In this document: piece by piece, positions 1 to 64,000 of the stretch
How positions within the stretch are numbered: position 1 is the first letter of the stretch
How the letters are laid out: each line of letters opens with the position of its first letter
Origin: Promethearchaeota archaeon
GTDB lineage: Archaea; Asgardarchaeota; Lokiarchaeia; Sigyniarchaeales; SOKP01
NCBI GenBank assembly: GCA_019058365.1
Contig: JAHPZE010000021.1
Span: forward strand, 12,100-76,099
Direction of reading: 5' to 3'
Length of the DNA stretch: 64,000 nucleotides
Notes under the pieces: model-generated
Databases searched by the model: none
What the model was told of the DNA's origin: nothing
What the model saw: the letters and a program-made list of their open reading frames with translations, nothing else
Position numbers and translations under genes: made by a program

Positions 1-2279
1 TCCATAAATTTTTCGCGTTGAGTCTTCATTTCTTTTGTGATGAGTTCTTGAAATATCTTTTCTCGTTTTTCACGTTTTAATTCAGCTTGCAATTTTAACT
101 GATTCTGCAATTCTGCTTCTCTTTTCCTATTTTCAATTTCTACAATAGAATTTTGGATTAGAGTGATTTCATTTTGCCATTCAATGTCCGCAAAAAAGTT
201 TATAGCATATTGGAGGATCTCAATTGCATCGTCAAAATTATTTTGCTTTACATTTTCTTGTGCCTCTTCTAGTAATTTAAAACCTGCTTCTCTTTTTTCC
301 TCACGATATTGTGATTCCTTTTCACGTTCCACTAACTCAATCTCTTTTGTTTTTAGTTTTTCACGTTCTTGTTGTAAATATTTTGAAATTTGTTTTTGGA
401 ATGTTTCCTCACTTTTTTCTCTCTCAATAGCATCTTGCAGTTTTTTTTGTTTTTCGATGTTTTGCTGTCTTTGTAAATCTTCAACTTCTCTTATCGAATC
501 CTCAATTAATGGAATTTCTTCTGTCCATTGAATTTCAGCAAATATATTTGCTGCATTTTGATATGCTAGAACTGTATCTTCATAGTTGCCTTTTTTTAAG
601 GACTCAATCGCAGAATCCAAAAATTCAAACGCAATATTTTTGCGATGTTCAAAAAACTTAATTTCTTTTTCAGTATCTTTTACAATAATTTCTTTCTTTT
701 TTAAACGATCTCGCTCTTTATTTAAAAGAATAGCAATTTGCTTTTGAAAATCTAATTCTTCTCGTCTTCTTTCTTCTACTTTCTTCTGTTCTTCATATTT
801 TTTTGTAAGCCGACTATGCTTCAGATTTTCTATATTTGAAATTGTGTTCTTGATCATTGATTTATAAACCTCCCAACCAGAGCCTAAATCTGTGAGTATT
901 TCTAAAGCCTGGTTGTATTCTTTTATGGCATCATCAAAATTTTTTTCTTTTAATATTTCATCTGCTTTATCTAATATTATGAAAAGATTTTCTTCTTCCA
1001 ATACTTCATCGCTTCTTTTTGCTTCAAACTCCTTTCTCTTTGTATCTAATTCTTTTGCTGATTGGACTATCTGCTCTTTTTGCTTTTTATAAATTGAGTC
1101 TTGAAGAATCATTAAATCCTTTTGTCTTCTCTCTTTTAAATAATCAGCTGCAAGTTCTCTTTTTTGCTTACTTTTTATTCCATCAATTAAACTTATAATA
1201 GGCTGGACATATGAATCCCATTCTATTGATTTAAGAAGTTGAACTGCCTCATCTAATTTTTCAATTGCTGAATCATATCTTTTTTCCCTTTCAAGTCTGT
1301 TTCCAATATCTATCAGATTAAATGCTTTCATCTGAATTTGTTCATCATGCTGTTTCTTCACTTCAAATTCAATCAATTTTTCCTTTTTCATTTCTGCTTC
1401 TTTTTCTGAAACAATTTTTTGGTCCTCAATGTTACTTGTTAACTGCAGCGCTTCTTGCTTTTGCCGAACTTGAAGAGACTCATAATATTTTTTATCTGTT
1501 TTAAGTTTTTCAATTAATAATTGAATATTTTGAGTCTGAGCATCCCATCCGATAGATTTTAGTAATTCAATAGCTCTTTCATAATTCATTATCGCATTAT
1601 CGAATTTCTTATCTTTTTCAAATATTTTAGCAGCATCAATATGGGCAAAAGCTTGATTTTGTATATCTTCTTCATGTTTTTTTTGTACTTGGAATTTGTT
1701 AATAATTTCTCCTTTTTCAACACTGCTCTTTTGTCCAAACATACCAACAACTTGAGGTTTCTCGTCTGATAATACAGTAGGAATCTGTTGTTTCAAGTCC
1801 ACTTCCTGTTCTTGAGGGTGCTGAACAGCTTTTTGCTGTTTTAAATCTCTTGTTAGTTTATGAATTTTCAATTTTATATTCTCTAATTGAGTTTCAGACC
1901 ATCCTGCTTGAACTAATAGCTTTACTGCAGACAAATATTGTTGGATAGCATCTTCAAAGAAACCATCAAATTCCAGTTTCTTTGCGCCTTCTAATAAAAT
2001 AAAAGCTTGATCTTGCAATTGTTCAATTTGAGCTTGAGTTTGAACTCGCTGATATAATGTCTCTTTTTGGATAAAATCCTTTAACTCACCAATCCTATCA
2101 TAAATCTCTTGGATTCTATGAATCAAAAACCCACTCTGCTTAAGAAGATCGGCTGCTTTTTGATAATTTGAAATAGCATTTTCTACATCTTTCTCTACTT
2201 CAAAATTTTGAGCAAGTTCTAAAAATTTTATAGCTTCTTGCGCTAATTCTTCTGGTTTTTGCAATTTTACCGAAGCCAC
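1..2279 (-). CDS. Large helical-repeat/coiled-coil protein with at least 7 MIT/TPR-like units; partial, runs off the window start; absent from the ORF track
   Basis: Hand translation from GTG at 2279 (or in-frame TTG at 2264, preceded by AGGTGG) is stop-free to position 3 (about 759 codons). Recurrent unit AF-x-x-(L/I)-(D/E)-x-A...(F/Y)-(D/E)-x-AI-x-x-Y-x-x-A-x-x-(L/I)(L/F)-x-x-x-x-W, separated by E/K/Q/R-rich linkers. Confidence 0.9.
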   Translation of the reverse strand, partial: MASVKLQKPEELAQEAIKFLELAQNFEVEKDVENAISNYQKAADLLKQSGFLIHRIQEIYDRIGELKDFIQKETLYQRVQTQAQIEQLQDQAFILLEGAKKLEFDGFFEDAIQQYLSAVKLLVQAGWSETQLENIKLKIHKLTRDLKQQKAVQHPQEQEVDLKQQIPTVLSDEKPQVVGMFGQKSSVEKGEIINKFQVQKKHEEDIQNQAFAHIDAAKIFEKDKKFDNAIMNYERAIELLKSIGWDAQTQNIQLLIEKLKTDKKYYESLQVRQKQEALQLTSNIEDQKIVSEKEAEMKKEKLIEFEVKKQHDEQIQMKAFNLIDIGNRLEREKRYDSAIEKLDEAVQLLKSIEWDSYVQPIISLIDGIKSKQKRELAADYLKERRQKDLMILQDSIYKKQKEQIVQSAKELDTKRKEFEAKRSDEVLEEENLFIILDKADEILKEKNFDDAIKEYNQALEILTDLGSGWEVYKSMIKNTISNIENLKHSRLTKKYEEQKKVEERRREELDFQKQIAILLNKERDRLKKKEIIVKDTEKEIKFFEHRKNIAFEFLDSAIESLKKGNYEDTVLAYQNAANIFAEIQWTEEIPLIEDSIREVEDLQRQQNIEKQKKLQDAIEREKSEETFQKQISKYLQQEREKLKTKEIELVEREKESQYREEKREAGFKLLEEAQENVKQNNFDDAIEILQYAINFFADIEWQNEITLIQNSIVEIENRKREAELQNQLKLQAELKREKREKIFQELITKEMKTQREKFM

Positions 2280-2469
2280 CTAATTGTAATTTGAAATTAA
2301 AAATGTAAACACTTTTCTTACTTTACTTTAACCAACTAAGTAATTAAACTTTTTATATTATGATTATTATTTTAACTAATTTAGTGAAAACGATACGCAA
2401 TTTTGAATTTACCATAATATTGAAATCAAATTTTTAAATAGAAATTATATACATAATTGAACCTAAAAT

Positions 2470-4425
2470 ATGGAAGCAAAAAACGGAAATATTATTATTG
2501 ATTTTGAACCAATTTCAAGAAGAGTGCTTTTTTCAGATGATTACTCGCTTTATGAAATTCTTTCAGAATTAAACGTGCCAATAAGTTCGATATGTGGAGG
2601 TTTAGGGACCTGTGGAAAATGTAAGGTCCTAATTCAACGGGGTAAGGAGTATTTGAATAATCCCACTCCTTCTGAAAAAAAATTTTTAAGTAATAATGAA
2701 ATTGAAGATGGATGGCGTCTCGCTTGTCAAACAAAAATTGATATTAAAAAAAAAACATATCTTGAAACACTTCAAGTCCCACAATTTCGCGTATTTTTGC
2801 CCCGTGAACTTTTACTTGAAGATTTTAACATTTTAGTGTCAGGGATCAGTAAGGGAATTGAAATTAGACCAGCTATTACAAAGATTTTCATTGAAGTAAA
2901 AAAATCATCATTAAAGGAACCAATTGCAGATTTTGAAAGGATTGAATCAGCTCTTTTGTCTAAAAGTACGAATTTGAATAGAAATGATGAAATTAAGATA
3001 GATTTTAACGTTCTAAATGATATTCCGACTCTTCTAAGAGAAAATCAATACAAAATCACTTTAGTTTTATGGAATAATACTAATATTATCACTTGTGAGC
3101 CAGGTAATACTCTTGAAGAGAATTTTGGAATCGCTTTTGATATTGGGACTACCACAATTGTGGGGTATCTGATGAATTTGAATAACGGAAAAATTTATGC
3201 GGTTGATTCAAAATTGAATAGTCAAACTGCATATGGAGAGGATTTAATAACACGTTTAACATTTATAAAAGATAATCAAAAAAATCTTCAGAAATTAAAT
3301 TCTGCCGTAATAAATGATTTAAATGAAATAATTGCAAACGTATGTAATAAAGCAAATATTAAACCTTCTCAAATCTATGAAGCTAGTGTTGTAGGAAATT
3401 CTGTTATGCATCACATTTTTTTAGGATTAAACCCTGTTAATATAGGTTTAAGTCCATTTATTCCAGTCATTCAAAAAAATTTGAATATTAAAGCAAAAAA
3501 TTTAAATCTTAATATTTTAAAAAACGGAAATGTGTATACATCTCCATTAATTGCTGGTTTTGTTGGAGCCGATACTATAGGCGTTATTCTCTCGTCGCGT
3601 GTCTTTAATGAAAAAGAGCTTACTTTAGCTATTGATATAGGTACTAATGGCGAAATCATTGTAGGGAATCGTAAGATTCTGGCAGTAGGATCATGTGCTG
3701 CAGGTTCTGCTTTGGAAGGGGCTCATATTGCTGATGGAATGAGAGCTGCGGCAGGTGCAATTGATAAAATTAAAATTGATCCCAAGAATTTGGATGTATC
3801 CTATACTACAATCAAACATAAGAAACCAATAGGGATATGTGGCTCTGGATTGGTTGATGTAATAGCAGAGATGTTGAAATCTAAAATAATTACAAGAAGT
3901 GGTAATTTCAATAAAGAAATTATTAATCATGAAAGATTTATTAAAAACGATAAAAATGTAGAATTTATTGTGGCTAAAAATGAAGAAACATCTTTAGATA
4001 AGGACATAACGATTAGCCAAAACGATGTGAGACAAATCCAAATGGCAAAAGCTGCATTTTATGCTGGCGCAAAGATTATTCTGAATAATTTAAAGCGTAA
4101 TTTAAAAATTGAACAAGTCTTTTTAGCAGGCGCTTTTGGAAATTATATTAATGCTTATAATGCAAAATTTATAGGCATGATTCCAGATATTCATGATGAT
4201 AACATTTTTCAGATAGGCAATGCTGCTGGAATAGGAGCACAACACTGTTTATTGAATAAAGATTTGCGAAATAAAGCACAAACATTATTAAAGAAAATTC
4301 AATACATTGAAATTGCAGTAGATAAAAGCTTTCAAAAAGAATACGCTGAGGCAATGTACTTTCCTCATTTAAATCTTGATTATTTTCCAAGCTTAAAAGA
4401 ATATAAAGTAATCCCCAAAAGGTAA
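2470..4425 (+). CDS. ASKHA-domain reductive activator of corrinoid proteins (RACo/AcsV-like, DUF4445) with N-terminal 2Fe-2S domain
   Basis: CGGLGTCGKC...RLACQ 2Fe-2S motif; DIGTT, DIGTNGE, GICGSG and AGAFG ASKHA motifs; 651 aa. Confidence 0.9.
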   Translation: MEAKNGNIIIDFEPISRRVLFSDDYSLYEILSELNVPISSICGGLGTCGKCKVLIQRGKEYLNNPTPSEKKFLSNNEIEDGWRLACQTKIDIKKKTYLETLQVPQFRVFLPRELLLEDFNILVSGISKGIEIRPAITKIFIEVKKSSLKEPIADFERIESALLSKSTNLNRNDEIKIDFNVLNDIPTLLRENQYKITLVLWNNTNIITCEPGNTLEENFGIAFDIGTTTIVGYLMNLNNGKIYAVDSKLNSQTAYGEDLITRLTFIKDNQKNLQKLNSAVINDLNEIIANVCNKANIKPSQIYEASVVGNSVMHHIFLGLNPVNIGLSPFIPVIQKNLNIKAKNLNLNILKNGNVYTSPLIAGFVGADTIGVILSSRVFNEKELTLAIDIGTNGEIIVGNRKILAVGSCAAGSALEGAHIADGMRAAAGAIDKIKIDPKNLDVSYTTIKHKKPIGICGSGLVDVIAEMLKSKIITRSGNFNKEIINHERFIKNDKNVEFIVAKNEETSLDKDITISQNDVRQIQMAKAAFYAGAKIILNNLKRNLKIEQVFLAGAFGNYINAYNAKFIGMIPDIHDDNIFQIGNAAGIGAQHCLLNKDLRNKAQTLLKKIQYIEIAVDKSFQKEYAEAMYFPHLNLDYFPSLKEYKVIPKR

Positions 4426-4669
4426 AATTTGGTCATCAGAATTTCCCTACTTAATTTTATTTGTTTTTATGTGATTTTAAAACCATAGAAATGAATAAAA
4501 ATCATTATTACTTTATGTAAAAATATTTAAATTTAGAATTTATTTTATCTTTAATTTAGTCTATATTAATAAATTAAATAAATTCTTAAATACCATTTAT
4601 AATATTTATTTATATACACAATTAAAAAAAAAATTAAAAGATTGTAAAAACCGACGTGAGTGAAGCTTT

Positions 4670-5194
4670 ATGTCAAGTTTTAAACTAAAAGTATTATTAA
4701 CTGGCGCCGCTGCTGTGGGAAAGACTAGTCTTGTTCAGAGATTCATCAAAAACAGGTTCCAAGCAAATTATAAATTAACTGTTGGCGTAGATATTTTAAC
4801 TAAAGATGTAGAATTCAGACAAGGTGAAATAGCAACACTTTCTATATGGGATATTGGAGGACAACAGAGGTTTGAGTTTATCCGTAGTACATTTTACAAA
4901 GGAGCAGCTGGAGCTTTATTAGTCTTTGACTTAACTCGAGAACAGACATACACGGAAACAAGGAAATGGCTTACGGAGATTCGTCAATTCGCCGGTGAGA
5001 ACATTCCATTTGTTTTGATTGGGAATAAAGCAGATTTAATGGAAGATGTTGGCGTAGTAATTGATCGAGATGAAGCCCGTTCATTTGCAGAAAATGAGGG
5101 GAGTATTTATATAGAAACTTCTGCTAAGACTGGGATTAATGTTGATGAATCTTTTACAGAGTTAACCCGTCGAATAATTGACTCAAGAACTTAA
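4670..5194 (+). CDS. Rab-like small GTPase (Asgard eukaryotic signature protein)
   Basis: G1 GAAAVGKT, G3 WDIGGQ, G4 NKAD, G5 SAK; RabF-like motifs VGVDI, TLSIW, FYKGA, LVFDLT; no C-terminal Cys tail. Confidence 0.93.
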   Translation: MSSFKLKVLLTGAAAVGKTSLVQRFIKNRFQANYKLTVGVDILTKDVEFRQGEIATLSIWDIGGQQRFEFIRSTFYKGAAGALLVFDLTREQTYTETRKWLTEIRQFAGENIPFVLIGNKADLMEDVGVVIDRDEARSFAENEGSIYIETSAKTGINVDESFTELTRRIIDSRT

Positions 5195-5309
5195 GCTTTA
5201 AGAATAAATTTATTTACCTAAATTCTAATTTAGTAATTTGATTAGAAGTTCTGTTTCTTAAAAATAAAAGTCGTTTTCTTCAACTTTTTTTAAAGATGTA
5301 TTGAAGGTC

Positions 5310-6725
5310 TTAATTTGGACCTTCAAATTCCTTGTAAAGATCATCATGAATTATTTTTATTGCATCCTCTAATTTAGCTCTCTCAATAACTATTGACAAA
5401 TTTAACTCATCATGACTTTGTGAAATTGCTTTGACTTGTATGTTTTTTTTATCTAATGCGTTGAATATCTCTACCTTTGTCCTCGTTTCAAGTATTTTAA
5501 GACCTGTGATATTAATTACAGAAACATGCTCCCACTTAATTTTGAAAAATTCTGAAAAGAATTTTGAACTTTTCAAAGCGGCAATTGCGCGCTCTGAGTC
5601 TAATTCACTTATTATGAAGGAAGTACTTATTTCAGAGGAACTTTGAGCCACTAATGAAACGCTAATTCTATTTTTACTCATAACTCTGAATATTTTAGCA
5701 AGAACACCGGGTATATCAACCATGCTTCCAGAAATGATGGTTATGATTGTAACAAATTCAACAGCAGAAATCCCTTTAATATGTTCCTTATCAGTTATTT
5801 CTGAAATTTGTGTGAAGCTCTTTTCTAAAGGTTTTTCAAAGTTTCTTATTTCTAAAGGTATTTTGTCTTTTTCAATAGCTTCCAAACATTTGGGATGAAG
5901 GATTTTAGCTCCAAAACTAGCAATATGTTTAGCTTCATTATAATCTAAATTTTTTATAAGAGAAGAGTTGGGCACAAATTTGGGATTTATCGCTAATAAT
6001 CCATCAACATTTTTCCATAAAATAACTCTAATATTTTTATCATTTCCGATATCATACAGAGCTCGTGCTATAATAGTTGCTGTATAGTCAGATCCCCCTC
6101 TCCCTAAAGTGGTGATATAGCCAATTTTATTTCTACCAATAAAGCCAGTTAAACACACTATTGTATTTTTATTCGGATTTTCTAATAATGGAACTAACAT
6201 TCTTTTTATTCGGGAATTTGTTAAATCATACAATGGATAAGCATTATTAAACTCATCATTAGTTATAATTAATCTATTTGCAGGAATATATACAGAATCA
6301 ATCTCATTACTTAGAAGAAATTGATCTAATATATATGTAGATAAAATTTCTCCAAAACTTAATACAAAGTCTTTATAATAAGGTTCTAATCCAAATTCTT
6401 TAATATCTGCAAAAGTATCCTCTAATTCACTTAATCTATCATCGATCCAATCCCTTGCTTTAATATAATGCTCAGAATCTTCAGTGAATATTTGTTCAAT
6501 TATATCAATATGTCTCTTTTCTATTAATGCTATGTTATTATCTGTATCTTTATCCTTTTCTAACATATTTGCAGTTTTTAAAAGTAAATCTGTTATACCA
6601 GTCAAAGCGGAGACAACATATACTTTCTTTACTTTCTCATAAATATTTGTAATATTGAGAATTTTATTAAACGAATCTTTATCGTTTAAACAAGAACCTC
6701 CGAATTTCATAACGATTATCGGCAT
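5310..6725 (-). CDS. lysC: Aspartate kinase with C-terminal ACT domains
   Basis: MKFGGS, VVSA, TTLGRGGSDYTA, FGAKILHP; ACT-like PGVLAKIF...SSEISTSF. Confidence 0.92.
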   Translation of the reverse strand: MPIIVMKFGGSCLNDKDSFNKILNITNIYEKVKKVYVVSALTGITDLLLKTANMLEKDKDTDNNIALIEKRHIDIIEQIFTEDSEHYIKARDWIDDRLSELEDTFADIKEFGLEPYYKDFVLSFGEILSTYILDQFLLSNEIDSVYIPANRLIITNDEFNNAYPLYDLTNSRIKRMLVPLLENPNKNTIVCLTGFIGRNKIGYITTLGRGGSDYTATIIARALYDIGNDKNIRVILWKNVDGLLAINPKFVPNSSLIKNLDYNEAKHIASFGAKILHPKCLEAIEKDKIPLEIRNFEKPLEKSFTQISEITDKEHIKGISAVEFVTIITIISGSMVDIPGVLAKIFRVMSKNRISVSLVAQSSSEISTSFIISELDSERAIAALKSSKFFSEFFKIKWEHVSVINITGLKILETRTKVEIFNALDKKNIQVKAISQSHDELNLSIVIERAKLEDAIKIIHDDLYKEFEGPN

Positions 6726-6856
6726 TTTATTTACTTCTCTTTTTTAAGATAATAGTTCTTCTGAATATGAATAATTAATTATATTTTATTAGTAAATTTT
6801 ATTCATCTAAGTAGTGTTAAACAAAAATAAAATCAGATTTTAAATTTATAATTAAA

Positions 6857-7729
6857 ATGATCGATCTTCATCTACATTCATCTGCATCTGACGGTTCAGA
6901 TACTCCTTCACAATTAATAGAACACGCGCTAAAGTTTAAGCTAAAGGCGATTGCTATTACAGATCATGATACAATAGGAGGAATAGAGGAATTCTTGTCA
7001 TATGGAGAATTAAAGCAGATCATTGTAATTCCTGGTATAGAAGTTTCAATTAGACATGATCCTTTAAGGGAATTAATAGATGTTCATATTATAGGTTTGA
7101 ATATAGATTATTCTTCTACAAAATTGATCAATTCGATTAATGAACAGATTAAAGGACGATTAGAGCAAAAAAAAGCAATTTGTAGACGATTAAGGGATGA
7201 ATTTGGCTATAATATCTCGTTTGAAGACGTAAAAGCTATTGCTGGAAGCAAGATTATTGGACGCCCTCACATTGTAGAAATGTTAAGAAAAAATAACCCT
7301 AGAAAAGTTGAAGGAAAATCTACAAATGAATTATTCAAACTCATAAGTATTGGTGGCGCTGCTTATGTTAATAGAAAAGTTGAGTTAAACCTTGAAGAAT
7401 CTATTGAGTTAATTAAATCTGCTGGCGGAATTCCCATTTTAGCACATCCAGGAATTTATAAAATTTCAGATTGGATAGAATTTATAAAATTTTGTATTGA
7501 AGCAGGGATTGAAGGTATTGAAGTGGAATACACATATGCAAAAAATAGACCCTATTATGAGACAGATAAAGCAGATTGGGCTCAGAATTACTTTCCTGAT
7601 TACTTTCGGAAAATTGCGAATGATTTTAATCTTATTAAATCAGGAGGTTCAGATTATCATGGCGGTAAAAAGCATATTATGATGGGAGAAGCAAAAGTTC
7701 CTGATAGTTATTTAAAGAAATTTATTTAA
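6857..7729 (+). CDS. PHP-domain metal-dependent phosphoesterase (TrpH/YciV-like)
   Basis: DLHLHSSASDG, AITDHDT, GIEVS, GRPHI, LAHP, GGSDYHG. Confidence 0.92.
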   Translation: MIDLHLHSSASDGSDTPSQLIEHALKFKLKAIAITDHDTIGGIEEFLSYGELKQIIVIPGIEVSIRHDPLRELIDVHIIGLNIDYSSTKLINSINEQIKGRLEQKKAICRRLRDEFGYNISFEDVKAIAGSKIIGRPHIVEMLRKNNPRKVEGKSTNELFKLISIGGAAYVNRKVELNLEESIELIKSAGGIPILAHPGIYKISDWIEFIKFCIEAGIEGIEVEYTYAKNRPYYETDKADWAQNYFPDYFRKIANDFNLIKSGGSDYHGGKKHIMMGEAKVPDSYLKKFI

Positions 7730-7749
7730 TCTCTATTGCTTTCAATTTC

Positions 7750-7971
7750 TCAGATCTTTTTCTCAATCTTATCAGTCAGAAACCCAAAATAAATAATAGA
7801 AATTCCATTAACAATGATATAAGTTCGAACAATTAATCCACTTGTATCAAAATAAATATCCAAATCTGGAGCAATTAAAACTTGAGTTGACAGAACTAAA
7901 TAACTATCTATTATAATAATTAATATCAAACTTAGGAATAGTGCTATAGATAGAATCTCGCTCTTTTTCAT
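7750..7971 (-). pseudogene. Truncated MFS transporter N-terminus (TM1-TM2 only) or small membrane protein
   Basis: 73 aa with two hydrophobic segments, ending at FGFLTDKIEKK, which resembles MFS motif A; stops immediately afterwards, 20 nt from the convergent PHP gene. Confidence 0.55.
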
Positions 7972-8015
7972 TTTAATAGGCTCTAAGTATAAAAATAATT
8001 TAAATTCTATTGAGC

Positions 8016-9953
8016 CTAATCATTTAAAAGATTCTGCAATTCTTGAATTTGGCCATCAATTTTGTTCATTAATAAATCTATTTTCTCTTTCTTTTCTTGA
8101 AGTTCTTCTGATGTGATTTCCCCAGTGAGTTCCTTCATATCAAGATCTAATAACATCTTAGAAATATCTGCTTTCTTAATTTTCAATTCCAATAACGATT
8201 TTTTTAATTCTTCTATCTGTTTTATATCTAAAACTGTAGGTTTTTGTTCAACTTGGTTAGGAATCGGAGGAGTTATTACTGCTTTGGATTCAAGTGTAAT
8301 TTTTGATTTTGGAGGAGTTATTACTGCTTTGGGTTCAAGTGTAGTTTTTAGTGTTGGAGGAGTTTTAGACGGAGTTGGACTTATACTTGTCTTTTTTTCC
8401 ATTAATTTTAACGGCGATACTGATACAAGAGTTTTTGGCTCATCCGCATTTTCTACTAGACTAACCGGAGACATTTTCAATTTATCTTTTGCATCTTTTG
8501 GGACAAAATTTACTGATTTTGGTCTAGATTTTACCATAAAATCTTCTGGATTTAGTGTTAAACCAATTCCCTCTGGTTTTATTTCGGACTCTTTTGGTGG
8601 TTCAATTTCTTTAACCTTTTGAGTATTTACTTCAGTTACTTTTTCTTTATCATATAAAGTTGAAATTTCTGAAGGTCTTTTAATTTTGGGTGGTCCTATT
8701 GGTTTTTGTTCAGTTGGTAATTTTTGGGGAGTATTTAATGATTGCTCTTGGGGAGGTAATTGGGGAGGCAATTTGGGAGGCAATGGGGGCTCTGGTATTG
8801 CTGGAGTTGGAGGAGAATGCGCTTTTTCTAATTCCTTAAGTTTTTTATCCATTGTTGGAGGTTTTTGTTCTACAGGCTCAATAGATGTTGCCGGTGTGGG
8901 TTGTGGAGCGCCCACTGTATCTAACATATCTTTAATTTTTTGTGATTTATCAAAGAATTCTCTACCTAACGAATCATCTCCTAATTCTAAACATAAATCA
9001 CTAATTTTGTCAAATAAAAATGCTGCTTTATTAAAATCAGCGTCTTTAAGGGCTCTTACTGCTTCTTCAGTTAATTTATCTCTCTCAAGCAATGGCTTCA
9101 AGAGAGGTGAGACTTCTGCACTCATTTCTAAAATATCAGCAATTATTTGAATCATTTTATCTCGATTTTTAGGTTCTAATGCAATCATTGAGTATGCTTT
9201 TAATCCAAGTATTTTTTCAATTTGAACGGGATTCAAAGCTTCTTTTAAATCTTGTTTATTCCCTATTACTGCAGATTGAGCGTTAGGTGCTTGTTCTTTT
9301 ATTAATTCTAAAAAATATTTGCTCTTTTCAATGTTTTCTAATGAAGAGTCAGTAATTAAAAGAACCGCATCACTTCCCTTGATAAAATTGTTCCATAAAT
9401 AACTAAATTGCTCTTGTCCAGCGAAATCCCATAAATGAAAGTGTAATTTTCCAATTTTTATAGTGGCAATATCTCCCGTAATGGTTGGTATATGTTGCAT
9501 GGGAATTTCATCAGCTTTGATTAATTTCGTGATAGTAGTTTTTCCTACTCCCGAAAAACCTATTAGAGATATTTTAGGTCGTAAATTTCTATGGATTGCA
9601 TCTATTGTAGGATCAAAAACTTCAAATGTTTTTGCATCAAAACGATGCTGTAATATATCTTCAAATAAACTTAAAAATTCAGTTCTACATTTTTCCAATT
9701 CTTTTTTTATATTTTCAAATTTATCAGTCAAACCTGTTACAAATAAAAAAATAAGCTTAGTATCGTTATCTGTGATGTAAGATATTCTAAATTTATAATA
9801 ATCGTGAAATGCTATCTTGGATTCAGTTTTAATCAAAGCTTCATTAATGATATCTTCAACTAGAAGATTTAATACTTCTTGTTTTAGGGCTTTTCCAAAA
9901 TGTCTATAATATAAAAGTTCATTGCTTCTGTACACAAATACCTGTCTTAAAAT
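8016..9953 (-). CDS. Longin-like domain + Arf/Rag-like small GTPase + helical bundle + proline-rich region + C-terminal coiled-coil hairpin
   Basis: GFSGVGKT, WDFAGQ, NKQD; N-terminal about 120 aa beta/alpha longin-like pattern; PPTPAIPEPPLPPKLPPQLPP; C-terminal heptads. ORF track start is GTG 9935; the frame extends to ATT 9953, 6 nt after GGTGA (start uncertain). Confidence 0.85.
   Translation of the reverse strand: MLRQVFVYRSNELLYYRHFGKALKQEVLNLLVEDIINEALIKTESKIAFHDYYKFRISYITDNDTKLIFLFVTGLTDKFENIKKELEKCRTEFLSLFEDILQHRFDAKTFEVFDPTIDAIHRNLRPKISLIGFSGVGKTTITKLIKADEIPMQHIPTITGDIATIKIGKLHFHLWDFAGQEQFSYLWNNFIKGSDAVLLITDSSLENIEKSKYFLELIKEQAPNAQSAVIGNKQDLKEALNPVQIEKILGLKAYSMIALEPKNRDKMIQIIADILEMSAEVSPLLKPLLERDKLTEEAVRALKDADFNKAAFLFDKISDLCLELGDDSLGREFFDKSQKIKDMLDTVGAPQPTPATSIEPVEQKPPTMDKKLKELEKAHSPPTPAIPEPPLPPKLPPQLPPQEQSLNTPQKLPTEQKPIGPPKIKRPSEISTLYDKEKVTEVNTQKVKEIEPPKESEIKPEGIGLTLNPEDFMVKSRPKSVNFVPKDAKDKLKMSPVSLVENADEPKTLVSVSPLKLMEKKTSISPTPSKTPPTLKTTLEPKAVITPPKSKITLESKAVITPPIPNQVEQKPTVLDIKQIEELKKSLLELKIKKADISKMLLDLDMKELTGEITSEELQEKKEKIDLLMNKIDGQIQELQNLLND
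8266..8364. repeat. 45-bp tandem repeat (about 2.2 copies) encoding TLE(P/S)KAVITPP units
   Basis: ggaggagttattactgctttgg(a/g)ttcaagtgta at 8266 and 8311; third ggaggagtt at 8356. Confidence 0.9.
8751..8786. repeat. 12-bp tandem repeat x3 encoding xLPP units (PLPP-KLPP-QLPP)
   Basis: gggaggtaattg / gggaggcaattt / gggaggcaatgg. Confidence 0.85.
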
Positions 9954-9993
9954 AATCGTTCACCATGATTTATAAAATTATACTTAATACAAC

Positions 9994-10488
9994 TTAACTT
10001 GAAATGTGTTTAACTAAATCCTTTATAATTGAATATTTATCTTTTCTAATTTTTTCGTCTTCTAAGGTTTCTTCAATTTTTGAGATTTCTTTTGAAAAGT
10101 CAAAAACTGAAAAACTTTTAACTTCCTCTTCTGTTGTTATATTTACACTCAACTTCTTTAAAAAAACACTAACACTTGGCATAAACTTTGCTAAATTTAC
10201 ATTTAAATCTAATTTTGAGATAAGGATTAATTCCTTGCTAAATGTAAACAGATAATTGTACTTTTCTGATTCTAACGCGAAGGAGTTTATCTTATTTAAA
10301 CTTAGTGCATTCGCAATTTCTTTAGAATTGGAAATTAAGGATAATATCCCATGGGGAATAATTCTTCCTTTCGCAAACTCCTTGATTAACGATCCCAATA
10401 TAATTCCATACTTATTTGCTATAGCACATTCAGCATTTAAGTCAGACTTTAATTGAGAGATTATTTCCTCATATTTAACTTGACTCAT
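9994..10488 (-). CDS. Roadblock/LAMTOR (MglB-like) fold protein with C-terminal helical extension
   Basis: Helix-beta-beta (ECAIANKYGIILGS)-helix-beta-beta-beta-helix pattern; directly upstream of and co-oriented with a small GTPase. Confidence 0.65.
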   Translation of the reverse strand: MSQVKYEEIISQLKSDLNAECAIANKYGIILGSLIKEFAKGRIIPHGILSLISNSKEIANALSLNKINSFALESEKYNYLFTFSKELILISKLDLNVNLAKFMPSVSVFLKKLSVNITTEEEVKSFSVFDFSKEISKIEETLEDEKIRKDKYSIIKDLVKHISS

Positions 10489-10601
10489 ATTTAAGGGAAA
10501 ATGTTTTTACATAAATAATGAAAAACTATTTATTTATATTTGTTTAGTTATTAGAAACATAATATTACTAAAATTGTAACAATTTTGCTTATTAATTTGA
10601 T

Positions 10602-11387
10602 TTGAAAACTTACAAAACGCGTTTTTTGGAAAAAGAATCTGATATTACAATTATATCTGAATCAAAGAAGGCAATTATACGTGCGAAAAAGAGTTTTTAT
10701 TTCCACCGAAAGAATTTAGAGAAATATGTACTAAAAGATAACCAGTTTCTAAATTCTTTTTCTCCACTTAAAATAAATACAAATTTTAAAATCATTAAAA
10801 TTATGGCTGAAGTAGCAGAGATATGTGATGTAGGACCTATGGCTGCGGTAGCTGGGGCGTTGGCAGATTTAATGCTTGAAACAATGAAATCTAAAGATCC
10901 TGATTATATACCTTCCAAAATTGCTTTAGTTGAAAATGGAGGAGAAATTGCAATTGATTCCAAAAAACCAATAACTATCGCATTATATGCAGGCGAAAAT
11001 GAATTGAATCTTAATTTAGGTTTTTTAGTTAAAGAAAGCGATTGTCCTCTGGGGATTGGAACAAGCTCCGCAACAGTGGGTCATGCAATTAGCTTAGGAC
11101 AAGCCGATGCGGTTACAATCTTTGCAAAAAATGCTGCTCTAGCAGATGCAGCAGCAACAAAAATATGCAATTTAGTTAAAGGAATAGATATTGAGAAATC
11201 CATAAAAAAGGGATTAGATGCTGTAGATGATATTGACGGGCTCATAGGTGCATTTATATCTAGAGAAAATAAAGTTGGTCAGACAGGAAAACTCCCTCAA
11301 CTAGTAAAGATTGAAGGAGATAAACAAAAAATTTTGAATGAAAAGCAGGACATTGAATTTCCAGGTGACTATGAGATATTTAAATAA
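10602..11387 (+). CDS. UPF0280 family protein (ApbE superfamily)
   Basis: VGPMAAVAGALAD, ENGGEIA, GIGTSSATVGHAISLGQADAVT, ADAAAT. Confidence 0.9.
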   Translation: MKTYKTRFLEKESDITIISESKKAIIRAKKSFYFHRKNLEKYVLKDNQFLNSFSPLKINTNFKIIKIMAEVAEICDVGPMAAVAGALADLMLETMKSKDPDYIPSKIALVENGGEIAIDSKKPITIALYAGENELNLNLGFLVKESDCPLGIGTSSATVGHAISLGQADAVTIFAKNAALADAAATKICNLVKGIDIEKSIKKGLDAVDDIDGLIGAFISRENKVGQTGKLPQLVKIEGDKQKILNEKQDIEFPGDYEIFK

Positions 11388-13632
11388 CCCAAAATAGAGG
11401 AACTTCTATACCATTTTCAGTTTTTGATGAACATATTTTATTTAAATAATTTAGAGTATAGTATTCTTCTGTTTCCTCGGGTGTTAAATGGCCAAATAAG
11501 TTAAAACCTTTATCTATTACATAATCGTTTTCAAAAATTAAATAAACATCAGAATTATATTTTTCTTTAAAATATCTTAAAAGATTTATCCCACTTTCAT
11601 TTATATGATTTTTAGGTGGAAATAAATCAATTTTACTGGGTAATATATAGATACTCCCATTGTATAGAAGAGCTTCATCTTTATCATAAAAGGGATAATC
11701 ATAGTAATCAATTACATACCCCCACCCAAATTCAGAAAAAATAATATTTTCATTAGAAGTATTATTTGAATACCATTGGAGAGTGCTTACCTCTCTATGT
11801 TTCATATTGAATATCTCAATACTTACAAATTCATTAAAGTAAGTTGTAAATAGTGAAAATGTAATAACTAATAAAATAACCAGTTTAATATGTAAAAATT
11901 GAATTGAATTCAACTTTATAAGCTTGTAAATATATGAGATAAATCCAATAACAATTATAGGAGGGATAAGATATAATATTCTTTCCCAAACCATTATCTT
12001 GATTAGGAATATGTTAAGAATAAAACCTACTCCTAATAATATAATAAAAAAGGCACCCCAAATAAATAAAACTTTACCTTTAGGCTTTTTTTGAAATATA
12101 ATTAAACCCCAGAATGCAAAAGCACTGAATAATATGATTTCAGAAATGTTTAAAACGTTTATGGTTTCAAAATTAAACCAGATTATATTTACTATTAGCA
12201 TTACAATTGTTAATAAAATTATTATACTAAAAATAAGCGGAATTATTACTTTATCTTCAATTCTCTTATAAATTGGGTTTGTTTTTCCCGTTATTGTTGA
12301 TTTATATCTTCCTTTTGTAAAATTAATAGATTTTTGTATCTTCCAGAAAAGAAATGCTCCTGCTAAGATTCCTGCTATGCCAATTGCTATAATAAAATAC
12401 CAGGAGATATTAATTGGAATAAAATGACCAACATAATCTCTCCCTATACCTAAATAATTCAAGATTAATAAAAATCCAAATAACCCAACAACTAAAAAGA
12501 AGTCTATTCCTCGTGTACGATCTTTTAAAAAATAAATAAAGTACAACCATATAAATGAAAATAAGAAAATGGTGGCAGTAATTACGTGAGTAAGAAACGC
12601 ACTTATAAAAATTAATGCAACTAAAGTGTAAGTAAAATAAATATCTTTGAAAATTGTACTCTTCTCTGGACGTTCTAATTGAATTAAATTCTGTATTCTT
12701 ATATATAAAAGGAAAAATACCATTAAACACATGATTAAGGTTAAACCAGAAGGCCAATACTGAATCATCATTATAGAAAATCCTAATGAAGAGAATTCTA
12801 AGATGAAAATGCCAAATAACGTTAAATTTTGATTTTTAAAAATCCTCATAGAGATGTTATAACATATTAAACCTGATAAGAAAATTGTATAAAATAAGAA
12901 ATATCGTGGAATAAGGATATGATCCACACCCGAAAAAAACGTGATAACCGCTTCAATTATGTTTAAACCCATCCCCCCCTCGTAATTTTCAAGGGGTAGA
13001 AAATTAAATTCCGTAATTATTTTACTATTAAAAATGTGTTTCCATGGATCTGTACCTGCAAAATAACTCACCCTTACAACATTTAAAATACATATGAGAA
13101 ATAAAAAAATGATGAGTAATAACCCACTCAAGGGAATTCGATTTTTAATGTATCGATATAATGAAAACTCTCTAACATTTCTATTGTATTCATCTAAAGA
13201 TTTTTCAGATTTAAAAAATCCTATTGTCCCTGCTTTAACTTCGCGGTATATGATATATAAAATAATTAATAAATAACATGTTATTAATAGAATAAAGAAA
13301 AAAAATCCTGTAATGGGGATTCCAAGGAAATTACCTATATATCCTGAAAGAATATAGAAAACTGCATTTAGTACTATTGTTAAACTAAGTTTTTCTAAAA
13401 AATTTAAATCCTTATTTTTTAGTATTATATAAAAAATCGGATATGAGGGTAAAAATAATAGAATAAAAATTGTACTTAACAAGGTAATGGGTTGAAAAAT
13501 TATTAATGAAAAACCTAATAAATTTAGAAAAACACATAATATAGAAAATACCGATAACAGAAAGAAGATTATATTAATTTTCTCTTTTAAATAAAAAAGA
13601 ACTCTATAGAATTCAAATTTAATATCTTTCAT
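11380..13632 (-). CDS. Large polytopic membrane protein, GT-C-like (STT3/PMT-type topology, no WWDYG)
   Basis: Many TM segments; GTDPWKH in the first large loop; WERILY; LQWYSNNT at the start of the C-terminal soluble domain. Confidence 0.6.
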   Translation of the reverse strand: MKDIKFEFYRVLFYLKEKINIIFFLLSVFSILCVFLNLLGFSLIIFQPITLLSTIFILLFLPSYPIFYIILKNKDLNFLEKLSLTIVLNAVFYILSGYIGNFLGIPITGFFFFILLITCYLLIILYIIYREVKAGTIGFFKSEKSLDEYNRNVREFSLYRYIKNRIPLSGLLLIIFLFLICILNVVRVSYFAGTDPWKHIFNSKIITEFNFLPLENYEGGMGLNIIEAVITFFSGVDHILIPRYFLFYTIFLSGLICYNISMRIFKNQNLTLFGIFILEFSSLGFSIMMIQYWPSGLTLIMCLMVFFLLYIRIQNLIQLERPEKSTIFKDIYFTYTLVALIFISAFLTHVITATIFLFSFIWLYFIYFLKDRTRGIDFFLVVGLFGFLLILNYLGIGRDYVGHFIPINISWYFIIAIGIAGILAGAFLFWKIQKSINFTKGRYKSTITGKTNPIYKRIEDKVIIPLIFSIIILLTIVMLIVNIIWFNFETINVLNISEIILFSAFAFWGLIIFQKKPKGKVLFIWGAFFIILLGVGFILNIFLIKIMVWERILYLIPPIIVIGFISYIYKLIKLNSIQFLHIKLVILLVITFSLFTTYFNEFVSIEIFNMKHREVSTLQWYSNNTSNENIIFSEFGWGYVIDYYDYPFYDKDEALLYNGSIYILPSKIDLFPPKNHINESGINLLRYFKEKYNSDVYLIFENDYVIDKGFNLFGHLTPEETEEYYTLNYLNKICSSKTENGIEVPLFWVI

Positions 13633-13660
13633 AGCTTACCCGGTTTTATTATCTTTATAA

Positions 13661-14623
13661 TTACTCTAAATTTTCAAGCTGCCATTCATAAGTCTTTATT
13701 AATCCCTCGTCTATATTGACTTTAGGATTAAACAGTAGCACTCTTTGGGCTTTTTCTATTTTGGAATGCGTAACTTGCACATCTCCTCTTTGTTTTTCAA
13801 GATACTGAACATCTATAGGTTTCTGTGCTATTTCATATATTTTATCAACCAATTGATTTATAGTAATTGGATTAGAGCCTCCCAGATTGAATATCTCACC
13901 CGAAGATTGATTGCTTTCTGCCGCTAAAATTAAGCCGTCAATAATGTCTGATATAAATGTAAAATCTCTAATCTGTTCTCCATCACCAAATATTATTATT
14001 GGTTTATTGTGCAAAACATTATTAATAAATATCCAAATTGCCATATCAGGCCTGCCTCTTGGTCCATAAACTGTATAAAACCTAAGAGAAGTTACTGGCA
14101 ATTCAAACTCTCGAAAATAATAATCTGCGTAATTTTCACAGGATAATTTCGAAACTGCATAGGGAGATATTGGATTTTTTGGATGATTTTCATCAACAGG
14201 AGTATAAAGTGGATTTCCATATACAGAAGACGAGGAACCAAAAACTACCTTTTTAACATTCATATTTAGTGCATTTTCAAAGATATTCACTGTACTGATA
14301 ATATTATTATTTGTAACTTCAGCAGCATTTTTAATAGAATAACGAACTCCCGGTATGGCTGCTAAATGAAAAATAATATCGATATCATAATCAATACTTG
14401 TGAGAATTGAATTATCTACCAAGTCTCCTTTTATTAATTCATAATCTTTATTGGTTTCATAATTTTTTGTGATTTCTGAAACGATTTTTTCATTTTCAGA
14501 ATATGGACTACTAAAATTATCTAAAATTAATGGAAAATTATCATTTTCAATTAATCTTTCAAAAAGATGAGAACCTATGAAACCTGCTCCACCAGTAATT
14601 AATACATTCTGATTTTTTATCAT
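13661..14623 (-). CDS. NAD-dependent epimerase (UDP-glucuronate 4-epimerase-like SDR)
   Basis: GGAGFIG, HLAAIPGVRYS, SSSSVYG, YAVSK, VYGPRGRPDMA. Confidence 0.88.
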   Translation of the reverse strand: MIKNQNVLITGGAGFIGSHLFERLIENDNFPLILDNFSSPYSENEKIVSEITKNYETNKDYELIKGDLVDNSILTSIDYDIDIIFHLAAIPGVRYSIKNAAEVTNNNIISTVNIFENALNMNVKKVVFGSSSSVYGNPLYTPVDENHPKNPISPYAVSKLSCENYADYYFREFELPVTSLRFYTVYGPRGRPDMAIWIFINNVLHNKPIIIFGDGEQIRDFTFISDIIDGLILAAESNQSSGEIFNLGGSNPITINQLVDKIYEIAQKPIDVQYLEKQRGDVQVTHSKIEKAQRVLLFNPKVNIDEGLIKTYEWQLENLE

Positions 14624-14757
14624 TAAAATTTGATTAATTTTTTTTAAATTAGTTAAAAATTGTACTAATTAAAAGTTTATTCTCAATTGATTTATTCTTC
14701 ATAATTTAGAATTTAATGTAAGAAAAAGATAAAATGCTTTAAAAACTATTGAATTTC

Positions 14758-15729
14758 TCAATTTACGTTTAGATCTACGTTATAGTTTTTCCGATACCAT
14801 AAGAAGTAATCTCGAAGACCATCTTCTTGATTAAATTTTGCTTCAAAACCAATTAATTTTTTTGCTTTTGACATATCTCCATAACTATGTAGTATATCAC
14901 CAGGTCTCGGATCAGTATATTCAATTTTAAGATTTTCCTTATTAGTTAGTTTTAACATAAGTTTTGCGAGATTTGTCATTGTAATTGGAGATCCGCATGC
15001 AATATTCAAGATTTCACCACCTATATCATGTTCTGCTGCCAATAAGTTTGCTTGAACAACATCCTTAACATAAGTAAAATCTCTTATATTTTCACCATCT
15101 CCAAATATAATCAAATCTTCATTTCTAATAATTCTACCTATCCATATTGCAATTACTCCACTATAAGGAGAATCTCTTTGCCTTGGACCATAAATATTAA
15201 AATACCTTAAACATGAGCCATTCAATCCATAAACATGATGATATGATTGGATATATGCTTCACAAGCTAGCTTTGATACCCCATAAGGTGATAATGGTAA
15301 TCTCCGCATATCTTCTCTTTTAGGTAAAGTGGGAGAATCGCCATACACAGAAGCACTTGAAGCAAATATAATCTTTTGGATATCTTTTTTTCTAGCTGCG
15401 TTTAATAAATTTAGAATACCATTTACATTAAAATCATTACACGAGGATGGCATTTTTACTGATTGAGGTACGCTAACAAAGGAAGCTTCATGATAGATAA
15501 TATCGATATCCTTAAATATATCTAAAAGAAAGTTAAGATCTCTTACATCCCCCTTAATAAATTCAAAATTCTTATTCTTTAACGCATCTTCCAAATTATC
15601 TAATCTTCCACTAAAAAGATTATCAATACCAATTACCTCAGCTCCTAATTCGAGTAATTTATCAGTTAGATTACTGCCGATAAACCCAGCAGCACCAGTA
15701 ACAACAATTCGCTTCCCCTTAAAAGACAT
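14758..15729 (-). CDS. NAD-dependent 4-epimerase (UDP-Glc/GlcNAc, WbpP-like SDR)
   Basis: GAAGFIG, SVPQSV, SPYGVSK, LRYFNIYGPRQ...YSGVI. Confidence 0.9.
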   Translation of the reverse strand: MSFKGKRIVVTGAAGFIGSNLTDKLLELGAEVIGIDNLFSGRLDNLEDALKNKNFEFIKGDVRDLNFLLDIFKDIDIIYHEASFVSVPQSVKMPSSCNDFNVNGILNLLNAARKKDIQKIIFASSASVYGDSPTLPKREDMRRLPLSPYGVSKLACEAYIQSYHHVYGLNGSCLRYFNIYGPRQRDSPYSGVIAIWIGRIIRNEDLIIFGDGENIRDFTYVKDVVQANLLAAEHDIGGEILNIACGSPITMTNLAKLMLKLTNKENLKIEYTDPRPGDILHSYGDMSKAKKLIGFEAKFNQEDGLRDYFLWYRKNYNVDLNVN

Positions 15730-15760
15730 ACTGATACCATTCTTTTTTTAATTATAAAGT

Positions 15761-16855
15761 TTATAATACTTTGTTTTTAATTATTTCTACTATTCTTTGA
15801 GATGTTTTCCCATCCCACTTCTCTATCTCTTGTCCTTTCTTATATGAATCTGATAAAATCTTATCTACATACATTTTTAATTTATTAAAATCATTTCCAA
15901 TTAAGGTATTAGTCCCTTTTTCAATTGTTATGGGTCTCTCCGTATTTTGTCGTAATGTCAGAATAGGAATTTTAAGATAAGAGGCTTCTTCTTGAATTCC
16001 GCCAGAATCTGTTAAAATAAATTTAGCGTTCATCATCAAATTTAAGAATTCCAAGTAACCTAATGGTTCTGTAAGAATTATATTTGGTTTTTTGAGTTGT
16101 TCGTCTAGATTAAAATTTTTCAGATTTTTTTGAGTTCTTGGATGTATAGGAAAGATAATTTTAATTTTGGATTGGATATAATTTAAAGTTTTTATAACTC
16201 TTTCGAGATCTTTCTTAGTATCTACATTTGAAGCTCTATGAATAGTAATTAATCCATAAGAATCACGGATTAATCCTAATCCTTTATAATAATTGTTTTC
16301 TCGAGCTAGCTTTGAGTTTGTAAGTAAATTGTCGATCATTATATTTCCAACGAAAAATATTTTACTAGAATCAATACCTTCATTTTTTAAATTAAATAAA
16401 CCACTCTCTTCAGTTACAAATAAATAATCTGCCAAATGATCTGTTAATTTTCGGTTTATTTCTTCAGGCATTTTTTTATCAAAACTTCTTAATCCTGCTT
16501 CAACATGAGCTACTTCTATAAGTAATTTTTTAGCAACTAAGGCACAGGCTATAGTTGAATTAACATCTCCAACTACGATAATTAATTTCGGTTTTTCTTT
16601 TAAAATCACCTTCTCAAACTCAATCATGATTTTTGCTGTTTGAAAGGCATGGGACCCTGACCCAACATTAAGAAAATAATCTGGTTTCGATATTCCTAAA
16701 TTATCAAAAAAGATTTTTGACATGTTATAGTCATAATGTTGCCCAGTATGAATTAACTTAAATTTAATTTTTTGTCTTTCCAATTCCCTTATCAAAGGAG
16801 CGATTTTCATAAAATTTGGTCTTGCTCCCCCGATAATAAATATATTGCTATTCAT
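15761..16855 (-). CDS. wecB: UDP-N-acetylglucosamine 2-epimerase (non-hydrolysing)
   Basis: GARPNFMK, HTGQHYD, VGDVNST, HVEAGLRS, PEEINR, TDSGGIQEE, TERP. Confidence 0.93.
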   Translation of the reverse strand: MNSNIFIIGGARPNFMKIAPLIRELERQKIKFKLIHTGQHYDYNMSKIFFDNLGISKPDYFLNVGSGSHAFQTAKIMIEFEKVILKEKPKLIIVVGDVNSTIACALVAKKLLIEVAHVEAGLRSFDKKMPEEINRKLTDHLADYLFVTEESGLFNLKNEGIDSSKIFFVGNIMIDNLLTNSKLARENNYYKGLGLIRDSYGLITIHRASNVDTKKDLERVIKTLNYIQSKIKIIFPIHPRTQKNLKNFNLDEQLKKPNIILTEPLGYLEFLNLMMNAKFILTDSGGIQEEASYLKIPILTLRQNTERPITIEKGTNTLIGNDFNKLKMYVDKILSDSYKKGQEIEKWDGKTSQRIVEIIKNKVL

Positions 16856-17005
16856 TTTTTAACTTAAATGAAAATTTAATCAATAAATTTTATAGTTAAT
16901 AATAATTGGGTTATTATATCTTTTTTTATTCCACAAATTCTCTTTAAATGATATGGAATAAGGAGAAATAAATAAGAATACGATAAATTTAGTGGAAATT
17001 ACAAT

Positions 17006-18145
17006 TTATTTTATAGAACTTATATTTTTCACTACTTGTGTTCTAAAAAATTCTTTATTATGTGTTTTCAAATGTCGATTTCTTAAGATTTGAGCATTCT
17101 TGCAATACTTATCATAATTATGAGCAATTTCAATAATCTTTTCAGCTATTATTTTTGGATCTGAAAAGTCTTCTAAAACAAGTTCAGTATAGGGATTAAA
17201 TAATGATTTTATATTTCCCGCCTTATTTGTTAAAATGACTTTCCCCTTAATAATTCCCTCAAGCATTTTAATAGGAACTGTTGAGGGACATATATTATTA
17301 ACCATCGGAAGAATTAACACATGCTCAGTATCGATTATTTTTGAGACCATTTGGTGTGGTTGAGATCCTAAAAATTGAAAATTATCATTAAGATTAAGAT
17401 TGTTTACTTTATTTTGAATTTCCGCTCTAGTAGGACCATCCCCTACTAATTTTATTATGATTGGAAATCCCTTATCTTTTAATATTTTAGCAGCATCTAT
17501 TAACGGAGCAAGTTTATCATACTTATGAAATCTTCCCGTATAACCAACTATTAAAGGTTTGCCATCATTGAAATTATAGGTTAACTCTCTTGTTGTTAAA
17601 AAATAATTCTGAACATAATAAGGTGCAATTACTATTTTTAAAGAATCCCCTCCATACTTTGCAACAATCTTTTCTGCTTGTTTATTCTCAACAAAGATAA
17701 GATCAGCGCTATGAACAAGAAATTTCTCAAATTGAAATTCTAATTTCAGTAAAATTTTAGTTAGAACGCTAAACTTAGGTTTGTAAGAGGGATTTTTATA
17801 AAAAGCACTTCTTTCAATAGTGGAAAATGGAGTACATCCCATATTGAGGATAAATTTGTGTTTCATTACTTTTTTTAAAAAAATAGGAATAAATCCTGGG
17901 CGAGTAGCTCTTATAACAAATACTTGATGCGGTTTTAGTGATAACTTTACTAGTTTCAGAATCATTTTTAAAGAATTCAAAAAACTCAGTGAACTATCTT
18001 CATTTCTATTTGGAAACACCTTAATAATATTGAAACTTGAGGGAATTGAGATAATAAATTTGTTATCATTAATACAACCCCCATAAGAAAGATCGCTCAA
18101 ATTTGAATGAGTACAGTAATAAATATTTTGTGCTCTATCTTTCAT
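17006..18145 (-). CDS. Glycosyltransferase family 4
   Basis: YTGRF, LVGDGP, FLGSQPH, PIKMLEG in a GT-B C-terminal domain. Confidence 0.85.
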   Translation of the reverse strand: MKDRAQNIYYCTHSNLSDLSYGGCINDNKFIISIPSSFNIIKVFPNRNEDSSLSFLNSLKMILKLVKLSLKPHQVFVIRATRPGFIPIFLKKVMKHKFILNMGCTPFSTIERSAFYKNPSYKPKFSVLTKILLKLEFQFEKFLVHSADLIFVENKQAEKIVAKYGGDSLKIVIAPYYVQNYFLTTRELTYNFNDGKPLIVGYTGRFHKYDKLAPLIDAAKILKDKGFPIIIKLVGDGPTRAEIQNKVNNLNLNDNFQFLGSQPHQMVSKIIDTEHVLILPMVNNICPSTVPIKMLEGIIKGKVILTNKAGNIKSLFNPYTELVLEDFSDPKIIAEKIIEIAHNYDKYCKNAQILRNRHLKTHNKEFFRTQVVKNISSIK

Positions 18146-18496
18146 AACTCCTTCCTAAAAAATTTTATACAGATTCAGTCTCATTTTTAAGGATATAAAT
18201 TATAACATTGGTTTAAATAAAAAAATTTGTAAAAGTCTTAAAAACCCTACGTTTTAAAGTAAAAGGTTAAATTTTTGAATTTTCTTTATGATTTAAATTT
18301 TAAACTGATATATTTAATTAATTTGACGCAACCATTCCATTATTTGAATAATTTCAGAGTTTTGAATTAATTAGGTGTGAATACAAAAATAGAATTTGTT
18401 TTTAACTTTAATAAATTTAGGGAAAATTAACCAAAAACCATTGAGTCAGGTAGATGAAATTTGAGATAATAATTAAGAATTTAAAATCCTTTAATA

Positions 18497-19177
18497 CTAC
18501 TTTATTTTTCTTATTGCGAAACTTAATTTTCTATCAGTTTCATGGGTTAAATAAATAAATTCCCAATCAAATTTTATACAAAATTGGTTTACAGCTTTTA
18601 CCACGCCATATGCTAGTGCTTTATTAATATTTCCTTGACAATAATCATGACCCGCTATTATTCCACCATCTTTTACTTTCATTCGACATAATTCCAGCTC
18701 TTTTATTGTTTGCTTGTAAGAATGTGTTGTATCGATATATACCCAGTCAAAATAACCATTCTCAAATTTCTTTAATTCTTTCTCGGATGTACCTCTTATT
18801 ATAATAACTCTTCCAGCATCTATTTCTTTTTGAAATCTTTTTCTAACATAATGCATTTTATTCTTATCAAATCTTTCTGAATCCCATATATCTATCAAAT
18901 ATAGCTTTTTTGGATGTGTCAAAGAAATAATTTTATTTGAAAAATCTCCTTTATCAACGCCTAGTTCGGTAATAATACCATTTTTTGGGAGAAATTTTAA
19001 CAATATCTCTCTATTAAGGACTACTTTGAGATCTTTAATATTTTTTTGATTTAATCTTACTTGGTTTTCAAAATTTGTATCAGAAATAACTTTACTTCTA
19101 CGTATTATTATATTAAATCCAAACAAGTGTACTACTTTTTGGATAATAGAATAGCTTTTTTTAAGTACTTTTAACAT
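18497..19177 (-). CDS. Class I SAM-dependent methyltransferase (Methyltransf_24-like)
   Basis: ELGVDKGDFS, YLIDIW, FDWVYIDTTHSY, GGIIAGHDY. Confidence 0.88.
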   Translation of the reverse strand: MLKVLKKSYSIIQKVVHLFGFNIIIRRSKVISDTNFENQVRLNQKNIKDLKVVLNREILLKFLPKNGIITELGVDKGDFSNKIISLTHPKKLYLIDIWDSERFDKNKMHYVRKRFQKEIDAGRVIIIRGTSEKELKKFENGYFDWVYIDTTHSYKQTIKELELCRMKVKDGGIIAGHDYCQGNINKALAYGVVKAVNQFCIKFDWEFIYLTHETDRKLSFAIRKIK

Positions 19178-19309
19178 AATTATTTTATTTATTTTTTTGG
19201 TTTAAATTTAACTAATTTTTCCTCTCTCATTCCTGTCTTCTATGAGATTAAACCAAAGTTTTATTGACAATATCAATTAGAGATAGAAAATTTTAGCTTT
19301 TTAAGTAAC

Positions 19310-20821
19310 TCAAGTGTTTAATGTTTGTTTTTTTTTAAAAAATCGGTTAATGAATTCAATAAGAAATTCTCTCCTAAATATCAATATCAAGCAAAAATAT
19401 GCAATAATTCCTATTGAAATATGATAAAATGATTGAAATAAATATGATGAAGTCCAGTAAACCATACCTCCTAATAGACTTATAAATAAAGCAGAAACAC
19501 TAAATAATAGAAATATTCCAAAAGATTTTATATATTCTGTAAAACAAGGCCCTAATACCTTCTTTATTAAAAAATGGTAGAAAAAGTAAAAGAGGAGGAA
19601 GTTAGAAAGTAAAAAAGAAAATGCTACCCCATTAATTCCCCCAAAATAAATCCCAAGTAATATTATAAAAGGCTGAATTATTGCTACGAGTGCATTCCAT
19701 AAGAATCCCAACCTTGCATATCCTTTTGCAAGTAAAAGAGAACCTATTGGATTACCGATGCATCTAAATAAACCTACCACTGAAAGAATTTGTACTAAAA
19801 GTATCGAAGGATTCCATTGTAAGCCATACAATAAAGGAACAAAGTAGGGTGCAATCAAGATTAACAAGATGTATATCGGAAAGTTGATGGAACTAACGAT
19901 ACTTATCAGATTAAAATATTTTTCTTTCAGCATTTTTGTATTATTTTGCATTTTAGAAAAGTATGGAAAGGATACCCGGGTAAAAATTGGGTTAATTAAG
20001 GTAATCGGATATAAAACAAGATTATATGCAATAGTGTAATAACCTAAAGAAACAGTTCCCAAAAACTTCCCAATTAAAATTTTATCAATATTAGAGTTAA
20101 ATAAATTTAAAGAACGTTCACCCATTTGATATAAACCAAACGATAAAAAATTGTTAATTTCTGAAAAATTGAATTCAAATGTTGGTTTCCAGATTTTTAA
20201 TCCAATAAATAACAACAGAGAAGATTTCACTATACTTCTTAATATATATCCTAATACGACTGACATGACACCCCAACCATAATATGCTAATATTATTGAA
20301 ATTACAACTAAAAGTGTTGAAGTTATAAGTTCAATTATTGCAATAGATTTAAATACCAGCTCTTTCCTTAGCAAAGTCTCAAATTGTTGACCTACTGGAA
20401 TGATGAGAAATATTATTGCGGTTATTCTTATGAGAGATGTTAATTCGGGTTTATTATAAAAAATGGAGATTAATGGTGATAATAAATTAAGAATCAAGAA
20501 TATTAAAAAACCGATTATAAATGTTATCCAAAATAATGTAGATATTTGTCGTTTAGATACATTCTGATAATGTATTACCGCCCCAGAAACACCAACATCC
20601 GAATATGCAATTCCGAATCCAAGAACAATTAAAATCAACCCCATAATACCATATTCTTCAGGTGTGAATAATCGGGCAAGAATTATCATCATAATAAATT
20701 GAATCATTGCGGAATATGTTAGTGAGATTGAATTCCATCGAATTCCTGCATCAGCTATGTGATCCATCATTTTAAAATCAATATCTTCACCCTTATCGAG
20801 AACATTTTTATCATCATTCAT
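19310..20821 (-). CDS. MOP-family oligosaccharide flippase (WzxC-like)
   Basis: LARLFTPEEYG, IDKILIGKFLG...LGYYTIAY, FPYFSKMQ; many TM segments. Confidence 0.9.
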   Translation of the reverse strand: MNDDKNVLDKGEDIDFKMMDHIADAGIRWNSISLTYSAMIQFIMMIILARLFTPEEYGIMGLILIVLGFGIAYSDVGVSGAVIHYQNVSKRQISTLFWITFIIGFLIFLILNLLSPLISIFYNKPELTSLIRITAIIFLIIPVGQQFETLLRKELVFKSIAIIELITSTLLVVISIILAYYGWGVMSVVLGYILRSIVKSSLLLFIGLKIWKPTFEFNFSEINNFLSFGLYQMGERSLNLFNSNIDKILIGKFLGTVSLGYYTIAYNLVLYPITLINPIFTRVSFPYFSKMQNNTKMLKEKYFNLISIVSSINFPIYILLILIAPYFVPLLYGLQWNPSILLVQILSVVGLFRCIGNPIGSLLLAKGYARLGFLWNALVAIIQPFIILLGIYFGGINGVAFSFLLSNFLLFYFFYHFLIKKVLGPCFTEYIKSFGIFLLFSVSALFISLLGGMVYWTSSYLFQSFYHISIGIIAYFCLILIFRREFLIEFINRFFKKKQTLNT

Positions 20822-21005
20822 AAAATCAACACTTGGGATGAAATGAATATAAAACGAAGGTAAGTTAGTTTTTAAACTTTACATAAAACTTAAAATTTAA
20901 TCGTTAAATACCTAAATAAATTTATTTAATTAAAGTTATTGATATAAAATTTTCAAGGAAAAAGGTTTATTTAGTATATTTCGCAAAATACAATAGGTAA
21001 TATAA

Positions 21006-22013
21006 ATGGGGAAAGAAAAAATTTTATTATTCCATAAAGTTAATAGAAGTTTTATAGAAAAAGATTATCAAATCTTAAGCGAGAAATATAATATTAAAAA
21101 AATAATGATTAATTTTAAAAATATTAAAAATTCTTTAAATTTAATAAAAGCCTTTATTTATATTTTTAATTATTCAATAGTATTTTTCTGGTTTGCTAGC
21201 CCAATTTTCCTTCCCTTTGTAATTCTTTCTAAGATATTGGGTAAGAAAAGGATTGTTGTAGCAGGAGGCTACGATGTAGCTTATGCTAAATATAAAACAT
21301 ATAAATATGGATTGAGAAATCGACTTTTTCAGAAATATATAGTATCCTTAATTTTAAACAATTCAACAGCCGTATTTCCAGTTTCAAATTATACTAAAAA
21401 GGAAGTGTTGAGTTTTTCTAAACCAAAAAACATTAAAACAATATATAACGGGATAAATATAGAGAATTTTAACAAAATTAAAGGAATAGAAAAAGAAAAT
21501 ATAGTTATAACCGTTGCCTCAGATATAGGAAACCAATATTATAAAAAAGGTTTAGGAACTTTTGTAGATATTGCTAAAAAAATGCCAAAAACTAAATTTT
21601 TCCTAATTGGTAAATGTAATACAAAACATAAACTTGTCAAAAGAATATTAAAAAGTAAACCTAAGAATTTAACTCTATTAGATTTTATAAATCAAGATGT
21701 TTTAATAAAATTATATTCAAAAGCAAAAGTTTATGCACAATTATCTCTTCATGAAAGTTTCGGGTTAGCTTTAGCTGAGGCGATGTTATGTGAGTGTGTT
21801 CCAGTAATCGCAAACACAAGTGCATTGCCTGAAGTTGTAGGTAAAGTGGGGTATACTATAAAATATAACGATGTAGAGGAGTCTATTAAAAAGATTACTG
21901 AGGCATTGAATTCTTCAAAAGAGCGTCAAAAACAAGCAAGAGAGAGAATAATCAAAAACTTCTCTTTAACAAGGAGGAAACAAGAAATATTGAGGTTCAT
22001 AAACAATTTATGA
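21006..22013 (+). CDS. Glycosyltransferase family 4
   Basis: KKGL, ESFGLALAEAMLCECVPV (EX7E). Confidence 0.9.
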   Translation: MGKEKILLFHKVNRSFIEKDYQILSEKYNIKKIMINFKNIKNSLNLIKAFIYIFNYSIVFFWFASPIFLPFVILSKILGKKRIVVAGGYDVAYAKYKTYKYGLRNRLFQKYIVSLILNNSTAVFPVSNYTKKEVLSFSKPKNIKTIYNGINIENFNKIKGIEKENIVITVASDIGNQYYKKGLGTFVDIAKKMPKTKFFLIGKCNTKHKLVKRILKSKPKNLTLLDFINQDVLIKLYSKAKVYAQLSLHESFGLALAEAMLCECVPVIANTSALPEVVGKVGYTIKYNDVEESIKKITEALNSSKERQKQARERIIKNFSLTRRKQEILRFINNL

Positions 22014-22198
22014 GATAAAAGAGATATAAAGCCGCTAAAAAGATTCTCAAAAGTTATAATAAAATCGATTTTTATGGTATAGCTCCATCAAACCCTTATT
22101 TAAAGTACTCAAAAATTAATTTCACAAAAACCTCAATTTGGACAATTATAAAGATATAACAGAAAAAAGGGTCTCAATTTTTTAATTAATATATATTA

Positions 22199-23035
22199 TC
22201 ATTTAAAAAAAATCCTTTTGATCTTCTTAAACAAATATAATATTATACATAGAGAGAGCATAGGAATTAATTTTCTTAAGATTATATATGAAGATCCGAA
22301 TTCACGCGATGCTAAATTAATCGGAACTTCCTCAATTTTATAACCAAGTAAAGCAGCTTGTAATATTAATTCTGTTGTAAATGCATATCCATTAAATCTA
22401 ATATTTTCAAAGATTTTTTCAGTCTTTCTACGAAGTGCTCTAAAACCACATTGATTATTTTTTACTTTTTGTCCAAAAAAAAGAAGTATTATTACTTCCA
22501 ATAATGCTTCTCCGAGCCTTGTAGCTATAGGTAATTTATAATTGAAGGTTCCTTTATATCTCGATCCAATAGTGATATCAGCATCTCCATTAAAAATAGG
22601 TTTTAATAAATTTATTATATCTTCTGCTCTATGCTGGCCATCTGAATCCATTGTGATTAAAATGTCCCCTTTACTATGGCGAATACCCGTAAGAAGCGCT
22701 TTTCCATATCCCTGATTAAATTTATGCTCTACAATATGAATTCCTTCATTATGCTTAATCTTTTTCATCTCATTTAAACTTGAATCTGTGGAATGATCAT
22801 CAACTACAATTACTTCAATCAATTCACATTTTGGGAGATTTTCTAATACATATTTAATAGTATTTTCTTCATTATAAACAGGGAGAATAATAGAAATAAA
22901 CATTTGATTGTTTTCATTTTTATATTTTTTTAAATAGTCGTAAAGTAATTTAAAGTTATCATTTTTTCTCGAGTTCTTCTTATCTCGACTTTCCAATAAG
23001 GAGCTTTTTTCTATGTCTAAGGATGGAGTTGTCAA
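22199..23035 (-). CDS. GT2, DPM1-like polyprenol-phosphate glycosyltransferase
   Basis: ILPVYNE, VDDHSTD, NQGYG, MDSDGQH, IGSRY, GFRA. Confidence 0.9.
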   Translation of the reverse strand: MTTPSLDIEKSSLLESRDKKNSRKNDNFKLLYDYLKKYKNENNQMFISIILPVYNEENTIKYVLENLPKCELIEVIVVDDHSTDSSLNEMKKIKHNEGIHIVEHKFNQGYGKALLTGIRHSKGDILITMDSDGQHRAEDIINLLKPIFNGDADITIGSRYKGTFNYKLPIATRLGEALLEVIILLFFGQKVKNNQCGFRALRRKTEKIFENIRFNGYAFTTELILQAALLGYKIEEVPINLASREFGSSYIILRKLIPMLSLCIILYLFKKIKRIFFK

Positions 23036-23275
23036 AATATTTGCTATTTTTGAAGAGTTGCAATTTTCAATATTTCGATATTAATATTAATTTGATTATA
23101 TTTAATTTTAATTTTTTGGATTCATAGAAACCTAGAAAACAAAAAATAATTTAAGATTTTTCTTAAAAAGCCTCAAGTTTCATTAATCTACTCCAGGAAT
23201 AAATTCAAAATACCAAAGTATTAATTTTATAATTCCACATTTAAAATTAGATGTAGTAATTTTGGTGATATAATT

Positions 23276-24418
23276 ATAAACATCGTATTTGTGGCTCCAT
23301 TTTTTAATGAAAAACCAAATAGAAAATCAAGCTTAATTTTATTGGTTAAAGAATTATCAAAATACGTTGATATAACTATTATATCATCAAAAGTCGAAGG
23401 AACTAAGAGTAAAGAAATTTTAAACTCTAATTTACGAATTTATAGGTTTACACCGACAATTTATTTACCAAAATTACCTTATACCTTTGATTTTTTATTA
23501 ATTAAAAAAATCATCAAAATTTTAAAAAAACAGAAAATTGATATAATAATTGGATATAGCCTCCAATTTTTTTCATGCTTTTCAGCAGCAATAGTAGCTA
23601 AGATACTCAGAATTCCTTTTATTTGCCGAATAGTAGGAGCAAGTAGTACTACTAATAAGAATGGGATCGAAATTCTCTCAAAATTATATGATAAAACTTT
23701 TGCAAAAATAACGTTAAAACTAGCCAATAAAATATTAGTACAAACTAAAAGTATGATCTCTAGACCCCTAAAATTAAGAGCACCTCTTCAAAAAATTTCT
23801 ATTGTTGAGGATGGAATTGATTTTGCACGATTTTCTGGAATTACTGACACAGAAGCGCTTAGAAAAAGATTGAAAATACAAAAATCGGAAATTGTTATCA
23901 CATTTATTAGCAGAATTTTTGAATTAAAGGGTATTGAGGATTTAATAGTTGTTTCAAAACAAATCTTGAATGAGTATGAAAATGTAGTTTTTCTTATTGC
24001 TGGAAAAGGATCTTTAGAAAAAAAATTAGAGAATGAGGCTAAAATGACAAAAAATCTTGTTTACTTAGGATTTAGAAAGGATGTTCCTAATCTTCTAGCT
24101 ATTAGTGACATATATGTATTACCTTCCTATAGTGAAGGTTTATCTCCAGCAATATTAGAAGCTATGGCAAGTGGTTTACCGGTTGTTACAACAAACGTAG
24201 GTTCAAATCCGGATATCAATATAAATGGAAAGTATGGGAATTTAATAAATCCCGGTGATCAATCTCAGCTAAAAAAAAATATTATCAATCTTATTCAAAA
24301 TGAATCATTACGAAAAGAAATGGGTATTTTAAATAAAAAAAATATCCAAGAAAATTTTGATTTGAAAATAACAACCTTAAAATTCTTAGGAGAAATTAAA
24401 AAGCTTCTTGTAATTTAA
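23276..24418 (+). CDS. Glycosyltransferase family 4 (candidate sulfoquinovosyltransferase)
   Basis: ISRIFELKG, LPSYSEGLSPAILEAMASG. ORF track start is GTG 23291; probable start is ATA 23276 (INIVFVAPFF), 7 nt after GGTGA. Confidence 0.88.
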   Translation: MNIVFVAPFFNEKPNRKSSLILLVKELSKYVDITIISSKVEGTKSKEILNSNLRIYRFTPTIYLPKLPYTFDFLLIKKIIKILKKQKIDIIIGYSLQFFSCFSAAIVAKILRIPFICRIVGASSTTNKNGIEILSKLYDKTFAKITLKLANKILVQTKSMISRPLKLRAPLQKISIVEDGIDFARFSGITDTEALRKRLKIQKSEIVITFISRIFELKGIEDLIVVSKQILNEYENVVFLIAGKGSLEKKLENEAKMTKNLVYLGFRKDVPNLLAISDIYVLPSYSEGLSPAILEAMASGLPVVTTNVGSNPDININGKYGNLINPGDQSQLKKNIINLIQNESLRKEMGILNKKNIQENFDLKITTLKFLGEIKKLLVI

Positions 24419-24435
24419 AAAACTCTATTATTTAG

Positions 24436-25707
24436 TTGCCTGAACAGATAAAAATGAAGAATCGAAATGTTATTTTGGGAATTGATGGAATACCTTTTGA
24501 ATTAATGAGATCACTATCAGATAAAGGTGTTATGCCAAATTTTAAAGAGCTAAAGAATTCATATTATTTTAAAGAGATGAAATCATCGATACCCCATATA
24601 TCATCTGTTTCATGGAGTTCAATTATAACTGGAACAAATCCTGGAGAACATGGAATTTTTGGATTCTCCGAATTAATACCAGGGACATATAGTCTTAGCT
24701 ATCCAAATTTTAATGCTCTAAAAAGTAAAGCCTTTTGGCATCAAGAAAGTGAAAAAAGACATATCATCATTAATGTTCCGGCAACTTATCCAGCAAAAAT
24801 TCTTAACGGTATCCATATAGCTGGATTTGTAGCATTGGATTTAGAAAAAGCAGTATACCCAAAAACATGTATTCCTAGTCTAAAAAAATTAGAATATGTC
24901 ATTGACATTGATTCAAGTCTAGCTCATAAACAGTCTAAAGATATTTTATTCGATGAGCTTATGAGAGTTTTAGAAATAAGAAAAAAGACTTATCAATTCT
25001 TTTGGAATAAACTTAATTGGAATAATTTTATGGTTGTAATTACAAGTTCAGACAGATTTGGACATTTCTTATGGAATACATATGCAAATACTGATAATAA
25101 ATTACATTCGAGAGCTTTACAATTCTTTCAAAAAATAGATGATTTTATCGGCGATATTAAAGATAAATTAAAAGAAAATGATAATTTTATTATATTATCT
25201 GATCATGGAATGGAAGAAACAAAACAAAACATGAATTTAAATACGTACCTAGAACAAGAAGGTTTTCTTAAACTTTCTGATAAACATAAAAATTATAACC
25301 GCATCGCAAAAGGCACAAAAGCTTTTGTATTAGATCCAGGACGAGTTTATCTTAATAAAAAAGGGCGTTATCCTAACGGTTCAATATCTAACTTAGAAGA
25401 AAAAGACATAATTGAAGAACTAAAAAAGATATTTTATGATTTAAAATATCAAAACCAAAGAGTAATTAGAACAATTCATGAAAAGAATGATATATATAGT
25501 GGAGTTAATATTGATAAAGCACCTGATTTAGTAGTTTTAGAAAACTCCGGATTTTGTCCAAAAGGCGGAATTGGAAAAAATGTCATTTTTGAACAAGATA
25601 ATCTATCTGGAATGCATAATGATAGTGCTTTTCTTTTTATTAATAAAGAAATTAATTTAGAATTACCAAAAGTTCAAGATGTAGTAGGTTTATTAGGAGG
25701 AAATTAA
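24436..25707 (+). CDS. Alkaline phosphatase superfamily, nucleotide pyrophosphatase/phosphodiesterase-like (likely start ATG 24454)
   Basis: ILGIDG, PHISSVSWSSIITGTNPGEHGIFGF, DRFGH, SDHG, GMH metal-binding motifs. Confidence 0.88.
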   Translation: MPEQIKMKNRNVILGIDGIPFELMRSLSDKGVMPNFKELKNSYYFKEMKSSIPHISSVSWSSIITGTNPGEHGIFGFSELIPGTYSLSYPNFNALKSKAFWHQESEKRHIIINVPATYPAKILNGIHIAGFVALDLEKAVYPKTCIPSLKKLEYVIDIDSSLAHKQSKDILFDELMRVLEIRKKTYQFFWNKLNWNNFMVVITSSDRFGHFLWNTYANTDNKLHSRALQFFQKIDDFIGDIKDKLKENDNFIILSDHGMEETKQNMNLNTYLEQEGFLKLSDKHKNYNRIAKGTKAFVLDPGRVYLNKKGRYPNGSISNLEEKDIIEELKKIFYDLKYQNQRVIRTIHEKNDIYSGVNIDKAPDLVVLENSGFCPKGGIGKNVIFEQDNLSGMHNDSAFLFINKEINLELPKVQDVVGLLGGN

Positions 25708-25708
25708 A

Positions 25709-27226
25709 ATGGATAACATACATAATTCCGATAAAACTTGTTGGAATTGCCCCGCAGCTAAATTAATGGGAAACATTGATTTTAGAGCTTGTGGTCAAGC
25801 ACGTGAATTTAAAAGTGGTTCAGATGAGGAAGGAGAGATTGTAATAGAATGTCGGAGGCGACCTGAATTAGGATATTTTGAACCAAATATCACATTTGAG
25901 CAATGTCCAGAGTGGATTGCTTCTGAATATGGATATCTTCTAAAAAATATGAAAGTAATGATTCTAGGAATTGATGGGTATTTAGGATGGACCTTGGCAT
26001 TAAAATTAGGAAAATTGGGATTTCAAATCAGCGGTCTTGATAATTACACTCGCCGTGATTGTGTAATGGAAAAGGGTGCACATACAATTATACCTATAGA
26101 GAGAATGACACAACGATTAAAACTGGCGAGTGATATTTTTGGAATAAATATTAATTTCCGAAAAATTGATTTGCTTGACGCACCGAAGGTCAGAGAATTT
26201 TTAGAAGAAGTTAAACCAGAAGCTATAGTTCATTATGGTGAAATTCCAAGTGCTCCATACAGTATGGCTGATTCTGAACATGCTGTTAGGGTACAAGAAA
26301 ACAATGTAATAGGAACTTTGAAACTTTTGTGGATCATAAAAGATGTTATACCAGAGACTTGCCTAATTAAATTAGGGACCATGGGTGAGTATGGTTCCCC
26401 TTTAACTGGAAGACCTCTCTTTGAAGGCTTATTCCCTGCAGATGCTATTATTAAATGGGACGAACGTGAATGGAGTTTGGGGGGAGAGACAACACCCAGA
26501 GATCCAGTTAGTTTTTATCATGCAAGTAAGGTTCAAGATACCTTTAATGTATTAGAAGCCTGTAAATATTGGTGGTTACGTTCATATGATGTTATGCAAG
26601 GTGTTATTTATGGGGTTTATACAGAAGAATTGGTTGTAGACAAGAGACTAAGGACGAGATATGATATAGATGAGTGGTTTGGTACAGTTATAAATAGATT
26701 TGTGGCACAAGCAGTAGCAGGAATACCATTGACAATTTATGGGCAAGGTGAACAAATAAGAGGATTTATAGCGCTAAATGATGCGATGCAATGCATGATT
26801 AGATTAATAGTTTCTCCACCGGAACCAGGACAATATGATGTAGTTAATCAAGTTTCTGGATTATACAAAATAAACGACTTAGCAGAAGCTGTTGCTAAAA
26901 TCGGTAATACAAAATTTAACTTGAATGTAACGATACAAAGAATTGAAAATCCTAGAGTAGAAGCAGACAATCATCCACTGGAAGTAGTTTCTAGAAAATT
27001 ACCTCGTTTTTTTGGATTTACCCCTCAAATACATTTAGAAGAAGAAATTGAGAGAATGATTGAAGTTTTACTAGAAGAAGAAATAAAAAATCGGATTGAT
27101 TTGAAAAAACATACAATTTTACCTGTGACTACGTGGCAAGGAGAAAAGAGAAAAATGCAAGAGTTAGAAAAGTACGAACCCGGGACAAAAGAATCTAAAG
27201 GTTATAAACCAATATTTGACACATAA
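25709..27226 (+). CDS. sqdB: UDP-sulfoquinovose synthase (SqdB/SQD1/Agl3 family) with an 80-aa Cys-rich N-terminal extension
   Basis: From M81: GIDGYLGW, SAPYSM, NNVIGTL, KLGTMGEYG, SFYHASKV, QGVIYG, FGTVINRF, PLTIYG.GEQ.RGF, NPRVE, all matching SQD1/SqdB signatures. Confidence 0.9.
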   Translation: MDNIHNSDKTCWNCPAAKLMGNIDFRACGQAREFKSGSDEEGEIVIECRRRPELGYFEPNITFEQCPEWIASEYGYLLKNMKVMILGIDGYLGWTLALKLGKLGFQISGLDNYTRRDCVMEKGAHTIIPIERMTQRLKLASDIFGININFRKIDLLDAPKVREFLEEVKPEAIVHYGEIPSAPYSMADSEHAVRVQENNVIGTLKLLWIIKDVIPETCLIKLGTMGEYGSPLTGRPLFEGLFPADAIIKWDEREWSLGGETTPRDPVSFYHASKVQDTFNVLEACKYWWLRSYDVMQGVIYGVYTEELVVDKRLRTRYDIDEWFGTVINRFVAQAVAGIPLTIYGQGEQIRGFIALNDAMQCMIRLIVSPPEPGQYDVVNQVSGLYKINDLAEAVAKIGNTKFNLNVTIQRIENPRVEADNHPLEVVSRKLPRFFGFTPQIHLEEEIERMIEVLLEEEIKNRIDLKKHTILPVTTWQGEKRKMQELEKYEPGTKESKGYKPIFDT

Positions 27227-27228
27227 TT

Positions 27229-27543
27229 ATGGAAGTTACAGATAAAAGTTTCGAACAAGAAATCATTAAATCAGAAATCCCCGTATTAATCGAATTTTGG
27301 GCATCTTGGTGCGTCCCCTGCAAAGCAGTGGAATATTTGTTAAAAGAATTGGATAAAGAATACGATGGAAAAATTAAGATTGCCAAATTAAATATCGATA
27401 GACAGAGAAATACTCCAAAAAAATATGGATTAACAGGCGTTCCGACATTTGCTACCTTTTTAGACGGTGAAATTAAAGAAATGATTGTAGGAGCTCAGAC
27501 GAAACAAAATTTAACTAAAATGATTGACAATGTACTGAGATAA
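27229..27543 (+). CDS. trxA: Thioredoxin
   Basis: FWASWCVPCK, GVPT; 104 aa. Confidence 0.93.
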   Translation: MEVTDKSFEQEIIKSEIPVLIEFWASWCVPCKAVEYLLKELDKEYDGKIKIAKLNIDRQRNTPKKYGLTGVPTFATFLDGEIKEMIVGAQTKQNLTKMIDNVLR

Positions 27544-27794
27544 CCAAAGTCTTTATAAAAGACAAATCCAGTTTTACATGTCCGTTTTAAGTGAAATCAT
27601 CTTTAACAAAACAATTTTTTTTGATATAATAAAGAATTTCAATTTTTTACAATAATGGAAAGACCTACTTCTCGTCTCTAAGACCATTAGATTTTTATAT
27701 GTGAAAATAATCATTTACAATAATTAAAAAAGACGAAAAAAATATAAGGAAATGTAATAATTAATAAGATTAGATCATTAAAAGTAACTTTACC

Positions 27795-29474
27795 ATGAGA
27801 GCGAACCAACTTAATTTTAAAGAAAGTATATGGAGAACTGTTAAGCTTAATTCAGATAATGATATATTTGAAAGTGAAAAATCTAGTACTCCTTTAATCT
27901 CCGTGATAATACCCATATTTAATGAAGAAAAGACAATCAGAAATGTCATTGAAAGAATACCCAATCATCAACGGTATGAAATTATTTTAGTAGATGACGG
28001 TTCAACTGATAATAGCTTAAAAAAAATTCTAGAGATTAATAACCGCGAGATTAAGATAATCAAACATGAAAATAATCAAGGGTATGGAGCTGCGGTTTTA
28101 TCTGGTTTTAAGCATGCTGCTGGCGATATCATAGTCACAATGGATTCAGATGGACAACATAATCCTGAAGAAATCTCTGCTTTAATTAAACCAATTTTTA
28201 GTGATAAAGCCGATATAACAGTTGGATCAAGATACTTGGGTAATGCCAATTATAAAATCCCTCTTTATATACGTATAGGAGAGTATTTTGTTAGGATCTG
28301 CTTAAGATCATTGTATAGGCAAAGAGTTTATAATAATCAAAGTGGATTTAGAGCATTTAATTATTCAAGCTTAAATATATTTAAGAAGATGAAACAAACC
28401 ACATTTGGATTTTGCACTGAAACACTATTCGAAGCTGCTTACAATAGATTAAGAATTTCTGAAGTTCCAGTTAATATGAATGGTAGAAAATATGGAAATT
28501 CAAATATAAATTTATTTAAGGTTCTTATATCAATTTCTTCTTGTGTTCTAAATTATTTGTTGAAAAGATTCAAACTAACCAGATTTTTTTCAAACCGAAT
28601 TATAATGCACCTTCCATTATTGGAGCAAGATAGTTTAAATAACCAAAATATATTAGATGGCCACTTTTACAAACGCAATATACATGATAATATTATCAGT
28701 TTGAAAGATAATTATATCTATCCAAATTTGAAAATAGGAATCGTTATTCCTGCTTTTAATGAAGAATTAAATTTGGATAAAGTCCTCTCAAAAATACCTA
28801 AAAATTTATCTAATAAATTAGAATTAATAGTTGTAGATGACGGATCAACTGATAATACTCAAGGAATAGCCCTTACTCATAAATCAATTGTTTTATGTCA
28901 TAATAAAAATAAAGGTTATGGAGCTGCGGTCAAAACTGGATTGAAATATTGCAAGAATAAAAAGTATGATATTACAATAATTCTTGATGGAGATGGTCAA
29001 CATAATCCAAAATGTTTATCTCAATTTATAGATTCTATTATATTAGAAAACTTTGATTTTGCTATTGGAAATCGATATTATTTTCCTTATAAAATGAAAG
29101 TATCTAAAAAATTATGTTCAAAAATTATTAGCGCAATTTATTTGATTTTTTTCTCCAAAAGGATACATGATCCAACAAATGGATATAGAGCATTGTCATA
29201 TAAAACTTTGAAGGATTTAAACTTAGAATCAAATTATTCAATATCTCAAGAAATGTTATTAAAATTAGTACCAGAGTATAGTTTTAAAGAAATTCCAGTT
29301 AAAATAGACCAAAGAAAAAACGGTCATTCATTTGTAAAATTAAGACAATACTTTATCAAGATGTTCCTTATTGTTTTAAAATATTATGTATTCCCAAAAG
29401 TGAGAAAAATTTCTAGAAAAATCTTTAGTGAAGAAACAAGAAAAATAGTCGGTGTACACATCTTAAAGACTTAG
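27795..29474 (+). CDS. Tandem double GT2 protein (two DPM1-like domains)
   Basis: Two copies of IP.FNEE...VDDGSTD...N.GYG...(M/L)D.DGQH...G.RY. Confidence 0.9.
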   Translation: MRANQLNFKESIWRTVKLNSDNDIFESEKSSTPLISVIIPIFNEEKTIRNVIERIPNHQRYEIILVDDGSTDNSLKKILEINNREIKIIKHENNQGYGAAVLSGFKHAAGDIIVTMDSDGQHNPEEISALIKPIFSDKADITVGSRYLGNANYKIPLYIRIGEYFVRICLRSLYRQRVYNNQSGFRAFNYSSLNIFKKMKQTTFGFCTETLFEAAYNRLRISEVPVNMNGRKYGNSNINLFKVLISISSCVLNYLLKRFKLTRFFSNRIIMHLPLLEQDSLNNQNILDGHFYKRNIHDNIISLKDNYIYPNLKIGIVIPAFNEELNLDKVLSKIPKNLSNKLELIVVDDGSTDNTQGIALTHKSIVLCHNKNKGYGAAVKTGLKYCKNKKYDITIILDGDGQHNPKCLSQFIDSIILENFDFAIGNRYYFPYKMKVSKKLCSKIISAIYLIFFSKRIHDPTNGYRALSYKTLKDLNLESNYSISQEMLLKLVPEYSFKEIPVKIDQRKNGHSFVKLRQYFIKMFLIVLKYYVFPKVRKISRKIFSEETRKIVGVHILKT

Positions 29475-29521
29475 AATTTTAAAGATATAAAGATTTTAAT
29501 AAAGAAACTAAAAATTTCAAT

Positions 29522-30787
29522 TTATTTTAACACGTTTACTTTTTCTAAATTTCTTATATAAAATATAATGAAAGTAAATATTATTGTTAAAGAATGTACA
29601 AGAACTGTACTATAAAACACTCCAATAAACCCAAATAAATTTATGAATAAAAAATCTAGCCCTACATTAAAGACACCACCAATTGCAGTCAAATAAAACG
29701 TTAATTTTCCAAAACCCGTAGGAACTACAAAAGCTTGTATTAATATGACACCAAAAATCTTAAAAGGTATGAGGTATAGTAGAACATTCCAAATTATTAG
29801 AATATTTTCATTATAGTATTCAGGAAATAAAATAGTTATTATAAATGGGAAAAAAAAAACCGATAAAAAGCTAATAATAAATCCCAGTATAAATATATAG
29901 GGCAGTTTGTTTAAATATTTTTTTATTAATGCAAATCTCTTTTTTGTAGCCATTTGGGTAATACTGGGAGCTAATATCTGTCCCAAAATAATAAATGGTA
30001 CAAAAATGAAATTAAAAATGCTATTAACTATTCTATAATAACTAATTTCAATAATAAAACCATAAGATTCTAAAATTAAAATATCTATATTAGTATATAA
30101 AAAATATGCCAAATTGGCAAAACCTATTACAAATGCGTAATTTAAAACTTTTTTTGCTAATTTTTTATCAAAAATATAATTTTTCTCATGTATAGATTTA
30201 AATAATAAAATGAATAAAGTTAAATAGTAAATACCATGAAAGCTTAAAGCACCAATTATATCAAATAAAGTTATTAAAAAAAATGAAATTGGTAAAACAA
30301 TTATACCACTTGAAATTGATATAAATGACAATTTTTTAAAATTTTTTAATCCTCTATAAATACCATCAAATACATTAACTAAACTTATTAAAAAGATAAG
30401 CGGGATGAAAATAAGAATAAACTCAAAAATTTTCGTAAAAAAAAGTATGCTTAATAAATATAAAACAACTGATACTGCAGATGAAAATATGATGCACAAT
30501 ATAAATGTTGAAAATATAATATCTTTAACCTTTTGAGGGGAAATAGTTTCATACTCTACGATGAATCTGCTAACAGAAGCACTAAGCCCAAATTCTCCAA
30601 AGATTATAAAAATTCCAATTACTGCCATTAAATAACTATAATCCCCAAATTGTATCGGAGTTAATAATCTAGCAACAATATAAAGAATTATAAATTCTAA
30701 TCCCATTTTTCCAAATGTTTGAATTGATCTCCATAGATAATTTTCTCCATGATTTTTATATATCTTAAATAAATTGATTTTTACCAT
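29522..30787 (-). CDS. Wzx-type oligosaccharide flippase
   Basis: ARLLTPIQFGDYS, EFGLSASVSRF, YTNIDILIL; about 12 TM. Confidence 0.88.
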   Translation of the reverse strand: MVKINLFKIYKNHGENYLWRSIQTFGKMGLEFIILYIVARLLTPIQFGDYSYLMAVIGIFIIFGEFGLSASVSRFIVEYETISPQKVKDIIFSTFILCIIFSSAVSVVLYLLSILFFTKIFEFILIFIPLIFLISLVNVFDGIYRGLKNFKKLSFISISSGIIVLPISFFLITLFDIIGALSFHGIYYLTLFILLFKSIHEKNYIFDKKLAKKVLNYAFVIGFANLAYFLYTNIDILILESYGFIIEISYYRIVNSIFNFIFVPFIILGQILAPSITQMATKKRFALIKKYLNKLPYIFILGFIISFLSVFFFPFIITILFPEYYNENILIIWNVLLYLIPFKIFGVILIQAFVVPTGFGKLTFYLTAIGGVFNVGLDFLFINLFGFIGVFYSTVLVHSLTIIFTFIIFYIRNLEKVNVLK

Positions 30788-31060
30788 TTTTTATTTTCAA
30801 TTAAAATCTTGTTAAATCTTTAAAATACAAATATTATACATTGTTAGTATAAATTTTTTTCATCTTTTTTATTTTGACTTTTTTTTCTCTGCTTGTTTTT
30901 AAGAAACATGTCATAATAAAAAAAGATACAAAAGAAATTATATTTATTAAATAATTATGTTTATTAAATAGATTTAAAATGAGATTTTACATTTTAAATC
31001 TATGAAAAAAATTTTCATAATTATAAAAATAGGTTTAACTCCTTTATTTAAGTAAATATA

Positions 31061-31972
31061 ATGAGCAGAAAAAAAGATTTATTTTCTTTTTCGATTTTAA
31101 TGGCAAGTTATAATAATGCAAAATACATAGAAACTGCCATAAAAAGTGTTATTTCACAAACTTATGAGAATTGGGAATTAATTATCGTAGATGATTGTTC
31201 ACCAGATAATTCAAATGAAATAATAACTAATTATCTAAATGATAAAAGAATTAAGCTTATACACCATAATTGTAATCAAGGGTACGGGGGCGCTTTAAAA
31301 ACAGCAATAAATAATTCTAAAAATGAAATTATTGGAATACTTGATGCAGATGATAAATTACATAAAAAAGCTTTAGAAATAATTGTAAATATTTATATTG
31401 ATTCTCCTAATTATGGATTTATTTATAGTACGATGTGGAAGTGCGACTCCAATTTAACTAATTGTAAAATTGATAAAGATATTAAAGAAATTATTCCAGC
31501 AAAGACTTTTATTTTTCATCCATATATTTCCCATTTTAAAACATTTAGAAAAAAAGACTATGATAAAACCCTAGGCTTTGAAATTACACAAAAAAGAAGT
31601 GTAGATAAGGATATTATATATAAACTCGAAGAAGTTACAAGGTTTAAATTCGTAAATATTCCTCTATATTACTATAGACAACATGATCAAGGAATCTCTC
31701 AAGGAAATAATGCAAATAAAGCAAAAGGATATGAATATATCGCAAAATATAAAACCTATATCAGAAGAATGAATAAAAGTATTCCTAATTATAAGAAAAA
31801 TGAGATAATTTTAGAATATTTCAAAATTACTTTTCACCCAATTATAAGAACTTTTATTAAATTCATACAAATGCTAAAAATTAAAAAATTAATCATTGTA
31901 TTACTTGATAGATTTCCAAATGTATCAAGAAAGAATTCCTTTTTAATTGCTATTCAAAAATTAATTAACTAA
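31061..31972 (+). CDS. Glycosyltransferase family 2
   Basis: SILMASYN, IIVDDCSPD, LDADD, PLYYYRQH. Confidence 0.9.
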   Translation: MSRKKDLFSFSILMASYNNAKYIETAIKSVISQTYENWELIIVDDCSPDNSNEIITNYLNDKRIKLIHHNCNQGYGGALKTAINNSKNEIIGILDADDKLHKKALEIIVNIYIDSPNYGFIYSTMWKCDSNLTNCKIDKDIKEIIPAKTFIFHPYISHFKTFRKKDYDKTLGFEITQKRSVDKDIIYKLEEVTRFKFVNIPLYYYRQHDQGISQGNNANKAKGYEYIAKYKTYIRRMNKSIPNYKKNEIILEYFKITFHPIIRTFIKFIQMLKIKKLIIVLLDRFPNVSRKNSFLIAIQKLIN

Positions 31973-31998
31973 ATTTTAAATAAATTTAAATTAGAATT

Positions 31999-32784
31999 TT
32001 ATCTTTTAATCTCCAAATTAAGATTCTCATTCTCTTTAATTCTTCTAAAAATAGCGACAATATGTAGACACTTCGATTCATCTGTATAAAAATAGTTCCT
32101 TTTAATTAATGAAAATAATTTCTTTTTAAGAAAACTAAAACCTAATAGATCTAAAATCAGATAAAATTTTTTTAATAAATTACTTATGAATGTTTCATTG
32201 TATAAAAAAAAGAAATTTTGTATTTTGAAATACTTTTTAAAAAGCTCTATTAATTCGTGTTTATTATAATGTCGATAATGTTTTGGTTGAATTTTTAGAT
32301 TTTTTGAAGGAACTGAAACAAATAATAATCCTTTTATGGATATTAATTCACTGATTTTATGTATTAACTCATTTAAGTCTTGATCCGAAAAATGTTCAAT
32401 AACTTCCATTAGGATTCCTATATCAAAACTCTTACTTTTAAAATTTAGAATATTCTCGACGAAAAATCTTGATTTTTCATATTCATTAAAAGCTTCTGCA
32501 AAAGAAATCGCTTTTTTGTCTTTATCAATACCAATGATTCTTTTAATATTATTGTAAAATTGTTGATTTCTACAAAGTTCATGAATTAATTTCCCATCCC
32601 CACATCCGATATCAATTATAGACCCTGGTCGCAGTTTAAAAATTCTGTTTTTAATTAAATCTAAATAAGTGAAATATTCAAATCCGTAAGAAAAATTTTT
32701 AAAATTTAAATAATCATTTTTTATTTCTATCAAATAATGATAAGGAAATGAATACTGATCTTCTTGAATTTTATCTTTGTTCAT
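31999..32784 (-). CDS. Class I SAM-dependent methyltransferase
   Basis: IIDIGCGDG, GIDKD, EVIEH, VSVP...HYRHY. Confidence 0.9.
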   Translation of the reverse strand: MNKDKIQEDQYSFPYHYLIEIKNDYLNFKNFSYGFEYFTYLDLIKNRIFKLRPGSIIDIGCGDGKLIHELCRNQQFYNNIKRIIGIDKDKKAISFAEAFNEYEKSRFFVENILNFKSKSFDIGILMEVIEHFSDQDLNELIHKISELISIKGLLFVSVPSKNLKIQPKHYRHYNKHELIELFKKYFKIQNFFFLYNETFISNLLKKFYLILDLLGFSFLKKKLFSLIKRNYFYTDESKCLHIVAIFRRIKENENLNLEIKR

Positions 32785-33186
32785 ATAATATCAATACTCT
32801 TTATAGTTTACTACTTTTAAATCTATAGAAATTTATTAAAATGTAATATTTATTAACTTATTGAATATAATATAAAAATAATTAATTTCAGATTCAAATC
32901 AAGCTTTCCTAAAATATTAATTTTATTTGTTGTTTATAATTTAAGTTTATTATAAATTTAACTTTCATAGTTATCTAATTCATGAGAATCTTTCCAATTT
33001 TAAATTATTTTAGATGAATTATTATTGCTCTTAAAATGTTTTAAAGATCCTTATGGGTTAACAATTAATATTTCTTAAGTATAAATAAATGCTTGATAAA
33101 AATATAAAATTGCAAATTGATTCAAAAAATAAACGTAAACTAAAAAATATTATAAATATTAAAAAGTAATAAAATTATAATTATTA

Positions 33187-34266
33187 TTGAGTATGAACCT
33201 ATATATTAAGAGCTTAAAGAATGGTATCAATATAGGTAAAAACCTTTTTATAGATACAATAAGAAAATGGAGTAATATTCCAAAAATTCGGTGCATAAGA
33301 TATACAACAACATGGGAATGTAATAGTAAATGTGACAGTTGTTTTATTTGGAAAATAAATTCGAAAAAAGATGAATTAATGACTCTAGAAGAATTAGATC
33401 GATTTACCAGTTCTGAACTTCTTAAAGATGTTAGAAGAATTATAATCTCGGGAGGTGAGCCCTTTTTACTTGAAGATTTACCGGAACGACTTCAAATCTT
33501 GCATGAGAATTGTCCAAAGGCTTATTTCGGTATGACAGCAAATGGTTTAACTCCTGATAGGATATTACGATTGGTAAAAAGAATCTTTGAATTATCTCCT
33601 GATATTTGTATTAGAAATTTAGGATTAAGTTTGAATGGTCCCCCAGAAATCCATAATAGATCTCGAGGAATAGAAAATGCATTTGAGAAGACAATGAAAA
33701 CCTATGAATTAATCAAAGAATATCTTCCAGTAAGGTTTAGCTTCACTTTTTTACCATATAATATAGATCAATATAAATGGATAAAAAGTTTTGCTAAAGA
33801 GAAGAGAACAGATGCTTATATTTGTTGGACAGTTATTAGTAATAGATTCTTTGATAGAAACTTCTTAGGTGATTTAACTATTAAAGAATTTTATCAAAAA
33901 TTGAGACCTATGTTGAATAAAGAAGTAAAAAGAATTAGAGAAAAATATTTATTTAATTCATTTATTGAAGAAAGGCATTTAGATTGTACTGCATTTAGAG
34001 ATTTTTTTCATGTAGATCCCTATGGAAATATTTATCCTTGTAATTTTAATTTATCTGAGGATCGAATTCTTGGAAATGTTAAAGAAACTGATTTTGTTGA
34101 AATTTGGACAAGGAAAAAAAGAACAGAAATTATCAATGATATTAAATCTGGAAAATGTTTATATCCCAATGGAGTTTGTGGTGATTCTGATATAAATTAT
34201 TCAGTATCCCATACAGGAATGCACTGTATTTTGCTTTGGTATTTATCCTCTAATGGTAAAATCTAA
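33187..34266 (+). CDS. Radical SAM protein with SPASM/twitch-like C-terminus (likely start ATG 33193)
   Basis: CNSKCDSC, SGGEP, C-terminal CTA...VDPYGNIYPC...LGNV...C...C. Confidence 0.9.
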   Translation: MSMNLYIKSLKNGINIGKNLFIDTIRKWSNIPKIRCIRYTTTWECNSKCDSCFIWKINSKKDELMTLEELDRFTSSELLKDVRRIIISGGEPFLLEDLPERLQILHENCPKAYFGMTANGLTPDRILRLVKRIFELSPDICIRNLGLSLNGPPEIHNRSRGIENAFEKTMKTYELIKEYLPVRFSFTFLPYNIDQYKWIKSFAKEKRTDAYICWTVISNRFFDRNFLGDLTIKEFYQKLRPMLNKEVKRIREKYLFNSFIEERHLDCTAFRDFFHVDPYGNIYPCNFNLSEDRILGNVKETDFVEIWTRKKRTEIINDIKSGKCLYPNGVCGDSDINYSVSHTGMHCILLWYLSSNGKI

Positions 34267-34369
34267 ATTCCATTTTGTTACAAACCTAGATATGTCTTTT
34301 TTATATATAATTTTTAAAAACTTAAAAAACAATTAATTAAGAATTAATTGAAGATATTAATTTTAAAGA

Positions 34370-34765
34370 TTAGTAATGTCTTACTGAGATATTGTAACTA
34401 GTATTCTCAATATATATCTTCCGTATAACTTTTTAGGCATATAAAATTGCCTTAACATTGATGTTATAATTGCCTTTTAGCATTTTTACCGATTGAGGGG
34501 CGATCTTAAACGCAGTGAGGTGATAGACCATACTGACATCCTTAAAACAATCTAGTAAGAAATTTAAATCTCGAATATCACCCTTTTGAAATTATAATTT
34601 GTTATGTTTAAAATCTTCATCTAAGGTTTCTAATCTTCTATTAAATAAATTGCCCATACCAACCATTTCAACACCTTTTCCCAACAAACTATCTGTTGGG
34701 GTGCTTCCAATTAACCCCACTATCACTGTGACAATCATTTTCTTTTCTTTAAAATTCTCTGACAT
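34370..34765 (-). pseudogene. Degraded paralog of the SDR epimerase at 14758-15729 (N-terminal part)
   Basis: MSENFKEKKMIVTVIVGLIGSTPTDSLL...KL*FQKGDIRDLNFLLDCFKD...PQSVKM...YA*; in-frame TAA at 34592-34594 and 34433-34435; Rossmann glycines mutated. Confidence 0.88.
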
Positions 34766-34919
34766 ATCACATGTTAACTTTTAGGACAATTGAATTGATT
34801 TAAAATTTATTAATTATTTCTTTTATTCATTGAATATAGAGATATAATAAATAACTATTCTTATTAAAATATTTTAATAAATTAAATAATTTTATAAATA
34901 TAATTCTAAAATACTATAA

Positions 34920-37900
34920 ATGAAAAATTTTAAATCAATGAAATTAAATAAATTTCAAATTTTTTCAATAATTTTATTTGTTTCTTTATTTATAATTCTT
35001 TATTTCAATTTTATAATAAATTTATATATTCTTCCTAACAATTTAGAGATTCCTTTTATTTCTTTAATTGGATTTGCTATTATTATTATTGGGATTTTCT
35101 ATCTCTTTCTTGACATAAACAATAATCACACTTGTAAAAGATTTATTATTAGATTTAAATTTATTAACGAAAATGGCATAAAATCACTATTTTTAATTTT
35201 TATGATTATAGGTTACTTTATTCCTCCAATAACTTTTTCAGAAGTAATAATTGATTGGAGTCAAATTGGATATTCAAATTATATTAGAGTGGTCTTAACT
35301 TTAATTGGAAGTGCTTTTCTTCCAGGTGCTTCTATTTATTCAATTATTTTTCCAAAAAACCAGTTTCCAAATAAATTTAAAGTTGAATCCTTTTTGTTTA
35401 AAATTACACTTTATCCCATTTTATCTTTTACATTATTAGGGACTTTCACATTATTATTTGATTTTATTGGATTAAATAGAGAATTATATTCAATAATGAT
35501 CTTTCTCTTCATAATATTTTTATTTATTTTTGATCTCTTAAATCAGAAATATAAAAACAATACTAAATCTTACTTATATAAAAATACGATTGATATTTCA
35601 AAAAGTACGGTTTTTATTTTATTAATCTCAATAGGAGTTATAATATGTGCTCTTGGTGTTCATTTATCAACTGTATATTTAATCCCTGGAGATAGTTGGA
35701 GAGGTATTAATTACTCTTATTTTGTTTGTCGAGATAACGGAGGAATCTTTAACAAATTTTGTGGTAGTGATTACACAGTTTATTGGGGGTATATATCATA
35801 TAGTTTAAGTGTATTATGTGGTATTCCCTATATTAATATAAATGTTTTATTGATAATTTTTGAATATTTATTTGTCACATCATCTTATCTTTTTATGAAA
35901 GGTTTACTAGGAAATTTAAAAGAAAAATACATCTTATTATCAACTATTGTTTGTATAACATTTTCTGGACTTTTTTATGTATTCAACTCCTACTTAGGAA
36001 GAAATAATTTATCAGCTTTAATTTTTGATGGAATTCTTAACTTTCGATATAAAAGTTTTGCTCATGTTTCATTAATATTGGCATTAGCACTTTTTGTGGT
36101 TATTAGTAAAAATTCAAAAAAGTCTAAAATTAAATCTCTATTAAAAAATGAAAATTCTTCCGCAATAATTTTAATCGCTTTTTTAATTGCCCAAAGTTTC
36201 ATAATTTACTTCCTTCCTTTTATCGCAAGTTTATCATTTTTAATATCATATTCTATATTTTCATATAATAAATCTCAAACCTTTCGATTATTACTCAGCT
36301 TTATACTATATTTCATTGTAATTTTTATTATCTTAGATATTATGTCAATCTTCTTTTTCAGTTGGATTTCAAGATCGCTAATATTCTTATTTATTGGCTT
36401 ACCTTTGGTTTTTAATGAAGAATTATTAATTCTCAATACTCTTTTCTTATACTTCGCTTTTTTTTGTTTGGGTGCATTTTGTTATTTGTTAAATAAAAAG
36501 GATCTAAATCACATCTCGGTTAGATTTAAATGTTATTATAAAATTAAATCAGCTTATTTATTCATAATTTTCATCAGTCTTTTTTCAATATTAATTGGGA
36601 TTCAAGTAATTTTTAATATTCTCTTAAATTTTGATCAGAATTTTCTTACCTTCCTCTTAGACACTATTTTTTTTCCATTAGGAATTATTGGGATTTTGGG
36701 CATTTATTTTAGTTATTATACATTTTTAAAAGACAAAAAATTATTTTATGTTTTACTATTCTGGAGTTGTCTTGCTTACCTAATAGCTTCATTAATAATA
36801 TTTCAAAATTGGATTGAATTATTTCCTTTATCACCTCAAGAGATACCTGATGAACAATATCATAATATGGTGTATTGGTTTAGCAGAAATTGGTATTATG
36901 CAATATATCCTTTATCAATTTTTTTTTCTATAGGTATACTAAGTTTAAAAAAAATTATTAAACAAAAAAGTTGGATTAAGCCAAGGAAGAACCTCAGATT
37001 AATAAATTGTTTGACTTATAGTTCAATTATTATTTTTTTCTCTCTTTCAAATACCATAATAGCTGCAACTGAATGGAATAATTGGTATTCTGTAACGGAT
37101 GATGAAGCTCAAATGATGGGATGGATCTCAAATAATATACCTATTGGATCTTATATATTAGCCGATTCTAATAGATATAACCCATTAGACGATATAATAC
37201 ATTGCACTAACTATATTCGAGATTTTACTACTGAGCTTTATGATGCATTAGGTTTTGATAAATATAATTTATGCTATTATAATCAGAAATATATAAATTG
37301 GAGTGTTTTTTATATCTATGATGCAAAATGTGAAGTAGAAAATATTGAAGATTTAAATGGACAAAATAATACTTTAAAATTTATTGACAATAATAGCAAT
37401 GGTAGCACACAATTAAATATCAAGTTTGGTGACTCACAAACAAATGGATATATAAATTTTTCATTTAAAATATCAAATAAAGAATTTAATAATTTTAATA
37501 TAAATTTAACATCACACCAAAATGATAAAAGCGTGTCAATAATTCTAAAAATGGATACGATATACTGCTTTAATGGTACAAAATATCAAAATATAACTAA
37601 TATTGATAATGATGTATGGTATAATTTAAAAATATTGTTTGAAACTACTAATAACAATTATGATGGATTGGATAAATATCAATGGAATTTAATTATTGAT
37701 GGAACCAAATATGGTCAATTTAATTTTATAGAAAACATAACAAAAATAGATGAAATTAAATTTACAACGGGTAAGAATGTTTATAATCATAACTCTTATT
37801 TAACTAATATGTCCTTCTCTTGGGCAGAAAAAGTTACTGATATTGAGTCATTAGTATCAAAAATTCCCATAATAATCAAACATTTAATTCAAAATAATAT

Positions 37901-38027
37901 TAGTTATTTTATTCTATCTGAATCTTTTGAAGAGAGATTTAAAGCTGAGGAATTAACATTATCTTTTTACAGAAACAAACTTTTTGAATATGGTAATATT
38001 GGTTTTTATTATGCAGACGAAATTTAA
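34920..38027 (+). CDS. Large GT-C-like membrane protein with an inserted beta-sandwich (lectin/LamG-like) domain
   Basis: AFLPGAS, PGDSW, WFSRNWYY, MGWISNNIP; clearly paralogous to 47556-50069; Asn-rich beta insert at about 37290-37825. Confidence 0.6.
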   Translation: MKNFKSMKLNKFQIFSIILFVSLFIILYFNFIINLYILPNNLEIPFISLIGFAIIIIGIFYLFLDINNNHTCKRFIIRFKFINENGIKSLFLIFMIIGYFIPPITFSEVIIDWSQIGYSNYIRVVLTLIGSAFLPGASIYSIIFPKNQFPNKFKVESFLFKITLYPILSFTLLGTFTLLFDFIGLNRELYSIMIFLFIIFLFIFDLLNQKYKNNTKSYLYKNTIDISKSTVFILLISIGVIICALGVHLSTVYLIPGDSWRGINYSYFVCRDNGGIFNKFCGSDYTVYWGYISYSLSVLCGIPYININVLLIIFEYLFVTSSYLFMKGLLGNLKEKYILLSTIVCITFSGLFYVFNSYLGRNNLSALIFDGILNFRYKSFAHVSLILALALFVVISKNSKKSKIKSLLKNENSSAIILIAFLIAQSFIIYFLPFIASLSFLISYSIFSYNKSQTFRLLLSFILYFIVIFIILDIMSIFFFSWISRSLIFLFIGLPLVFNEELLILNTLFLYFAFFCLGAFCYLLNKKDLNHISVRFKCYYKIKSAYLFIIFISLFSILIGIQVIFNILLNFDQNFLTFLLDTIFFPLGIIGILGIYFSYYTFLKDKKLFYVLLFWSCLAYLIASLIIFQNWIELFPLSPQEIPDEQYHNMVYWFSRNWYYAIYPLSIFFSIGILSLKKIIKQKSWIKPRKNLRLINCLTYSSIIIFFSLSNTIIAATEWNNWYSVTDDEAQMMGWISNNIPIGSYILADSNRYNPLDDIIHCTNYIRDFTTELYDALGFDKYNLCYYNQKYINWSVFYIYDAKCEVENIEDLNGQNNTLKFIDNNSNGSTQLNIKFGDSQTNGYINFSFKISNKEFNNFNINLTSHQNDKSVSIILKMDTIYCFNGTKYQNITNIDNDVWYNLKILFETTNNNYDGLDKYQWNLIIDGTKYGQFNFIENITKIDEIKFTTGKNVYNHNSYLTNMSFSWAEKVTDIESLVSKIPIIIKHLIQNNISYFILSESFEERFKAEELTLSFYRNKLFEYGNIGFYYADEI

Positions 38028-38042
38028 TATTATTTTATCCGA

Positions 38043-39155
38043 TTAATATAACCCTTTTAATTTTTTATATATACTATAAAGTTTCTTAGCATGTGAATCC
38101 CAATTAAAATTGTTAAGTATAAATTTTCTATTAATTTTTCCTCCAATTTTAATTTCCTCTGGATTGTTAAGATAATAAATAATGGCATTATGTAATTGAG
38201 ATTTATTATTTTTTTCAATTAATATACTCCCAATATCCAATGCTAATTCTGGCATACCCCCAACTTTGGTTAAAATTACTGGTAACTCCATACTCATTGC
38301 TTCCAATACAGAAATAGGCAATCCCTCCGTTAGAGAAGGTAATATAAAAAGATCAGCTTTAAGTAAATAATCAAAAAGCATTTCATGATTAACCCATCCT
38401 TTTAAACTAATAAAATCCATTAATTCTAATTTTTTAATTAATTTAATAATTTGATTTTTTAGAGGACCTATACCAATTAAAGTTAGATGAAAATTAATAT
38501 TATTATCTTTCAATTCTTTACATGTTTCAACAATTAATTTGTGGCATTTTTCATAAGAAAATCTACCTATATTTAAAATATATAATTTATTATCCTTTGA
38601 GAAAAAATTTTTCCCTTTAGGATTAAATTTTTCAAAATCAACACCATCATATAATGTTACTACCTTATCTTTAGGAAATCTAAACCTTAAACAATCATCT
38701 CTCATTGCTTTACTTACTGTTAGAATTAAATTATTTAATTTACTTGCGATTATTAAATAAATTTTACTCTTTAAATTATTATATGGAAGAAAATTTATGT
38801 CAGTTCCTCGACCATGAAGAATTGATGGTATTCTAAAGATTTTACCAAATAAACCCATAAATATTGATGGGAAAACATAGACAGAATGCAGTATTGTAGG
38901 TTTAAATTTTGTAAAAATCTTAATCATGTTTTTAAAAAAGGCAAAACTTAATATTCTACTTTTCTTCTCAACCCAAATAACATTTTTATCATACCTAGTT
39001 ATTCTATTATGTTTGCAGGCAAAATTATAAACTAAAAATTCTACACTTGGAAAATTTTTAATTATAGATTTTATTTCTTCTGTATAATATGTTTCACTTT
39101 CTTTATATTTAAAAAAAGAGGCAAAGAATAAAACTCTCATTCGAAATTCAACCAT
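38043..39155 (-). CDS. Glycosyltransferase family 4
   Basis: HGRGTDI, IGRFSYEK, LPSLTEGLPISVLEAMS. Confidence 0.92.
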   Translation of the reverse strand: MVEFRMRVLFFASFFKYKESETYYTEEIKSIIKNFPSVEFLVYNFACKHNRITRYDKNVIWVEKKSRILSFAFFKNMIKIFTKFKPTILHSVYVFPSIFMGLFGKIFRIPSILHGRGTDINFLPYNNLKSKIYLIIASKLNNLILTVSKAMRDDCLRFRFPKDKVVTLYDGVDFEKFNPKGKNFFSKDNKLYILNIGRFSYEKCHKLIVETCKELKDNNINFHLTLIGIGPLKNQIIKLIKKLELMDFISLKGWVNHEMLFDYLLKADLFILPSLTEGLPISVLEAMSMELPVILTKVGGMPELALDIGSILIEKNNKSQLHNAIIYYLNNPEEIKIGGKINRKFILNNFNWDSHAKKLYSIYKKLKGLY

Positions 39156-39571
39156 TTAATCCCTTATCTATAAATTAAACATTTTTTTATTAGTTATAGC
39201 TAAAATGTAATTATTAATTAATTTATAATATTTTTACCATCATAATTAGTAAAGAAATTTAATTTTATCCCTTTTTTTTTAATTAATATTTTATACTCAT
39301 TATACAAAGAAAAAAGGCTTTCGAATATTAAAACATCAAGATATTTTGAAAATTGATTATAAATTACATCATACCACTCCCTTTCTAAAAAATTCTGCAG
39401 GGGTCTAAGAAAATAACATCTCTCTATACCAACATTCTTTTTTTTGTTCTAATTTTTAATTTTCCTAAAATAATTGAAATAGAAGGCGTTTTAAGTAGTA
39501 AGAGAAAAATTATTTTAATAATATCTTCTCAGCAAATAAAAGTATATAATCTGATTTGTTTATTATCTGCT

Positions 39572-40300
39572 TTAACGGTTTATTCCTAACAGTTTCTCTG
39601 TCTCTCTTAGATGTTCTTCTGAATTTATATTTGTGTATACGTCACATATATCAAATATTTTCACTAAATAGCCATCATCAACAGCACATTGGATCAAATC
39701 TGGAAGTTCTCTTTCCCCTCTTTCAGGGTGTATTGGCGTTCTTTCGATATAAGCTAATAATTTATTTTTAAATATACAATGTCCTGTTCCCTGCCAATTG
39801 TTTAGGGCTCTTTTAGGCTTTTCTATCAATCTGAAAACTCTATTATTTTCATCATTTAGTACGGTGTATGTTCTACTTATCTTCTCTTTGTCTTCTTGGG
39901 ATGTAACACCACACATTGCAAAAACATCTCCGTGGTTAAACTCCTCTAACATTTCTTGATGTCTACTGTTTACCAACACCTCGTCTCCTAACAACAAAAA
40001 GAAATCATCATTATTAAGAGCATTCTTAGAGCATTCAATAGCATGTACTAATCCTTTTTGTTCCCATTGAATTATATATCTTATCCTAATTCCTTTGTAG
40101 CTTGTTCCATATCTATTTATAATGTCTTCTGCTCTGTATCCAACAACAAGAATAATTTCATTTAAATCGAGTTCAGCGGCTCTATCAAGGTTATACTCTA
40201 AAACAGGTTTTCCTCCTAATTCAAGCATACATTTATTTAAAGATTCTGTTATAGAACCTAACCTTTCTCCTCTTCCTGCTGCTAATATCAAGGCTTTCAA
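39572..40300 (-). CDS. Sugar-1-phosphate nucleotidyltransferase
   Basis: ALILAAGRGERL...NKCML, LLGDE, IEKP, RGERELPD. Confidence 0.9.
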   Translation of the reverse strand: MKALILAAGRGERLGSITESLNKCMLELGGKPVLEYNLDRAAELDLNEIILVVGYRAEDIINRYGTSYKGIRIRYIIQWEQKGLVHAIECSKNALNNDDFFLLLGDEVLVNSRHQEMLEEFNHGDVFAMCGVTSQEDKEKISRTYTVLNDENNRVFRLIEKPKRALNNWQGTGHCIFKNKLLAYIERTPIHPERGERELPDLIQCAVDDGYLVKIFDICDVYTNINSEEHLRETEKLLGINR

Positions 40301-40302
40301 AA

Positions 40303-41346
40303 TTATCCGCCGAATATCTCTATATTATATTTCACCCAATTTATTAACTTAGTAACCCCAGTTTGATTAGAAACTTTAGGTTCCCATCCCAACTCGTTTT
40401 TTGCTTTTAATATGTCACAAACAAAATACCATAAATCTCCTAATCTTTGAGGTCCGTATGAAATGTTCTGTTCGATATCTGTTATTTCACTAATTATTTT
40501 TAAGCACTCTCCTAACGATATGATTGTTTTCACTCCTCCACCAATATTATAAATCCCTGGTTTTTTATTTTTATAGAAAGCATCAAATGCTTCAACAGCG
40601 TCAGAAACATAAAGAATATCTCTAACTTGTTTATCAGTACCAAAAATTTTTATAGGTAATCTAAGTAAGGTTCTTATTACAAAATTAGCTACCCACCCAT
40701 GATCTTCTCCTCCAAATTGGTTCGGTCCATACATCCCAGTTAAACGAAATGTTGCAGCTTCCAACCCATAAGTATCAATATAGGTTTGAACATAAATTTC
40801 AGCAGATCTTTTCGAAGCATGAAGTGGTGTCAAGTTTCCTTCCATAATAGGATAATTTTCATCAATTGATTGTGGTTCTCTTAAAAACCTAGTTTCTCCT
40901 TCTTTTATTGTCCTATTTATTTTGTTACCATATATATGGATACTGGAGCAATTAACTATAGGGATACTATAATTTCTAGCAGCTTCTAATACATTTAAAG
41001 TACCAAGGACATTAGTGGTAAAATCTAATTCAATATCTTCAATACTGATTGTCATTGCTGGTTGTGCAGCGGTGTGAATTATATAATCACAATCTTTACT
41101 TAATTCAAACAGTTCTTGCTTATTCCTTATATCACCCTTAATTAAAGAAACACCCAATTCTTTTAAAAGGTTCCAATTATAATATCGCGCACCTTCTACG
41201 GCATATCCAGTCCTCCTCAATTCATATTTTGTCAAACTATCTATGGAAACAACCTCAGCTCCTTTCTTAATATAATACTCACATACATGAGATCCTAAAA
41301 ATCCACATCCTCCAGTTACTAGCACTTTCATATTATTTTCCTTCAT
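40303..41346 (-). CDS. CDP-tyvelose/paratose 2-epimerase-like SDR (RfbE-like) with atypical active site
   Basis: GGCGFLG, HTAAQPAMTIS, MYGPNQFGGEDHGWVANF, KQVRDIL; the YxxxK motif reads LHASK. Confidence 0.8.
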   Translation of the reverse strand: MKENNMKVLVTGGCGFLGSHVCEYYIKKGAEVVSIDSLTKYELRRTGYAVEGARYYNWNLLKELGVSLIKGDIRNKQELFELSKDCDYIIHTAAQPAMTISIEDIELDFTTNVLGTLNVLEAARNYSIPIVNCSSIHIYGNKINRTIKEGETRFLREPQSIDENYPIMEGNLTPLHASKRSAEIYVQTYIDTYGLEAATFRLTGMYGPNQFGGEDHGWVANFVIRTLLRLPIKIFGTDKQVRDILYVSDAVEAFDAFYKNKKPGIYNIGGGVKTIISLGECLKIISEITDIEQNISYGPQRLGDLWYFVCDILKAKNELGWEPKVSNQTGVTKLINWVKYNIEIFGG

Positions 41347-42451
41347 TCATTGCTTTATAAAAAAATTTAATCATACTTTCACAGAATTTCTCCCAACTTA
41401 AATTATTTTTTACCCATGTTTGTCCTCTTTTTGCCATTTTATAATATTTATTGGGGTATTTAAAAATATCATAGATGGCTTCATCATAGTTTTTTGTAAC
41501 AATCCCAATACTTTCCCCCTCTATAATGCTGGATGCGGTCATTTCTTTAGAAACAATTACAGGTTTATTTGCACATAATGCCTCAAAAACAGATAACCAT
41601 CCTCCTTGGGACTTAATTGGATGTAATAAAACATGACAAGTATGGTAAAGGTCTCTTACATGAATCTGATCTAAATGCCCTGTAAAAAGTACAATATTAT
41701 CCAAATTTCTTTTTTTTATATATTTCTCTAAGATCGATTTATAGATAGGTTCTTCAAATCCAGTTAAAATTAATTTTATATTGGGAATCTTATTTTTTAG
41801 CTTCTCTATTGCTTTTATGCTTTCAATCTGATTTTTAAATGGTGTTATCATGCCAACATGTAATACGATAAAATTTTTAAATAGATCATACTTTTCTAAA
41901 GCTTTTTTTCTATCTCCATTTGAAAAAAAGTCGTAATCTATTCCATAATAAATAATTTCGGGCTTGGAATGATATATTCTCTCAAATCTTTTTGCATTAA
42001 ATTCGTCAGCCACAACAGTATATTTTATAAAGTATTTAGACACAAATTTCTCCAAAAATAATAATGACTTATTTTTTAAATATGAAAGTATTGATTTTCT
42101 AAGTTTCTGAATTAAATATAATACAGGTTCATTGCACATCCAAACTACAGGTCTACAATAAGGAAAAACTGAAAGCTCCGCTGGATAATTATGTGGATTT
42201 AATACATGAAAATCTTTAATATTGTCGCGAACTCCTTTATGTAAAGCAATAAATTCTCCAAAAAGATTCTTAGAACTTGTTCGAATAATTATTTCCGTAT
42301 TATCTAAATCTTTTGCCATCTCAGGTAACATGGATGTTGTTAATATAGCATTTTCAATTCCTTTTTTTGTCATATAATTTGCGAGTCTTACTATTAATAA
42401 CTCAGCTCCGCCATATACATATACCCCATGATGAATAATTAAAACCCTCAT
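41333..42451 (-). CDS. Glycosyltransferase family 4
   Basis: YGGAELLI, VGMITPFKNQ, GGWLSVFEALCANKPV; overlaps the downstream gene by 14 nt. Confidence 0.88.
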   Translation of the reverse strand: MRVLIIHHGVYVYGGAELLIVRLANYMTKKGIENAILTTSMLPEMAKDLDNTEIIIRTSSKNLFGEFIALHKGVRDNIKDFHVLNPHNYPAELSVFPYCRPVVWMCNEPVLYLIQKLRKSILSYLKNKSLLFLEKFVSKYFIKYTVVADEFNAKRFERIYHSKPEIIYYGIDYDFFSNGDRKKALEKYDLFKNFIVLHVGMITPFKNQIESIKAIEKLKNKIPNIKLILTGFEEPIYKSILEKYIKKRNLDNIVLFTGHLDQIHVRDLYHTCHVLLHPIKSQGGWLSVFEALCANKPVIVSKEMTASSIIEGESIGIVTKNYDEAIYDIFKYPNKYYKMAKRGQTWVKNNLSWEKFCESMIKFFYKAMNEGK

Positions 42452-42483
42452 AGTTCATCTTATCTTTCTTAAGAGATTATTTA

Positions 42484-42579
42484 TTACAAAATATTATCAA
42501 TATCTTCACGATTACGATCAAATTTGGCAACAAGTAAACCGATAAATCCAGCTCCTCCTGTTATTAAAACTTTTGTCAT
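42484..42579 (-). pseudogene. 31-codon remnant of an NAD-dependent epimerase
   Basis: MTKVLITGGAGFIGLLVAKFDRNREDIDNIL*: intact Rossmann GGAGFIG and a TGTGA ribosome-binding-like motif, then abrupt truncation. Confidence 0.8.
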
Positions 42580-42777
42580 CAAAATCACAATTCAATAATT
42601 TAAATTAATATAAGATCGATACTAACATAAATAAATTTTTTTAATCTCTTTTTAATACTTGAATTTCCCTATTATAGTTGAATTTAGTTAAGAAAAATCA
42701 AACATTTTTTATATCAATTCTTAAAGAAACAAATACTTTTAGCCATTTATTAAATATCCTCTACTAACTTTAGATTA

Positions 42778-44019
42778 TCAAGAATTAGAATCATTCATTG
42801 AATTAGTTAATTTTCGATATTTTAATTCTAAATTTTTTAAGGTTTCTTTCCAATTATAGTCTTTCTTTAGCAAATTTTCAATATTATGTTTGAATTGTTC
42901 AATTTTATTGGGATTATTCTTTAATTTAATAATTTTACTTATCATTTTCATTATAAAATTTTTATTTCTTTCGTCTATTATATATCCATGAATCTTGTTT
43001 CTAAACTCTAAACCTAAAATCGCCTTTTTTGTAGTTATCATAGGAATCCTGGCTGATAAATAATCAATCATTTTGATTCTTACGCCAGAACCTTTAAAGA
43101 TTGGAACTAGTGCAATATCAGCAGAATATAAAAATTCATTTAAATTTTCAATAAAACCTAAAAATCGCAAATTATGTCTCTCTTCAAATTGGGGTAATCT
43201 TCCAGCAATTAAAAATAAGATCTCATCATCTTTAATCTTAGGAACAATAATATCTTTTATAAAGTGAATTGCTTCTCTATTGGGAATATTATTATAATAT
43301 GAACCATGGAAAATAACTATAAATTTATCTCTACTGATATTTAAATTATTTCTAGCTTTCTTTTTATCTAATCTATTTTTAAAAATCTGTATTTTATAAC
43401 CCATTTTATTGATTAAGATTTTATTTTCTGGGATGTTATAAATTTCAATAAATTTTTCTTTATCATCCCTACTTATTGCATTGATATTTTCTACATTTTT
43501 CACAACTCTTTTCTCAAGAAAATAAATATATTTTATATAAAAATTTCTTAAAAATTTTGGAATTTTATGATATTGAGTAGCCACTTCTTGGCAAAAAATC
43601 GATTCAACATTGTAGGCATTATATGATATTGGAATTTTTGTAATTAATTTCAGTATATTTACTCCAAAAGGGTAATCAAAATGAATTAAATCTATTTTAT
43701 ATTTTTTTAAAATTTTTATTACTTTTGTAATAAAGAATGGATTAAAATCTAAAAAATTGCTAAGATTATTTCCAAAAACGCTAAGTATTCTATAATAATG
43801 ACAGATTATTTTTTTTTTTAACTCAATATTTTCTTTTTTCTTATCTTTGAGCGGTTGTAATACAATTACGTTAAAATCGCTGAGGTCATAGAAGTAAATT
43901 AAATTTTTATACATTCTATAAAATGAAGGAGTATTGTCAACAAAATAATTATCAAAATTTGATATAAACAAGATATTTATTTTCTTTCTATTTTTACTAT
44001 TATCCAAATTCTTATTCAT
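42778..44019 (-). CDS. Glycosyltransferase family 4
   Basis: FHGSY...PNREA, PIFKGSGVRIKMIDYL. Confidence 0.88.
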   Translation of the reverse strand: MNKNLDNSKNRKKINILFISNFDNYFVDNTPSFYRMYKNLIYFYDLSDFNVIVLQPLKDKKKENIELKKKIICHYYRILSVFGNNLSNFLDFNPFFITKVIKILKKYKIDLIHFDYPFGVNILKLITKIPISYNAYNVESIFCQEVATQYHKIPKFLRNFYIKYIYFLEKRVVKNVENINAISRDDKEKFIEIYNIPENKILINKMGYKIQIFKNRLDKKKARNNLNISRDKFIVIFHGSYYNNIPNREAIHFIKDIIVPKIKDDEILFLIAGRLPQFEERHNLRFLGFIENLNEFLYSADIALVPIFKGSGVRIKMIDYLSARIPMITTKKAILGLEFRNKIHGYIIDERNKNFIMKMISKIIKLKNNPNKIEQFKHNIENLLKKDYNWKETLKNLELKYRKLTNSMNDSNS

Positions 44020-44112
44020 AGAAAATCAATAACATTTTTTTGTAGAATTGATATATAGAAAATTAAAATAATGCAAATTCAATTTTACTTATCAACAACA
44101 TTAAGAATATAT

Positions 44113-45297
44113 TTATTTTTGAGATATTTTATTGAAAATATTTTCAAGAATTTTGAAACTTTTCTCGAAAGAAAAATTTTCTTTTACATGGATTCTTGCA
44201 TTTTTAGAAAAATATTCATGAAGTTTTTTATCATAAATGAGTTTTAGAGCATTTTTAGCAAAAGAATTAATATCATCTTTCTTAATAATAAATCCAGTTT
44301 TATTATCAATAATAGTCTCTGAAGGACCTCCTTCAAATGCTATTACAGGAGTTCCATTTTTCATAGATTCTAAGGGAATTAATCCATATGCTTCATCTTT
44401 AGCAGTATAGAGCGTGAGAGTAGCTTGTTTATAACAGAAATCTAACAGATCTTGTTTAATAAAACCTGAAAAAATAATTTTATTGTGTTCAATTTGGAAT
44501 TTCTTAATCAATTTTTCAATTTTGATTTTATTGACTTTTCTTATACTCCCTCCAATTACTAGAATTGCATTGGGAACATTCTTTAAAATTTTATTAAAAA
44601 TAATAATTAATTCTTCAGCTCCCTTCATGTAATGAGTAAGTCCTAAATTTAAAAGAAGTGCATTATCTTTTTTAAGAAAATCCAATTTTTCTAAAAATTT
44701 TGAATTATTCGAATTCAATAAATTATTATCGATTCTTGTACCAATATAATGTAAATAACTATCTCTATTGTATATTCTCTTTATTTTATTCATAGTAAAT
44801 TTACTTATACTGATAATCTCATCTGCATCTTGACTTCCTTTAATATCATATTTTTTAAATAATATTCTGAGAAAAAAACTCATTATTTCGTAATAAAAAG
44901 ATGAACTAGAATAATAATTTTTATCATGTAGAAATCTGAATGGCTCAAAACAGTAATAAATATGTTTTTTATTTGGATGATTCTTTAATTCACTGCAAAA
45001 ATAATTTGCTGGAAATTGTAATGAAATCAATAGATCGTAATCAATTTTTCTTAATATTTTTAAATAGTTCTCTTTTATTTTTTTAAATTTCACCCAAAAT
45101 AAAGGATTTTTTGGCAAAAGGTCTCCTAATTCAATAATAATAATTTTTTTATCAAGAAAATAATTATTTTTATCGATTTTTTGAGCAATTATAGTAACTA
45201 AATGACCTACTTCTGAGAATTTGTTAGCATAATCCATTAAAAACTTTCCAGCACCATTAAATACAGATAAATGAGTTGTAACGAATGTAAGATTCAT
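44113..45297 (-). CDS. Glycosyltransferase family 4
   Basis: NGAGK, EAYGLIPLESMKNGTPVIA, GGPSETI. Confidence 0.9.
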   Translation of the reverse strand: MNLTFVTTHLSVFNGAGKFLMDYANKFSEVGHLVTIIAQKIDKNNYFLDKKIIIIELGDLLPKNPLFWVKFKKIKENYLKILRKIDYDLLISLQFPANYFCSELKNHPNKKHIYYCFEPFRFLHDKNYYSSSSFYYEIMSFFLRILFKKYDIKGSQDADEIISISKFTMNKIKRIYNRDSYLHYIGTRIDNNLLNSNNSKFLEKLDFLKKDNALLLNLGLTHYMKGAEELIIIFNKILKNVPNAILVIGGSIRKVNKIKIEKLIKKFQIEHNKIIFSGFIKQDLLDFCYKQATLTLYTAKDEAYGLIPLESMKNGTPVIAFEGGPSETIIDNKTGFIIKKDDINSFAKNALKLIYDKKLHEYFSKNARIHVKENFSFEKSFKILENIFNKISQK

Positions 45298-45763
45298 TTA
45301 TTCTCATCAATTCATATTATTTATAATTTTTAACAGTCACTTAGAATAATTTCTATTAAATAGTAAAGTAACTCTCTGGTAAAAAAATTTTCTTTTTAGG
45401 AAAGTCACCAATTTAAAGGATTTATATCTTATTTGACATCAAAAGCTTAGGATATCCGTAGTACCTTACTCTATAAAAATTCACGAGAGAAATAAATTAA
45501 TATATGTAATATTAAACTATTTAATACTATTATTTTAATCTGATTTGAGTATATTTTCATTTAATATTTTGAAAATCTTAGATTAATTGAAGATTTACTT
45601 ATTTATTGAAAAAAAACTAATTTTTTTTAATTATAACAATTTTTAAATAATCTAATAATTTTTAATAATCGTTAAAGCAAATTATGATTCTCCTACTCAA
45701 TATAAGGCTTTTTAAGTAATAATTTAAACAAATATTTATTTAAAAATGATTTTTTTTTATAAT

Positions 45764-46786
45764 TTAATGGTGGTAAAAATAAAACAGCATTTTAGCAAAA
45801 TAATTTAAAATTTTGAATTTTAAAGAATTTAAATTAGTTTCATTAAATATTCCATCCATTTCATAATACCTATCGAATAAATCATTTTCATTTTTTTTAT
45901 TTTTAATAATTTTGAAATAGTTTTGGAAAAAAAATTTATAAATCTTATACCTTTCTCTAAAAAAATCTTTACTTATTGAAAAAATAATATGAATAGGCTC
46001 AAATAATAAATGCGATAATAACATTTTTTTTTTTTTTTTAGAATGCTCCAGACATAATAATATCCTATTACGTTCATGATAATAATATTTAAATTTATTT
46101 AACTTATATTCCTCATCTGACCTTAAATGGTAAAGATGAATTGAATTATCTACATATTGTTTTATTCCAAATTTCATGGCTCTTATAGAAAAATCAATAT
46201 CTTCTTTATACATAAAATATGATTCATCAAATCCATTAAGTTTTTCGTAGTATTTCTTCTTTATAATAAAACAACACCCTGAACTTATCATAGTTCTTCG
46301 AATTTTGTTAGTTTTTGAAATGTCAATATTTCCAAAGCCAAGAAAATTAATTTTTCTTCTTGAATATTCAATAATTCCATTATAATTACAGATTCTTGGA
46401 CCGACAATAATTTTATCTGTATTATTTTTTTTTTTAAGAAAAAAAAATGAATTTATCATTTTCTTTAGAAAATTTGGAGTTGTTTCGACATCAGGATTTG
46501 ATATTAGGATAAATTCAGACTTTGTTTTATTAACTCCTATGTTATTACCCTTTGCATACCCTGGATCTCCAAAATATTCGAATATTTTTATTTTTTCTCT
46601 TTTAATGTTATTACTTTTAAGTAATGTGGAAATGTCATTAAATTCTTTTTTACCCCAAAGAATCAAAATTATTTCATAGTTTTCATAATCTTGATTTGTG
46701 TATGACTTCATGCATCTAATGAATTTTTCTTCAGGATAATAATATTCTACAATTATGATAGATATAAAAGGTTCTTTTTCAGTCAA
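45764..46786 (-). CDS. Glycosyltransferase family 2 (rhamnosyltransferase-like)
   Basis: GYAKGNNIG, SNPD, SGCCF, GFDESYFMYKEDIDFS. Confidence 0.9.
   Translation of the reverse strand: MTEKEPFISIIIVEYYYPEEKFIRCMKSYTNQDYENYEIILILWGKKEFNDISTLLKSNNIKREKIKIFEYFGDPGYAKGNNIGVNKTKSEFILISNPDVETTPNFLKKMINSFFFLKKKNNTDKIIVGPRICNYNGIIEYSRRKINFLGFGNIDISKTNKIRRTMISSGCCFIIKKKYYEKLNGFDESYFMYKEDIDFSIRAMKFGIKQYVDNSIHLYHLRSDEEYKLNKFKYYYHERNRILLCLEHSKKKKKMLLSHLLFEPIHIIFSISKDFFRERYKIYKFFFQNYFKIIKNKKNENDLFDRYYEMDGIFNETNLNSLKFKILNYFAKMLFYFYHH
46024..46039. repeat. T16 homopolymer (A16 on the coding strand) inside a GT2 gene
   Basis: 16 consecutive T; lies in the SKKKKKM segment. Confidence 0.85.
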
Positions 46787-47555
46787 TTTAATTTTTCAAT
46801 GATAATATTTTACTTAGATATTAATTTTAATTCTAAAATAGTAAAAAAATCTTTTAAATCTCTAAATATTTTCAATATTTCTCTTTCTTATGTATTTAAT
46901 ATATATACTTACTATTAATTCCCTTTTAAATCTTAATTTAAAGCATTTATTTCATTATCCTTTCTAGATTATACAGATGACTTTAATATTTTTGCAATGC
47001 AATGTAGCAAATAATTTTACAAATTGATAATAAAATTAAATATCAAATAATTAAATTAATTTTATTTCTCTTTCCATATAAAAACTATTATTTATATTTA
47101 TTTAAAGCTAAAATTGAGGCTGTTAAATCGTAATCACTATTTAATTTTTAAAGTCTATTATTTTATTTTTAATTTTAATAGAATGACAATAATTAAAAAA
47201 ATTGTACTCTAATAATTTTCTGAGAATTATTTAACATCTCTAACTCTTACTTTAGTAACTATAACCCCAGCACTTCAGTGGTCATATACTTTTAGAGAAA
47301 ACTCAGTAAATATAAATAAATATTTTCTTTTTATATTTTAGAGTCCTATTTTCAAATATTTTTAAATAATATTTTATGAATTTCAAAAACTAAAAGAAAC
47401 TTAACTTCTCTTAATATAAATTTAATAAATAAGATAGAAGAAAATACAAAAAAAAAATTTAAACAATTATGAAAAAATTATTAAAAACCATTAATTTTTA
47501 ACTTCAATTTAGTAAGTTAACAATTTTTTAATATAATAAGATAAAACTGTTAAAG

Positions 47556-50069
47556 TTGATTAATGGTCGCTTTATAAAAAATATTTTTTTAATTTCTATT
47601 TTTTCTCTTTATTTTATGAGTTTCATTTTTTTTAAGGATATATTCTTCAATTTAATTGGATGGGAAATTTCAATTATATTGCTCTTAGGCTTTAGTGTAA
47701 TAATACTTGTATTTTTCATATTTATTAATTTAAATCATCATAAAGGTAACAAAACGCTATTTCAAATCCGATTTTTATCAGAAAATTCTATCAAATTTCT
47801 AATTTTAATATTCTTTATGATAAATATTTTTATCTCAACTAACTTAGGCTCTAAATCAATAATATTATGGAAAAATCTAAACTTTTTAAATTATTTTAAA
47901 GCAATAATTACTATTATTGTGTGTGCTTACTTACCTGGAGCAAGCTTATTTAAAATATTTTTTCCCGATGATATTTTAAGTGAAAAATTTGGCATTGAAC
48001 CAATGATATTAAAATTAACTTTTTATCCTCTCCTCTCTTTTGGTTTTCTAGGAATTTCTGTTTTATTTTTTGATCAGCTTGGATTTAACATTGTACAAAT
48101 TGAGATAAATTTAGTCATAACAATTTTAGCCCTATTTTTTGTTGATATTATATTCCAAGTAAAACGTTCTAATGCGATAAATTTAAAATTGATTAATGTA
48201 AATATTTCAAGATATAGTTTTATTATACTCTTACTAGCTTTCGGAATTTCCATAATTTCGATAGGATTTTCATTTGGATTGGAATATCTTATTTCAGGAG
48301 ATCCTTGGGACGCAATAAAATTTGCTAATCAAATTGGAGATCCTAATAAGAGTCCTCTTTTTCTTGAGAGTTATCCAAACTTTTGGGGCTACATTTCTTT
48401 TGGTTTAAGTGTTTTGAGTAGTGCACCAATTATTAATATTAATACCTTATTAGCACCCTTTAGTTATTTATTTATTACTTCTATATATCTCTTTATGAAA
48501 TCTATTTTATTCAATTTTAAAATTAAATATGCTGTGTTTTCAACAGTATTAATGTCAATTTTTTCAGGAATATTTATATATCCTCTTGTCTCATCATTAA
48601 TTTTTGTGAGTGAGTACTACTTTATTTATAAAAGTTATTCATATTTCCTATTTTTTAATAGTTTAGCATTATTTATTGCGGCTACTAATAATAAATCCTA
48701 TAAGAGTTTAAAAATTGGGAAGTTTTTTAAAACTACGGAATTTAAAATGATTTTTTTTGCATCATTCTTTTTAATATTAAGCTTAATGACTTATATGTTC
48801 CCCTTATTGATAAGTATTATTTTTTTATTAATATATTGTTTGTTCTCGGATAGTAATAGAAAGTTCCTGAATTTCAATTATTTAATTCTTCTTACATTAA
48901 TGATAGCTGGTTTTTTATTAGTCTTTGATGTTTTCTTAAATTTTTATCTTAGTTATAATATAATTGAATGGCTCAATTTATTTTTTACTCGTAGTAATGA
49001 GTTCACAAAAATCAGTATTTTTATTAGACCATTATTAATTTATCCAGTATTTTTACTGTTTATCTTCATTATATACATTTTAAATAAGGTTTTTTTTAAA
49101 GAAATTGCGGAAAAAAATGAAAAGAGTAAAATGAAATTTAATAAATCTAAATTATATAAAATAGTTTTAGTTACATTAACAATTTTTTTTTTGATAGAAC
49201 TGTTTTTTGGTATTTTTGAGTTAATTTTTTTAGACGTTAATTTAAGTGATAATTTTTTCTTCTTTTTGATTTTAGATAAATTTTTTTTGAATATTGGACT
49301 TATTGGAATTTCTGGTATTTATCTATCTTATTATTGTTTTAAAAAAAATAAAAATCTATACTTCAATTTACTTTTCTGGATTCTTATTTCATATATTTTC
49401 GCACTTTTAATAATTTTTCTCGAAATGATTATTAATTTCCCTTTATCACCAGAAAGTATTCCAGAAAGCAATAATCAATATATGATTCATTGGTTCAATA
49501 GAATTTGGTTCTATTCAATTCCACCCTTATGTATTTTTGCTTGTATTGGAATATTTGAATTTATTAAGAAAATCAGAAAAATCGAGTTTTTTCAGAGAAG
49601 AAATAAATCGTTTAAAATCTTAATAAAGAATTTATCTTTAATTAGTATTTTATATCTTTCTTTTTCAGGAATTATTATAACAGGAGTAATCTATGGGAAT
49701 AAAAATTTTAGATATTCTAATAATCAAATTAAGACTCTCGAGTGGGTTTCAGAAAATATCCCAATTCATAAAGGGGTAGTTGTAGGTGATAATTTTTTTA
49801 TGGGGGTTGGTGTGGATTCAATAACTTTTGTTAGACAATATTTTTTTTATGATATTTTTGAAGAAGATTTTAATGAAACTCAGTGTATAGAACAAATCGA
49901 ATATTTAAAAAATGAAACAATTCAATATGCGGTAATCTCGCAGTTCTTTATATCTTATTATCTTAACAAATCAGATTTTACTAATAATATTTTAATTCCT
50001 CAGTTTTACAACATTACTTTGTATCAGGAAGGAGGTCTATCAGTACATTATGCCCCATATTTTGATTAA
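47556..50069 (+). CDS. Large GT-C-like membrane protein (paralog of 34920-38027)
   Basis: AYLPGAS, SGDPWDA, FWGYISFGLSVL, PLSPESIP...WFNRIWFY, LEWVSENIP. Confidence 0.6.
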   Translation: MINGRFIKNIFLISIFSLYFMSFIFFKDIFFNLIGWEISIILLLGFSVIILVFFIFINLNHHKGNKTLFQIRFLSENSIKFLILIFFMINIFISTNLGSKSIILWKNLNFLNYFKAIITIIVCAYLPGASLFKIFFPDDILSEKFGIEPMILKLTFYPLLSFGFLGISVLFFDQLGFNIVQIEINLVITILALFFVDIIFQVKRSNAINLKLINVNISRYSFIILLLAFGISIISIGFSFGLEYLISGDPWDAIKFANQIGDPNKSPLFLESYPNFWGYISFGLSVLSSAPIININTLLAPFSYLFITSIYLFMKSILFNFKIKYAVFSTVLMSIFSGIFIYPLVSSLIFVSEYYFIYKSYSYFLFFNSLALFIAATNNKSYKSLKIGKFFKTTEFKMIFFASFFLILSLMTYMFPLLISIIFLLIYCLFSDSNRKFLNFNYLILLTLMIAGFLLVFDVFLNFYLSYNIIEWLNLFFTRSNEFTKISIFIRPLLIYPVFLLFIFIIYILNKVFFKEIAEKNEKSKMKFNKSKLYKIVLVTLTIFFLIELFFGIFELIFLDVNLSDNFFFFLILDKFFLNIGLIGISGIYLSYYCFKKNKNLYFNLLFWILISYIFALLIIFLEMIINFPLSPESIPESNNQYMIHWFNRIWFYSIPPLCIFACIGIFEFIKKIRKIEFFQRRNKSFKILIKNLSLISILYLSFSGIIITGVIYGNKNFRYSNNQIKTLEWVSENIPIHKGVVVGDNFFMGVGVDSITFVRQYFFYDIFEEDFNETQCIEQIEYLKNETIQYAVISQFFISYYLNKSDFTNNILIPQFYNITLYQEGGLSVHYAPYFD

Positions 50070-50086
50070 GCTTTTAATTCGAAAGA

Positions 50087-50734
50087 TCAGTTTAATGATT
50101 TTCCCGGCCCAAAAGGCCGTAATCTAGCAATTCTACGTTCAATTCCCGCAATATCCGAGACACCATGGAATCTATATCTAAGGGTGTTTATAGAAATAAC
50201 AAAGCCTATAATTGTTATTTTTTCAATAGTCTGATTTACAAATTCTATGGAATAGTAGTTAAAAGAATTTAGATGCAATTTTCGGGTTAACGAGTTCTTT
50301 CCATTCACTTTTTTGACTCTTGCTATCAATTCATCATCAGAAATATTTATAATTTCATAATTCCAATGCCTAAAATCACCCACAGCAGTATAATCTGTAT
50401 TTCCAAAGCTATTTTCAATATAAATTTTTGAAATCGGAAAGAGTGATTTTTTCTTTTTGATTTTACCGATTATGTTATTAGTTTTATCTTTTAAATATTG
50501 TCTTTTATAAAAAGAACTTTTCTTATCTTCAATTACAATAATTTTATTGTTAATTAAATCCTGAATTTTTAACTTTTTATTTGGATTAAAGAAAGGTATG
50601 AATATTTTACCAATAATTTGGCCTAATTCATTTATAATATCTTCGCTTCCAAAATTTTCGAATTGCTTTTTTAAAATAGCGAAGTTATAATCAGCTCGAG
50701 ATTTTTCTTTTAAAATCATGCTTGATTTCCTCAA
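50087..50734 (-). CDS. LURP-one/Tubby-C/scramblase-like beta-barrel protein
   Basis: Repeated D..N.IIG.IK and NYEI...D..IARVKK strands, GDF..WNY, and a C-terminal hydrophobic helix (IIGFVISI). Confidence 0.6.
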   Translation of the reverse strand: MRKSSMILKEKSRADYNFAILKKQFENFGSEDIINELGQIIGKIFIPFFNPNKKLKIQDLINNKIIVIEDKKSSFYKRQYLKDKTNNIIGKIKKKKSLFPISKIYIENSFGNTDYTAVGDFRHWNYEIINISDDELIARVKKVNGKNSLTRKLHLNSFNYYSIEFVNQTIEKITIIGFVISINTLRYRFHGVSDIAGIERRIARLRPFGPGKSLN

Positions 50735-50868
50735 CGAAATTTCGGAATTCTTGCCAATTGTGTACTTTTAATTTTGATAAATCTTTTGAAACAATTATAT
50801 AAACATTTGATCATAATAATTTTAATTTAAGATCTTTAAACCAACATGAGTTAAGAATAATTCTAGAT

Positions 50869-52296
50869 ATGAAAATATTAATAATCAATTTACCAAGATT
50901 TCAAGGGTCCTCGGTTACTCGTGAGGGACGTTGCGAATTTGTGTGTAATTACCGTGTCGACACACCAGCAACATTATTAATAATAGCTTCTTTATTAAGA
51001 AACCAAAGATATCAGATCGATTTCATAGATGCTAATGCTCGAAATTTAGATTATTCATTTATACGAAATTTATTAAAAAATAAGAATCCCGATTGTGTAA
51101 TATTTACTTTTAATTCTTGGATAATTGATTACGATTTAAGAATTTGCGAGATTGCAAAAAATATAAATCCAAACTGTAAAACAATAGGGTATTCTTGGTT
51201 TGCGAAGAACCATTCAATGGAAATTTTATCAAGATTTACAAATTTAGATATTCAAATAATTGAAGATCCGTTTTCTATGATTGAAAGTTTAATAGACTGT
51301 TTAACTAAAAGAGGAAATCTCGGGAAAATTGGAGGATTTGCGTATAGAGATAATAATAATGAAATAAGAATAAATAGAAAATTGAACTATGAAAAAGACT
51401 TTAGAGAATTACCCTTACCATCATATAACTTAATAGAATCCTTTAAACCTTATTATTTATATACTCCTTTATTAAAGCCATATGCATTAGTTTATGCTGG
51501 TAAAGGGTGCCCCTATAGCTGTGTTTATTGCCCTGATGCTAATACAAAATATAGTGGGCGCTCAGCAAAAGATATTGTGGAAGAATTAAAAGTTTTAAAA
51601 AAGTTAGGAAAAATAAAATACGTTTGGTTTTATGACCAAGTTTTTACTATCAATCGAAAGCGAATAATCGAGTTCTGTAAAAAGTTGATTAAGGAAAATC
51701 TTAAAATTAATTGGTTTTGTGATACAAGAGCAGATTTGGTTGATCTAAACCTCTTAAAAATAATGAAAGCAGCGGGTTGTATAGGGGTTGCTTACGGTAT
51801 AGAATCAGGATCTCAAAAAATTTTAAATAATATGAAAAAATCAATCACAATTTCTCAAGCAGTTAAGGCTTTAAACTGGACTAGAAAAGCAAGAATCCCC
51901 CTTCAATTAAATTTGCTACTGGGTTATATTGGAGAAAATGAAAATACACTTAAAGAAACAGAAAATCTTGTAAGACTAACATTACCTCAGATTATGCAGA
52001 CTTCTTTTATAATAGCAATGAATGGAACTGAATTTACAAATTTAGCAATTGAAAACAATTGGATAAGCAATAATATTAGCTGGCAAGAGAAAATTACGGA
52101 TCTAAGATTAGAAAAAAATCGATATGAACCATTCCAACTCAATCTAATAAAAGAAAAAAAAACACTGTATAAGATTTTGTATCTGAATCCCAAGTGGTGG
52201 CTTAATAGTATTAATACTTTAGTTAAGAATCCCAATTTGATATTACCGATTATAGGAACCTTAATAAATAGATCAAAATCAATTAAGATTATATAG
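50869..52296 (+). CDS. B12-binding radical SAM protein
   Basis: N-terminal cobalamin-binding-like domain (REGRCE...PATLLIIASLL...IDANA), KGCPYSCVYC, YGIESGSQ. Confidence 0.9.
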   Translation: MKILIINLPRFQGSSVTREGRCEFVCNYRVDTPATLLIIASLLRNQRYQIDFIDANARNLDYSFIRNLLKNKNPDCVIFTFNSWIIDYDLRICEIAKNINPNCKTIGYSWFAKNHSMEILSRFTNLDIQIIEDPFSMIESLIDCLTKRGNLGKIGGFAYRDNNNEIRINRKLNYEKDFRELPLPSYNLIESFKPYYLYTPLLKPYALVYAGKGCPYSCVYCPDANTKYSGRSAKDIVEELKVLKKLGKIKYVWFYDQVFTINRKRIIEFCKKLIKENLKINWFCDTRADLVDLNLLKIMKAAGCIGVAYGIESGSQKILNNMKKSITISQAVKALNWTRKARIPLQLNLLLGYIGENENTLKETENLVRLTLPQIMQTSFIIAMNGTEFTNLAIENNWISNNISWQEKITDLRLEKNRYEPFQLNLIKEKKTLYKILYLNPKWWLNSINTLVKNPNLILPIIGTLINRSKSIKII

Positions 52297-53227
52297 TGTG
52301 ACTATTTTTCATTTCTTTTTCTTGGGCTTTCATTTTTAGAAGCGATTCTTCAATACTTAAAGGTTTAACCTTTAGCAATAGTTGTGCTTTATTAACATCT
52401 AAACAGCATCGCATAGGTCTTTTTGCAACCTGTTTAAACATATCACTACTTACAGGTGTAATCAACTTTCTGTTGATGTTAAATATTTTAGCAATTTTTA
52501 GTGTAAACTCATATCGATTTATGCATTCAGCACCAACGGTATGAAAAATACCACTAACGGTTGAATTAGCAAGTGATAATAAAAATTCAGCTAAATTATC
52601 GGCTAGTGTAGGAGTGCTAAATTGATCATTAACGATTTTTAAACTTTCTCCGTCTCTTAACTTATTAAGTGCCCAAATAACAAAGTTCATGGTTTTTCCA
52701 GAACTTGATTTTTGTCCCTTAAGTTCACCGGGATTCCAACCAAAAACGAGACTTGTTCTTGCTATTGCATAACTAATCCCAGAAGTAGCAATTTTTTCTT
52801 CTGCTCTAAGTTTGGAAATCCCATAATAATTTAATGGATTTGTTTTACTTTTTTCATTATACTTTTTAGCAGTTCCATCGAAAACATAATCTGTGGAGAT
52901 ATAAATAAATCTGGCATTAATTTCTTTACAAAGATCTGTTATATAACTTGGTGAATTAACATTTACATTCCAAGTCTCTTCGTGATGAGTTTCACAGTAA
53001 TCTACATTATGAAGGGCAGAACAATCTACTATTATATTTGGCTTAAGTTCTTTTATTACAGAATCTATTTTTTCTTTATCTGTTTTATCAAGTTGAAATA
53101 TTTCACAATTTTCAATTGTTACAGCGCGATTATTGTACGAACCATAAACTTCAAACTTTTGGGCAGATAAATTTGCTAATTTATATCCAGTTAGCCCACT
53201 TGCACCAATAATTAGTAATTTTTTCAT
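52289..53227 (-). CDS. rmlD: dTDP-4-dehydrorhamnose reductase
   Basis: GASGLTG, VDYCE, ISTDYVFDG, NYYGISK, VNDQFSTPT, AKRP. Confidence 0.92.
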   Translation of the reverse strand: MKKLLIIGASGLTGYKLANLSAQKFEVYGSYNNRAVTIENCEIFQLDKTDKEKIDSVIKELKPNIIVDCSALHNVDYCETHHEETWNVNVNSPSYITDLCKEINARFIYISTDYVFDGTAKKYNEKSKTNPLNYYGISKLRAEEKIATSGISYAIARTSLVFGWNPGELKGQKSSSGKTMNFVIWALNKLRDGESLKIVNDQFSTPTLADNLAEFLLSLANSTVSGIFHTVGAECINRYEFTLKIAKIFNINRKLITPVSSDMFKQVAKRPMRCCLDVNKAQLLLKVKPLSIEESLLKMKAQEKEMKNSHTI

Positions 53228-53332
53228 AATGATATAGATTTTTTAAAAATTATAAATATTAAAATTTACTATACAAAAATTACTGAATTAAATAATAAAT
53301 GGAATTAATCTTAGATATAAAGGTTAACAAAG

Positions 53333-53851
53333 ATGATTGATGGTATTGTTATTAAAGATGTTAAAAAATTTGTAGATGAGCGGGGTTTCTTTTCTGAACT
53401 TTTAAGAGATGATTGGAAAGATTTGTTATCTGATGATAAATTAGTTCAATTTAATCTGTCATTTAGTTATCCGGATATTGTTAGAGCATGGCATAGGCAT
53501 TTAAAAGGACAGGTTGATTATTTTATTTGTATTTCTGGAGCCATTAAAGTGTGTGCTTATGATGATAGAAAGAACTCAGAAACATCTGGAGAAATTGATG
53601 AAATTATTCTTAGCGAAGAAGACTTAAAAGTTGCAAGGATACCGGGTATACTTTGGCATGGTTATAAAGTTCTTGGGGCAAAACCAATTAAAATGTTATA
53701 TGGTGTGAATAAACTCTATAACTACAAGGACCCTGATGAAGAAAGAAGGGCTTGGAATGATGAGTTAATAATTCCTAAATCAATTAATGGAAAAGCTAAC
53801 GATCCTAGAGTCGGTAAACCTTGGGATTGGTATTATTTACCAAATAAATAA
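53333..53851 (+). CDS. rmlC: dTDP-4-dehydrorhamnose 3,5-epimerase family (cupin)
   Basis: DERGFFSE, VRAWHRH, IPGILWHGY. Confidence 0.9.
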   Translation: MIDGIVIKDVKKFVDERGFFSELLRDDWKDLLSDDKLVQFNLSFSYPDIVRAWHRHLKGQVDYFICISGAIKVCAYDDRKNSETSGEIDEIILSEEDLKVARIPGILWHGYKVLGAKPIKMLYGVNKLYNYKDPDEERRAWNDELIIPKSINGKANDPRVGKPWDWYYLPNK

Positions 53852-53904
53852 TTAAATGAAAAATTCTTTTACAGAATATTAATAAAAATTTCAAGGTAGA
53901 TTAA

Positions 53905-54903
53905 ATGAAAATAATGGTTGCTGGAGGAGGGGGATACTTAGGTAGTATTTTAATACCAAAGCTTCTAGATGAAGGATATGATGTAAAATGTTTAGATAAA
54001 CTTTTTTTTGGAGAAGAACCAATAGAATCTTTTAGAGAGGATATAGAACTCATAAAGGAAGATATCCGAACATTTAATCCTTCAATTCTTGATGATATTG
54101 ACGTATGTGTTAACTTAGCAGCAATTTCTCAACCTGATCAAACAGAAGCAATTGATACAAAATTATATTATGAAATAAATCATGAAGGTTCAGTAAGAGT
54201 AGCGAAATTATGTAAAGAAATGGGAGTAAAAAAATATATATTCACATCAACTTGTAGCGTATATGGATTTCAGAAGGATATAATTAGTGAAGAAAACGAT
54301 CCTAATCCTCTTGAAGCATATGGTAAATCAAAATTGTTAGCAGAAAAAGAGATACTAAATATAGCTGATAATAATTTCACCGTAACTATTTTAAGACCAG
54401 GAACTATGTATGGATTTTCACCTAAGATGCGATTTGATTTAGTTGTTAATGGAATGACATGGGCACTGCAAGAATTTAAAAAAATAAATGTTATGAGGGA
54501 TGGAACTCAATGGAGGCCCAATGTACATGTTAATGATGTTGTGAGACTGATAGCTAAATTAATCGAAACAGATGAAGATAAAATACAAAGAGAAATTTTT
54601 AATGTTGGAGCTAATGAGCAAAATTATCAAATACATCCTTTAGCAAAGCTTATTGGGGATTCAGTGGGGGTAGACTATGAATTAGGATGGTATGGTGAAC
54701 CAGATACACGTTCATATAGAGTAGATTTTTCAAAGCTTAAAAATAAATTAGGATTTAAAATCAAACATACTGTACCAGAAGCAGCTAAAGATGTATATAA
54801 TGCTTTAAATGAAAAAAGAACTGAAAAAAGTGAAAAAACTTCAGTAGTTCATTGGTATAAAAAAATAAGTGATGAAGGAAAAATTGAATTATTTAATACT
54901 TAA
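53905..54903 (+). CDS. NAD-dependent epimerase/dehydratase (SDR)
   Basis: GGGGYLG, STCSVYG, YGKSK, SPKMRFDLVVN, QWRP. Confidence 0.9.
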   Translation: MKIMVAGGGGYLGSILIPKLLDEGYDVKCLDKLFFGEEPIESFREDIELIKEDIRTFNPSILDDIDVCVNLAAISQPDQTEAIDTKLYYEINHEGSVRVAKLCKEMGVKKYIFTSTCSVYGFQKDIISEENDPNPLEAYGKSKLLAEKEILNIADNNFTVTILRPGTMYGFSPKMRFDLVVNGMTWALQEFKKINVMRDGTQWRPNVHVNDVVRLIAKLIETDEDKIQREIFNVGANEQNYQIHPLAKLIGDSVGVDYELGWYGEPDTRSYRVDFSKLKNKLGFKIKHTVPEAAKDVYNALNEKRTEKSEKTSVVHWYKKISDEGKIELFNT

Positions 54904-54937
54904 TAATTTTCATTGATTAACTTTTCTATTTGAAATT

Positions 54938-55678
54938 TCATTCCCTTTTTGAAAATTCACTTTCAAAATTACAGCATCTTAACAATGTTTTAAATGTTCC
55001 AGCATCAGACCAAAATCCATTAACGATTTGCGCTTTTGCGGTTCCTATTTTAATATAATAATTATTAACATCAGTTATCTCCAGCTCTCCTCTGTCAGAA
55101 TATCCAATATCATTTATAACTTTCTCGATTATTTTAAATATGTTCTCATCGTAGAAATAAAGTCCAGTTACACATAAGTTCGTTTTAGGGAGCTTTGGTT
55201 TTTCTTCAATATTAATAATTTCTCCTCTTTCATTTAATTCTGCTACCCCAAATCTTTCTGGATCAGGAACTTCTTTTAAAAATAGAATACAACCATATTC
55301 ATTATTATTTTCAAATTCTTCTACAGCATTAGAAAAAGAATTTTCAAATACATTATCTCCTAAAATAACAGCGATTTTGTGACCTTTTAATATCTTTTTA
55401 GTTAAATATAGAGCTTCTGCAATACCACCAGCACCTTGTTGATAAACATAACTAAAATTTGCATTAAAGTCTGAACCATCACCTAGTAACTTAATAAAGT
55501 CACCAACACTCTCACCACCCAACACTATTGTGATATCTTTAATTCCGGAATATGTAAGTGTTTTGATGACTTTATAAATCATCGGTTCATCGTAAACAGG
55601 TAAAAGATGCTTATTTGTAACTTTAGTAAGTGGTGATAATCTAGTTCCGAAACCTCCTGCTAAAATAACACCTTTAAT
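54938..55678 (-). CDS. rmlA: Glucose-1-phosphate thymidylyltransferase (ATT start, 246 aa)
   Basis: In-frame extension upstream of the ORF-track ATG (55582) reads IKGVILAGGFGTRLSPLTKVTNKHLLPVYDEPMIY; also LGDN, PERFGV, EEKP, RGELEITD, WSDAGT. Confidence 0.92.
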   Translation of the reverse strand: MKGVILAGGFGTRLSPLTKVTNKHLLPVYDEPMIYKVIKTLTYSGIKDITIVLGGESVGDFIKLLGDGSDFNANFSYVYQQGAGGIAEALYLTKKILKGHKIAVILGDNVFENSFSNAVEEFENNNEYGCILFLKEVPDPERFGVAELNERGEIINIEEKPKLPKTNLCVTGLYFYDENIFKIIEKVINDIGYSDRGELEITDVNNYYIKIGTAKAQIVNGFWSDAGTFKTLLRCCNFESEFSKRE

Positions 55679-55787
55679 AAAAAATCACTTTTTTATGGCA
55701 ATTTATATTTAAGACGCAAAATTGTCTAACTTTTAATAATATTGTTTTTACTAATAAGATTTAAGGAATTTATTAGTATTAAGAAAT

Positions 55788-56705
55788 TCAATCAATTAAT
55801 TTTAGAAACAAATCTTCAAGGGATAAAGATGGTTCACTAATCCTTAGTACTTTATAATTAGCTAATATTGGAAATAAATTAGCATAATCTTCTCTTTGTT
55901 TTAAGGTAATAACTAATCCATCATTATTTTCAATAATACTTTTAAAAAAATCTTTTTGATTCAATTCGTTTACTAATTCAGACTTATTTTCCCTTAATTC
56001 GACATTGATTTTAATATCCAATTCGCTAAGTGTTTTAACTTCACTTTTAGTGCCAATTTTCAAAATTTTACCTGAATTAATAAAGGCAACACGATTACAT
56101 AATTTTTCTACTACACTCATATCATGACTAGTTAAAAATATTGTTTTATCTAAATCTCTTATTTTTTCTATAATGAAACTCTTTGATTTTACATCTAAAC
56201 CTAAAGTTGGTTCATCTAAAAATAAAATATCACGTTCTAATAATAAAGTTCTACAGAATGCTAATTTCATTTTCATTCCGCTTGAGAAGTACTCAACGTA
56301 TTGGTCAAGCCATTTAGTTAGGCCGAATTCTTCAGTTATTTCTTGGATTTTTTCTTTGTAATGTGGAATTTTATAAATTTTGCAGAAAAATTTCAAATTG
56401 TCGTAACCAGTTATTCTGTGATAAAGCATTTCACCAGCAAGCATAAGTCCAATTAAAGGCTTTATTTTTTTGGGCTGTGATAATACATCATAACCGTTAA
56501 TAGCAACATAACCACTTGTGGGTTGCTTTATTGTTGTTAGAATTTCAATTAATGTAGTTTTACCAGCTCCATTTGGTCCTAGTAATCCAAAGATTTCCCC
56601 CCTATTAACTGAAAGGTTTATGTTATCTAATGCTAGGAGAACTTTCCAAGGACGCTTTAATTTGTATTTTTTTGATAAATTCACAGTTTCTATTATTTTT
56701 TCCAT
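55788..56705 (-). CDS. ABC-2 exporter ATP-binding subunit
   Basis: GPNGAGKT, FSSGMK, LFLDEPTLGLD, TSH. Confidence 0.93.
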   Translation of the reverse strand: MEKIIETVNLSKKYKLKRPWKVLLALDNINLSVNRGEIFGLLGPNGAGKTTLIEILTTIKQPTSGYVAINGYDVLSQPKKIKPLIGLMLAGEMLYHRITGYDNLKFFCKIYKIPHYKEKIQEITEEFGLTKWLDQYVEYFSSGMKMKLAFCRTLLLERDILFLDEPTLGLDVKSKSFIIEKIRDLDKTIFLTSHDMSVVEKLCNRVAFINSGKILKIGTKSEVKTLSELDIKINVELRENKSELVNELNQKDFFKSIIENNDGLVITLKQREDYANLFPILANYKVLRISEPSLSLEDLFLKLID

Positions 56706-56710
56706 TATAA

Positions 56711-57532
56711 CTAATAGCCTGCTATTCCATATTTTTTATAAATTAAATTAAAAAGGAATACACCTATAAACGGTAGAATTGTTGATGTACCTAACAAAAT
56801 GATAAAATTAAAAGGGTAATTTTGAATTGTAATTATTATATTATCTTGAATCCATGTTATTCGTAAAACGTCAAAAATATAATAGAGAGGATTTAAATTA
56901 ATTATTCTTTGAATAATTGATGGAAAGATTTCAAAAGGGTATGTGATGCAACTAAACCAAAAAACAAACAGTAATAAAAATGATAAGAGCTTCCACACAT
57001 TTTCATTTGAAATTGCGAAGACGCCAAGAATTAATCCTATCCCACTAAAAATTAATGCTATCAAGAAAAATATTAAAATAATAAAAATTATTGTAATTAT
57101 TGAAATCGGTTCCCAAATTATACCTAAAATAAAAAATAGAATAAATGGAAAGGAAATAATTGCTAAATGGGAAAGGAATATTCCAAATAAGAGATTGAAT
57201 CTGTTGAAAGGCCCAATTATCAAAGCGGGGAGAGTTTTCCAATATTTTTCTCCAAGAAATTGGCTAGGGAAAGTATTAACTATTCCCGATATCAACATTA
57301 TATTATATGCAATAAATTGGTATAAAATAAAATTTTGATAGGTCCAATAGCCGACATTTATTCTAAAATCAAAGATATAATACATTATTATAAGTGGTGT
57401 AAAAATAGCGATTATATGGTTAATATATGATAAAACTAATCCTAATTTATATCTTAATGACAATTTAATATTTTTTTCAGTTAAAGCTAAAATTTGTGAT
57501 ATATTTTCCTTTATGGTTTTTAATTTTATCAT
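56711..57532 (-). CDS. ABC-2 type permease
   Basis: About 6 TM; EKYWKTL, YP...P......LNPLYY; 5 nt upstream of the ATPase. Confidence 0.88.
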   Translation of the reverse strand: MIKLKTIKENISQILALTEKNIKLSLRYKLGLVLSYINHIIAIFTPLIIMYYIFDFRINVGYWTYQNFILYQFIAYNIMLISGIVNTFPSQFLGEKYWKTLPALIIGPFNRFNLLFGIFLSHLAIISFPFILFFILGIIWEPISIITIIFIILIFFLIALIFSGIGLILGVFAISNENVWKLLSFLLLFVFWFSCITYPFEIFPSIIQRIINLNPLYYIFDVLRITWIQDNIIITIQNYPFNFIILLGTSTILPFIGVFLFNLIYKKYGIAGY

Positions 57533-57591
57533 CTTATTAAATTAGTCATTATCTTTAATACTTTTATTGATCTATTTAACATATCTCATAC

Positions 57592-57628
57592 TATTGATTA
57601 AAAATTATAATTAGATATTAATTTTATT
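57592..57628. promoter_or_regulatory. Conserved 37-bp upstream element, copy 1 (starts 178 nt before the GT2 ATG)
   Basis: tattgattaaaaattataattagatattaattttatt; 34/37 identical to 61661-61697. Confidence 0.55.
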
Positions 57629-57769
57629 GAAAAAAATATGAGATTTAACATGATATATATCATTAGCTAGTTCAATTTTAATAGTCTAAACTTTCTATTT
57701 AGAAAAATTTAAGAAATTTCAAACACTTTCAAAATCAAAAAAAATTTTACATTATTCTTAAATTTTGGT

Positions 57770-58756
57770 ATGGAAGAATTAGTTTCTGTAATAATAGTGA
57801 ATTATAATAATTATCAATATACTATTGAATGTTTAAAATCACTAGTAAATCAATCTTATAAAAATTTTGAAGTTTTGCTTGTTGATAATGGTTCAAAATA
57901 TTATATGTTTCTAAAATTGAAGGAAGAATTAAATCAATTTAAAGATGTATTGAAAATAAATTTAATTCGGAGCAATAAAAATTTGTTTTTTGGGGCAGGG
58001 AATAATAAAGCAATTAGAATGGCAAATGGAGAATATATTTGTTTATTAAATAACGATACAGAAGTTTTGTCTGACTTTATAGAAAAAATGGTTGAATTTT
58101 TAGAAAGACATCCTAATGCTTGCATGATATCACCAAAAATCAAGTTATTCCCAAAAAAACAATATATTTGGAATGCCGGCAATCGAATTAATTTCAAAAA
58201 TGCCGCTATTGGTATAAATAGAGGATATTTAGAATTGGATCCACATGATCTAAAATATTCAGAAGTAGAACTCAATGATTTTGCTGCTGGAACAGCACTT
58301 TTTGTTAAAAAAGAATATCTTGAAAAAATTGGGTTAATTGACGAAATTTATTTTATGTATTGGGAAGATCCAGATTGGAATTTTAGAGCGAAGGCGCTTG
58401 GATATGAAAGTTTTTATGTCCCTACAACAATTGTATATCACAAGATCCCAATACTTGATGATATAAGTTTTAAAAGACAAATATTTAATGATTATTTCTT
58501 TAAAAGAAATAAACAAATTATTGTATGGAAATTTGCCACAATAAAGGAATTAATTGTTTTTTATTTAAATTTCACTCAGGGTACCTTTTTAGAAGTTATT
58601 AAAAAATTATGGTATAGAGCATTTCCATATTTGATTATAAATATTAAATCAATTTGGCATGGTTTTAGAATTGGTTTAAAGAGAAGAACCCATCGATCTT
58701 GTAGAAAATATCTTATTAAAGATTACTTTTATGTTAAAAAACTTCAAAATTTTTAA
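57770..58756 (+). CDS. GT2 (rhamnosyltransferase-like), paralog 1 of 3
   Basis: VDNGS, GAGNN, LLNND, YFMYWEDPDW. Confidence 0.92.
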   Translation: MEELVSVIIVNYNNYQYTIECLKSLVNQSYKNFEVLLVDNGSKYYMFLKLKEELNQFKDVLKINLIRSNKNLFFGAGNNKAIRMANGEYICLLNNDTEVLSDFIEKMVEFLERHPNACMISPKIKLFPKKQYIWNAGNRINFKNAAIGINRGYLELDPHDLKYSEVELNDFAAGTALFVKKEYLEKIGLIDEIYFMYWEDPDWNFRAKALGYESFYVPTTIVYHKIPILDDISFKRQIFNDYFFKRNKQIIVWKFATIKELIVFYLNFTQGTFLEVIKKLWYRAFPYLIINIKSIWHGFRIGLKRRTHRSCRKYLIKDYFYVKKLQNF

Positions 58757-58867
58757 TTTAGCAATTAATTTTCTTATAAAATTTTTCCCTTATATAAAAT
58801 ATTATCAGTAGCTATTCATGGAGATATGTTATCTAATATTTGGGAATGATTTTCAAGGTATATTGTA

Positions 58868-60421
58868 TTAAACTTTTATGTTTTTCAAAGCTTTTTTAAT
58901 TATAGACTCTTCCTTTTTAGTTAAAATTTGAGCTAAATATTTCGGATTCTTTATACTTTTTAGGTGTTCTTCTAAAAATATTTTCATATTCTTATATTCT
59001 TCATGGTTTTCCGAAATTATATTTACTTCTTCGTAAGGATCCTTAATTAGATCATAAAATTCTTCAATTTTATCTTCATATGAAACATATTTAAATGACT
59101 TAGATCTCACAAAATAACAATCGTAAAATAATTTAGGGATTAAAAGAGGTTGAATATATCTTTTGAAAGTTTTTATAAGACTCAATATTTCTTTTTTCGG
59201 TTTTAAATTTTCTCCAAATATATATTTAGGAGTTGATATATGGTTGATCTGATGAATTATTGATTTTTGAAGGTTTAAAGATTTATCTTCTTCATTAGGC
59301 AATCCTATTAAGTGAAGTATTGTATAGAATAAATCTTTTAACTCCACTTGATCGTCTATGATTTGATGATTTAATTTGGGATTATATATTATAAGTGGGA
59401 CTTTTATTAGCGAATCCAATACGCTTTGAAAAACCCCATGTCCATACAAATTATGATCAAGGTGGGAACAAAGATGTTCGCCGTGATCAGAAGTAATAAT
59501 AATATATGAATTCTCTAATAATCTAAATTTTTTTAAACTCAAAATTAATTCTTCAATAATTAAGTCACAATAATAAACACATGAATCATAAAGTTTCTCT
59601 AACGCTTGTATTTGTTTCTTATTTAAAAATTTAGATCCGTAGTTAATTCTGTTAAAATAGATTTCGGAATTTAAGAGAAAATGTTTTAAAACTTTAATAT
59701 CTTTAGATGTGATATTAAGATAATTTAATGCTTCTTTAACAGGCGTATATGGACTATGAGTCGCCATTATATTAAAAAAGAGATAAAGTGGTTTTTCATT
59801 TAGGTTGTTCTGTAAGAAATTGTCGAATTTTTCAAAAATCTTAATAGTATTTTTATACTCGCATAAAAATTTTTTCCAAAATATAGTCCTTAAGATTCTT
59901 TTATTAATATTTATAATTCCTCGATAAAATCTTTTCCATAGATCTAAAAATTGCTCAGATTTTATTTTTTTAAAAATATATCGATTGAAAAAATTCATCA
60001 ATAAATTCATGGAGTTTAAAGTTTTATTATTGTTTAAATTGAAAAAAGATAAGCCATAATTATAAAGTGTCTTATGAAATCCTCTAGTTACTCTAAAGTA
60101 TCTATTAACCCAAGGATTTTCGGTATAACAAATTGTATAATATCCTTTATCCTTTAGTATTTCTGTTAATACAGGAATTTTCTCGCTTAATCTATCAAGA
60201 TATTTACCAGTTAATTTAATCTGAGTAGGATATAACCCTGTAAACATAGATAAGTGAGATGGTAATGTCCATGTACTATTTGAAATACAATTTTTAAAAT
60301 ATAATGAATTACTTAGTAATTTTTTAATATATGGAGTTAATAATTTACCATCATGGGTAGCATTTATTCTATCTGCTCTTAATGCGTCTAATACAATGAA
60401 GATGATATTTGGAGGTGTCAG
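58868..60421 (-). CDS. Sulfatase-like alkaline phosphatase superfamily protein with Thr nucleophile (CTG start, 517 aa)
   Basis: Extension upstream of ATG 60247 reads LTPPNIIFIVLDALRAD...WTLPSHLSMFTGLYP; also THSPY, TSDHGE, YGHG, VPLII, EFYDL..DP.E. Confidence 0.88.
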   Translation of the reverse strand: MTPPNIIFIVLDALRADRINATHDGKLLTPYIKKLLSNSLYFKNCISNSTWTLPSHLSMFTGLYPTQIKLTGKYLDRLSEKIPVLTEILKDKGYYTICYTENPWVNRYFRVTRGFHKTLYNYGLSFFNLNNNKTLNSMNLLMNFFNRYIFKKIKSEQFLDLWKRFYRGIININKRILRTIFWKKFLCEYKNTIKIFEKFDNFLQNNLNEKPLYLFFNIMATHSPYTPVKEALNYLNITSKDIKVLKHFLLNSEIYFNRINYGSKFLNKKQIQALEKLYDSCVYYCDLIIEELILSLKKFRLLENSYIIITSDHGEHLCSHLDHNLYGHGVFQSVLDSLIKVPLIIYNPKLNHQIIDDQVELKDLFYTILHLIGLPNEEDKSLNLQKSIIHQINHISTPKYIFGENLKPKKEILSLIKTFKRYIQPLLIPKLFYDCYFVRSKSFKYVSYEDKIEEFYDLIKDPYEEVNIISENHEEYKNMKIFLEEHLKSIKNPKYLAQILTKKEESIIKKALKNIKV

Positions 60422-60648
60422 TTTAAAAAATCAACACATTGATTCTTGAAATTTATTCTATTATTTAATTTAACTTTTTTAAAAAAATTTGTGATTTATA
60501 TATTAAAACTAAAGAAGTTTTCGTTATTATTGGTTAATAGAGTCAATCTTTTTTCGATTTTTTCCATTAGATTTCTACATAATTGTTAATTTAATTAAAA
60601 TATTAATAAATTATATTTTCTAATTATTTCAATATTAAATTGAAATAA

Positions 60649-61542
60649 TTACGCCTCTATTTTTTGGGATCTTCCAACACATAAGATACTAGCAGTAGCA
60701 ATCCATGGAGAGATATGCTCTAGGGTTCTTGCAATCAATTTTCCGATAAAGTTAAGTTTAAAATTCACACTATTTTGAGTTTTTAAGAAAGGAAAATCGA
60801 CTCCTAATCCAATACTATGATTATAAGAATCATGAAAATCGTGAGGTACTGTTTTTATCACTTTAAAATTTGATTGTTTTAAAAAAGATTGTAATTCATT
60901 TATAGTATATCTATATTCAAGAAAATGATAATATTTCTTCTTATTTTTTATCTTCTTTTTAATTTTTTTGGATTTCTTATTATAGTTTCTTTGTTTATTT
61001 AGTTTAAATTTGAAATCTCTAAATAAAATATACAGTTTAATAATAACATTTTGGATCGGTTGAATTATGATTTTTCTTATAATATTTACTGTTGGGGTAG
61101 ATATAAAAATTAAACTATTTGGCTTTAATACTCTATAAGCTTCTTTTAAAGCAAGAAAAGGCCCTTCTTCAAAATGTTCTATAACTCCCATAGAAATATA
61201 GGCATCAAAATAGTTATCTGGATATTTAAGATTCAAAATATCTCCAAACTCGACTTGTAAGGAATCATCAAAATTTTTTAATTCTTTAATTGCTAATTCA
61301 TTGTTATCTATACCTGTAATATTATAGCCTAATCTTGTAAGATATATAACCCATTTACCGAATCCACATCCTGCATCTAAAATTTTACCTTTTTTAGGAA
61401 GATAAGAAAGAAACATCACTCTCGGTGCTGTTTCTATTTCACATGCTTTTAATTCTTGCTTGATAGTCCTATTTGACCACATATGATCCCATAAATTCCT
61501 TTTAGGATTTTTATCAAAATAAAATAATTTTCTCATAAACAA
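60649..61542 (-). CDS. Class I SAM-dependent methyltransferase
   Basis: ILDAGCGFG, GIDN, GVIEHF, RVLKP. Confidence 0.9.
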   Translation of the reverse strand: MFMRKLFYFDKNPKRNLWDHMWSNRTIKQELKACEIETAPRVMFLSYLPKKGKILDAGCGFGKWVIYLTRLGYNITGIDNNELAIKELKNFDDSLQVEFGDILNLKYPDNYFDAYISMGVIEHFEEGPFLALKEAYRVLKPNSLIFISTPTVNIIRKIIIQPIQNVIIKLYILFRDFKFKLNKQRNYNKKSKKIKKKIKNKKKYYHFLEYRYTINELQSFLKQSNFKVIKTVPHDFHDSYNHSIGLGVDFPFLKTQNSVNFKLNFIGKLIARTLEHISPWIATASILCVGRSQKIEA

Positions 61543-61660
61543 TCAATTGAACTATAAACTCAATTATATCAATTAGATTCTATCCTGAAGTTTTTTCCAA
61601 GGATAATATTAACTTTTTTCTAATCAATATAATGATGTTAATATCTCTTTAATCTGCTAA

Positions 61661-61697
61661 TATTGATTAAAAAATGTTATTAGATATTAATTTTATT
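61661..61697. promoter_or_regulatory. Conserved 37-bp upstream element, copy 2 (starts 178 nt before the GT2 ATG)
   Basis: tattgattaaaaaatgttattagatattaattttatt. Confidence 0.55.
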
Positions 61698-61838
61698 CAA
61701 TTTTTTTTAAAAAATAGCAAACTATTGGGATTCTTTTAAATTATTGTAATTATTGATTTTATTTAATCAGAAATATTTAAGACATTTTAAATCCTTTTAA
61801 AAACAATAAAAATCTAATCGAATTACTGAATTAATGTC

Positions 61839-62819
61839 ATGGAAAATTTAGTTTCTGTAATAATAGTAAATTTTAATAATTATCAATACACTATTGAGTG
61901 TTTAAAATCATTAGAAAAACAAACCTATAATAATTTTGAAATTTTACTTGTCGATAATGGTTCAAAATATAGCCTCTTTCTGAAATTAAAAGAGAAATTA
62001 GATCAGTTTAATAATTATTTAAAAATAATCTTAATTCGGAGTAACAAAAATTTATATTTCGGAGCAGGGAATAATAAAGCTATTAAAATGGCAAATGGAG
62101 AATATATATGCTTACTAAATAATGATGTAATTGTAGAAAAAACTTTTATAGAAAAGATGGTAAATTTTTTAGAAAAACATCTCGATGCAGGTATGATTAC
62201 ACCGAAAATTAAATTTTACGAAGATAAACGATTTTTATGGAATGCAGGAGCATTTATTAATTTTAAAACAACGAAAATAGTTGAAAATCGTGGATTTTTA
62301 GAATATGATCCAAAAAATCAAAAATATAATAAGATTGAAATTATAGATTTTGCTCCAGGAACTGCGGTTTTTGTAAATAAGAAAGTAATAGATAAAATTG
62401 GTTTAATGGATGAAATTTTTTTTATGTATCATGAAGATCCCGATTGGAATTTACGAGCTCAAATGCAAGGGTATAAATCCTACTATGTTCCGACAACAAC
62501 AGTATATCATAACGTTCCTATTGATATTAAAAAAAGAGGTTCTTTATTTACTTATTACTTTTTCAAAAGAAATTCTCAAATAATCATTTGGAAATATGCG
62601 AAATTGAGAGAGATATTAATTTTCTATTTTTGGTTTTCATATATAAATATTTATGATACTCTCTATTATACGGTTAGAAGACACAAAAAATTACAAATAA
62701 TACTATTTAAGTCTATTTGGCATGGTTTTAGAATAGGAATTAAAAGAAGAACAAATCGAAGTTGTAGAAAATATCTTCTAAACGATTATTATTTTGCTAA
62801 ACTGATTCAAAATCTATAA
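61839..62819 (+). CDS. GT2, paralog 2 of 3
   Basis: Collinear and highly similar to 57770-58756; FFMYHEDPDW. Confidence 0.92.
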   Translation: MENLVSVIIVNFNNYQYTIECLKSLEKQTYNNFEILLVDNGSKYSLFLKLKEKLDQFNNYLKIILIRSNKNLYFGAGNNKAIKMANGEYICLLNNDVIVEKTFIEKMVNFLEKHLDAGMITPKIKFYEDKRFLWNAGAFINFKTTKIVENRGFLEYDPKNQKYNKIEIIDFAPGTAVFVNKKVIDKIGLMDEIFFMYHEDPDWNLRAQMQGYKSYYVPTTTVYHNVPIDIKKRGSLFTYYFFKRNSQIIIWKYAKLREILIFYFWFSYINIYDTLYYTVRRHKKLQIILFKSIWHGFRIGIKRRTNRSCRKYLLNDYYFAKLIQNL

Positions 62820-62934
62820 TTTACTGCTTCTATTAAATATTTGATGAATTCTTTCATCTTGAGTAAATTTAATATATTTTGATAATTTTTAAAAAATACC
62901 CATTTAATACATCTTTTATATAGGGCTAATTTTT

Positions 62935-63915
62935 ATGGAAAAATTAGTATCTATTATAATTTTAAATTATAATCAATATCACTACACATTAGATTGTTTG
63001 AGGTCTTTACAAAATCAAACATATTACAATTTTGAAATATATATTTTAGACAATGGTTCTAAATATAATTTATATTCAAATTTTAAAAAAGAACTTGAAG
63101 AATTCAAAAGTTTCTTGAAAATTAAGTTGATTAGAAGCAATATTAACTTATATTTTGTTGCTGGTAATAATAAAATTATAAAAATGGTTAATGGAGATTA
63201 TATCTGTTTATTAAATTATGATGTGATTGTTAATCCTGATTTTATAGAAAAAATGGTAGCTTTTCTAGAGACTCATCCTGATGCTGGAATGATTACACCT
63301 AAAATTAAGGTATATAAAGATAAAAATATTCTATGGAATACCGGAGCGTTTCTGAACTTCAGATCAGCCATAATTATTGGCAATCGTGGTTATTTAGAGT
63401 ATGATCCGCTAAATAAAAAGTATAATAAGATTGAAACTATTGGGTTTACTCCTGGAACAGCGGTTTTTATAAATAAAAAAGTCGTTGAAGACATAGGGTT
63501 AATGGATGAAATTTTTTTTATGTATCATGAAGATCCTGATTGGAATTTAAGAGCTCAAATGAAAAGTTATAAAAGTTATTATGTTCCAACAACAACAGTA
63601 TACCACAATATAAAACGAACTATGAATGAGAAAAGAATGATATTTAATCATTATTTCTTTACAAGAAATTCCCAAATTCTAGTGTGGAAACACGCAAAAT
63701 TCACAGATATTATGATATTTTATTATATTTTCTGGATTATGAATTTGGGCATAATTATTTCATATTTCATATCAAAAAAATTTAATTATATAATTATAAG
63801 GTTTAATTCTATTTGGCAAGGTTTTAGAATAGGCCTTAAGAGAAGAACCAATCGATCTTGTAGGAAATATATGATTTCTGATTTTAATTATATTAAAAAA
63901 ATCCAAAAATTTTGA
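62935..63915 (+). CDS. GT2, paralog 3 of 3
   Basis: Collinear with 61839-62819; LLNYD replaces LLNND; FFMYHEDPDW. Confidence 0.92.
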   Translation: MEKLVSIIILNYNQYHYTLDCLRSLQNQTYYNFEIYILDNGSKYNLYSNFKKELEEFKSFLKIKLIRSNINLYFVAGNNKIIKMVNGDYICLLNYDVIVNPDFIEKMVAFLETHPDAGMITPKIKVYKDKNILWNTGAFLNFRSAIIIGNRGYLEYDPLNKKYNKIETIGFTPGTAVFINKKVVEDIGLMDEIFFMYHEDPDWNLRAQMKSYKSYYVPTTTVYHNIKRTMNEKRMIFNHYFFTRNSQILVWKHAKFTDIMIFYYIFWIMNLGIIISYFISKKFNYIIIRFNSIWQGFRIGLKRRTNRSCRKYMISDFNYIKKIQKF

Positions 63916-64000
63916 AAATTTTTAGATGGTAAAATTTCTTTTCTCTTTCAGTATTTAATGATTTATTTTTTTTTCTTTTATTTTTTCTTTCTTTTTATCC

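Follow-up and report, generated by a model that had tools for sequence, protein, structure and literature searches.

A stand-alone roadblock gene and the longin-GTPase gene directly downstream of it form a conserved pair in Lokiarchaeales-type Asgard archaea, and the roadblock protein is a good candidate partner of the adjacent GTPase. Judging from this gene linkage, we see about even chances that the roadblock acts as a non-catalytic platform partner of the GTPase and that a C-terminal hairpin tethers the GTPase to a partner or polymer. The longin-ArfL fusion is known; for the pairing with a roadblock and for the tail, no description was found in the literature searched, and the module is built from known parts. 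Which proteins natively regulate the small GTPases of Asgard archaea is not established (PMC11914678), and matching regulators to GTPases is hard, with genes that are rarely linked (PMC10933270). Because GTPase genes in MK-D1 generally do not share operons with genes for roadblock or longin proteins (Tran et al., PMC10933270), the pair is a useful exception, conserved and present in a cultured organism, and it supplies one defined GTPase-roadblock combination for testing. For the tail of this near-universal Lokiarchaeal GTPase, so far left without an assignment, the analysis proposes one.

The window analysed is a 64,000-nucleotide stretch of Promethearchaeota archaeon DNA, in which both genes lie on the minus strand:

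9994 to 10488, minus strand: stand-alone roadblock gene, 164 aa (ORF, AlphaFold2, fold search, family profile)
8016 to 9953, minus strand: gene of the longin-ArfL GTPase, 645 aa from a probable ATT start (ORF, orthologue starts, MK-D1 orthologue WP_147664160.1 classed as ArfL)
9960 to 9964, minus strand: ribosome-binding motif GGTGA ahead of the GTPase start (sequence; SD-like motif before all 27 near-cognate orthologue starts)
10529 to 10541, minus strand: TATA-like box upstream of the roadblock gene (TATAAATAA core in same-family loci)

The GTPase frame ends at 8016, and its first standard start, a GTG at 9935, would give 639 aa. The 645-aa form requires a non-standard ATT start at 9953, which leaves an intergenic gap of 40 nt and has the GGTGA motif 6 nt ahead of it. 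Orthologues carry an ATG in the alignment column of this ATT. Across 38 orthologues from all three families, the starts in the window's own family are ATT (17), ATA (9), ATC (1) and ATG (3), those in the other two families are ATG or GTG, and a ribosome-binding motif of the SD type precedes 27/27 of the ATT, ATA and ATC starts. The 645-aa length is very probably right, as judged from the sequence, because it is with the longer start that the first longin strand is complete. With the ATT start, the open reading frames reproduce the layout of the original prediction, a 164-aa gene about 40 nt upstream of and co-oriented with a GTPase of about 645 aa. Upstream of the roadblock gene, the TATAAATAA core recurs at roughly 40–50 nt in 26/30 same-family loci (counted by eye); this predicted promoter element may also serve the divergent gene. 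RNA contigs at the MK-D1 locus span both genes together with the opposite-strand neighbours and are uninformative on co-transcription.

The gene pair is widely kept. Among the roadblock-bearing genomes of the Lokiarchaeales type, the GTPase gene follows directly in 79 of 84, at gaps of 12–315 nt, in a tally drawn from related genomes whose counts are not independent events; in the other five, the GTPase is encoded elsewhere (four genomes) or a contig edge ends the locus (one genome). Conservation of the pair, on which the original prediction had depended, is borne out by this adjacency, which spans three families whose flanking genes differ from one to the next. In MK-D1, where the roadblock is 171 aa long, both neighbours of the pair are on the opposite strand and, because they face the other way, the pair stands there as an isolated unit. 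High-scoring members of the roadblock family were found only within this order, and the tailed GTPase, mostly single-copy, is present in 37 of the 40 high-quality genomes of the class. Two incomplete genomes of the genus possess the GTPase or part of it, and in these no roadblock was found.

Separation of the two genes is confined to genomes G010, G011, G017 and G232, where the roadblock is intact and still 79–83% identical. Since the GTPases of these four exceptions fall into one clade of a quick tree, a single rearrangement probably accounts for them all. Two of the four carry a second, tandem copy, and one of these copies has a roadblock remnant of 41 codons in front of it. That separation is tolerated while the roadblock persists would suit co-regulated genes of one pathway whose products do not bind directly, each working with other roadblock or longin proteins. 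Partners of this kind number in the dozens per Asgard genome (PMC4917890), and the poorly conserved helix-2 surface of the roadblock points the same way. Such an arrangement, however, has to accommodate close linkage kept across three families despite differing flanks, and taxonomic ranges of roadblock and GTPase that match. We regard co-regulation without contact as a possible, if somewhat doubtful, account of the pair.

The 164-aa protein divides into two parts:

10144 to 10488, minus strand: roadblock domain, residues 1–115 (AlphaFold2 model and fold search)
9997 to 10143, minus strand: C-terminal extension, residues 116–164, two helices (alignment and model)

The original prediction would have been refuted by the lack of a roadblock/profilin-like fold in this protein, and the roadblock fold is supported by structure prediction and fold search. 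The AlphaFold2 model (mean pLDDT 79) has roadblock topology over residues 1–115, with helix, two strands, helix, three strands and helix in the order that the fold requires. Its best fold match is an MK-D1 roadblock (9jue; Z 13.0, rmsd 2.6, 115 residues), further Asgard roadblocks are among the top matches, and Myxococcus xanthus MglB (6hjm) is matched at Z 12.6. The protein has no Pfam match of any kind, and no direct match to Pfam Robl_LC7 was obtained; the family profile nonetheless finds canonical roadblocks encoded in this genome, at E 2e-7 and 7e-6, and the alignment is nearly free of gaps. An origin as a Rag C-terminal domain that had shed its GTPase was rejected, with a profile support of 0.12%.

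GAF domains come next in the fold search, at Z 10–11 and including CodY at 10.9, and weak Pfam matches to CodY occur in 7 of 21 roadblock orthologues (best E 0.005). Together with conserved residues that concentrate in the first hairpin and the following loop of the alignment, these matches could indicate a ligand sensor that uses its fold in the manner of GAF or CodY and relays a metabolite signal to the GTPase. We consider that role quite improbable, given that roadblocks score above GAF domains (Z 12–13) and that the profile runs almost unbroken into canonical roadblocks.

Compared with canonical roadblocks, this family has a conserved extension and has lost the small-residue motif of helix 2, where variable, bulkier residues stand instead. 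The extension, of about 45–50 aa, is present in 21/21 aligned orthologues; its helices (132–144 and 152–163) are modelled at pLDDT 55–73. The C-terminal helical extension of M. xanthus MglB recalls this feature.

Downstream, the GTPase gene encodes a multidomain protein:

9582 to 9953, minus strand: longin domain, residues 1–124 (predicted longin topology, fold search)
9111 to 9581, minus strand: Arf-like (ArfL) G domain, residues 125–281 (Pfam, identity, motif alignment)
8916 to 9098, minus strand: TPR-like three-helix unit, residues 286–346 (model; weak TPR_8 matches)
8226 to 8915, minus strand: disordered Pro/Glu/Lys-rich linker, residues 347–576 (pLDDT mostly under 50)
8466 to 8579, minus strand: linker motif of about 38 aa, conserved in the window's family, a candidate docking site (alignment consensus)
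8022 to 8225, minus strand: C-terminal hairpin of two helices, CdvA/steadiness-box-like, residues 577–644 (model, fold, Pfam, profile)

The N-terminus had been called longin-like, and the model agrees: two strands, helix, three strands and two helices follow one another in longin order at a pLDDT of about 80–89, with fold matches to VAMP7 (Z 14.5), Sec22 (14.2), synbindin (14.0) and SRX (12.0). All of the quoted G-domain motifs are located in the sequence, namely GFSGVGKT (G1, 132–139), PTIT (156–159), WDFAGQ (175–180), NKQD (232–235) and SMIA (255–258). Among 32 orthologues G1–G5, the switch-I Thr and the switch-II Gln are invariant or nearly so, with the Gln invariant; His154 in switch I is likewise invariant, and the switch-I Thr is directly preceded by Pro156 in 32/32. 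The G5 motif had been described as atypical, which is so only mildly, its Ala being kept in every one of the 32 orthologues. Mean identity among orthologues is 84% in the G domain (74–78% across families), 61% in the longin and 24% in the linker. This conservation pattern suggests a working GTP switch. Confidence in the model of the G domain was low, and our structural arguments do not draw on it.

The affiliation of the G domain is with Arf-type proteins. Pfam Arf scores 77 bits and Gtr1_RagA 25, a margin of 52 bits, while Rag-type genes of the same genome score 72–80 bits. The window GTPase is orthologous, by synteny and by our tree, to WP_147664160.1 of MK-D1 (Promethearchaeum syntrophicum), which the tree table of a published Arf-family survey places in ArfL (bioRxiv 10.1101/2024.02.28.582541). 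By this orthology, the protein is a member of the Asgard ArfL group and belongs to neither the Rag nor the MglA GTPases. The label originally attached to the pair, a Rag/Ragulator- or MglAB-like switch, is accordingly a loose fit, with an ArfL G domain and an invariant Pro in place of the MglA-type Arg.

The likeness to the MglA-MglB systems of Myxococcus and Thermus lies in a roadblock of the same fold whose gene is adjacent to and co-oriented with that of a small GTPase, the gene order resembling mglBA. With MglB among the best fold matches and the switch-II Gln invariant, a roadblock homodimer might turn the GTPase off as a GAP of MglB type, by positioning the GTPase's own catalytic residues. 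MglB, however, acts through Arg53 of MglA (PMC3199381), and this G domain has no such intrinsic switch-I Arg, its equivalent being Pro156. A conserved Arg was also sought across the roadblock orthologues and none was found, which leaves the switch-I His154 as the only candidate substitute. A GAP role of this kind therefore seems very unlikely. Further unlike MglA, the GTPase carries a fused longin, a TPR-like unit, a linker and a hairpin. The arginine-finger longin GAPs FLCN, NPRL2 and SMCR8 hold a conserved Arg in the longin strand 4–5 loop; here, by contrast, that loop (residues 60–69) is variable among the GTPase orthologues and contains no conserved Arg. The notion of a self-contained switch is weakened accordingly, with a conserved arginine finger on neither the roadblock nor the longin loop and with the genes apart in four genomes.

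It is because the MglA-type Arg is absent, and because no conserved Arg appears on the roadblock or the longin loop, that we favour a platform or allosteric role for the roadblock over the rival explanations. Roadblock and longin dimers are established non-catalytic platforms of GTPases (PMC3747258). We propose that the two genes constitute a vertically inherited, co-expressed module of Lokiarchaeales-type Asgard archaea, in which a dedicated non-catalytic roadblock partner would bind the core of longin and G domain. It would do so as a dimer of roadblocks or by pairing its edge with that of the longin in the GTPase. The resulting platform would position the G domain or bias its nucleotide state allosterically, the extra C-terminal helices of the roadblock may contribute, and any arginine-finger GAP would have to be supplied from elsewhere.

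Several points count against this platform reading, among them the four genomes in which the genes are apart and the roughly 20 tailless paralogues that have no such neighbour. Gene linkage is the sole evidence of a physical partnership, and helix 2, which is the GTPase-binding face of MglB (PMC3199381), lacks the canonical small-residue motif in this family. Some MK-D1 longin-GTPases were modelled as longin homodimers by Tran et al. (PMC10933270), in which case the roadblock would have some other function. Complex prediction with two roadblocks, GTPase residues 1–348, GTP and Mg gave a score of 0.00 (mark 0.32) and weighs neither way. Regulation by the roadblock and recruitment of effectors by the tail, both part of the original prediction, stay putative.

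How the GTPase reaches its site of action is suggested by its N-terminus. In the model the longin domain occupies this position and no amphipathic helix precedes the G domain, which differs from eukaryotic Arf and Asgard ArfR, where the N-terminus forms an amphipathic membrane helix. Because that helix is missing, localisation is probably achieved by protein contacts, with the terminal hairpin held on a leash: the variable linker would serve as the leash, and the hairpin would pair with itself or with a similar hairpin.

Other systems share parts of this design. Like Rag with Ragulator/EGO, the GTPase is fused to a domain of roadblock/longin type, and the separate roadblock would be a probable non-catalytic platform. 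Rag/Gtr proteins, in contrast, carry a C-terminal roadblock, whereas here the longin is N-terminal and a helical unit follows the G domain; Pfam, moreover, favours Arf, and the unit has neither a second GTPase nor a membrane anchor. SRX with SR-beta and TRAPP C1/C4 also join a longin fold (SRX and synbindin above) to an Arf-like or small GTPase; here, unlike there, a single chain holds both, and a direct relationship of ArfL to eukaryotic Arf or SR-beta is reported to be lacking (bioRxiv 10.1101/2024.02.28.582541). Since ArfL is found only in Asgard archaea and reportedly did not give rise to the Arfs of eukaryotes, the module would inform Asgard cell biology and the platform principle more than eukaryotic ancestry.

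The region behind the G domain begins with the three-helix unit, for which weak TPR_8 matches occur in 24 of 43 homologues (best E 4.7e-5). An identity as a MIT domain was not supported: profile probability against the Vps4 MIT was 2.2%, the same as for the reversed control, and PF04212 matched none of the 43 homologues, in which the unit was searched as part of the larger protein. The linker that follows had been described as Pro-rich. This holds in the window (20% Pro) and does not extend to a conserved trait, the linkers of 33 orthologues being 6–34% Pro and 142–355 aa long; because of this spread, polyproline is not the linker's conserved property. A polyproline or profilin-ligand role was set aside, some orthologues having 6–9% Pro and no PPP. 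The core of the motif inside the linker is present in 28/28 rows of the window's family and in 0/5 rows of the other families.

The C-terminal coiled coil of the original prediction is indeed helical, and takes the form of a two-helix hairpin. It superimposes on CdvA of S. islandicus (9s9g) at Z 10.4, with an rmsd of 1.2 over 67 residues and the Gly-x-Ile turn in register; this Z lies below the level that the tool trusts for helical parts, and an unrelated oligosaccharyltransferase domain reaches 10.3. With PF18822 or PF09454 as the reference models for hairpin homology, Pfam CdvA is matched by 10 of 34 orthologue hairpins (best E 1.5e-6), one orthologue scoring 29 bits, just under the Pfam cut-off of 30, and an unbiased genome search with CdvA recovered the tail of one orthologue (E 2.3e-6). 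SHOCT and GvpG models match the same turn. In profile comparison, the hairpin reaches 65% against Asgard CdvA-like hairpins, 1.6% in the reversed control and 1.8% against steadiness boxes of Vps23 type. We read this as a family resemblance to CdvA and not as proof of an ESCRT role, because the Vps23-type match is negligible and SHOCT models match the same turn. Unlike CdvA and ESCRT-I, the GTPase carries a single hairpin and no PRC or UEV domain, its CdvA score stays below the Pfam cut-off, and the likeness to the Vps23 type is slight. A lipoate-ligase Pfam match on the hairpin was taken as a chance helical match. ESM Atlas feature searches yielded no usable match for either the hairpin or the three-helix unit, and an Atlas shape search returned generic Asgard GTPase clusters only.

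The same resemblance raises the question of what the hairpin might hold on to. Hairpin-bearing multidomain proteins of Asgard archaea have been proposed to dock on ESCRT-I, and are described in general terms (PMC11188069), and CdvA polymerises via such a helical domain (PMC12818579). A hairpin that is CdvA-like by structure, Pfam and profile could in this way couple the switch to assemblies of ESCRT-I/CdvA type, and so to membrane remodelling or division, which would be compatible with the platform reading. Set against it are the fold score, the shared turn and the Vps23-type comparison given above, together with a three-helix unit that is not MIT-like, GTPase orthologues that contain no conserved P(S/T)AP motif, and neighbours among which no ESCRT gene was recognised when read by eye. 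We think such a coupling unlikely. Doubtful in a higher degree is the combined proposal of an essential Lokiarchaeal switch, in which a mixed roadblock-longin platform is joined to tethering by the CdvA-like hairpin to ESCRT-I/CdvA-type assemblies. If true, it would give archaea a direct link from small-GTPase signalling to ESCRT membrane remodelling.

Parts of the module have been catalogued before. Fusions of a longin with an Arf-like GTPase were already known from Loki in 2016, and five are summarised in PMC4917890. The MK-D1 orthologue, 47% identical overall to the window GTPase and with the same domain order and gene pair, appears as 'LGX' ('longin-GTPase-unknown') in Tran et al. 2024 (PMC10933270). 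The claim that the full architecture was uncharacterised thus fails for the fusion and holds for the tail and the pair: in the searchable text of the published longin-ArfL accounts, the C-terminal part is left unassigned and the adjacent roadblock goes unmentioned. A literature search that covered subscription papers in part found no description of this gene pairing or of the GTPase tail, and searching main texts by accession found no paper. A different operon, of roadblock, Rab and DENN, has been described (10.1101/2020.10.19.343400).

In the quick tree, whose root position is not fixed, the roadblock-linked long form of the GTPase groups by genus. The tailless paralogues, which were seen in the window's family alone, fall into a clade of their own (SH-aLRT 97). 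We rejected the idea that all paralogues follow a roadblock-bearing gene, since about 20 tailless copies stand without such a neighbour. A further 16, including both copies of this genome, lie directly behind a gene for a Rag-type GTPase, and one relative is a fusion with a roadblock-like and a Rab-like domain, so that the GTPase family recurs with partners of roadblock type.

The GTPase gene very probably begins with ATT at window 9951-9953. Near-cognate starts (ATT, ATA or ATC) are used by 27 of 30 orthologues from the same family within the order. Two lengths recorded in databases for members of the same cluster, 624 and 639 aa, probably reflect truncated versions of the protein.

Genes flanking the roadblock-GTPase pair in the window
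3-2279, extending past the window: giant helical-repeat protein (2127-aa frame)
2470-4425: AcsV-like corrinoid activation protein
4670-5194: stand-alone Rab-like small GTPase
5310-6725: aspartate kinase
6857-7729: PHP-family hydrolase
10602-11387: divergent conserved hypothetical gene

The AcsV-like, aspartate kinase and PHP-family hydrolase genes are ordinary neighbours of the pair. The giant protein gives weak MIT/TPR-like matches, and several genomes from the genus show its gene in synteny with the roadblock-GTPase locus. The Rab-like GTPase lacks a C-terminal cysteine; its gene lies close to the pair in several relatives, although not in every family. Most same-family genomes have the divergent hypothetical gene, PRK04334-like with a score below the cut-off, next to the roadblock gene; the two may share a promoter.

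Variant loci in relatives and paralogous loci in the window's own genome
L094:945-3005 (G017) and L095:698-2789 (G011): 687-aa fusion gene
L102:3476-7449 (G011) and L240 (G232): tandem tailed GTPase copies
L219 and L220 (G039, G026): second tailed GTPase copies, about 490 aa
L101:3475-5346 (G006): altered GTPase gene
L096:540-3397 (contig C36) and L097:2001-4041 (contig C33), both G000: tailless GTPase paralogue with Rag-type GTPase gene

The fusion gene, which is convergent with the separated roadblock gene in both genomes, joins a longin domain, a divergent ArfL domain, a helical unit, a roadblock-like domain and a Rab-like GTPase. Each of the two tandem tailed copies in G011 and G232 comes from a different clade, and in G011 a roadblock remnant of 41 codons sits between them; this arrangement suggests recombination between lineages. 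The second tailed copies belong to two other families and have a different upstream gene. Unrelated sequence replaces the N-terminal 206 residues of the G006 GTPase on a gapped scaffold, reflecting either misassembly or rearrangement.

Rag-type GTPase genes immediately precede the tailless paralogues on C36 and C33, and on C36 the Rag-type gene is itself preceded by a 269-aa gene that is longin-like as judged by eye. Sixteen such pairs were found in the window's family, and they possibly constitute a Rag-ArfL module.

Follow-up and report, generated by a model that had tools for sequence, protein, structure and literature searches.

A three-gene cassette joining a long-form SQD1-type synthase to an AlkP-family enzyme and a thioredoxin: a candidate sulfoquinovose pathway in archaea and bacteria

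Introduction

Sulfoquinovose is a major organosulfur compound, and the chemistry of the enzymes SQD1 and Agl3 is established: UDP-glucose and sulfite are converted to UDP-sulfoquinovose. Ferredoxin-glutamate synthase is the suggested sulfite-delivery partner of plant SQD1. A complex of these two proteins is cited by Zolghadr et al. (2015; PMC4388408), who state that the transfer of sulfite to SQD1-type enzymes in vivo is unknown, and the residues mutated in Agl3 include the Thr/Tyr/Lys triad, the His that follows the Tyr, and the MGEY motif (PMC4388408).

In this study, we analyzed a stretch of 64,000 nucleotides from a Promethearchaeota archaeon (hereafter the window), in which an SQD1-type synthase is encoded between an enzyme of the AlkP/NPP family and a thioredoxin. 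To our knowledge, no described sqd or agl locus has thioredoxin and AlkP partners, and we found no paper that describes this three-gene cassette. The idea of a partner protein that delivers the sulfur donor of the synthase is shared with plant SQD1 and ferredoxin-glutamate synthase; however, the partners in the cassette are entirely different and are genetically fixed in one operon. On the basis of sequence comparisons, we judge the chances to be evenly balanced that the cassette makes UDP-sulfoquinovose with sulfite that is generated from APS or PAPS and with thioredoxin as the reductant.

Results and Discussion

Four co-oriented open reading frames on the plus strand at 23276-27543 encode a GT4 glycosyltransferase, the AlkP-family enzyme, the SQD1-like synthase and the thioredoxin (Table 1). 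This arrangement, claimed in an earlier note on the same DNA, is borne out by the list of open reading frames, with gaps of 1 nt between the AlkP and synthase (SqdB) genes and 2 nt between the synthase and thioredoxin genes. The four products match the Pfam families Glycos_transf_1 (GT4), Phosphodiest (PF01663, 131.7 bits), Epimerase/GDP_Man_Dehyd and Thioredoxin (94.4 bits), and the whole synthase frame, 25709-27226 (+), encodes 505 aa. In the AlkP gene, ATG 24454 is a more probable start than TTG 24436. For the GT4 gene, the previously proposed start at 23276 is reasonable but unproven from the sequence: the open frame reaches back to 23225 and codes for a plausible first strand, but the codon at 23276 is non-canonical and the earliest canonical start downstream of it is GTG 23291 (open reading frame 23291-24418). 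In this Asgard window, the cassette sits behind the GT4 gene within a surface-glycan island.

Table 1. Coordinates of the cassette and adjacent features in the window.
Feature	Position	Strand	Evidence
GT2, polyprenyl-phosphate-sugar synthase type (AglJ/PpgS/ArnC-like)	22199..23035	-	Pfam Glycos_transf_2 1.9e-31
GT4 glycosyltransferase, local operon gene 1, outside the conserved cassette	23276..24418	+	Pfam Glycos_transf_1 1.2e-36 and Glyco_transf_4
AlkP/NPP-family (PF01663) binuclear metalloenzyme, Ser nucleophile, cassette gene 1	24436..25707	+	Pfam 131.7 bits
Five-cysteine 80-aa N-terminal domain of the synthase, unclassified	25709..25948	+	C11, C14, C28, C48, C66
SQD1/SqdB/Agl3-type extended-SDR core and C-terminal extension, cassette gene 2	25949..27226	+	SQD1 match E 1e-77
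Dedicated thioredoxin (WCVPC), cassette gene 3	27229..27543	+	TIGR01068 98.8 bits

The SDR part of the synthase aligns with Arabidopsis SQD1 (E 1e-77), and the AlphaFold model (pLDDT 94) superposes on 1qrr with a TM of 0.95. The enzyme shares the extended-SDR fold of SQD1 (1qrr, 1i24), SqdB and Sulfolobus acidocaldarius Agl3, with 37-46% identity to the canonical enzymes. G87, G90 and G93 of the GxxGxxG NAD site are invariant. The catalytic residues in common with the canonical enzymes are T224, M225, E227, Y228, S268, Y270, H271, K274, Q297 and R330; the first eight are conserved across 110 long-form sequences, and among 83 canonical sequences they are the residues seen most often at their positions, with Y228, Y270, H271 and K274 each in at least 79. 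The triad, the His after the Tyr and the MGEY motif are therefore kept, and the motifs described earlier as intact, GTMGEYG (223-229) and YHASK (270-274), are indeed present in the translation. Because the chemistry of SQD1 and Agl3 is established and the needed residues are conserved, UDP-sulfoquinovose is the predicted product.

The long form nevertheless differs from SQD1, SqdB and Agl3 in several respects. It carries an 80-aa head with five cysteines ahead of the core (residues 81-477), a family-specific C-terminal extension of 28 aa (478-505) and, near the active site, a clade-specific loop insert (235-258), R235 and Y293. Its NCBIfam NF041015 score of 406.4 bits falls below the equivalog cut-off of 575, and it belongs to a separate, discrete clade, with 846 bits within and a drop to about 300 bits outside.

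The insert, R235 and Y293 would also suit a different sulfur donor (thiosulfate, a protein persulfide or sulfide), for which the cysteine head would be the sulfur carrier and thioredoxin the resolving reductant, and the product would be sulfoquinovose made by another route or a 6-thio sugar. A cysteine-rich domain with a thioredoxin appears typical of sulfur-relay chemistry, and the hosts, judged from record titles, are mostly anoxic-sediment lineages. However, all of the residues common to the sulfite-using enzymes are kept, the YH pair included, and another donor would leave unexplained both the strict AlkP partner and the association with two unrelated ATP sulfurylases. We consider this explanation quite improbable.

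The five-cysteine N-terminal domain is the defining feature of the enzyme clade, and the earlier note made no mention of it. C11, C14, C28, C48 and C66 are invariant in 68 sequences, with the spacing C-x2-C-x13-C-x19-C followed by the fifth cysteine, and across 49 genomes the domain was found solely on the long-form synthase. It has no match in Pfam, Atlas or PDB sequences or by Foldseek. VIA-align returned only the HiPIP 1isu (Z 2.3) and the Fe-S subunit 2y8n_B (Z 2.1); the 1isu match covers 42 residues with an rmsd of 2.3, and the pLDDT of the head model is 74. HiPIP-like [4Fe-4S] domains have four Cys ligands with the spacing C-x2-C-x(12-16)-C-x(12-14)-C. The head is a possible binding site for a metal or an Fe-S cluster.

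The conserved unit consists of three genes, namely, those of the AlkP/NPP enzyme, the long SQD1-type synthase and the thioredoxin, and not four. Relatives of the long-form synthase occur in 245 species genomes from many archaeal and bacterial phyla, and our neighborhood counts rest on 80 fetched loci. A thioredoxin gene follows the synthase in all 71 loci with room for one, directly downstream in 69 and overlapping the synthase stop in the remaining two, and the AlkP gene lies directly upstream in 62 of 69 loci. This adjacency goes far beyond what chance would give, since the order AlkP-SqdB-Trx is seen again in almost all of 79 independent loci from many phyla. In several mapped loci, as in the window, the cassette genes meet with gaps or overlaps of 1-4 nt. 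One complete chromosome (G032) retains the synthase and thioredoxin and has no AlkP orthologue. The earlier note had named a lack of linkage of trx and AlkP genes to sqdB in other genomes as a refutation; instead, the two genes are linked to the long type in essentially every genome examined. Neither lies beside any of three sqdB genes of the short form that other Asgard genomes carry.

The earlier description of a four-gene Asgard system needs revision on two points. First, GT4 orthologues stand beside the cassette only in the closest relatives (loci L001-L003), and the fourth gene is more commonly an AglJ-like GT2. Second, the cassette is not specific to Asgard archaea; it is patchy there (6 of 201 genomes, and 0 of 13 sampled genomes of the same genus) and is also carried by bacteria. 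The cassette is mobile. The GT4 protein showed no specific affinity to SqdX/SQD2; it hit only generic GT4 models, all below cut-off.

The best NCBIfam matches of the divergently transcribed GT2 in the window are AglJ, PpgS and a Dol-P-hexose transferase, all below cut-off. AglJ (TIGR04182) scores best among the related Dol-P/Und-P sugar synthases, at 95.4 bits against a cut-off of 325, and this GT2 resembles AglJ in type only. It falls in one BLAST cluster with the GT2 of approximately 205-220 aa encoded immediately after trx in about 21 loci, and it is 32% identical to the copy in locus L031. It is a candidate for the transferase of the sulfo-sugar.

The thioredoxin scores 98.8 bits with TIGR01068, above the cut-off of 96.8. 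Both cysteines of the WCxxC active site, here WCVPC, are present in at least 90% of 73 orthologues, and two of the 73 have WCVPS. The formation of UDP-sulfoquinovose from sulfite needs no net reductant, and thioredoxin-dependent (P)APS reductases catalyze a two-electron step. Since the synthase reaction itself requires no reductant, a strictly linked, redox-active thioredoxin points to a two-electron step.

The AlkP protein, at 131.7 bits, exceeds the PF01663 gathering threshold of 23 bits. D17, S56, D206, H210, D256, H257 and H394, which comprise the two-metal ligands and the Ser/Thr nucleophile, occur in 95% or more of 65 orthologues, among which no conserved Cys was found. All of the binuclear-metal ligands and the nucleophile of the NPP/phosphonoacetate hydrolase branch are thus present, and the solved NPP and PhnA structures are only distantly related (E about 1e-7 with a profile). 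The nearest relatives identified for the cassette AlkP belong to an uncharacterised clade of proteins that are either encoded amid ATP sulfurylase genes or joined to them by fusion. This paralogue (25% identity, E 2e-32) lies inside Sat operons, between Sat and CysC in the Promethearchaeota archaeon genome, and more than 90 protein clusters, about 860 aa in length, have it fused to Sat. The AlkP clade thus has a link with sulfate activation. Candidate substrates are APS, PAPS, PAP, PPi and UDP-sugars.

The paralogue has weak similarity to the Sulfatase family, and sulfatase genes lie near the cassette in seven loci. Such observations would agree with an AlkP protein that acts as an APS/PAPS-dependent sulfuryl transferase or a sulfatase-like enzyme and makes a sulfate ester on a sugar or glycan, so that the cassette product would be doubly modified or a different sulfated nucleotide sugar. 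The formylglycine of sulfatases is formed from Cys. However, the nucleophile here is Ser/Thr, the cassette AlkP has no conserved Cys for formylglycine, and neither the thioredoxin nor the cysteine head would have a role; we therefore regard a sulfate ester as highly improbable.

The suggestion in the earlier note of a dedicated module for sulfite supply or redox control gains comparative support from the sulfur metabolism of the hosts. ATP sulfurylase (Sat or CysDN) is encoded in 49 of 50 cassette genomes and, in 16 of these, within 15 kb of the cassette, where either of the two unrelated types may occur; CysD and CysN were confirmed in L017. Within Asgard archaea, this co-occurrence is weak evidence because Sat is present in 97 of 201 genomes anyway. 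NIR_SIR sulfite reductase and bona fide (short) CysH were each found in only 3 of the 50 genomes, and these absences are soft since most of the other cassette genomes are MAGs of unstated completeness. Proteins that combine PUA, PAPS_reduct and ferredoxin domains occur in 12 of the 50 and could be unrecognised reductases. The Promethearchaeota archaeon genome, which is 100% complete by markers, encodes Sat and CysC (APS kinase), and CysH (PF01507), AprA and NIR_SIR were not found anywhere in it. APS kinase is absent from the small cassette genomes of the CysDN type, and APS itself would therefore be the donor there.

These inventories bear on a simpler explanation, in which an ordinary UDP-sulfoquinovose synthase uses free sulfite from another source. 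The five-cysteine head would then be a structural or regulatory metal site that thioredoxin keeps reduced or switches, and the AlkP protein would be an accessory hydrolase of PAP, AMP, PPi or a UDP-sugar, or would act on the product. The catalytic core is the same as that of the canonical enzymes, and in some eukaryotes ATP sulfurylase is known in triple fusions with APS kinase and pyrophosphatase. The Sat-linked paralogue also occurs in genomes of the same genus that have no cassette; therefore, its clade may be a general helper of sulfate activation, such as a by-product hydrolase, and not a sulfuryl-transfer enzyme. However, a recognised sulfite source is absent from this genome and was not found in most cassette genomes. 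The genome already has one soluble pyrophosphatase, two membrane pyrophosphatases and two inositol-monophosphatase-family proteins, and in genomes with only CysDN and no APS kinase, no PAP would be formed that needs removal. Moreover, a thioredoxin linked in 71 of 71 loci would be unusual for mere regulation. On balance, we think an ordinary synthase fed with free sulfite is rather unlikely.

In the reading that we prefer, the cassette generates sulfite from activated sulfate. What we observed are the gene content, its conservation and linkage, the catalytic residues and the inventories of whole genomes; which product is made, which sulfur donor is used and what the AlkP protein, the cysteine domain and the thioredoxin do, we infer from them. 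APS or PAPS would come from the Sat-CysC operon elsewhere in the genome, and sulfite would be made on the spot. The AlkP/NPP-like enzyme would bind the adenosine phosphosulfate, and the sulfuryl group would be cleaved or moved onto a cysteine thiol of the five-cysteine domain or of thioredoxin; two electrons from the thioredoxin dithiol would then release sulfite. An argument against this reading is that the normal target of AlkP-fold enzymes is phosphorus; such an attack on APS would release sulfate and not sulfite. The three proteins together would stand in for the CysH-type reductase that is missing and pass sulfite on to the synthase, which would oxidize UDP-glucose at C4, dehydrate it to the 4-keto-5,6-ene and add sulfite at C6 to give UDP-sulfoquinovose. 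A lipid carrier or glycan would then receive the sugar from the AglJ-like GT2, and the GT4 and neighboring glycosyltransferases in the window may participate too.

We tentatively propose, at somewhat less than even confidence, that the AlkP fold, the five-cysteine domain and the dedicated thioredoxin constitute an APS/PAPS reductase of a new kind, unrelated to CysH, that feeds sulfite directly to the synthase. The proposed net reaction, activated sulfate plus reduced thioredoxin to sulfite, is that of the thioredoxin-dependent reductase CysH (PF01507), as are the thioredoxin partner and the reactive cysteines, and an Fe-S cluster is a feature of APS reductases. The likeness lies in proposed function only: PF01507 has no match in the cassette proteins, which have no PAPS_reduct fold, and nucleotide binding would fall to the AlkP-fold metalloenzyme.

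Conclusions

The hosts of the cassette activate sulfate, mostly without sulfite reductase and CysH, and the three-protein system allows a direct test of CysH-independent reduction. From the cassette we would expect sulfonated surface glycans or lipids to occur in Asgard archaea, Thermoplasmatota, DPANN, Chloroflexota and other uncultured lineages, and the data suggest that ATP sulfurylase has an AlkP-fold partner, as yet uncharacterised. If a reductase unrelated to CysH does operate in the cassette, many anaerobes would gain a closed path that leads from sulfate to a C-sulfonated sugar with no free sulfite on the way, and a possible source of sulfur for SQD1-type enzymes in vivo would be known.

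Results

The earlier note had described four co-oriented genes, the last three tightly spaced, and this arrangement is borne out by the ORF listing with Pfam and NCBIfam. The gaps are 1 nt between the AlkP and synthase genes and 2 nt between the synthase gene and trx, and the SqdB motifs GTMGEYG and YHASK, also reported there as intact, are both present in the translated synthase. The GT4 frame is open from position 23225, and IVFVAPFF, a plausible first beta-strand, is encoded before the first canonical start, GTG 23291. Because this frame contains no ATG, GTG or TTG between 23225 and GTG 23291, the evidence suggests that the gene begins at a near-cognate codon, ATA or ATT, around 23273-23278. 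The cassette (AlkP, synthase and trx) is surrounded by a glycan island.

Features in the window and in other fetched loci (L numbers)
Feature	Position	Strand	Remark
GT4 glycosyltransferase ORF	23291-24418	+	ORF listing, Pfam and NCBIfam
PF01663 AlkP/NPP-family enzyme ORF	24436-25707	+	ORF listing, Pfam and NCBIfam
SQD1-like extended SDR ORF (synthase)	25709-27226	+	ORF listing, Pfam and NCBIfam
Thioredoxin ORF	27229-27543	+	ORF listing, Pfam and NCBIfam; score above equivalog cut-off
Glycan island	17006-32784		around cassette
Wzx-type flippase	19310-20821		glycan island
Second GT4	21006-22013		glycan island
GT2	22199-23035		divergent
Double-domain GT2	27795-29474		glycan island
Wzx-type flippase	29522-30787		glycan island
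Further GT2	31061-31972		glycan island
Sat, 462-aa PF01663 protein, APS kinase, in this order	L093:7206-10343	-	contig C50, same genome
~260-aa PF01663 protein	L017:14139-14927	+	DPANN-type locus
~260-aa PF01663 protein	L021:12054-12827	+	DPANN-type locus
TauE/SafE-family anion permease	L058:14318-15142	+	between cysD and cysN
PUA-PAPS_reduct-ferredoxin protein	L084:1553-3319	-
PUA-PAPS_reduct-ferredoxin protein	L085:1365-3380	-

The synthase matches Arabidopsis SQD1 across residues 81-477 (E 1e-77), and its AlphaFold model (pLDDT 94, pTM 0.93) superposes on 1qrr with a TM score of 0.95. It is 505 aa long, not about 390 aa. Homologue searches set this long form apart as a distinct, very compact clade whose archaeal and bacterial members share 62-96% identity; scores fall from 846 bits within the clade to about 300 bits for the canonical enzymes, all of which align from residue 81 onward. 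The SDR core retains every residue common to the canonical enzymes, and a loop insert at about 235-258, R235, Y293 and a C-terminal extension are specific to the clade. The loss of Arg101 (EQRSAP in SQD1/Agl3, EIPSAP here) was considered as a sign of an altered active site and rejected, since Pro is the majority residue at this position among 83 canonical enzymes. An insertion of ~340 aa with a LAGLIDADG-like domain, which looks like an intein, interrupts some SqdB homologues of both the long-form and the canonical type (P0116, 845 aa; P0141, 731 aa); the long-form insertion lies at or just ahead of GTMGEYG (after about residue 222), and the canonical break lies further on.

The extra N-terminal domain, or head (residues 1-80), contains C11, C14, C28, C48 and C66. 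Neither these five cysteines nor ten further positions of the head vary among 68 sequences. Pfam at E 10, the ESM Atlas, a PDB profile search and Foldseek returned no match to the head, and VIA-align returned only two, both small [4Fe-4S] proteins, with Z of 2.1-2.3. The spacing C-x2-C-x13-C-x19-C resembles that of HiPIP. We regard kinship with Fe-S/HiPIP proteins as a lead and not as a classification. In 49 genomes, the head occurs on the synthase and on no other protein.

A long-form relative was detected in 245 of the species-representative genomes scanned, and 80 loci were retrieved. In 69 of the 71 loci with room for it, trx is immediately 3′ of the synthase gene, and in the other two it overlaps the synthase stop; AlkP is directly 5′ in 62 of 69 loci and just downstream in two more, and of the four genomes that have no copy next to the cassette, three encode an orthologue at another site. 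Near short-form sqdB, neither Trx nor AlkP was present at three loci examined in other Asgard genomes. The complete Thermoplasmatales chromosome G032 (locus L055) carries the long synthase and Trx, with Sat as a fragment only and no AlkP orthologue anywhere; either the system is decaying there, or the chromosome offers a natural test of AlkP dispensability.

The GT4 gene is kept beside the cassette in only three loci (L001-L003). When flanking ORFs were clustered, about 21 loci proved to have an AglJ/PpgS/ArnC-like GT2 (about 205-220 aa) as the gene immediately following trx, and the divergent GT2 of the window belongs to the same cluster. Flippases, TrmB regulators and sulfatases also recur as neighbours, and CysD and CysN are encoded near the cassette in 7-9 loci (identity confirmed for L017). 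At L058, the permease gene between cysD and cysN adjoins the cassette, and its product may import sulfate or export sulfite.

Discussion

Because UDP-sulfoquinovose formation from sulfite is redox-neutral, the strict coupling of a dithiol reductase implies a two-electron step. On the way from activated sulfate to the sulfonate, only the reduction of S(VI) to S(IV) is of this kind, and generation of sulfite in situ is therefore favoured. AlkP, the cysteine head and Trx would convert APS or PAPS to sulfite, which would enter normal SQD1 chemistry on the synthase, and GT2 or GT4 enzymes would transfer the sulfo-sugar. We consider this route, taken as a whole, to have roughly an even chance of being correct. 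Alternatively, the synthase may draw on free sulfite, with Trx serving maintenance or regulation and AlkP acting as a helper; we consider this explanation rather unlikely.

The sulfur supply bears on the same question. This genome (4.74 Mb, 100% complete by markers) encodes Sat and APS kinase, and no PF01507 domain, NIR_SIR sulfite reductase or AprA was found in it. Among 50 cassette genomes, Sat occurs in 36 (in one as a fragment only) and APS kinase in 34. Thirteen of the 14 genomes without Sat have a CysD-sized PF01507 protein, whose identity as CysD is confirmed by model in one and supported by clustering at nine loci (four of which belong to genomes with Sat or outside the 50) and by size only in the rest; APS kinase was not found in 13 of these 14. 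Sixteen of the 50 encode an ATP sulfurylase, from one or the other of the two unrelated types (Sat or CysDN), no more than 15 kb from the cassette. Sulfite reductase and short CysH were each found in 3 of the 50 and a PUA-PAPS_reduct-ferredoxin protein in 12, and 21 have no strong PF01507 match whatever. Two of the 50, namely G019 and G021 with loci L027 and L030, carry an unpublished flag and contribute two genomes to each tally and two CysDN-adjacent loci; no claim rests solely on them. A different sulfur donor appears improbable to us. A phyletic link between Sat and the cassette within Asgard was dropped as not discriminating, because Sat is present in all six Asgard cassette genomes but also in 97 of the 201 sampled Asgard genomes. 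The L084 and L085 proteins (580-680 aa; PUA, PAPS_reduct and 4Fe-4S ferredoxin domains), from Thermoplasmata and Borrarchaeum cassette genomes, match NCBIfam PRK13795 ('hypothetical protein') and could act in RNA modification or as PAPS reductases not yet recognised as such.

The cassette AlkP keeps a complete two-metal site and the Ser nucleophile, has no conserved Cys, and bears only a remote likeness to solved NPP and PhnA enzymes. A search for cassette-type AlkP fused to other domains (>742 aa) found none, which is weak evidence. The 462-aa protein of the C50 sulfate-activation operon is its paralogue (25% identity over the full length, E 2e-32) and shares 46% identity with the AlkP domain of Sat-AlkP fusions (~860 aa), which were first met in an Anaerolineae genome, are common in Chloroflexota and form more than 90 protein-database clusters. 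The paralogue in the Sat operon and these fusions tie the AlkP clade to adenosine-phosphosulfate chemistry; we give very little credence to a sulfate-ester role for AlkP. The Sat-linked AlkP accompanies ATP sulfurylase as a conserved, uncharacterised partner, and its role may be general, because it also adjoins Sat in genomes of the same genus without the cassette. This genome already encodes standard pyrophosphatases and inositol-monophosphatase-family proteins, so that AlkP is less likely to be the cell's pyrophosphatase or PAP phosphatase, and simple clean-up of PPi or PAP is less compelling. The ~260-aa PF01663 proteins beside CysD and CysN are a third AlkP-family form adjoining sulfate-activation genes.

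The long form is present in 6 of 201 sampled Asgard genomes and in none of 13 sampled same-genus genomes. This patchy presence, the identity of about 65-71% between bacterial orthologues and the Asgard synthase, and the G+C content of the cassette region (0.29-0.33, vs. 0.21-0.26 in the flanks) point to horizontal spread of the cassette as a unit. Full-text literature searches turned up no account of either the cassette or Sat-AlkP fusions. The core enzyme is of a known kind; as far as can be told, neither the five-cysteine head, nor the fixed pairing with AlkP and Trx, nor the implied sulfur route without CysH has been described before.
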